DNA of 29,610 nt from a virus (lineage: Duplodnaviria > Heunggongvirae > Uroviricota > Caudoviricetes), in IMG/VR virus record IMGVR_UViG_3300028030_000006, positions 1-29,610 of that record; one strand, written 5' to 3'. Under the pieces are notes generated by a model. That model searched no databases. It saw only the letters and a program-made list of their open reading frames with translations, and was not told the origin of the DNA. The translations under genes were made by a program, and so were the position numbers. Below, one piece after another: positions 1 through 29,610 of this stretch (position 1 is its first letter; every line of letters begins with the position of its first letter).

Positions 1-127
1 AGCCATACGCTAAGCCATACGCTAAGCCATACGCTAAGCCATACGCTAAGCCATACGCTAAGCCATACGCTAAGCCATACGCTAAGCCATACGCTAAGCC
101 ATACGCTAAGCCATACGCTAAGCCATA
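1..127 (+). repeat. Perfect tandem array of the 12-bp unit AGCCATACGCTA (10 full copies plus 7 nt; may extend left of the window)
   Basis: Read directly: positions 1-120 are 10 identical units, followed by AGCCATA and then AT-rich sequence. Confidence 0.98.
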
Positions 128-305
128 AATTGTAATGATTAGATTTTAATATAAAGCCTAAATAGTTATTAACTTAATAATAACCATAAAATAACTTTAT
201 AGGGATATTGCACCCGTTTAAAATCTTGCTATGGTAATGCTATCTTCATCTAAATAACATTCACGGGGATACCTAAGTACCCCCTAAAATGCCATCTAAA
301 GAGGT

Positions 306-995
306 TTAATCCTGAGAGTAGAACTCCTTATAAGCGACGCTTAATGGGCGATATATTTCATCAATACCATCACTGTCAATTTTGCTAAAGTCAAGGTCAT
401 ACGCTTTAAAAAACGCTACTAAGGAAATTTCTTCGCCTTTGACTTCTATTTTCTTTTTGCCGATTAATTGCCTAAGAGGCTTAGGCAATTTTAATTCCTC
501 TTTATCTGTGATAAGTCCTTTTTGCGTACTTTTAACCAAATTTAGTCTATCTAAGCATCTGATAAAATCCTCGTTAGTGTAGATATTACAGCTATCAAAG
601 TAAGGGATATACTGACTGTAAATCTCTAAATCTTTAAGGCTCTCAAAGAAGCTAAAATCCTCCCTTTTTGTCATCAATAAAAATCGCAACACGCTTTTAA
701 CGATTTTTTCCGTAGGCTTAGTTAGTTCCCCCGCACCCTCAAAAACTCTACTAACCGCTAAATAAGTATGATTAACACCTTTATAATCGGCATTACGCTC
801 GTCTAAGGCGTTATTATACTCACTGCTATTTTTTAAGATGTTAAGCACCTTTTTAAGTAGGTCGGTACTCTTTTGCTTGATGTTCTTACGCTCAACCGCT
901 ATCACTTGATGGGACTTATTTATACTAAGTACAGCATCTAATGAGCCTTTAATATTTTCATTTTGATTAGTTACTACCTTGTTTGTGTTTTCCAT
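306..995 (-). CDS. Hypothetical protein, 229 aa (orphan, probably early-expressed)
   Basis: Long ORF with an AAGGA RBS upstream (minus strand aaaaggaaaacaaaATG) and its own promoter. No family motif recognised. Confidence 0.85.
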   Translation of the reverse strand: MENTNKVVTNQNENIKGSLDAVLSINKSHQVIAVERKNIKQKSTDLLKKVLNILKNSSEYNNALDERNADYKGVNHTYLAVSRVFEGAGELTKPTEKIVKSVLRFLLMTKREDFSFFESLKDLEIYSQYIPYFDSCNIYTNEDFIRCLDRLNLVKSTQKGLITDKEELKLPKPLRQLIGKKKIEVKGEEISLVAFFKAYDLDFSKIDSDGIDEIYRPLSVAYKEFYSQD

Positions 996-1060
996 TTTGT
1001 TTTCCTTTTATGCCCTTTTAGGCTTGATTTAATTTGTCACTCTTATGAAGTGATGGGAGA

Positions 1061-1089
1061 ATTATACTACTTTTTAAAATCATAGTCAA
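1061..1089 (-). promoter_or_regulatory. Near-consensus sigma70 promoter driving the 229-aa gene
   Basis: Minus strand TTGACT (1089-1084), 17-bp spacer, TATAAT (1066-1061), about 65 nt upstream of the ATG at 995. Confidence 0.85.
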
Positions 1090-1156
1090 GACTTTTTAGG
1101 ATAAATTTTAAAATTCTTTTTTCATATCTTGCTTATAATGTAACGCGAGTACCTAA

Positions 1157-1200
1157 AAGTCGCTTAAAGTCTGCTTAAAGTCGCTTAAAGTTCGCTTAAA
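1157..1200 (+). repeat. Four imperfect direct repeats AAAGT(C/CT/TC)GCTT with a 10-11 bp period (iteron- or operator-like)
   Basis: aaagtcgctt aaagtctgctt aaagtcgctt aaagttcgctt aaa, read directly. Confidence 0.9.
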
Positions 1201-1377
1201 TATCGTTTGGTGTATTTTAGCTATTATATAAGAAAATATTATAACACTTTAAACGATACGCTAAGATTTATATGAAGATACTATAATAAATTCTTATAAC
1301 CACTTATAAATAAAACTTATATAGGACGCAAAAAGAGGTTAAAAAATAAAATATAACGAAATATGTGAAGTGCTTGA

Positions 1378-1408
1378 AACGCCCTATTTTAGGGAAGTGT
1401 AGGGCGTT
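1378..1408. repeat. 9-bp perfect inverted repeat AACGCCCTA-N13-TAGGGCGTT with a nested alternative hairpin CCCTA-TTT-TAGGG
   Basis: Arms at 1378-1386 and 1400-1408; inner TAGGG at 1390-1394. Confidence 0.85.
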
Positions 1409-1509
1409 AAGCTAGGTTTAAGGAAAGTTGTGAGTGAAGCGAAAAATAAGTGAATTTTGCGTATATGGGACGAAAAAAGTTTATTAATAGTGTAGTGAGG
1501 GCGAACGAT

Positions 1510-1567
1510 AAAAGGGCGATAAACGGCTTTAAAATGGCGAAAAACGGGGCGTTAAAAGTCGTTAAAA
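1510..1567 (+). other. Approximately helically phased A-tracts (candidate intrinsically bent DNA)
   Basis: A3-5 tracts start at 1510, 1521, 1531, 1540, 1554 and 1564, separated by GC-richer linkers. Confidence 0.6.
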
Positions 1568-1678
1568 GATGTTAAGCGTACTTTATGTTATCGCCTAATC
1601 TTGTTATTTTAGAGTATAAACGGGGTGGGTTAAAATCCGTTAAAAGTCCGTTGGGCGTCCACCCGCCAAACGACATAA

Positions 1679-1854
1679 TAAGTAGTAAATCGATCTTGTA
1701 CGTACAAATAATAGATCACGTGTTTAGCGTCGTAGTAAGTAGTAAATCGAGCTTGTAATGACGCCGTTTAGCGGAGGTAATAGGTACCGTTCAGCGTCGT
1801 AGTAAGTAGTAAGTAGTAAGTAGTAAATCGAGCTTGTGATGACGCCGTTTAGCG
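1679..1854 (+). repeat. Compound repeat: three related units containing TAAGTAGTAAATCGA...TTTAGCG, with an expanding TAGTAAG heptamer
   Basis: 1726-1773 and 1793-1854 are near-identical (agcgtcgtagtaag[tagtaag]n tagtaaatcgagcttgt(a/g)atgacgccgtttagcg). 1679-1729 is a diverged copy containing the palindrome TTGTACGTACAA (1696-1707). Confidence 0.9.
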
Positions 1855-1998
1855 TACTTCTTTTGTGGTTTAGATGTGTGGTAGTAGATGTATTTGGTGA
1901 GAGTCTTGAGGTCATTATATGTGAAGGTTAAGAATACTTTAAGGTTGTAGATACTGAGCCGTTTAGCGCCCATAAAGACGTCAAGCGACTCCGTTCAG

Positions 1999-2118
1999 CT
2001 ATCTAAGTAAATGTGTTATGATGTACTCAGTAATAGTCAAATTTTCAGCCTTAGCGAGCGCTATAAGTTTAGCTTTATCTTCAGCTGTTATTCGTATATT
2101 GATGCGTTCGAGCTTCAT
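1999..2118 (-). CDS. 39-aa ribbon-helix-helix (CopG/Arc/MetJ-type) DNA-binding protein; absent from the ORF track
   Basis: Manual translation gives MKLERINIRITAEDKAKLIALAKAENLTITEYIITHLLR*. AAGGAG RBS 5 nt upstream; ATGA overlap with the preceding stop. Alternating beta-strand (RINIRIT), helix A, turn, helix B pattern of RHH proteins. Confidence 0.8.
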   Translation of the reverse strand: MKLERINIRITAEDKAKLIALAKAENLTITEYIITHLLR

Positions 2119-2564
2119 AAGTTCTCCTTTCGTGTTATCTTAGGTTGTTGTTTAGTAGTACCAATACGCCGTTCAGCTGCTGTAACGTGCTCATATTTAT
2201 CCAGTATAGCCATCAGTTTCTTGTCATATACATCTTTCTGTTTACGTTGATAGTCATACGTACTATATGGTTGAAAGTTCAAATGTTGTTTAGTGAGTGG
2301 TTTATATTGTACGTACAGTGCCTCTTCAAATGGTTTAAGTAGCTGTCTATCAAGTTCTTGGTCTTCATATATAACTACATCAGCTAACCTACACGTCCGT
2401 ATATCATCTACATAAATATGTATTGACCTATCTACATCGATTAGTACGCCCACATTACCACATTTACATACTGGCCTAGCGAGCGTTAGACATTGTAGAC
2501 ATACCACATGATGTTTAGCTTTATCCGTATCTGTAGGTTTTATATGGTCGGTATACTCATACAT
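2115..2564 (-). CDS. Hypothetical protein with a putative Zn-ribbon (CLQC...CKCG)
   Basis: Coupled to the upstream gene (stop/start overlap at 2564). CxxC-x7-CxCG motif. Confidence 0.75.
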   Translation of the reverse strand: MYEYTDHIKPTDTDKAKHHVVCLQCLTLARPVCKCGNVGVLIDVDRSIHIYVDDIRTCRLADVVIYEDQELDRQLLKPFEEALYVQYKPLTKQHLNFQPYSTYDYQRKQKDVYDKKLMAILDKYEHVTAAERRIGTTKQQPKITRKENL

Positions 2565-3076
2565 TATGACTCCTCTACATTTACGTTTTCCAAAAGTGGG
2601 TGTATCCCACCACCTCTCGCTTTTGTTAATTGGTACTTTTCTATATCTGTTTCAAAGTCATCACGGTAGTGCCATACGACAAAATCTCCGGCATCAGCTT
2701 TAGCTGTTTTTGCAAGCTTTAAGGCAATCCTATGACGACTCACTTCGCGCTTAGGTATATTTAAAGCTAATGCTATAGAGGAATCAGGTAAGTACCTATA
2801 AGTATCATAAAGAAATTTGTCTTCTATATGAGACCACCTACGACGCTGTCTAGGCTTTGCTTTAGATGCATGCTGCTTGAGTAGCTGCAACTGGCCATAC
2901 CATGAGTCTGACCTATCAGGCTTATAGTCAAGTATTTGGTCAAGCTCCTCTTCCGTATAAAGTTTCTGGAGGTCTTCAGCTTTAAGATTACGTCTAGCTT
3001 TTGTATTCAGAGTAGACAGGTCCAATTTACGAGCCGTTTCGCGCCCATCATGTTCGCTACTTGATATATCCAACAT
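2564..3076 (-). CDS. Putative DNA-binding protein with a Myb/SANT-like helix-turn-helix
   Basis: RRRWSHIEDKFLYDTYRYLPDSSIALALNIPKREVSRHRIAL fits the W-S-x-x-E-D-x-x-L...IA-x-x-L pattern. GAAGG RBS. Confidence 0.65.
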   Translation of the reverse strand: MLDISSSEHDGRETARKLDLSTLNTKARRNLKAEDLQKLYTEEELDQILDYKPDRSDSWYGQLQLLKQHASKAKPRQRRRWSHIEDKFLYDTYRYLPDSSIALALNIPKREVSRHRIALKLAKTAKADAGDFVVWHYRDDFETDIEKYQLTKARGGGIHPLLENVNVEES

Positions 3077-3302
3077 ATGTTATACCTTCATAAATGATTT
3101 CAACATCACCATGTACGTCTAATGGTATTAGCTTAGCCGGGTTGTATAATATTCCGTTAATTGATACTCGTGTAGGGATAGATGAATCAGCCTTTTTAAG
3201 TAGTTTAGAGATATTGCGGTAGTATCTATGACGTATTGGTTTAGGGATATCCTTATCAATATGCCAAGCATACCCGTCTAATGTGCGTGTAAAATGTAAC
3301 AT
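3057..3302 (-). CDS. Hypothetical protein, 81 aa (start moved from 3377 to 3302)
   Basis: aaaaggactgaaATG gives an AAGGA RBS before MLHFTRTL, in frame with the track ORF. Confidence 0.7.
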   Translation of the reverse strand: MLHFTRTLDGYAWHIDKDIPKPIRHRYYRNISKLLKKADSSIPTRVSINGILYNPAKLIPLDVHGDVEIIYEGITYVGYIK

Positions 3303-3408
3303 TTCAGTCCTTTTATAGTTAGTTTGTAGTGGTATTATCAGACGAAAATAGCCACCCTTAACACCGTTTATCGCCAATATTGTCAGATATTGGGATTAAG
3401 TCAGTGGT

Positions 3409-3467
3409 TTAACGTCATTTAACTTCTTACATAGTTACTGTTTATAGTGATGGTTAAATGACGTTAA
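3409..3467. repeat. Perfect 15-bp inverted repeat TTAACGTCATTTAAC-N29-GTTAAATGACGTTAA downstream of terL
   Basis: Arms at 3409-3423 and 3453-3467, read directly. Confidence 0.92.
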
Positions 3468-3476
3468 GCGGTCCTA

Positions 3477-4958
3477 TTATCCAGTTATGATATTTAGTGT
3501 AGACATATTGAATTTGTCACTAAATAAGGCATATCGTAGAGCTGATATAAGGTCCCAGTGAGTCCCTTTAGGGTCTTTTACAAATGGATCTTTAGACGTT
3601 TTAGATGTGTCTTGACGATAGCGGATCCGCGTTAATTGTCTTATAAGTTCTTCAAGTTCCTTATTGACATATAACTTAGGTTTAGCGTTAGCTCCAGTTG
3701 ACGTAAGTAGCTGGTTTATGTACTGTATAGATGAAGCTACAGCATTATCAGCTTTCGCTATATCGTAGTCATAGTCAATTATGTAGTCGTTTAGCGTCTG
3801 AGCTGCTGCTGGATCTCCATATCTCATGTCAATTTCACCTGCTAGTGATGACTCTATTTCAATAAAGGCATCATGGTGTTGTGAAGTGGATCTATTAGAT
3901 TCTGAGTATATAGCGTGTATATAGTAAGCATTTGGTTCCCTATATATCCATACTTGTGCTGTAGAATCTGACCATCCAATATCTATACCTGATATGATTA
4001 TAGAGTTACTATTGAATTTGGTAGTATTAGGATCATAGAGGTGCACTTCTCGATCAAATGCATGAAATACATTATCATCTTGCCCAATAAATTCTGCTAG
4101 TATCTCTTGTCTATATAACATATCACCTAACTCAATACGCATCTGCTCAAAATATGAGGTAGGTAAGGTAGGATTACTCATAGATGGAGCTGAAAATGAC
4201 TTCCAATTCGGCATATCAAGTTCTTTTTCATAATACTCAAAGAGTTGATTGTCTACACCACGAGACGTACCAATAAACAAAGCACGTCCGTATAGGATAC
4301 CAGATGGACGAACACCATAGTCTAATAAAGTTGGTGCTAACATCTGTTTATAGATTACATCAGCGTTACTTATAGACTGGAATTCCTCAAATAGTAATAG
4401 TGAGAAGTGCCCACCTAAGGCTGACTCAATATTAGCGCTAGAGTTGGCCGTAAAGCGAGCACCGGTTTCAAGCTCAAAGTTAAACTGTCCTTTATTCATT
4501 GTTTTTATAGGAAGCCCTAATTTATTAACGAGCTTTAAAACTTCGTTAAAAATAATCTTAGCATTCGAGAATGTTGGACATACAAGAACTGTAGCTGAGA
4601 ATGGTATAAGAAGCTCTCGTAAACCTACATGTGCAATGCTATAGGATTTACCAAAACGCCGTCCGGCGGCAATAACAAAAGAGTTATATATGTCCCTTTG
4701 TCTATCGAACGCGTATATGAGTGGTTGTTGTCCTCTATGAGGAACATTACCACATAATTCCCATACCGTACGTAGATCTATAAGGTCTGTATGTTCTTGA
4801 TATATAGCTACCTCTTCATTTGTTACCTCACGTGTTTCTTTAGCACCATGAGCGAATCCGTAGAAGTACTCAAAGGCAGCTCGATCCTCACCTTCTAGTT
4901 TTTCGTACTCTGCACGTTCGTCATCTGTAAGTGTTAGTAGTTGTTCTTCAGTAAGCAT
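3477..4958 (-). CDS. terL: Terminase large subunit
   Basis: Walker A AAGRRFGKS, Walker B LLLFEE, RNase H-like nuclease motifs GIDIGWSDST and HWDLISALRY. AAGGA RBS. Confidence 0.95.
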   Translation of the reverse strand: MLTEEQLLTLTDDERAEYEKLEGEDRAAFEYFYGFAHGAKETREVTNEEVAIYQEHTDLIDLRTVWELCGNVPHRGQQPLIYAFDRQRDIYNSFVIAAGRRFGKSYSIAHVGLRELLIPFSATVLVCPTFSNAKIIFNEVLKLVNKLGLPIKTMNKGQFNFELETGARFTANSSANIESALGGHFSLLLFEEFQSISNADVIYKQMLAPTLLDYGVRPSGILYGRALFIGTSRGVDNQLFEYYEKELDMPNWKSFSAPSMSNPTLPTSYFEQMRIELGDMLYRQEILAEFIGQDDNVFHAFDREVHLYDPNTTKFNSNSIIISGIDIGWSDSTAQVWIYREPNAYYIHAIYSESNRSTSQHHDAFIEIESSLAGEIDMRYGDPAAAQTLNDYIIDYDYDIAKADNAVASSIQYINQLLTSTGANAKPKLYVNKELEELIRQLTRIRYRQDTSKTSKDPFVKDPKGTHWDLISALRYALFSDKFNMSTLNIITG

Positions 4959-5013
4959 TATATTCCTTCTATTCCTGAGAGCCCTATAAAGGCGTTTTGT
5001 GGTTGTACCCTAG

Positions 5014-5050
5014 TCCTACATCCTCTTTTTAATAAAAAGGCCTTGTAGGA
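5014..5050. other. Stem-loop between terS and terL
   Basis: TCCTACA (5014-5020) / TGTAGGA (5044-5050) enclosing CTTTTT-AAT-AAAAAG. Confidence 0.6.
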
Positions 5051-5075
5051 GCTCGTAGGTATGTATTTTGATGTA

Positions 5076-5501
5076 TTATGCATCATTTTTACTTTGTATA
5101 ACATTTATCTGTTGATATATACGAGCTAATGGGTCATTTGCTACCTCATCAGCTGACGTTTGACCCTTTAAACTATCTATTAGGGTTTTAGCAATCTCAA
5201 CATGATCTTTGCGGGTACTATTTCCAAGAGTACGCTCATCGTCCTCATTAATCGCATCTACCTTACTTTTAAGTGTAGCTGCTAGAGTCTCTGTAGCATA
5301 CGTAAGGAGTTGTTCCTTTCTAGCTTGCTTTAATTCGGCTATCCATTCTTTGACACCCTTTTTACGTCTTAGCTGTGCTACAGCCTCAACTGGTATGCCA
5401 AGCGAGTCGGCTACTGATTGTGATGATGGGTTAGTAACTAGCTTCTGAACTATAGCTTCTTCCACTACGCTGAGAGCTGGTACGTTTACTTCTTTTTTCA
5501 T
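5076..5501 (-). CDS. terS: Probable terminase small subunit
   Basis: 141 aa, directly upstream of terL. N-terminal HTH-like segment (SQSVADSLGIPVEAVAQLRRK) followed by helical oligomerisation-like segments. Confidence 0.7.
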   Translation of the reverse strand: MKKEVNVPALSVVEEAIVQKLVTNPSSQSVADSLGIPVEAVAQLRRKKGVKEWIAELKQARKEQLLTYATETLAATLKSKVDAINEDDERTLGNSTRKDHVEIAKTLIDSLKGQTSADEVANDPLARIYQQINVIQSKNDA

Positions 5502-5734
5502 TATACTTCCTTAAACGAATATGTACTTACAAAGCCATACTCGCACTATTAAATTTTTGTCGCTTTTTACTTTATAGGAATATAGCTATACTTTATTTAA
5601 CTTAATGCTACTATTTCCTCTATAAGATTAATCTGTATCTATACTTCATCCTTTCGGACTCGTATATCTACATTGCAAAGTTTTCAACTTATACATTTTT
5701 TTGTCAGTGATTTGTAACAATTCGGCGTTTTTCG

Positions 5735-5820
5735 TCAAGAAAACTTTAAGAAAACTATACCTTAAAATAGTGTTTCTTAGGAGGTTAAATTACTTTAAAT
5801 CATTAAGAAACACTTAAGAA
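5735..5820 (+). promoter_or_regulatory. Two pairs of 11-bp-period direct repeats (T(C/T)AAGAA) in the divergent terminase/head promoter region
   Basis: TCAAGAAAACT TTAAGAAAACT (5735-5756) and TTAAGAAACAC TTAAGAA (5803-5820). Confidence 0.55.
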
Positions 5821-5931
5821 TACCATACTATTACTTAAATTAGCCTTAAAAACATACAATTTAACGACAAATGTTTGTATCTATTATGTAACATTCCATG
5901 TATAAAGTAGTTAACAAAACAGGAGGTATTG

Positions 5932-6270
5932 ATGTTTTTTAATTATACACAGCCTGTATTTCGTAGGTTGGTAGACAACGCGTACCTTGAAAGTGGTGTT
6001 AGCAGTGCTTTATCTTATTATGTAGTAGGTTCAACGACTGATTTACAAGTGGCTTCAATTGAGTTTAAGTTGGAAAAACAGTCTGGTCGTGATACTACTA
6101 CATTGGTAGCCTGGACTTCGGTAGATATTTCTACTGCTACAGGAGGCGTTTATAGCATTCCTGTTACAGCTACTGGATCATCAACTGATTCATTATTATT
6201 AACACTACGTGTGACACTAGATACTGGGTCAGAATTCTTCTTAACAGACAATGAGGTGGTATTTATATGA
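5932..6270 (+). CDS. Hypothetical beta-rich (Ig-like?) protein, first gene of the late operon
   Basis: AGGAGG at 5921-5926 favours ATG 5932 over TTG 5929. Ser/Thr/Val-rich alternating strands; ATGA overlap with the portal gene. Confidence 0.75.
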   Translation: MFFNYTQPVFRRLVDNAYLESGVSSALSYYVVGSTTDLQVASIEFKLEKQSGRDTTTLVAWTSVDISTATGGVYSIPVTATGSSTDSLLLTLRVTLDTGSEFFLTDNEVVFI

Positions 6271-7625
6271 AAGAGCGTAATAAACCTTATTTATCTAATA
6301 TAAGAAGTAAACATCCAACCATCGCGCATGACGCTACAGCTTATACATCTGGCGGTAATAAGACATTTGATGAGCTTAATTCCACATATATCAGATCGGT
6401 AGAAACATTAGATTTAGCGGTACGTACTATCGCTAACGTCATATCGTTATGCAAAATGACTGCTGTATCAATTGACGATAAAGGTGTGTCTACTCCAGTA
6501 AAGATTGATAATGTCGATTTAGATTTCTTTAATGAGACTGATTCACGAGTGGACTTCTTACGAAAGCATGCAGTTAATATATTCACGCAAGGCGCTTCGT
6601 TAATCGTGACTGAAGAAGCAAAACGTGGTAAGTTAGGTAAGATGCTTAACTTCTATACACTGGATATGTCTAAGGTGTCTGTTAAGACTAGCAACAAAAA
6701 GCTAATCTCGGAGTTTATCTATACTGCCGAAGATTCTACAGAGATTACCTATAAAGCTGAAAAATGTATCTATATTAATGATAGTATAGATCCTACTAAC
6801 CTTGTTTACAGCTTATCTAGACTGAAAAGTTTAAATGATATGATATTAATGCAAGCAGGTATTGTAGGACAAGCTAAGGGTATGTTAACTGGCGGAAGTA
6901 AAAAAGCTTCTATTATATCAGCTGATACGCCTATATCTGAACGAAATATGAAGGTGATTAAAAAAGAGTTTGATGCATTTATGCGTAGCCCTACAGCGTC
7001 TTCGTTATTTATGAATACGAGTTTAAATGTACAGTCTATTGGTAATGCAATGTCTGGTGCTGAGATGTTAGCACTTCTCACAACTATCAATGAGGCAATG
7101 CTAAAACACTTTGGGATTCCTTCATTTTTACTTGGTGTAACATCTAAGGGCGCTAATAAGACTGAAGAGATTACGCTTATGTTGCGTACATTCTTTAATG
7201 CACAGCTATCACCAGTTTTGTTAAACACAGAACTACACTTTACTAGATTTTTTAGAGAACAGTTAGGCTTAGAAAATATAACTATTAAATTTGATTATAC
7301 AGATTTAAACATACTTAAAATGCCTGAAGAAATTCAAGTTGATTTAACTACTAAAAAACATAAAGCTGGTTTAATCACACTAAACGAAGCTAGGGCGATG
7401 CTAGAATTACCGCCTAGAGATGATGAAGCTGCGGATAAGATATTTATGCCTGCATTTTTATTTTCTGGACAGCCGTTAAGTTATGATAACTACACAAAGG
7501 ATCTTGAGCGTCTACTGAATGTGACAGCAGCTTCTCATGGAGCTGTAGCTGACGCATCAGGCAACTCTGGAGATTCGGATAATATTAACGTAGTAACAGA
7601 CTCAAGAGGAGGTCCACAACAATGA
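6267..7625 (+). CDS. Portal protein, HK97 family
   Basis: 452 aa with C-terminal GLITLNEARAMLELPP (G-x-x-T-x-NE-x-R motif), positioned before the protease and capsid. Confidence 0.92.
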   Translation: MKERNKPYLSNIRSKHPTIAHDATAYTSGGNKTFDELNSTYIRSVETLDLAVRTIANVISLCKMTAVSIDDKGVSTPVKIDNVDLDFFNETDSRVDFLRKHAVNIFTQGASLIVTEEAKRGKLGKMLNFYTLDMSKVSVKTSNKKLISEFIYTAEDSTEITYKAEKCIYINDSIDPTNLVYSLSRLKSLNDMILMQAGIVGQAKGMLTGGSKKASIISADTPISERNMKVIKKEFDAFMRSPTASSLFMNTSLNVQSIGNAMSGAEMLALLTTINEAMLKHFGIPSFLLGVTSKGANKTEEITLMLRTFFNAQLSPVLLNTELHFTRFFREQLGLENITIKFDYTDLNILKMPEEIQVDLTTKKHKAGLITLNEARAMLELPPRDDEAADKIFMPAFLFSGQPLSYDNYTKDLERLLNVTAASHGAVADASGNSGDSDNINVVTDSRGGPQQ

Positions 7626-7632
7626 ATGGAGA

Positions 7633-8772
7633 ATGGGTAATATGAAAAAACAGCTAAAACTATTTCAGGATGCAGACTTTAAACTAGTAGACGTACAGAA
7701 GCGTGAAGCTTTAACTGCCGATGGCGGCTCTATGTCTATTAGTGATGCAGATGCTGAAGTGATTCTAATAGAAGGTTATGCTTCTGTCTTCTCTAATCCT
7801 GATGGTACTAGATTGGTAGATAGAGACGATGAGAGCGTTTCAATTGAAACTCTTGATATATCTAACTACAAGAAAAACCCTATACTAGTGTTTAATCACG
7901 ATTGGGGTAATGTTGTAGGTAAATCTATAGAAGTCACTAAAGACGCTACAGGTTTATTTATTAGGGCTGAGGTTCACAGGTTTACAGGCAAAGAAGATAT
8001 CTTTGAAGCTGTACAGAAAGGAATCTTAAAGTCACTAAGTCTAGGATTTGTACCTAAACGCTTCAACTATATAGAAGATAAAGACATCTTTGAGATTCTA
8101 GATGCAGAACTTGTGGAGATATCATTAGCTCCAGTACAGTCAAACCAAGATGCAATTTTTCAAGTATACGGACAAAAAAGCTTAGGGATTGCTACAAAGA
8201 CTATTAAAGATCAGACAGATTTAACTTGCGACGAATTAACAGGTATGTGCGAGTTAACTAAAAATATAAAAGGAAAAGTAATGAGTAAAGACGTTGAACA
8301 ACCTAAGGAAGAGCCTAAAGCAGAACCTAAGGAAGAGCCTAAAGAGCAACCTAAGGAAGAACCTAAAGCAGAACCTAAGGAAGAACCTAAAGCAGAACCT
8401 AAGGAAGAGCCTAAGGAAGAGCCTAAGGAAGAGCCTAAAGAGCAGGCTGGAGAGTTAGATGTACAAAAATTGGCAGAAGCTGTACAGGCTGCTGCAGAAT
8501 TAGCAGCTACTAAACGTGCTGAGAAAGAAGCTCAGGAAGAGGCTGAACGATTAGCTCAAGAAGAGGCTGAAAAAGCAGCTGCAGCTCAACGTGTAGAGAA
8601 CGCTTTGTCTTTCATCAAGGAGCAGCGTGCTAAGATTGAGGAAACTCCGGTAGCGGACTTAGAGTTAGATGATTTTTCGGAATTATATGAATTACTTACA
8701 GAGACTGTTGAAGTTATCGACAGTAAAGTTATTGAAGCTGTTCAAGGGTTAGAAACTCAGCCAGCAGAATAG
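7633..8772 (+). CDS. HK97-type prohead protease fused to a C-terminal scaffold-like domain (true start may be ATG 7642)
   Basis: IEGYASVF...LVFNHDW...VGK...LKSLSLGF...LVEISLAPVQSNQDA are typical prohead protease motifs. The C-terminal part is acidic, repetitive and coiled-coil-like. Confidence 0.92.
   Translation: MGNMKKQLKLFQDADFKLVDVQKREALTADGGSMSISDADAEVILIEGYASVFSNPDGTRLVDRDDESVSIETLDISNYKKNPILVFNHDWGNVVGKSIEVTKDATGLFIRAEVHRFTGKEDIFEAVQKGILKSLSLGFVPKRFNYIEDKDIFEILDAELVEISLAPVQSNQDAIFQVYGQKSLGIATKTIKDQTDLTCDELTGMCELTKNIKGKVMSKDVEQPKEEPKAEPKEEPKEQPKEEPKAEPKEEPKAEPKEEPKEEPKEEPKEQAGELDVQKLAEAVQAAAELAATKRAEKEAQEEAERLAQEEAEKAAAAQRVENALSFIKEQRAKIEETPVADLELDDFSELYELLTETVEVIDSKVIEAVQGLETQPAE
8281..8772 (+). 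CDS. Putative nested in-frame scaffolding protein (163 aa) with its own RBS
   Basis: AAGGA (8270-8274), 6 nt, then ATG 8281, in frame with the protease (offset 648 nt). Begins MSKDVEQPKEE. Confidence 0.6.
   Translation: MSKDVEQPKEEPKAEPKEEPKEQPKEEPKAEPKEEPKAEPKEEPKEEPKEEPKEQAGELDVQKLAEAVQAAAELAATKRAEKEAQEEAERLAQEEAEKAAAAQRVENALSFIKEQRAKIEETPVADLELDDFSELYELLTETVEVIDSKVIEAVQGLETQPAE
8302..8445 (+). repeat. Twelve 12-nt coding repeats encoding PK(E/A)(E/Q)
   Basis: cctaa(g/a)g(a/c)(a/g)(g/c)a(a/g) units; protein PKEEPKAEPKEEPKEQ... Confidence 0.95.
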
Positions 8773-8820
8773 ATTACTTTTGGAGAGGCGTCGCCATAAA
8801 GACCGCAATCTTAAAATACT

Positions 8821-8832
8821 GGGTAATTACCC
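8821..8832. promoter_or_regulatory. Perfect 12-bp palindrome GGGTAATTACCC immediately 5' of the capsid RBS
   Basis: Read directly; followed by TAAAGGAATAAATATG. Confidence 0.7.
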
Positions 8833-8845
8833 TAAAGGAATAAAT

Positions 8846-10078
8846 ATGGCAAAATTAAGTGATGTTATTGCTAAAGCAGTAAAAGACGTAAAGAGTGACG
8901 CTAAACAAGGTCTAGTAGCCTCTGCTAAATCAGTGGGTACATCAGTACCAAAACCTGAAGGTACATTAGGTACTAAAAGTTTATCTGGTGATGCTGGAAA
9001 ACTTGCTGAGCTAGGTTTTATTGCTAAAACACTTCGTGGTGGTAAGCTTGCGGATGTTGATGCAAAAGATTTGAATGCTCGTGCTAAAGCGGTTGGTGTA
9101 ACTGGAGACTTGTCTGAAGCATTGCCTGATGGTTTTACTGGTTCTTTACTTCGTGATATTCAAGAAGAATTGAATGTAGCTAAACTGTTTAAAGCAAAAC
9201 AAGTTAAAGGTGGTGTGGCACATGATCTTATTGCACTATATGGTATCTCTGCATACTTAAACTCAGAAGCAACTGATGGTGTTGATAGTGGTGAAAGTTA
9301 TACTACTTTCGTAGCTACTACTAATAAAGTAATGTCTGTTGTTCGTAAGTCTTATGAGTTGCTTGATGATTCTTTGATTGATATCGCTGCGGAAGTTCGT
9401 ACTGGTATAGTACGTGCAATTGCTGAAGCTGTTGAAGAAACTGTAATCAATGGAGATATTGCTGGTACTCAAGATGCTGGTACAGCTGCTAACTCAGCGG
9501 TTAAAGTATCTAATGGTTTACGTAAAACTGCATTAGGTAAAGGTACAGTTGACTTTGGTGGTGCTGCGTATACGGAAGATGACTTCCTAGGGTTCATTAC
9601 ACAAATGCAACTTCTTGGTGGTGTATATCTCGACCAACGTGCTGTAGCTCGTGGTGATGTTGTCCTTGTAATAGACCAACATACGTACGGTAAAATCAGA
9701 GCGTTCAAGTCTTACAAAACTTTAGATACTGCAGGTAGTATGGCTACATTGTTTGGCGGTAAAGTTGAGACTATTTTCGATATTCCTATCGTTGTAACTT
9801 CAGGCCTTCCTGCTGTTAATGCTTCTGGTGTTGTTGATGCAACTGCAGCTAACAATACACTAAGTACTTGTGTTCTTGCAAATATAGCAACATTCCGTTT
9901 ATCTATGAATGGTAATGTTATTTCTGAATCTGATCGTAATATCGTGAATCAAACATTTGTTTATACAGGTAGTTTGAGATATGGTTTCAGTTCTGTGTAT
10001 GATTCAACTGACTCTGCACCAAATACTATCGTAGCTTCTTATAAGAATGCTATTGCTGGTATCAATATGGCTCGCTAA
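8846..10078 (+). CDS. Major capsid protein, HK97 fold (410 aa; start moved from 8780 to 8846)
   Basis: AAAGGA RBS before MAKLSD. Follows the protease. Segments LPDGFTGSLLRDIQ, SYELLDDS, EETVINGD and IFDIPIVVT are typical of HK97-like capsids. Confidence 0.9.
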   Translation: MAKLSDVIAKAVKDVKSDAKQGLVASAKSVGTSVPKPEGTLGTKSLSGDAGKLAELGFIAKTLRGGKLADVDAKDLNARAKAVGVTGDLSEALPDGFTGSLLRDIQEELNVAKLFKAKQVKGGVAHDLIALYGISAYLNSEATDGVDSGESYTTFVATTNKVMSVVRKSYELLDDSLIDIAAEVRTGIVRAIAEAVEETVINGDIAGTQDAGTAANSAVKVSNGLRKTALGKGTVDFGGAAYTEDDFLGFITQMQLLGGVYLDQRAVARGDVVLVIDQHTYGKIRAFKSYKTLDTAGSMATLFGGKVETIFDIPIVVTSGLPAVNASGVVDATAANNTLSTCVLANIATFRLSMNGNVISESDRNIVNQTFVYTGSLRYGFSSVYDSTDSAPNTIVASYKNAIAGINMAR

Positions 10079-10091
10079 GCGTAGCTGTATA

Positions 10092-10160
10092 AGCTAAGGA
10101 GGATAATACCTCCTAAGCTGCATGATAAGCCCTTAGTGAAGAGTTTATTATGAGGCTTAT
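10092..10160 (+). terminator. Two adjacent hairpins after the capsid gene (attenuator/stabiliser candidates)
   Basis: AGCT.AGGAGG-ATAATA-CCTCCT.AGCT (10092-10119) and ATAAGCC...GGCTTAT (10125-10160). No strong U-tract. Confidence 0.5.
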
Positions 10161-10184
10161 AACTTAATTTACTAAAGGAACAAT

Positions 10185-10391
10185 ATGGTTATCATATATG
10201 AAGCACCTAGTGCTATGAATTCTAAAGGTATTACATTTACCAACGGCCAGTACACTGTATCTGATACTGTTGGCGAGTACCTACTTAAAACTTTTCCACA
10301 AAAGTTTAGAGACGTGACACCTAAGCCTATTAAACCAGCTAAGGCTACATCTAAACGTGCAGCTAAAAAGCCTAGCAACGAAAACGAGTAA
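10185..10391 (+). CDS. Small hypothetical head-region protein with a basic low-complexity tail
   Basis: AAAGGA RBS; typical position between the capsid and head-completion genes. Confidence 0.8.
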   Translation: MVIIYEAPSAMNSKGITFTNGQYTVSDTVGEYLLKTFPQKFRDVTPKPIKPAKATSKRAAKKPSNENE

Positions 10392-10401
10392 AGGATAATA
10401 C

Positions 10402-10941
10402 ATGGCAGCTTCAGACTTCTCATTTCAAGATTACTTACTATACACTGGAGCTACTGATGCTAATATTTACTTATACTCAACAGTCGCAAGTGGTGTATTA
10501 GGTGTTCTTAATAATGAGTATAATATTTATCCAGTTCAGGAAAGTATTACTAAAACATTATTTATAGATAGTACGTCATTTAGATTACTAGCTACACCTG
10601 TGGTCAGTATTACTAGTCTTACTTACGATGGTGCGGTTATTGACCCAGCACTTTATACATGGTATGGTGAAGAGGTTACACTATCTACACCAATAACAGA
10701 TTATAAGAAGCCTATCACTGCTGTATTATCTGTAGGCTATGTGGTAATACCTCAAGATCTAAAACTTGCAATATATCAACACATAGATGCAGTTATATTC
10801 GCTATACAAAAACAGACAGACAGTATCCAGAAAGTAGTTAATAGTACTGGTAATACGACATTCTATAGAGATACGGCTATACCTAAAAGAGTATTAGCTG
10901 TCTATGAATATTACTCAGCACGTACGCAAGTGATGTTCTGA
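10402..10941 (+). CDS. Head-tail connector / head completion protein
   Basis: Synteny and size (179 aa). LSVGYVVIPQDLKLAIYQ resembles the GY..vP.dlk.A motif of adaptor proteins. Confidence 0.75.
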   Translation: MAASDFSFQDYLLYTGATDANIYLYSTVASGVLGVLNNEYNIYPVQESITKTLFIDSTSFRLLATPVVSITSLTYDGAVIDPALYTWYGEEVTLSTPITDYKKPITAVLSVGYVVIPQDLKLAIYQHIDAVIFAIQKQTDSIQKVVNSTGNTTFYRDTAIPKRVLAVYEYYSARTQVMF

Positions 10942-11414
10942 TGGGTTTTGCTGATGACTTACACACTAAGATAGAAAATCTTGTATTTCGACAAGGAGTT
11001 CATTTAGCAGAACGTCGGATAGCTAGAATTAAGGAAGGTTTTAGACGTACAGTGATTCATTGGCGTCTAGAAACTAAGATTCTTCTCAGTAAACCAGCTT
11101 GGAAAGAGCGTGGTAGATGGGTAAAGAATACCGATGATATGCCACACAGACGTACTGGGAATTTGTTAAGATCAATACCACTATACAAGATTACAGCACG
11201 TAAAACAGTTGGACCATTGAGACAAAAGCTTATGTTGGGCGAAACTAATATTCAACTCAAAGCTATATTACGACCGCCATGGACAACATATGGAGAGACA
11301 CTAAACAACTGGGGTAAATATCAAAAAGGCACAAAATTAACGAACTGGAAAGATAGAGCATACCAAAGATTAGATGATCTATTAGAGGCTCGTATAAGGA
11401 GTTATGAATTATGA
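10941..11414 (+). CDS. HK97 gp10-like neck / tail completion protein
   Basis: Basic protein with PHRRTGNLLRSI (P..TG.L..SI motif) and a downstream YG; synteny. Confidence 0.7.
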   Translation: MGFADDLHTKIENLVFRQGVHLAERRIARIKEGFRRTVIHWRLETKILLSKPAWKERGRWVKNTDDMPHRRTGNLLRSIPLYKITARKTVGPLRQKLMLGETNIQLKAILRPPWTTYGETLNNWGKYQKGTKLTNWKDRAYQRLDDLLEARIRSYEL

Positions 11415-11827
11415 CATTACATGCTAGTATTATGAGAGATATGGTGGAGATTTTAAATACGGTTAAAAGTATACAAAATGTGCAGTTTGGTAACCATAAA
11501 CCGTTAGATCAAGAACGTTCGTGGTCGTCTGTATATATTATTCCTGGTGCAGATACTTTCTCACCTAGAGTACTTAATACTACTATAGCTGGGTACGATA
11601 ATTCTTTTTTTGTTCGATGTTTAGTAAATGTAAATAATGATCAGGATTCCACAGAATGGTGTACAGTACGTGATGATATTATCCAAGCTGTACTTAAAGA
11701 TAGTGAATTGTGGACTCATATCGTTGATCGGGATGTGGTTAATGTGATTTATGATGATATGACGTCATTCCCAGCGCTGACTATGGAGATTGTATTTGAA
11801 TTCCGTATACGAGAGACTTGCACGTAG
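11411..11827 (+). CDS. Tail terminator protein (probable)
   Basis: 138 aa, acidic, immediately before the tail tube gene; ends in a beta-strand (EIVFEFRI). Confidence 0.65.
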   Translation: MTLHASIMRDMVEILNTVKSIQNVQFGNHKPLDQERSWSSVYIIPGADTFSPRVLNTTIAGYDNSFFVRCLVNVNNDQDSTEWCTVRDDIIQAVLKDSELWTHIVDRDVVNVIYDDMTSFPALTMEIVFEFRIRETCT

Positions 11828-11895
11828 TGCCTAGACAGCTCCAGTCTATAACAGCATAACCCTCTGCAGAGAGTTACAAATTTATGTAAGGATAT

Positions 11896-13062
11896 ATGAT
11901 GGCATATATAGATAAAAGTGCTCAATGGAGCATTACAAAAGAAGATTCATACGGAGATAAAAAAGCTCCAACATTGCCGGCTGATTTAGTTGAAGTGATT
12001 AACCCGTCGCTAACACAGACTACTGATATGATTGATAGAGAAGTATTGACTAACTCTATGGTAAAAGCTAAACCACTACGCGGTAAGGAAACTAGTTCAG
12101 GTTCCCTGGAAATTGAGTTATCTACTGTTGCAAGTGGAGTTCTTAATGGTGACTTACTTTACCAATCAGCGTTCGGTCATAAGATTGCGCCTGTCGCAGC
12201 TACATCAGGTAGTGCGTCTACATCTGGAAGTGAAAGTGTAATTACATTCGATATAGCATCAGATGCTGATAACTACGAAGTTGGTCAAGCAATTAAAGCA
12301 ACTGGCGGAGCTACTGCCGAATATGCAGTTGTTCGTTCAATTTCTGCTGGTACCTCTATTACAGTATCTCCAGCTATCAGTACGAGTCAAACGTCGTTTG
12401 GTGGTTTACTATCATACACTATTGCTCGTCCTGATGCTGATCAGATATCGCTAGCAATCCAAGAGTATATTGAAGGCTCATCTAGAGTAGAGTATACAAC
12501 TGGTGGTTTGGTTGTTACTGATATGACTATTACGTTCCCTATTGCTAACGTTGCAAAAGCTTCGTTTAATTTAGCAGGTGCAGGGTTTAGTGTTAAGGAA
12601 GATGGTGTTAATGGAGCAACTGTAGCTAATCGTGCGCCAGCTTGTCTGTCATTCACTCCATACGTGTCTAAAAATATGACATTCAAGTATGCTGGCCAAA
12701 ACTATGATATTGAGAACCTAGAAGTTAAAGTAGCATCTGATATTTATGATACAGAAGCACTAACAACAGACGGACTTACAAATAAAACAGCTACTGGTAA
12801 ATCAGAAGTTGGTGGTACATTTGGACTAGAATACTTAGGTACTACACTCTTTAGTAAGTTTAAATCAGGTACAACTGGTGAGCTATTTGGTACTATATCT
12901 AATGCTAACTCAACTGCTTTAGTATATGCACCAAAAGTAGTACTTACTGAGTCTACTAAAACTCCAGATAATGGTGTATATAAAGAAACAGTAAAATACG
13001 CTTGTCTTAGCTCTAATTGTGCTGATACAAGTGAAGATGCTATTACAGTAGCTTTTGAGTAA
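11896..13062 (+). CDS. Major tail tube protein with an inserted Ser/Thr/Ala-rich beta domain
   Basis: 388 aa, KEDSYGD...GSLEIEL, AAGGA RBS, followed by a terminator. No sheath gene nearby. Confidence 0.85.
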   Translation: MMAYIDKSAQWSITKEDSYGDKKAPTLPADLVEVINPSLTQTTDMIDREVLTNSMVKAKPLRGKETSSGSLEIELSTVASGVLNGDLLYQSAFGHKIAPVAATSGSASTSGSESVITFDIASDADNYEVGQAIKATGGATAEYAVVRSISAGTSITVSPAISTSQTSFGGLLSYTIARPDADQISLAIQEYIEGSSRVEYTTGGLVVTDMTITFPIANVAKASFNLAGAGFSVKEDGVNGATVANRAPACLSFTPYVSKNMTFKYAGQNYDIENLEVKVASDIYDTEALTTDGLTNKTATGKSEVGGTFGLEYLGTTLFSKFKSGTTGELFGTISNANSTALVYAPKVVLTESTKTPDNGVYKETVKYACLSSNCADTSEDAITVAFE

Positions 13063-13064
13063 GG

Positions 13065-13091
13065 TATGCCGGACATTTTCCGGCATATTTA
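13065..13091 (+). terminator. Rho-independent terminator after the tail tube gene
   Basis: TATGCCGGA-CATTT-TCCGGCATA followed by TTTT. Confidence 0.8.
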
Positions 13092-13147
13092 GTACATGAA
13101 ATGGTATATAACTACAAAAATGTCATTTATTAGTAATAAGGTTTAAT

Positions 13148-13175
13148 GACGATTAGACTTAGACGATTAATCGTC
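13148..13175. promoter_or_regulatory. Perfect 14-bp palindrome GACGATTAATCGTC preceded by an extra GACGATTA half-site
   Basis: Palindrome at 13162-13175; direct repeat of its left half at 13148-13155. Confidence 0.7.
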
Positions 13176-13223
13176 CTTAAACTTTATTCATTAAAGTATA
13201 TCTATAGATAAGAAGGAGCCATA

Positions 13224-13652
13224 ATGGCATTAATTTTTAATGAAGACCTATCAGAAGGTTTTAAATACATAATCGAGTCGGAACGTGATGCTAAAAATCC
13301 GTTCTCAGTAACTATCAAACCAATTGATTCAGTACGTTTAGTCACGTTGGAAGATGGACTACTTAAACGAGGCCAAGATAACTCAGTAAGTGTTGCTACA
13401 GGTAGTTATAATATATCATTGTGCCTCAATGCAATTACTGATTGGGAAAACATGGTAGACGGAAAAGGTAAGGCCATTGCAATGGTTAAAGACATCAAAG
13501 GTTACATATCTCAAGAATCTTTAGAGATGATACCAACTAGCGTTATTACTGAATTAGCTGAAGTTATTGCTTCAGTATCCCAGGACCCATCAACTATCCA
13601 AATTTTCAAAGCTGCTGATCCGGTAGCTAAAGATGATAAAACGGATAAGTAA
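13224..13652 (+). CDS. Tail assembly chaperone (lambda G-like position)
   Basis: 142 aa, acidic, between the tail tube and tape measure genes. AAGGAG RBS. Confidence 0.75.
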   Translation: MALIFNEDLSEGFKYIIESERDAKNPFSVTIKPIDSVRLVTLEDGLLKRGQDNSVSVATGSYNISLCLNAITDWENMVDGKGKAIAMVKDIKGYISQESLEMIPTSVITELAEVIASVSQDPSTIQIFKAADPVAKDDKTDK

Positions 13653-14359
13653 TGAGTAATCCATTTAAGTATGGATCTGCTACCCTATACAGAACTCCTG
13701 TATGGGTGTCACTGCCGTCTGACTCTGAGGTAAAACTGTTACTTAAACCACTCCCACATAAACTTCTTACTGAATACTCCGAACGTTCTTACATAATACA
13801 TAAATCAAAAGACTATACGCTCACTGATACTGTACATGAAGCTGTTGCAGCAGCAATTGTAGACACAATGAATACATTTGGTTTTCCTTCTAATACTCAG
13901 TTAGTAAACTCATTAAGTCTATCAGATTTACACTTTCTACACGATCGAGTTTTAGAGTTGAGTGTTGTGACGCAGGATCAAATGAAAGCAATGCGTGATA
14001 TGTTAGACATACAGATGCATAAAGATTTTTCAGACGATACATGGAACTGTATTGTATGCAAAGCCAAAGGCTTAGATTACGCAAGAGCTTGTGGATTTTT
14101 AGACAAAGATAAACGAGATCCAAAACCTCTTTTACCTATCGTTGCTGGAAAACGCTATACGGAATGTCCAATAGCTTCGTTAGATACATTTGTACTAAAT
14201 CAGATGGCGTTAGCTCATAATTTAATGGAGTTAGGTGTGCTACCAGAAGCTGGCGGGTTGGGAAATCAGTCAGATTGGTTTGTCCAAGCAGCTCTCATAT
14301 ATAAACGAAAAATGGTATCAATGGAGCAGCAAGCACTGGATGATGCAAAAAGCTCGTAA
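13652..14359 (+). CDS. Second tail assembly chaperone (GT-like) with a Cys cluster
   Basis: TAATG coupling. CIVC...C...C, then GVLPEAGGLGNQSDWF, resembling the C-terminal T-part motif of pre-tape-measure chaperones. Confidence 0.65.
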   Translation: MSNPFKYGSATLYRTPVWVSLPSDSEVKLLLKPLPHKLLTEYSERSYIIHKSKDYTLTDTVHEAVAAAIVDTMNTFGFPSNTQLVNSLSLSDLHFLHDRVLELSVVTQDQMKAMRDMLDIQMHKDFSDDTWNCIVCKAKGLDYARACGFLDKDKRDPKPLLPIVAGKRYTECPIASLDTFVLNQMALAHNLMELGVLPEAGGLGNQSDWFVQAALIYKRKMVSMEQQALDDAKSS

Positions 14360-14407
14360 AACGGATGGGATATCACCCCTAGTGATAATACAAATAAGGA
14401 ACACTAT

Positions 14408-17400
14408 ATGGCATTAGAACAAGATTTATCATTTAAAATTGTACCTGAATTATCACTAGACTCTATGTCTAAAGAGATCAATGACGCATTAAGTCTAGTT
14501 AAAAAACTTGAAGCAGAAAATAAAAAGCTATGGCAAGAGGCGGAAAAGTTAGCTAAAAGTTTTGAAAATACTTATGCGCCTAGTCTCAGAAAACAGAAGA
14601 CGCAACTAAAAGCGATACATAAAGTAATTGGAGATAACAATAAGGAACTAGCAAAAACTTCTGCACACTATAAAGGTCTTGTAACTTCATATAAACATAT
14701 ATCTGCTGAACTTGGTAATCAAGCAAGCCTAATGGCGAATTTATCCGGTAAAAGTAAACTAGTTGCTACATATGAAGAACAGCGTGCGAGAAATATTGAG
14801 GCAGTCAATAAAGCTTTATCCTCAATTACTAAAGCAACGGAAGTAAATCGTAAGAATACGTATACGGATGCTGAACAGCAAAAAATTATCGTTGATAGAC
14901 TTAAAGCACAAGTACATGAGCGTAAAAGAGCTCGTATTGAGGCAAATAAGCTAGCTCAGGTTGATACAAAAGGCTTTAAGCTTTTACATAAACAAGCTAG
15001 GACTATAGCGTTTAATAATAAACAAGAACGATTCGCATTACGCCAAAAAGAACGTGAACAAGCTAGAATTAACAGCCTTCGCATACGTGAACGTTTGGAG
15101 GCTAATAAGCTCGCAAAAGTTGACACAAAAGGCTTTAAGCTTCTACAAAAGAAAGCTGAAGATTTACAATGGCAGTTACGACTAGAAGAGAAATTAGCGA
15201 AAGCTAAAGAGAAAAACAACGCTTCTGGAGTCTCATCTACAACAACTGCTGTCCGTAAACAAACTAAAGCACTTAAGTCTGCAACTAAAGCTGTTGAAGC
15301 ACACCAAAGTTCTTGGCACAGACATTTAACGTATATGGAATCGACAGGCGTTGTATTGAAGTACGGTCTTATATCTAATGCGTTATATGGTATTGCCGGA
15401 AAGATTGGTGATGTAGTAAAGGAACTTATAGCTTATGACTCTGCTATTTATAATAATTCTGCTGTACTTGGTATTTCTACCGAACAAGCGAAAACGTTAG
15501 CTGACAACACACGTGAGCTAGCTAAAACCTATGGTGGGTCAATTGAAGACCTTGATAAAGTAACACTAACACTAGGTCGTGCTGGTGTTGAATATGAAAA
15601 TCTAGCTGCTGCTACAAAAGCCGTATCACAGATGGCTACAATTACTGGTGACTCTTTAACAAGGTCGTCAGAAGTTGTTAGTACATTTATTACAAACTTT
15701 AAAGATGCTGGTATTACTGTAGAGCAACTAGCAAATAAACTAGCGTTCGTAGCTAATGCAACTAAACAAACTACTGAAGATTTAGGTACATTTGCTAACT
15801 ATGGACTACAAACAGCTAAGTCATTAGGGCTAACTGTAGATACGACATTAGCTTTAGAGGCTACCTTATCACGTTTAGGTTATTCAGCATCTACTGTTGG
15901 TACTGAGATACAGAAACTGGATAAAGTTTTTAATACATCTACAACAAGTATGAATAGATTTTTCGACTTGATGTTTGATGGTAAAGGTAAAGCCGCTAAA
16001 AAGTCTTTCGTTGAGGCGTTAGCTAATAAAGATGAAGATGCATTATTACGATTTTCTGATGTCATCACTAATGTGCCATATGATACATTTCTAAAAGCAA
16101 CTGATGGTATGGAGATCCGTACTAAGAAAATGCTATTAGCCCTTCGTATGGGTAATAAGTTATTTCATAAATATTCTGAAGAAATAAAAAATGCTGCAGA
16201 CGTATCTGAACAGGCTAAAGCTAAAGCATTAGGTTTAGCGACTATCTTAGAGCGTGTTAATGCTGAATTTGTTACGATTTTTAACAAATTTGAAGGTAGA
16301 ACTTTAAACGCTATATTCCCAAGCAGGGATAAAATTACTGAAACACGTAATGAACTACAATACTTAGTCCAAGGCACCGATGAGTATAACGCTAAAATGC
16401 GTGAACTCACTAGACTAAATGCTGATGTACAAGATAGCTTAGATAACTTTTCTGATACTATGACAAATGTAGGATTAGGTGTATTAGGTGCCGTAGGTAG
16501 TTGGACTGCCTGGAAGATTGCTGTAAAATCACTAAAACCCTTAATAACAGATGTCGTGGTAGTAACCGAAGGTGCATTAGCTAGTTTAACAGCATTAGGT
16601 TATTCTACAGCTGCTAGTTTTGGAATAATTGGAGGTCTTTTAGCTGCTACTACCTTTACTGGTAATAAGCTGTATGATGTTTGGCAACAGTTAGATAGTA
16701 TTTCAGACAGTACTACTAAAAAGGAACTTCTAGAAAAACATTTAAATGACTGGAAGAACTATTATAGTAACGCAACTCGTATACAAGCAGAGTATAATAA
16801 GATATCTGCATCACTTAATGATAAAGATGCGCACAATACCGAAGAAAGTATAAAACGAAAACGCCAAGCATTGGAATTACTACGTAAAGAGTGGAAAAAG
16901 AATCAGGACGTTTTCAATTTAGGTACATCTGTTACTGGATTATCTAAAAATCATGATAAACTACTATCACCTAAAGAAGTCCAAGAAAAAGAATATGCAC
17001 TCAAACTAGAAAAAGAGCTAGCGACGCGTAAAGAATTAACTGCTGCTAACCTAGTTAAAGCTAAAAAGCAAAATCGTAAACTAGAATTAGCTTATTATGA
17101 TTCGCAAATAAAAGCACTAAAAGCAGGTAAAGAGTTTATAGCTCAAGAGGAATATCAACACAAATTAGCACTACAAAAGATCCAAATAGCACAGCTTGAA
17201 CAAGAGTTAATGAAAGACTCTAAACAAGCTAAAGATGCGCAATACAAAATTGATCGTATGAAACAGACTGAGGAAATACGACACCTAAAAGCTACACGTA
17301 CTATTAGAACTACTTTAGACCGTGAAGAAGAGCGTACCTTTAAGTATAAACGTAAAATGATTTTAGCTGAGGCTCAAAAAGCTGGTGCTGGTAAAACTAA

Positions 17401-20400
17401 AGTTGAGCAAGAGCAACTATTACTTGATGCCTATAAGAAAATTGAAAAGCTATTACCTATTATTACAGACAATCAACTACGACTTAAAAATAGTAGGAAG
17501 GTAGATGTTGATACGGTCAAAACAGAAGCTGATTATAATCAAGCGCTATATACTCAGAATGAGATCTTAGAGAAGCTAGTATCTAAGTATAAAACTTTAC
17601 AAGAGCTAAAGCGTCAACCAGGACAAACTAACGTCCCAGTTTATAAACAAGCAGAGGCCGGTGTACATGAGAAGCAGAGAGATTTAGCTAATGCTTTAGA
17701 GTCAAATAATCCTATACGTATACAGCAAGCTAAAATTAAGTTACTTGAAGCTGAGTATGCATTACGAGACGCTATAAATAAACGTCAACTAGAGCTCATG
17801 CAACTAGAAGCCAATCAAGATTCTAAAAACCTAGCTGCTCAACAAAGACTAATTGAAACTTCTATTACTTGGAGTGGTGCGTTAAATGGGGTTCATCAGA
17901 ATATTGCAGAACTCTCTACGAGTATTCAAGGATTAATAGACCCTTACTTTAAGTTTAATAAAGCTAGGCAAGCTTTAGACGCTAAATATAAGAAAGACTA
18001 CGCCGAGGCTATAGGCGATAACGAGAAACAGAAACTACTATTAAAGCAGTATACTGAAGATAAGATTAACTTAACTAAGCAAGAGCGTGCTGAAGAAATT
18101 GCAGCGTACTCCGATATTGCAGGTGCTATGTCATCTTTCTATAAGGAAGGTACAGCAGGTGCAGCCGCGTTTCAAGCTGTACAAGCAACATTAGGGATTA
18201 TCAACGGTATTACAGCTATACAAGGTGCGTGGGCATCTGGACCATTCCCAGCTAACCTACCAGCAGTAGCTGCAACAACAGCTGCTGTGCTACCTATGAT
18301 TGATCAACTTATATCATTAGGCGGTTCAGGTAGTGCTGCCGGTACAGCGATGCCATCTAGAGTGGATACATATAAACAAAAATCTGAAGACTATGCTGAT
18401 AGCATGAAGCCTATTACAGATAGATTAGACCGACAGATTGAGCTACTACAAGCGATAAGTGGGTATGGTGGTTCAGCAATTGCGAAGCAGTTAGAGGATG
18501 CACTAACTACATATCGTATCGATAGTATGACTAATACGATAAAGAATCTAGGTACAGTCGGGAACCAGTTTTGGACTCCAGTTCCGAGAACTGACGGTAT
18601 ATCTGGAAGTTATAATACTATTTCAGCTGGGTATAAGATTGGCTCATTAGATGATTATTTTGGTAGTCCATATGAGGATAATATAGCTGCTGGGTACGAT
18701 AAAGAGTTGACTAGGATTCGCACATTATATGGTGATTATGTTAATGCTAAGGCAGTGACTTCGACAAGTGGTGGATTATTTGACTACGATAATACAGTAA
18801 GTAAAGATTGGTATGCTACTCTAAACGACGACTATCTAAAGCAAGATAATAACTTAGTACAGTTTATATTGAAATTGAAAGAGAATAATGACCTAGGAAG
18901 ATTTGGAGTTACAGACAGTGAGTATAAGACAATTATTGAGGACGCTAAAAGTACTTCTCATGATTTCGCTATGTCTATAATCAACTCTTATCAAACTGTA
19001 ATTGATGCTGGTAAAGATTTTAAAGAGCAGTATGATGCTATTTACGGTCCTATATATAAATCCAAACGCCTCACTGATGCATTTAAAGATGTGACTGAGC
19101 TGATGAACCCTAAAGGGACTAGCATATTAGCGCGTGGTCTATACTCAAATAATACAACTACTAAGTCTTACAAAGATTTTAAAAGCTTCTTAGATGACAC
19201 AATTAAGTCTATAGATGCAATGAATCTGACACGCGAAGAGGTAGCATTACTAAACTCTGATAATGAGAAAGACTTAAGTAAGAAAATTGAACTAGAAACT
19301 AGACTATCGCAGGAATTTGGTGAAGGGGCTAAGCAAGCGCTTAACTTCAAAGATAGTATTGAGTTAGTAGCACAAGCCTTAGCAGACTCTAGAAACAATA
19401 TAGAGGATTGGTTAGAGTCATTTAGGACTAGAAGTCAGTCACTTATTAATATGGCTATGAACTTAGACCCTAATATGAAGATTGCTACAGCAGGTAATGA
19501 GCTAACACGACTCTTTGAACGGTTAAGTGGTGGTGTTGAAGGATTATCAAACCAAGAGAAAGACTTTCTGGATGCAAATAGGGCGTATATTCAAGATTTA
19601 CAACAAGCGCAGTTTGATGTACTCAATACAGCGTTAACTGACTTATCAGCTGTTATTGACAAACTACGTGGTGCGTCAACTACATCAACGCAGTCTTTAA
19701 GTAAGTTTAAACATAGTATGCAGATAACACAAGAGTACTTAAATAATAAAAATTATGAGGCGTACAATGATTCGCTAAAGAAGACTATTGAACTATCTAG
19801 TATACTAACTAATAGTGATCCATTTAGTACTGGAAATCAACAAAAGTATGAACAACTTTTAGCTGCTAATCAGTTTGAAGGTATGCAGAAAGCTATTAAG
19901 CCGGAGATTGATCTACTTACACAAATTCGTGATAACACTAAAGTTACTGCTGATGATAGATACGCAATCCTACAATACAATAGTTTACTTGGTTTGGACG
20001 GTACGCAAAGTACTATAGACTACTATCGTGGAAATACGGTAGATACTATTTTAAATAGTGTTGGACAGTTTGCGGTAGGTGGTTTTACAGGTAGAGTAGA
20101 CAGTACTGGGCAGCGTGTTGCTGGTGTAGTACATGAGAATGAATGGGTAGCCCCAAGGTGGATGATAGAAGACCAGCCAGACCTTTTTAACTCATTAGAA
20201 TCATTAAGACAACAACGTAAGTTTGCTGCTGGAGGATTTACATCTAAGGCACCTACTAGTACGTTGAGTAATAATGAACTACTCGAGGAAATTAAGGAAC
20301 TTAACAAAGAGGTTAAAGACTTGAAACAGCTACAAATAACACAAACAGCAAATAGTACAAGGTCGCTAAATACACAACGTGCTATATTGTCAGAAGTTAT

Positions 20401-20416
20401 TAGTGAGGAGGATTAA
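14408..20416 (+). CDS. Tail tape measure protein, 2002 aa
   Basis: Very long helical/coiled-coil ORF with a TP901-like core (TLTLGRAG...SQMATITG), hydrophobic Gly/Ala segments, and C-terminal FAVGGFTG...AGVVHENEWV. Confidence 0.93.
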   Translation: MALEQDLSFKIVPELSLDSMSKEINDALSLVKKLEAENKKLWQEAEKLAKSFENTYAPSLRKQKTQLKAIHKVIGDNNKELAKTSAHYKGLVTSYKHISAELGNQASLMANLSGKSKLVATYEEQRARNIEAVNKALSSITKATEVNRKNTYTDAEQQKIIVDRLKAQVHERKRARIEANKLAQVDTKGFKLLHKQARTIAFNNKQERFALRQKEREQARINSLRIRERLEANKLAKVDTKGFKLLQKKAEDLQWQLRLEEKLAKAKEKNNASGVSSTTTAVRKQTKALKSATKAVEAHQSSWHRHLTYMESTGVVLKYGLISNALYGIAGKIGDVVKELIAYDSAIYNNSAVLGISTEQAKTLADNTRELAKTYGGSIEDLDKVTLTLGRAGVEYENLAAATKAVSQMATITGDSLTRSSEVVSTFITNFKDAGITVEQLANKLAFVANATKQTTEDLGTFANYGLQTAKSLGLTVDTTLALEATLSRLGYSASTVGTEIQKLDKVFNTSTTSMNRFFDLMFDGKGKAAKKSFVEALANKDEDALLRFSDVITNVPYDTFLKATDGMEIRTKKMLLALRMGNKLFHKYSEEIKNAADVSEQAKAKALGLATILERVNAEFVTIFNKFEGRTLNAIFPSRDKITETRNELQYLVQGTDEYNAKMRELTRLNADVQDSLDNFSDTMTNVGLGVLGAVGSWTAWKIAVKSLKPLITDVVVVTEGALASLTALGYSTAASFGIIGGLLAATTFTGNKLYDVWQQLDSISDSTTKKELLEKHLNDWKNYYSNATRIQAEYNKISASLNDKDAHNTEESIKRKRQALELLRKEWKKNQDVFNLGTSVTGLSKNHDKLLSPKEVQEKEYALKLEKELATRKELTAANLVKAKKQNRKLELAYYDSQIKALKAGKEFIAQEEYQHKLALQKIQIAQLEQELMKDSKQAKDAQYKIDRMKQTEEIRHLKATRTIRTTLDREEERTFKYKRKMILAEAQKAGAGKTKVEQEQLLLDAYKKIEKLLPIITDNQLRLKNSRKVDVDTVKTEADYNQALYTQNEILEKLVSKYKTLQELKRQPGQTNVPVYKQAEAGVHEKQRDLANALESNNPIRIQQAKIKLLEAEYALRDAINKRQLELMQLEANQDSKNLAAQQRLIETSITWSGALNGVHQNIAELSTSIQGLIDPYFKFNKARQALDAKYKKDYAEAIGDNEKQKLLLKQYTEDKINLTKQERAEEIAAYSDIAGAMSSFYKEGTAGAAAFQAVQATLGIINGITAIQGAWASGPFPANLPAVAATTAAVLPMIDQLISLGGSGSAAGTAMPSRVDTYKQKSEDYADSMKPITDRLDRQIELLQAISGYGGSAIAKQLEDALTTYRIDSMTNTIKNLGTVGNQFWTPVPRTDGISGSYNTISAGYKIGSLDDYFGSPYEDNIAAGYDKELTRIRTLYGDYVNAKAVTSTSGGLFDYDNTVSKDWYATLNDDYLKQDNNLVQFILKLKENNDLGRFGVTDSEYKTIIEDAKSTSHDFAMSIINSYQTVIDAGKDFKEQYDAIYGPIYKSKRLTDAFKDVTELMNPKGTSILARGLYSNNTTTKSYKDFKSFLDDTIKSIDAMNLTREEVALLNSDNEKDLSKKIELETRLSQEFGEGAKQALNFKDSIELVAQALADSRNNIEDWLESFRTRSQSLINMAMNLDPNMKIATAGNELTRLFERLSGGVEGLSNQEKDFLDANRAYIQDLQQAQFDVLNTALTDLSAVIDKLRGASTTSTQSLSKFKHSMQITQEYLNNKNYEAYNDSLKKTIELSSILTNSDPFSTGNQQKYEQLLAANQFEGMQKAIKPEIDLLTQIRDNTKVTADDRYAILQYNSLLGLDGTQSTIDYYRGNTVDTILNSVGQFAVGGFTGRVDSTGQRVAGVVHENEWVAPRWMIEDQPDLFNSLESLRQQRKFAAGGFTSKAPTSTLSNNELLEEIKELNKEVKDLKQLQITQTANSTRSLNTQRAILSEVISEED

Positions 20417-20677
20417 ATGGCAGCGCAAAGACAACAATTATTAAAATATACTGGCTCATTGTTAGCTAAAAAAGGTACACAATACTCAGGGGATGATTTT
20501 TCCTTGGGTAATGTATTTCAAGTAAAATCCAAAAATGTTAAACTAATCTTAAATAGTAATGGTGTAGCTTTTGACATCCCATATGAGGGAATTATTTATG
20601 TGAACACGGATGTAACATATACTTTTTCTTCTGATTGTGTTTTAGCATTTGCTGATATGATTGAGGTGGTCGCATGA
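20417..20677 (+). CDS. Small hypothetical tail-tip region protein
   Basis: GAGGAGG RBS; abuts the tape measure stop and overlaps the next gene. Confidence 0.75.
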   Translation: MAAQRQQLLKYTGSLLAKKGTQYSGDDFSLGNVFQVKSKNVKLILNSNGVAFDIPYEGIIYVNTDVTYTFSSDCVLAFADMIEVVA

Positions 20678-21750
20678 TGTACTTAAAGCAAGAGGCAACT
20701 AATGTTAGGAGTAATATTAGTGAGCCTTGGGCTGATTGGTCTCCAACAGCTACTTACAATATTGAAGATGAGTCAAACGGCTTAACTAATACGTCAGTTG
20801 CTAGGGTTGGTAATTATTTTTATCGTACAATAGCTAATAATAATGTAGGAAACCCTCCAGAAGATAATCTGGATACCTTATGGGTAAAATGGTCAGTGTC
20901 TAATAGGTACGCTATGTTAGACCTAAGATCTACTACAAAAAGTCAAACAGCGGATGGTGAACACTTAGTTGTAGAGTTTACTAAAGGTTTATTAGACACT
21001 ATGGCTCTTGGATATTATACAGCTGAGCTATTACGTTTAGATTACTTAGGACCTCCTACTGTAGATTACCAAGGTGATGATGAAACTACTGATTATGTTA
21101 TTGATAGTAATGCTAAGTACCGTCCAGCTAATGATTTAAATACGATTTTAGATGAGCTTCCAGACGGAGCTCCAATACCTACGTCTGTTCTGAACTTTGA
21201 TGGGTTCTTTTGTGAGATATTATATACATACACAGAGTCTTATGATAAGAATAACGCAGTTACTGATTACTATTCATACATTTATGAACCTTACTCCACG
21301 TCTGTTGATAGAGGTAAATTATTGTACTTAAAAATGTTCGGATCATCTATACGTGTGACTTTATATGCTGAAGTGTCTCGTAATTACGCCAGCTGTGGAT
21401 ATCTTGTGGCCGGTGTTGGTGTGCCAATGGGCGATACGTCGTACGGCGTTAATTTCTCCTTTCATAGCTATTCAGTTAAGAATACTGATGCGTTTGGTGT
21501 ATTATCAGTAACTAAACGCGGGGTGCAAGATTTAATAGATTTTGAAACTACTATTGATAGCAGTATTTTGGCTGATACGAAGCGTAAGATTAAAGAAGTA
21601 CACGATGAAATTGTAGTATTTGTCTTAGATGAGCAGGAAGATTCCACATATGAGAATATAGTCACATTAGGAATTATTGAGAATGTAAGTACAGTACTGA
21701 AAAACCCAGTATTAACCACAATTGCATGGTCAATACATGAAACATTATAA
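20674..21750 (+). CDS. Tail tip / distal tail protein with a probable carbohydrate-binding-like N-terminal module
   Basis: WADWSPTATY...GNYFYR...VGNPP...W...SNRYAMLD resembles post-tape-measure proteins of proteobacterial siphoviruses (recognised from memory). Confidence 0.6.
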   Translation: MMYLKQEATNVRSNISEPWADWSPTATYNIEDESNGLTNTSVARVGNYFYRTIANNNVGNPPEDNLDTLWVKWSVSNRYAMLDLRSTTKSQTADGEHLVVEFTKGLLDTMALGYYTAELLRLDYLGPPTVDYQGDDETTDYVIDSNAKYRPANDLNTILDELPDGAPIPTSVLNFDGFFCEILYTYTESYDKNNAVTDYYSYIYEPYSTSVDRGKLLYLKMFGSSIRVTLYAEVSRNYASCGYLVAGVGVPMGDTSYGVNFSFHSYSVKNTDAFGVLSVTKRGVQDLIDFETTIDSSILADTKRKIKEVHDEIVVFVLDEQEDSTYENIVTLGIIENVSTVLKNPVLTTIAWSIHETL

Positions 21751-21759
21751 GGATAATTT

Positions 21760-22608
21760 ATGGCAATTACACAAACTTTAAGTAGCTTACCGCAAGCAGG
21801 TAAACGTGGAGTACAGACGCGTAATGCGTTTGTAGCTGCACAAGAAGCCTTCCAAGATGCACTCTCTGGAGTATTTGTTACGGAGGCTAATACGTTATCT
21901 AGTCAGATTAATACAGTAGCTGATGAAGTAAATACTAACCAACTACTAGCGAAATCATATAAGGACGCTGCAAGTACATCCGCCGGTCTCGCAGAAACAT
22001 ATAAAAATAGTGCTGCAAGTACATATACTGAATTTCGTACGGTATATTTAGGTGTATTTAGTGAGGCTCCTACTACTGATAATCAAGGTAATGCCTTAGC
22101 TAGCGGAGCTCTATACTTTGACTCAACTGACGATGCTATGAAAATCTACATAGGTGGTACATGGCATTTGGCGTATGCTGATATAGCAGGAGCACTAACC
22201 AAAGAAGGAAATTTATATGGCATTTCTAGCGCTACTGCTGCTAGACAAAATATTCAAGCAGCATACTTGCATGGGTCATCCGGACTAAACTTTGATGCCG
22301 CTCATCTTACTGCAGCAGTTATTACTGAGACGTCGGATAGACGAGTAAAAGACAATATTGTGCCTATTGATGGAGCACTTGACAAAGTCTGTAATATGAA
22401 GGGTGTAGAGTATACTAAAGTCGATTCAGACACTAAAGAGATTGGACTAATCGCTCAAGATGTTGAGGAGATTTTACCAGAAGTTGTCTCTACAGACGCA
22501 GAAGGTATGAAATCAGTCAGCTACGCTAGATTAGTAGCTGTACTTATTGAAGCTGTTAAAGAGCAACAACAACAAATTAATGAATTAAAAGGAGCGATTA
22601 ATGGCTAA
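21760..22608 (+). CDS. Short tail fibre/adaptor with a C-terminal intramolecular chaperone (peptidase S74)
   Basis: TSDRRVKDNI...IGLIAQDVEEILPEVV...VSYARLVAVLIEAVKEQQQQINELK. N-terminal segment typical of tail-anchoring domains. Confidence 0.88.
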   Translation: MAITQTLSSLPQAGKRGVQTRNAFVAAQEAFQDALSGVFVTEANTLSSQINTVADEVNTNQLLAKSYKDAASTSAGLAETYKNSAASTYTEFRTVYLGVFSEAPTTDNQGNALASGALYFDSTDDAMKIYIGGTWHLAYADIAGALTKEGNLYGISSATAARQNIQAAYLHGSSGLNFDAAHLTAAVITETSDRRVKDNIVPIDGALDKVCNMKGVEYTKVDSDTKEIGLIAQDVEEILPEVVSTDAEGMKSVSYARLVAVLIEAVKEQQQQINELKGAING

Positions 22609-24079
22609 GTTAAAGACAACACAGATAGGTAATGGTTCTTGTGTGTATCTACCAGCGGATACATTTGGGTTTTCAGCAGGTAACACAGCTATTGTTGGTA
22701 CGTCAGCGGCAAGAATTGACAAGAGCGATACTGGCGCGTACACACGTTATTGCTCTACTGATGCGTATAATGCGAAAAATATTTCGTGCACAACTTCAAA
22801 CAGTACTGATACTAATCTAGAAATCGTACAAGTTGGCACTAATAGTGTAAGTATAGGGTATCATACTACAGCTACAGGCATTGCCGCTACTGCAATAGGT
22901 GCACACACGTCTGCATCAGGATGTATCGCACTAACCGCTGGTAAGTGTACTAGTGCTAAAGGTACACAGTCTGTATCCTTTGGCTACGCGTCAATAAGTT
23001 GTGGGGAGAACTCATTTGCAGTCGGGTCAGGTGTTTGTTCTATTGGTAATGCCAGTATAGCAGGTGGTACGGCGAGTAGTAGTAGCCTAGGTTATGCTTC
23101 CGTAGCAATTGGTTTTAATGCTGTGGCTTATGGTAGTTATTCGGCAGCCTTTAATAAGTGTACTAGGTCATGTGGTTACGCATCAGCAGCACTAGGAAAT
23201 CGCACCACTGCTTCAGGGGCGCAGGCACTAGCATTAGGCAATACTACCACTGCATGTGGGTTTGTAGCTATCTCTGCAGGCTTCTGTAACGTTACTGCTG
23301 ATGCTTATAACTTCTCTATGGGGTGTTGTTCTAATCGTATCACATTTGAGATGGACACTGGTAATGGCTATTTTGACGGCTCAGCTGATGTAGGCAACGC
23401 CGACTATGCTGAATATTTCCAACATGTTGAAGATTCTTGTCTAGATCGAGGAGTATTTGCTTCGTTAGCTGACGGGACGAATAAAGTTTGTGCAGGTAAT
23501 ACAGACATTATAGGGATTGTAAGTTCTGACCCAGCTATTGTTGGTGATGCACAATACTTCAAGTGGAAAGATAAATATAAGACTGATGAGTTTGGGCGTA
23601 AAGTTATTGAAAAACATATAAGAGTTGATGTTGTAGAAGCTACGGTAGATGAAATACCCGATGGAAATGATTTTAAGACATTTGTCACTGAACTAATCAC
23701 CTCTAGAGAGCCTAATAATTACTTTAATTTAGGTGAGGAGCAAACGTTAATCGAGCTTCAAGATTTTCCTGAGACTTGTCAAGTTGGGGAACAAATTACA
23801 TTTAATATCAAATATGAGACGACTGACGAAGTTGTAAATCCTAATTATGATCCAGATGCTGAGTATGTTCCTAGAGCTGAGCGGCCAGAATGGTCACCTA
23901 TCGGACTACTTGGAAAGTTATGGGTATACAAAGCTGACTTAGATGTTGAGTACAACGTAGGGGATTACGTTACATCTAATACTGAAGGTAAAGCAGTAAT
24001 AACAACTAAAGGTGACCCATTAGGTGCTTGGCGAATCTTAGAAGTAAGCCAGAATTTATTACGGGTACTATTCAAGTAA
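22601..24079 (+). CDS. Trimeric adhesin-like fibre: YadA-head-like repeats plus a peptidase G2 (phi29 gp12-type) autocleaving chaperone
   Basis: About 14-aa repeats (NSVSIGYHTTATG, AATAIGAHTSASG, ALALGNTTTACG), then ADYAEYF...IIGIVSSDP...DEFGR...NPNYDP...RPEWSPIGLLGKLWV. Confidence 0.85.
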   Translation: MAKLKTTQIGNGSCVYLPADTFGFSAGNTAIVGTSAARIDKSDTGAYTRYCSTDAYNAKNISCTTSNSTDTNLEIVQVGTNSVSIGYHTTATGIAATAIGAHTSASGCIALTAGKCTSAKGTQSVSFGYASISCGENSFAVGSGVCSIGNASIAGGTASSSSLGYASVAIGFNAVAYGSYSAAFNKCTRSCGYASAALGNRTTASGAQALALGNTTTACGFVAISAGFCNVTADAYNFSMGCCSNRITFEMDTGNGYFDGSADVGNADYAEYFQHVEDSCLDRGVFASLADGTNKVCAGNTDIIGIVSSDPAIVGDAQYFKWKDKYKTDEFGRKVIEKHIRVDVVEATVDEIPDGNDFKTFVTELITSREPNNYFNLGEEQTLIELQDFPETCQVGEQITFNIKYETTDEVVNPNYDPDAEYVPRAERPEWSPIGLLGKLWVYKADLDVEYNVGDYVTSNTEGKAVITTKGDPLGAWRILEVSQNLLRVLFK

Positions 24080-24089
24080 AGGAATTTAT

Positions 24090-24557
24090 ATGGAAGTAAT
24101 ATTCTATGGTCACCGTAAAGGTAACTTTTTTGATAAAGCTATCCGATGGTGGACATCTCCACTAAAGGATAAGCTATCAGGAAAGTGGAAAGATAGTTTT
24201 AGTCATGTAGAGTTATCCTTTAAACAAGGTGTTATGTGCAGTGCTAGCCAATATGAAAATAAAGTAAGATTTGCAGCTACTAGTCGTAGTGACGCATGGG
24301 TACGAGTCCAAATAAAATGTACTAATGAGGAAGCTAAACGTACTTATAAATTCTGCTTAGATCAGTTTAACAAACCATATGATTGGTTTGGTTTGTTCGG
24401 TTTCATCGTCCCATTTAGGACACAAGAAAAGGACAAATGGTTCTGCAGTGAATTATGTTGCGAAGCATTAAAGGTTGGAGGAATCCTACCAACGTATATA
24501 GTTAGCTCAAAGATCAGCCCTAATGGGTTATATAAGTTAGTTACGGAGAGGTTGTAA
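24090..24557 (+). CDS. Permuted papain-like NlpC/P60 (YaeF/YiiX-type) enzyme
   Basis: His before Cys order: FSHVEL ... KPYDW ... KWFCSELC ... ISPNGL. Confidence 0.82.
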   Translation: MEVIFYGHRKGNFFDKAIRWWTSPLKDKLSGKWKDSFSHVELSFKQGVMCSASQYENKVRFAATSRSDAWVRVQIKCTNEEAKRTYKFCLDQFNKPYDWFGLFGFIVPFRTQEKDKWFCSELCCEALKVGGILPTYIVSSKISPNGLYKLVTERL

Positions 24558-24955
24558 TGCCAGTAGAGATGTGGATGGTGGATTTAGCCATAGGTGTTGG
24601 GACAATTATTTTTGGTTATGGTTTATTCAAGGGTAAGGTTAATGCTTTAGAAGAATCTATGGCTAAACATAATGAAGAGGACTCTGTATTTCATACGGAT
24701 TTAGAGCGTCGACTGAATGCACAGTTTAAACGTATTGATGAGCTCCATACTAAAGTACTACTAACTCAAGCAGAGGCTAATAAACATGTTGACCTTCCAA
24801 CTATAGAAGAGAAGTTTGTATCGAAGCGGGAGTTGGAATTACAACTTAAAAATATCGACTTAGAGTTAAACTACATTGCCAAGACTGGTACAGAGACTGC
24901 GGGAAAGTTAGATGTGTTGATAGATGTAGTTAATAAATTAGTAAAGGATTCCTAA
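24557..24955 (+). CDS. Single-TM membrane protein with a coiled coil (holin/antiholin-like, uncertain)
   Basis: N-terminal hydrophobic helix LAIGVGTIIFGYGLF, then heptad-rich sequence; first gene of the lysis cluster. Confidence 0.55.
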   Translation: MPVEMWMVDLAIGVGTIIFGYGLFKGKVNALEESMAKHNEEDSVFHTDLERRLNAQFKRIDELHTKVLLTQAEANKHVDLPTIEEKFVSKRELELQLKNIDLELNYIAKTGTETAGKLDVLIDVVNKLVKDS

Positions 24956-25164
24956 TGTTACGAACAGATGTTAAACTTATAATGCGATACGTTACAGTTG
25001 TCTTCTTCTTATATTTAGCATGGTATATATTGCAACCAAAGTTTTTAACATCTGTTAAAGACATTGGCGATATTGGAATAGGTGCTATCTATACATCCAT
25101 ACTGGGAAGTGCAGCGTGGATAATTAAAGCTAACTGGAGCACGTCAATGGATAAGGAGACTTAA
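24955..25164 (+). CDS. Putative holin (two TM helices, 69 aa)
   Basis: YVTVVFFLYLAWYIL and IGIGAIYTSILGSAAWII with a charged C-terminus; adjacent to the spanins. Confidence 0.6.
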   Translation: MLRTDVKLIMRYVTVVFFLYLAWYILQPKFLTSVKDIGDIGIGAIYTSILGSAAWIIKANWSTSMDKET

Positions 25165-25166
25165 CT

Positions 25167-25565
25167 ATGTTAACCCAAATAAAGTCTGAAATTTGGCTGA
25201 TTATAGGTATTATCGGACTAATCTTAGCAGTAGGTATAGGTGTATACATAAACTCACTGAAAAGTACCATAAACTTACAACAAAAGCAGTACCTTCGACA
25301 GCAAATGAAAGTAGCAAATCTGCAGTTGGAAGTTGAGCGGTACTCTAACATTATCACATTACAGAATGATAGGATAAAACAATTAAAGATCCAAGAGCAG
25401 TTACATCGTAAAGAGTTGAATAGGTGGAAGTCATTACCGCCGGAAGTCAAATATAAGGTAATCTACCGTACCAAGTACAAAATCAAAAAGGTTAAATCAA
25501 ATGAATGTAAAGATATCAAGACTATTATTAATGGGGTTCGTAACATCAATTATAATGAACTTTAG
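25167..25565 (+). CDS. Inner-membrane spanin (Rz-like)
   Basis: N-terminal TM (IWLIIGIIGLILAVGIGVYI) plus a periplasmic coiled coil; overlaps a lipoprotein gene in another frame. Confidence 0.75.
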   Translation: MLTQIKSEIWLIIGIIGLILAVGIGVYINSLKSTINLQQKQYLRQQMKVANLQLEVERYSNIITLQNDRIKQLKIQEQLHRKELNRWKSLPPEVKYKVIYRTKYKIKKVKSNECKDIKTIINGVRNINYNEL

Positions 25566-25764
25566 CGGTTGTTGTATTTTGGGTACGTGTCCTAAACCAC
25601 CACCTATCTATGTTGATAAGCCAGTAAAAGTATATGTACCGGTTAAGTGTATTGTGCCAGACGCTAATTGTACATTCAATAAAGAAACTGACACAGAGGT
25701 TATTCAGAGTCTGTTAGAATGTATAATTGACATGAAACACAACGAAAAAGTATGTAAAAATTAG
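25501..25764 (+). CDS. Outer-membrane spanin lipoprotein (Rz1-like)
   Basis: Signal peptide II with lipobox FSG-C and a Pro-rich segment PKPPPIYVDKPV; 65-nt overlap with the i-spanin. Confidence 0.78.
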   Translation: MNVKISRLLLMGFVTSIIMNFSGCCILGTCPKPPPIYVDKPVKVYVPVKCIVPDANCTFNKETDTEVIQSLLECIIDMKHNEKVCKN

Positions 25765-25784
25765 AATAGCTTAAAGGAGCATTA

Positions 25785-28700
25785 ATGGGATTCACACCAA
25801 GAACAACAACACATACAGAACTATTTAATATTTGTGTAGATGCTCCTGATAGTATTCTAAACGCACTCCTAGAAGTTGATGGAGCCGGTTCTGGTTTAGA
25901 TGCAGATTTACTCGACGGATTAGAAAGTTCACATTACTATAAGTCTGCTGCAGGTACGATTACTAGTGGGGATTGGAATACATTTAAAACTCATGGCGTA
26001 TATAAAGTACAACATGCAAACTTTGATAATGACACTAATAACCCACCAGCATCTTATGCTTATGGTATTTTAAAGGTTGAGCGATCTGAGTACGGCGGAG
26101 AAGATAGAACTAACCAAACTTATATTCCTCATGGTACTTCTGATAAATTTATTTATCAGCGTATGTCTAATAATGATACTTGGACTGCTTGGAGTAAAGT
26201 TTTCCGTAACGGTTCTGGTGCTGGATCAGGGTTAGATGCGGATAAAGTAGACGGTTTACATGCGTCTCAGTTTTTGCGTAGTGATGCTATGACATCATTT
26301 AATACGGCTGGTAATAATTTACAGCTTGTTGGCGATACAGAAACTCGTACTGGGCTTCAGTGGAAACAAGGCAGTACGTGTGTGTGGGATCAACAAATTA
26401 AAGCTACTGGAGATTTACAGTTTGTAGGTACTACCAACCAAGCGTTTAACGTTGCTACTGATGGCGGTATGAATTTACGGTCAAGGACCGATACTTGCCC
26501 AGTTAACCTAAGATTTAGTAGTAATAGTGGTAGCGATTATTGTCAGTTCGGTACTATCAGCTATACGCATGCAGATAGTGCATCACACGGCCATACTGAA
26601 GAATTTACTATTAAGGGAAGTACAGATAATACAGGACTACGTCTAGAAGCAGATGTATATTTGGCTTCTAAAGCTAATAGTTGCTCTCATCCTATAATCT
26701 TTAATGGTACATCTGGAGAATCTGATACTAATGATAATGCTGGTGATTTTGCTATACGTGCAATTGGTGAGTGTTTAGTATTTTATGAACCTGAACAGTC
26801 AGGCGATATTCATATGGTTATTGAGGATGGTACTGGCGTAAACGCTAAATATGGGTTTAAAGAGAATGGTACTTGCCTTAAAGATAAATATATTAGGAAG
26901 ACTGTAGCAGATACTTTTACAAAATTGACAGGTAGCGCATTACATGTTACGTCTGATGGTAGTAATTCTACGGCTATTTGTTTTGATAATGATGGTAATA
27001 AGAATATATCTACTAATGACGGTAGTGGTAACTTTACTATTAAATCAGGTGTAAATGCATCTAGTATGCACTATATTGCAGATAATACTGGTGCAACTAG
27101 TATTGTTATGGATTCCGATACTGTTGATGGATGTATCGCGTTAGGTGTGTCTAATAAGGGATTAGCTTGTGATTTAGTTAGTTATACTTCTGCGTTACTT
27201 GTAACAGATGGTATAAATGGCCTTAAATGGACACAAGGTAGTGATTTACATGCTGGAGCTTTAGCTACTAAATACACTGTATACCATTCTGGGAATATTC
27301 CTACATGGAATCAAAGTACAACAGGTAATGCGGCTACGGCGTCAAAACTACAAACTGCTAGAACTATATCACTTGGTGGAGACTTGAGTGGTAGTACAAG
27401 TTTTGATGGTACAAGTAATGTAACTATTACAGCAGATGTGGCTAATGATAGCCATTGTCATGATGGTAGATACTATACTAAAAGTACTGCTGATAGTTGT
27501 TATGGTAAAGTAGGCGGTAGTCTAGATCAATTTAAAGATTATGTTGATGGAGATAATCATTGGCATACTAATGGTAGAGATCTTAAAGTCAATGGGAAGC
27601 GGGCACTGGTAGGGTTTTCTACTAATGATGGAAATCTTTTACACATAAACTACGCCTGTGACTTTGCTACTGGTACTTGTATTTATGGTACGCTCAAAAC
27701 TCAAAACGTCTATGGTAGTAATACTTATATGACTACTTTGTGTAGTTCAGGGGATACTACAATTGGTTATTATAGTAATAACGGCACAACTCACTGTGGT
27801 AGATTGTACTTTCGTACAGCTAAGTGTGTAGACAGTGCGGATGATATATGTACTAGTGGGTATATGTTTTTACATAGTGACGGAAGTATTAGAGCTAATG
27901 ATGTTTTATGTGCTCCTAAACTTTGTTCAGATACTTTATGTAGTACTATTAAGGTTTCTTCTACTTGCGCATATATTACTAATGCTTGTATTCCGACTAT
28001 ACAATCAGAAGTATCTTGTAGTACTTGCAGTATTCTTAACGGGTATAATTTAGGTACGTGTGTATCCGATTTATGTGCGTGTGTTGGTACAAAAATCAAT
28101 AGTTCCACTGCGTATTCGGCGTTCTTGCAGACAGGTGCGGATAGGGAACAGACGGTATCTGGTAGGTGTTTTCTGTTTAATAATGCTGCCCAGAAGATGT
28201 CAATGGATCCTAGAACTAGTTTGCCTAACTTTGATAATTCTAGCATAGGTGCTTTCCATATTTGGAATAAAGCAGATGAAGCAAGTGGGTATAATCCTGC
28301 CGGTATAGGTTTATATGATGGATCTGAGTATCAGTATTTAAGTACTGTTACAAACAATGGTATGTTACGTCATCAGAATGGTAATGGGTATTTAGAGACT
28401 GGTATAACAAATACTGGGTATGCTTCAATAAATACTGATAGAGCACTTATTAAAGTTAATAAAGGTGCTGAATTTGCTGGAGATGTATCATTAACTAATC
28501 ACTCTGTCTGTTGGCGAGAAAATACTGATTATGCAGCTATCGGTTTTGTTAATACTAGTGATAGTGATACAAATAGCTACATGTGTTTTAAAACCGGGGA
28601 TAATGGTAATGAGCACTTTAGATGGTATTCTCAGAATGGTGGAACTACGTCACTATGGATGCAACTAAATGGTGGTCACTTATCTATACCAGGTATTATG

Positions 28701-29498
28701 TGTGTTGGTGGTGGTCTTAAACAAGATGGTTTTACTATTCTGAATGGTAGTGATACGTGGTTAAGGACTAGTGGGAGTACCGGTTGGTATAATGCTACCT
28801 ATGGTGGTGGTATGTATATGGTAGATAGTACCTGGGTACGTACCTACGGCGGTAAAGGATTATACACTACAGGTACTTTACGAGCTGATGGCGGTGTTCA
28901 GGTTGATGGCAAGTATGCTATCTCTGCTGATGCTAAAACTTTATATGAGGATGAAGTTGCTTTACACGATAAGTATGTGAATCAATGGACGGCTATTAGT
29001 CAATCTGGGAATGATGTAAAATGGTATCGTATTGCACATGTTTCTGGCACCCAAAACGCTCAAATAAAGTTAGATTTACAAGGGTCTTATGGATTTGGTT
29101 CAGGAGCTACCAACTATGGTTTAGTGGTATTTTTAGAACTGCAAAATAATCAGGACTCTGATGATAATATAGGGATTGATGGATTTCAATATGGCGGTAC
29201 TGTACTAGACTTTGGCGTTGTAAAAATTGATAGTTATACTTATGATATTTATGTTAAAGTTAATACATTTATGGGTATGATTATATCAGCATTTAAATCT
29301 GATAATGCGAATCTCGTTACATTTACAGATGACTACAATAGTACTGATGCTCCTACTGATTTCATTAGCCACGCCACTGATATTAATACGATATGGTCGA
29401 GTAAGAATGATGGTTACGGTTCACAATTAGACGCTGGACGATTTGAAGGTAAAACTGGGCAAGATGTACTTAGTGCATATAATAATGCAAAAGCTTAA
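25785..29498 (+). CDS. Large mosaic tail fibre, 1237 aa, Cys-rich
   Basis: GSGLDAD-type junction motifs x3, a knob-like domain (GVYKV...YGILKV...WTAWSK), ATASKLQTARTISLGGDLSGSTSFDG, a PilV-like GWYNATYGGGMYMVDSTWVR segment, HxH motifs, and about 32 Cys. Confidence 0.9.
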   Translation: MGFTPRTTTHTELFNICVDAPDSILNALLEVDGAGSGLDADLLDGLESSHYYKSAAGTITSGDWNTFKTHGVYKVQHANFDNDTNNPPASYAYGILKVERSEYGGEDRTNQTYIPHGTSDKFIYQRMSNNDTWTAWSKVFRNGSGAGSGLDADKVDGLHASQFLRSDAMTSFNTAGNNLQLVGDTETRTGLQWKQGSTCVWDQQIKATGDLQFVGTTNQAFNVATDGGMNLRSRTDTCPVNLRFSSNSGSDYCQFGTISYTHADSASHGHTEEFTIKGSTDNTGLRLEADVYLASKANSCSHPIIFNGTSGESDTNDNAGDFAIRAIGECLVFYEPEQSGDIHMVIEDGTGVNAKYGFKENGTCLKDKYIRKTVADTFTKLTGSALHVTSDGSNSTAICFDNDGNKNISTNDGSGNFTIKSGVNASSMHYIADNTGATSIVMDSDTVDGCIALGVSNKGLACDLVSYTSALLVTDGINGLKWTQGSDLHAGALATKYTVYHSGNIPTWNQSTTGNAATASKLQTARTISLGGDLSGSTSFDGTSNVTITADVANDSHCHDGRYYTKSTADSCYGKVGGSLDQFKDYVDGDNHWHTNGRDLKVNGKRALVGFSTNDGNLLHINYACDFATGTCIYGTLKTQNVYGSNTYMTTLCSSGDTTIGYYSNNGTTHCGRLYFRTAKCVDSADDICTSGYMFLHSDGSIRANDVLCAPKLCSDTLCSTIKVSSTCAYITNACIPTIQSEVSCSTCSILNGYNLGTCVSDLCACVGTKINSSTAYSAFLQTGADREQTVSGRCFLFNNAAQKMSMDPRTSLPNFDNSSIGAFHIWNKADEASGYNPAGIGLYDGSEYQYLSTVTNNGMLRHQNGNGYLETGITNTGYASINTDRALIKVNKGAEFAGDVSLTNHSVCWRENTDYAAIGFVNTSDSDTNSYMCFKTGDNGNEHFRWYSQNGGTTSLWMQLNGGHLSIPGIMCVGGGLKQDGFTILNGSDTWLRTSGSTGWYNATYGGGMYMVDSTWVRTYGGKGLYTTGTLRADGGVQVDGKYAISADAKTLYEDEVALHDKYVNQWTAISQSGNDVKWYRIAHVSGTQNAQIKLDLQGSYGFGSGATNYGLVVFLELQNNQDSDDNIGIDGFQYGGTVLDFGVVKIDSYTYDIYVKVNTFMGMIISAFKSDNANLVTFTDDYNSTDAPTDFISHATDINTIWSSKNDGYGSQLDAGRFEGKTGQDVLSAYNNAKA

Positions 29499-29512
29499 AT
29501 AAAAGGAATAAC

Positions 29513-29610
29513 ATGGCAACTTTAACAGACTTTGCATGTGCTGTTGGTACAGACATAAAGAATTTAAATACTTGTGCTGGTACTAAATTATCATGCTCTG
29601 GTGGATACCT
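29513..29610 (+). CDS. 5' part of a further fibre/decoration-like gene, truncated by the window end
   Basis: AAAAGGA RBS. MATLTDFACAVGTDIKNLNTCAGTKLSCSGGY, open to the end of the window. Confidence 0.75.
   Translation, partial: MATLTDFACAVGTDIKNLNTCAGTKLSCSGGY

What the first reader, a model, noticed from the sequence alone, without database searches (positions are those of the whole stretch)
22601..29610. Cysteine enrichment confined to the fibre/adhesin proteins, apparently replacing Ser/Thr in conserved fibre motifs
Seen: by manual count the 1237-aa fibre has about 32 Cys, including 10 in 58 residues (27909-28082, CAPKLCSDTLC...CVSDLCAC) and none in its last ~250 aa. The 492-aa adhesin has 16, of which 13 lie before the ADYAE chaperone motif (aa ~267), i.e. 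in the part retained on the virion. The truncated last gene has 3 in 32 aa. I found no Cys in the 2002-aa tape measure and one in the capsid. Cys sits where such motifs normally carry small hydroxyl residues: SHCHDGRYY, TTTACG, SISCGENS, FACAVGTDIK. Established: phage fibres fold in the reducing cytoplasm and are usually Cys-poor. Inference: selection for a thiol-covered virion surface in three separate genes, possibly for inter-chain disulfide locking of trimers after lysis, metal or Fe-S mineral binding, adhesion to sulfur or sulfide surfaces, or thiol-directed modification by an enzyme encoded elsewhere. This is the best candidate for an undescribed system.
Basis: partly seen in the sequence, partly recalled or inferred. 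Interest (0 to 1): 0.78.

Follow-up and report, generated by a model that had tools for sequence, protein, structure and literature searches.

The report
Cysteine-rich tail fibres of vent phage
A phage from a hydrothermal-vent metagenome puts nearly half of all its cysteines into four giant tail-fibre proteins, probably to cross-brace them chemically. Similar cysteine-rich fibres in other phages tend to lie next to the same kind of sugar-transferase gene, a link not described before.

Summary
The window is the first third of a complete 93.6-kb phage genome. Four consecutive fibre genes (492, 1237, 1703 and 1300 aa; the last two lie beyond the window) hold 183 of 396 cysteines: 3.9% against 0.88% elsewhere (Fisher P 1e-44). 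None of 176 comparable fibre proteins reaches 2% (median 0.31%).

The fibres have no signal peptide. The phage has no tRNA, no diversity-generating retroelement (DGR) repeats and no thioredoxin, DsbA or radical-SAM gene. The cysteine-dense stretches have no relatives. They include a roughly 40-aa module with a conserved C-x7-C pair that was found in no other protein among 1.84 billion.

"Cys replaces Ser/Thr" holds for the cited motifs but not in general. At alignable columns, homologues show ordinary background composition.

The most likely role (about 0.45) is disulfide cross-bracing of the trimeric shafts after release, as in phages Pam3 and Milano.

A vent-specific reading is weakened, because a vent Nitratiruptor phage fibre has only 0.44% Cys.

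New lead: cysteine-rich fibres from at least six unrelated families, including open-ocean phages, lie beside a GT9-like glycosyltransferase that this phage also encodes.

The scan has noted cysteine-rich phage fibres on other DNA before, mostly ones with secretion signals. This one has none.

The parts
22601..24079 (+). 492-aa fibre/adhesin: YadA-head-like beta-roll followed by a phi29-gp12-type self-cleaving chaperone domain. 16 Cys, 13 of them in the retained part (aa 1-267).
   Evidence: Pfam YadA_head (E 7.6e-10) and Peptidase_G2 (E 7.8e-34). PDB sequence hits to the BpaC and YadA heads and to the phi29 pre-neck appendage. Cys positions. In the 14-residue repeats the Cys sit at positions 10, 12 and 14 of the second strand.
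24090..24557 (+). 155-aa protein of unknown role between the fibre genes, 6 Cys (3.9%).
   Evidence: Only a PHROG 1128 match.
25167..25565 (+). i-spanin-like gene (132 aa, 1 Cys) overlapping the next gene.
   Evidence: Position and overlap with the lipoprotein ORF. The function is an inference.
25501..25764 (+). o-spanin-like lipoprotein (87 aa, lipobox FSGC, proline-rich, 7 Cys).
   Evidence: Translation. Known o-spanins use periplasmic disulfides (own knowledge).
25785..29498 (+). 1237-aa tail fibre with 32 Cys (2.6%) and no signal peptide.
   Evidence: PHROG tail-fibre families. PDB sequence hit to a chain named tail fiber protein S (5yvq) at aa 881-1009.
27447..27470 (+). SHCHDGRY: a His-x-His fibre motif with Cys where relatives have Thr.
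   Evidence: The motif census gives T in 34 of 38 instances. T in 30 of 60 aligned homologues.
27741..27851 (+). One copy of the repeated module (aa 653-689) ending in K-C-VDSADDI-C, the conserved C-x7-C pair (C681, C689).
   Evidence: Seven copies aligned. A profile search of 1.84 billion proteins finds only this phage's three fibres. Both Cys lie outside the chain-to-chain interface of the trimer model.
27909..28082 (+). Ten Cys in 58 residues (aa 709-766); shaft segment.
   Evidence: Residues 699-752 are intertwined between chains in the trimer model (ipSAE 0.64; best of three controls 0.00). No homologue aligns here when composition correction is on.
28704..29498 (+). Cys-free C-terminal 264 aa of the 1237-aa fibre, probably the receptor-binding end.
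   Evidence: Similar to the C-terminus of the Nitratiruptor phage NrS-4 fibre.
29513..29610 (+). Start of a 1703-aa fibre gene (67 Cys) that runs to genome position 34624. It is followed by a 1300-aa fibre gene (34642-38544, 68 Cys, Peptidase_S74 end).
21760..22608 (+). 282-aa fibre-type protein with a Peptidase_S74 chaperone and only 1 Cys (comparator).
14408..20416 (+). Tape measure protein, 2002 aa, 0 Cys (comparator).
8780..10078 (+). Major head protein, 432 aa, 1 Cys (comparator).

Best explanation
The cysteines are a selected feature of four trimeric tail-fibre proteins that are made in the cytoplasm. Most of them sit in the rod-like shaft segments and in a repeated knob-like module.

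The most likely role is covalent cross-bracing. The conserved C-x7-C pair of each module would close a hairpin loop within one chain. Shaft cysteines of neighbouring chains would pair across the trimer once the particle leaves the reducing cell and meets oxygenated water. The result would be long fibres (about 4,700 residues in total) that resist heat, shear and proteases, and that a reducing environment could loosen again.

Shown here: the enrichment, its restriction to the fibres and two lysis-cassette proteins, the absence of a signal peptide and of any phage redox enzyme, the lack of relatives for the Cys-dense parts, and the predicted intertwined trimer. Inferred: that the thiols actually form disulfides, and when they do so.
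For: - Enrichment: 3.9% vs 0.88% Cys, P 1e-44. All four fibres exceed every one of 176 control fibres.
- Location: Cys concentrate in shaft or orphan segments. Conserved globular parts and the C-terminal 264 aa of the 1237-aa fibre have none.
- Module: the C-x7-C pair is kept in 6 of the 7 aligned copies.
- Conservation: among the phage's own paralogous segments, Cys is the joint most conserved residue (59%, equal with Gly).
- Spacing and neighbours: Cys-Cys spacing of 7 is over-represented (z 3.2), adjacent Cys are depleted, and V/I/L are about twofold enriched at -1 and +1, so the Cys lie in beta strands.
- Trimer model of aa 600-800: ipSAE 0.64 against 0.00 for the best of three controls, at least 80% of contacts shared between runs, partner pLDDT 61. 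The mark was reached by 21 of 30 proteins solved as pairs of one chain and 0 of 23 solved as single chains, and that calibration used two copies, not three. Residues 600-662 and 699-752 are intertwined. The chain-to-chain register shift is about 5 residues, and C709, C714 and C719 are 5 apart (the Cys juxtaposition is my inference).
- Precedent: disulfides link fibres to the baseplate in Pam3 (PMC9942802). They also link tail, tailspike and short tail fibre in Milano (PMC10811340). I know of no export route described for either phage (own knowledge; the papers were not checked for this).
- No signal peptide.
Against: - 41% of Cys positions differ between paralogous segments, which is much looser than in classical disulfide-knotted domains.
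- One fibre has an odd count (67 Cys).
- Cys also occur in the chaperone domains that are cleaved off: 4 in the S74 end of the 1300-aa fibre and 3 in the G2 domain of the 492-aa protein.
- No phage oxidase gene was found.
- The source is a vent metagenome, where oxygen may be scarce.
- No atomic coordinates were available, so S-S distances could not be measured. The monomer model of the module is of low confidence (pLDDT 52.7).
- The link with a glycosyltransferase gene suggests that disulfides may not be the whole story.
Confidence: 0.45

Rival explanations
1. The cysteine-rich fibres work together with the phage's GT9-like (heptosyltransferase-type) glycosyltransferase. The enzyme would decorate the fibres in the cytoplasm, either on the thiols themselves (S-linked sugar) or on Ser/Thr framed by cysteines. 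This would be analogous to the way bacterial autotransporter heptosyltransferases decorate beta-helical adhesins.
For: - This genome encodes a GT9-like protein (genome 40652-41560, Pfam Glyco_transf_9 E 5e-8) beside a carbamoyltransferase, 2.1 kb past the last fibre gene.
- The only two homologues of the 492-aa fibre with at least 2% Cys (4.2% and 2.0%) each have a GT9 homologue directly adjacent (48% and 39% identity). A 1.1% homologue on a 10.9-kb contig has none.
- Across 130 loci found with the GT9 alignment (40 clusters), fibre-like ORFs within 1.5 kb of the GT9 gene have a median of 2.19% Cys and 10 of 19 reach 2%. Those farther away have a median of 0.65% (Mann-Whitney P 0.008). Of 176 control fibres, none reaches 2% (Fisher P 5e-12).
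- The Cys-rich neighbours fall into at least 6 BLAST-unrelated families. Several carry S74 or G2 fibre chaperone domains.
- Five relatives of this phage without the GT9 gene have fibres with at most 1.7% Cys (positive control).
Against: - There is no common sequence motif around Cys across the families.
- I know of no GT9 enzyme that glycosylates cysteine (own knowledge; nothing found).
- In this genome the GT9 gene is on the opposite strand, among DNA-metabolism genes (RuvC-like, exonuclease-like).
- The statistics are not corrected for shared ancestry.
- Adjacency could simply mark the end of the structural module, or pair a receptor-binding gene with a gene that modifies the host's receptor.
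Confidence: 0.2
2. The thiols stay reduced and act as ligands. They would bind metal ions (Fe, Zn, Cu) along the trimer axis, or stick the fibres to sulfide minerals, sulfur or a thiol-reactive host surface in the vent habitat.
For: - The source run is labelled hydrothermal vent metagenome.
- In the N-terminal shaft of the 1703-aa fibre, several Cys stand where relatives have core residues V, L or A, so three equivalent thiols may face the axis.
- Fibre motifs of the His-x-His type bind iron in T4 gp37 (own knowledge), and one such motif here carries Cys.
- Loose positional conservation fits a function that depends on thiol density.
Against: - The related fibre of a cultured vent phage (Nitratiruptor NrS-4, from a vent chimney) has 3 Cys in 686 aa.
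- Comparably Cys-rich fibres occur on Tara Oceans and other marine contigs.
- Classic metal motifs are not enriched: CxxC and CxC spacings are at or below expectation.
Confidence: 0.12
3. There is no specific function. In these glycine/serine-rich, fast-evolving genes with no relatives, the usual avoidance of cysteine is simply relaxed, and composition does the rest.
For: From position-specific base frequencies, the fibre genes are expected to have 3.1% Cys codons, against 1.34% in the other genes. Cys positions turn over between paralogues.
Against: - That expectation is partly circular.
- Homologous fibres of similar composition have a median of 0.31% Cys and never reach 2%.
- The observed/expected ratio is 1.25 in the fibres against 0.65 elsewhere.
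- Cys is as conserved as Gly between paralogues, and the C-x7-C pair is kept in 6 of 7 aligned module copies.
Confidence: 0.08

Closest known systems
Disulfide-linked tail fibres of cyanophage Pam3 (PMC9942802)
   Same: The fibres are covalently held by disulfides and are released by DTT, and a redox-dependent behaviour is proposed. I know of no export route described for this phage (own knowledge; the paper was not checked for this).
   Different: Pam3 uses one N-terminal Cys per fibre chain to bond to Cys-rich loops of the baseplate wedge. Here there are 16-68 Cys per chain spread along the shafts, and the neighbouring baseplate-type proteins are Cys-poor.
Disulfide network of Agrobacterium phage Milano (PMC10811340)
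   Same: Disulfides lie within and between tail proteins, including three within the short tail fibre and several in the tailspike. The authors suggest reduction at the host surface as a trigger.
   Different: In Milano the network runs through sheath, tube and baseplate. Here the tail tube, tape measure and head proteins are nearly Cys-free, and the density in the fibres is several-fold higher.
Bacterial autotransporter heptosyltransferases (TibC, AAH) acting on AIDA-I/TibA adhesins (own knowledge)
   Same: A GT9-type enzyme is encoded beside a repetitive beta-structured adhesin that is made in the cytoplasm.
   Different: Those enzymes are about 400 aa and modify serine, and their substrates are not Cys-rich. 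The phage protein is about 300 aa and only distantly GT9-like: its best PDB sequence hit is WaaF, E 2e-4. No activity has been shown.
Sec-exported, disulfide-rich phage fibres and Erv-oxidase-linked fibres noted earlier in this scan
   Same: Phage fibre genes with unusually many cysteines.
   Different: Those carry signal peptides or sit beside a sulfhydryl oxidase gene. These four fibres have no signal peptide, and no oxidase gene was found.

Membership tests
Disulfide-cross-linked phage tail fibres (Pam3 / Milano type) | Made without an export signal | tested here: met
   The N-termini of all four fibres lack a hydrophobic signal segment.
Disulfide-cross-linked phage tail fibres (Pam3 / Milano type) | Cysteine pairs within bonding distance in the assembled trimer | not testable with these tools
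   The trimer model gives interface residues but no coordinates. The monomer model of the module has pLDDT 52.7.
Disulfide-cross-linked phage tail fibres (Pam3 / Milano type) | Cysteines conserved among related copies | tested here: inconclusive
   59% conserved between paralogous segments, the highest of any residue but far from invariant. The C-x7-C pair is kept in 6 of 7 aligned copies.
Sec-exported disulfide-rich fibres (earlier scan findings; Bdellovibrio MAT-like) | N-terminal signal peptide | tested here: not met
   No signal peptide on any of the four fibres.
Phage fibres serviced by a phage thiol oxidoreductase | Thioredoxin, DsbA, glutaredoxin or Erv gene in the genome | tested here: not met
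   No match for PF00085, PF01323 or PF00462 (controls rang). There was also none for PF04777, but its control rang nowhere, so that one is uninformative.
YadA-head adhesin with phi29-gp12-type autochaperone (492-aa protein) | YadA_head repeats plus Peptidase_G2 domain with the ADYAE cleavage motif | tested here: met
   Both Pfam domains score above their cut-offs. D268, A267 and E271 are invariant in 33 aligned homologues, and Y269 and A270 are at least 90% conserved. PDB sequence hits.
Diversity-generating retroelement target | Template/variable repeat pair with adenine-specific mismatches near a reverse transcriptase | tested here: not met
   A reverse transcriptase exists (genome 88491-89399). 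Self-comparison finds no such repeat pair, and the one nearby repeat is a promoter-like duplication.
Late-gene codon reassignment | Phage tRNA able to read TGY differently | tested here: not met
   No tRNA genes in the 93.6-kb genome. TGY codons also occur in zinc-ribbon-type CxxC motifs of other genes.
Protein-glycosylating GT9 enzyme with adhesin substrate (BAHT-like) | GT9-family enzyme encoded beside its repetitive adhesin substrate | tested here: inconclusive
   The GT9-like gene is present, and its homologues lie beside Cys-rich fibres in many loci. There is no evidence that the fibre is its substrate.

The most novel reading that the evidence does not exclude
Cysteine-rich phage fibres and the GT9-like transferase form a two-part system. 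The enzyme would attach a (possibly carbamoylated) heptose-type sugar to fibre cysteines, or to residues framed by them. That would give virions a thiol-linked glycan coat, a modification not known for any virus particle or for this enzyme family.
Probability: 0.12. Interest if true: 0.85.

Novelty: new variant of a known kind. Interest (0 to 1): 0.58.

Why it matters
Tail fibres decide which cells a phage can infect and how long a particle survives outside a cell. Disulfide-locked tails have only recently been seen, in two cultured phages. This genome shows the idea taken to an extreme: 183 cysteines in four fibres, with no export signal and no oxidase.

Combined with the wider survey, it suggests that cysteine-rich fibres are a recurrent design in marine phages and are tied to a particular sugar-transferase gene. 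If the link is functional, it would point to an unrecognised chemical modification of virions. It would also give a simple genomic marker for finding such fibres.

Tried and rejected
- **Sense-codon recoding by a phage tRNA:** no tRNA genes.
- **DGR mutagenesis:** a reverse transcriptase is present, but there is no template/variable repeat pair. An earlier report calls it a retron.
- **Pure base-composition effect:** rejected, because control fibres of like composition are Cys-poor and the observed/expected ratio differs twofold between fibres and other genes.
- **Column-by-column replacement analysis without composition correction:** it gave spurious coverage of the Cys-dense region. With correction, no homologue aligns past residue 720 of the 1237-aa fibre, so only 60 of 183 Cys could be assessed.
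- **Near-identity and protein searches of cultured phages:** no close relative. The fibre region has no near-identical DNA match, the fibre protein has only partial hits, and the head protein has no match.
- **Population variation:** the second run differs at only 2 of 7010 bases, so selection on Cys codons could not be tested.
- **RNA:** no RNA holder was listed for the stretch.
- **Monomer model of the module:** pLDDT 52.7. It was used only to note that the C-x7-C pair flanks a predicted loop between two strands.
- **Model coordinates:** not retrievable, so no sulfur-sulfur distances.
- **Erv family search:** uninformative, because its control rang nowhere.
- **399-aa gene next to the GT9 gene:** a metallophosphoesterase/exonuclease type, not a sugar enzyme.
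- **Single-sequence scan for GT9 relatives:** found nothing. The alignment-based scans worked.

Full report
**What the window is.** The 29.6-kb window is the first third of a single 93,610-bp virus record with direct terminal repeats. It carries:
- a large terminase, portal, protease/scaffold and major head protein;
- a tail-tube-like protein and a 2002-aa tape measure protein;
- then a run of fibre genes interrupted by a lysis cassette.

It has no close relative among 50,697 cultured-phage records. The fibre region has no near-identical DNA match, the fibre protein has only partial hits, and the head protein has no match. One public run labelled "hydrothermal vent metagenome" holds all sampled words of the fibre region and may be its source. 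A run from a different study (2025) holds the same 7 kb with two substitutions, so the sequence is reproducible.

**The observation.** The signal is larger than reported, because two more giant fibre genes follow the window: genome 29513-34624 (1703 aa, 67 Cys, 3.9%) and 34642-38544 (1300 aa, 68 Cys, 5.2%).
- The four fibres hold 183 of the genome's 396 cysteines in 16% of its coding residues: 3.87% against 0.88% (Fisher P 1.5e-44).
- The tape measure has none and the head protein has one.
- The enrichment is not strictly confined to fibres. A 155-aa protein and an o-spanin-like lipoprotein in the lysis cassette are also Cys-rich. For a periplasmic spanin that is ordinary.

**Comparison with relatives.** Searches with the 1237-aa, 492-aa and 1300-aa proteins returned 206 homologues.
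- After applying one length and composition filter, 176 control fibres have a median of 0.31% Cys and a maximum of 1.85%. None reaches 2%, and all four fibres here exceed every control.
- The matches cover only the conserved globular or motif-bearing parts.
- With composition correction on, nothing aligns to the Cys-dense region of the 1237-aa fibre.
- The Cys-dense parts include a roughly 40-residue module, consensus VGYxSNNxTTH(C)Gxx(F)RSxKCVDxADDxC, present seven or eight times in three of the fibres. A profile of this module, searched against 1.84 billion representative proteins, found only these three proteins.

**Does cysteine replace Ser/Thr?** For the cited motifs, yes. The middle residue of SH-x-HD is Thr in 34 of 38 motif instances, and the A-S-G serine of the YadA-type repeat is Ser in 15 of 28 homologues. 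As a rule, no. Over the 60 Cys in robustly aligned columns, the residues seen in homologues match the background composition of these proteins. Many of these Cys stand where relatives have D, E, R, W, N, V or L. Some therefore replace charged, probably exposed residues, and others replace core-type hydrophobic residues.

**Trivial causes excluded.**
- The genome has no tRNA genes, so phage-driven recoding is out.
- A 302-aa reverse transcriptase lies 59 kb beyond the window's end, but no template/variable repeat pair exists.
- Position-specific base composition predicts more Cys codons in the fibre genes (3.1% against 1.34%). That expectation is partly circular. The observed/expected ratio is 1.25 in the fibres against 0.65 elsewhere, and compositionally similar homologues are Cys-poor.
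- None of the fibres has a signal peptide.
- The genome has no thioredoxin, DsbA, glutaredoxin or radical-SAM gene. The Erv search was uninformative.

**Anatomy.**
- Cys density is highest in shaft-like segments that have no relatives. It is near zero in conserved globular domains and in the C-terminal 264 aa of the 1237-aa fibre.
- V, I and L are about twofold enriched on either side of Cys. Adjacent Cys are depleted, and a spacing of 7 is over-represented (z 3.2).
- Between the phage's own paralogous segments, Cys is conserved at 59%, level with Gly and above every other residue, but with much gain and loss. The C-x7-C pair of the module is kept in six of the seven aligned copies.
- In the 492-aa protein the Cys occupy positions 10, 12 and 14 of the 14-residue beta-roll repeat, all on one face of the second strand.

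**Trimer model.** A three-copy model of residues 600-800 of the 1237-aa fibre scored ipSAE 0.64 against 0.00 for the best of three controls. The runs agreed in at least 80% of contacts, and the partner's pLDDT was 61. The mark was reached by 21 of 30 proteins solved as pairs of one chain and by 0 of 23 solved as single chains, and that calibration used two copies, not three.
- Residues 600-662 and 699-752 are intertwined between chains. The module core, including C681 and C689, is mostly outside the interface.
- Eleven of the 17 Cys in this stretch lie in the interface, about the same share as all residues.
- The listed contacts show a chain-to-chain register shift of about five residues, and C709, C714 and C719 are five apart. 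This would put Cys of neighbouring chains side by side, but that is my inference, not a measured distance.

**Most likely mechanism.** Two cultured phages show that tail fibres can carry functional disulfides.
- Pam3 fibres are bonded to the baseplate wedge and fall off in DTT (PMC9942802).
- Milano has disulfides through tail, tailspike and short tail fibre, and needs reduction to contract (PMC10811340).

I know of no export route described for either phage (own knowledge; the papers were not checked for this). The best reading here is the same principle at much higher density. Loop staples would form within each module, and inter-chain bonds would form along the shafts after release from the cell. 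I give this about 0.45. What weakens it:
- the loose positional conservation;
- the Cys in the cleaved chaperone domains;
- the missing oxidase;
- a possibly oxygen-poor habitat.

**Habitat.** The fibre of Nitratiruptor phage NrS-4, isolated from a vent chimney and sharing two domains with these fibres, has 3 Cys in 686 aa. Five more distant relatives of this phage in IMG/VR have fibres with 0-1.7% Cys. Equally Cys-rich fibres occur on Tara Oceans and other marine contigs.

**An unexpected link.** An earlier report on this genome described a GT9-like glycosyltransferase and a carbamoyltransferase 2 kb past the last fibre gene (confirmed).
- Only two of the 41 homologues of the 492-aa fibre reach 2% Cys (4.2% and 2.0%). 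Each has a homologue of that GT9 gene directly adjacent (48% and 39% identity). A 1.1% homologue on a 10.9-kb contig has none.
- Scans with a GT9 alignment gave 130 loci in 40 clusters.
- After removing duplicates, fibre-like ORFs within 1.5 kb of the GT9 gene have a median of 2.19% Cys and 10 of 19 reach 2%. Those farther away have a median of 0.65% and 3 of 17 reach 2% (Mann-Whitney P 0.008). Against controls (0 of 176) the difference is P 5e-12.
- The Cys-rich neighbours fall into at least six BLAST-unrelated families. Several have S74 or G2 fibre chaperone domains, and those with a complete N-terminus that I read show no signal peptide.
- The five relatives of this phage with Cys-poor fibres lack the gene (positive control).

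**Caveats on the link.**
- The test is not corrected for shared ancestry.
- No common motif surrounds the Cys.
- In this genome the GT9 gene lies on the other strand, among DNA-metabolism genes.
- Adjacency could also reflect module boundaries, or a pairing between a receptor-binding gene and a receptor-modifying gene.
- I found no paper describing this link.
- I rate a functional coupling at about 0.2, and cysteine-linked glycosylation specifically at about 0.12.

**Verdict.** Cysteine-rich phage fibres have been noted repeatedly in this scan, mostly with secretion signals or an oxidase. This case has neither, has cysteine-dense modules found in no other protein, and provides the lead to the GT9 association. 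It is a new variant of a known kind (disulfide-stabilised phage tail fibres), with a testable and possibly new modification system attached.

Noticed in passing
genome 40652-43214 (beyond the window; L003:1652-4214, minus strand) and loci L002, L006, L018-L146: Homologues of this phage's GT9-like glycosyltransferase lie directly beside unusually Cys-rich fibre genes in many unrelated phages. Fibre genes farther from the GT9 gene in the same loci are Cys-poor.
   Followed up: partly
genome 88491-89399 (beyond the window; L005:13491-14399, minus strand): A 302-aa reverse transcriptase with a YADD box and a retron-like NAxxH motif. There is no DGR-type repeat pair. An earlier report on this genome reads it as a phage retron.
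   Followed up: partly
window 1-125 and genome 93486-93610: An identical 125-bp terminal repeat containing short tandem units. The record is classed as having direct terminal repeats, so the genome is probably complete.
   Followed up: no
window 29460-29498 and L001:5586-5624: The 1237-aa and 1703-aa fibres end in nearly the same peptide (AYNNAKA / AYNAAKA). The 1703-aa and 1300-aa fibres start with nearly the same 40 residues, including two conserved Cys (C21, C28). This suggests shared docking sites for end-to-end or parallel attachment.
   Followed up: no
window 24090-25764: A lysis cassette (a 155-aa Cys-rich protein, two small ORFs, overlapping spanin-like genes) sits between the second and third fibre genes. 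A GH108-type endolysin lies after the last fibre gene (genome 38895-39419).
   Followed up: partly
L032:2030-3598: A 523-aa fibre combining collagen repeats, a beta-roll and a Peptidase_G2 chaperone has 30 Cys (5.7%). It lies 71 nt from a GT9 homologue.
   Followed up: no
window 23157 and 23685: These are the only two differences between the two public runs in 7 kb (A>C and T>C, both in the 492-aa gene). By my reading, the first changes Lys186 next to Cys187.
   Followed up: no
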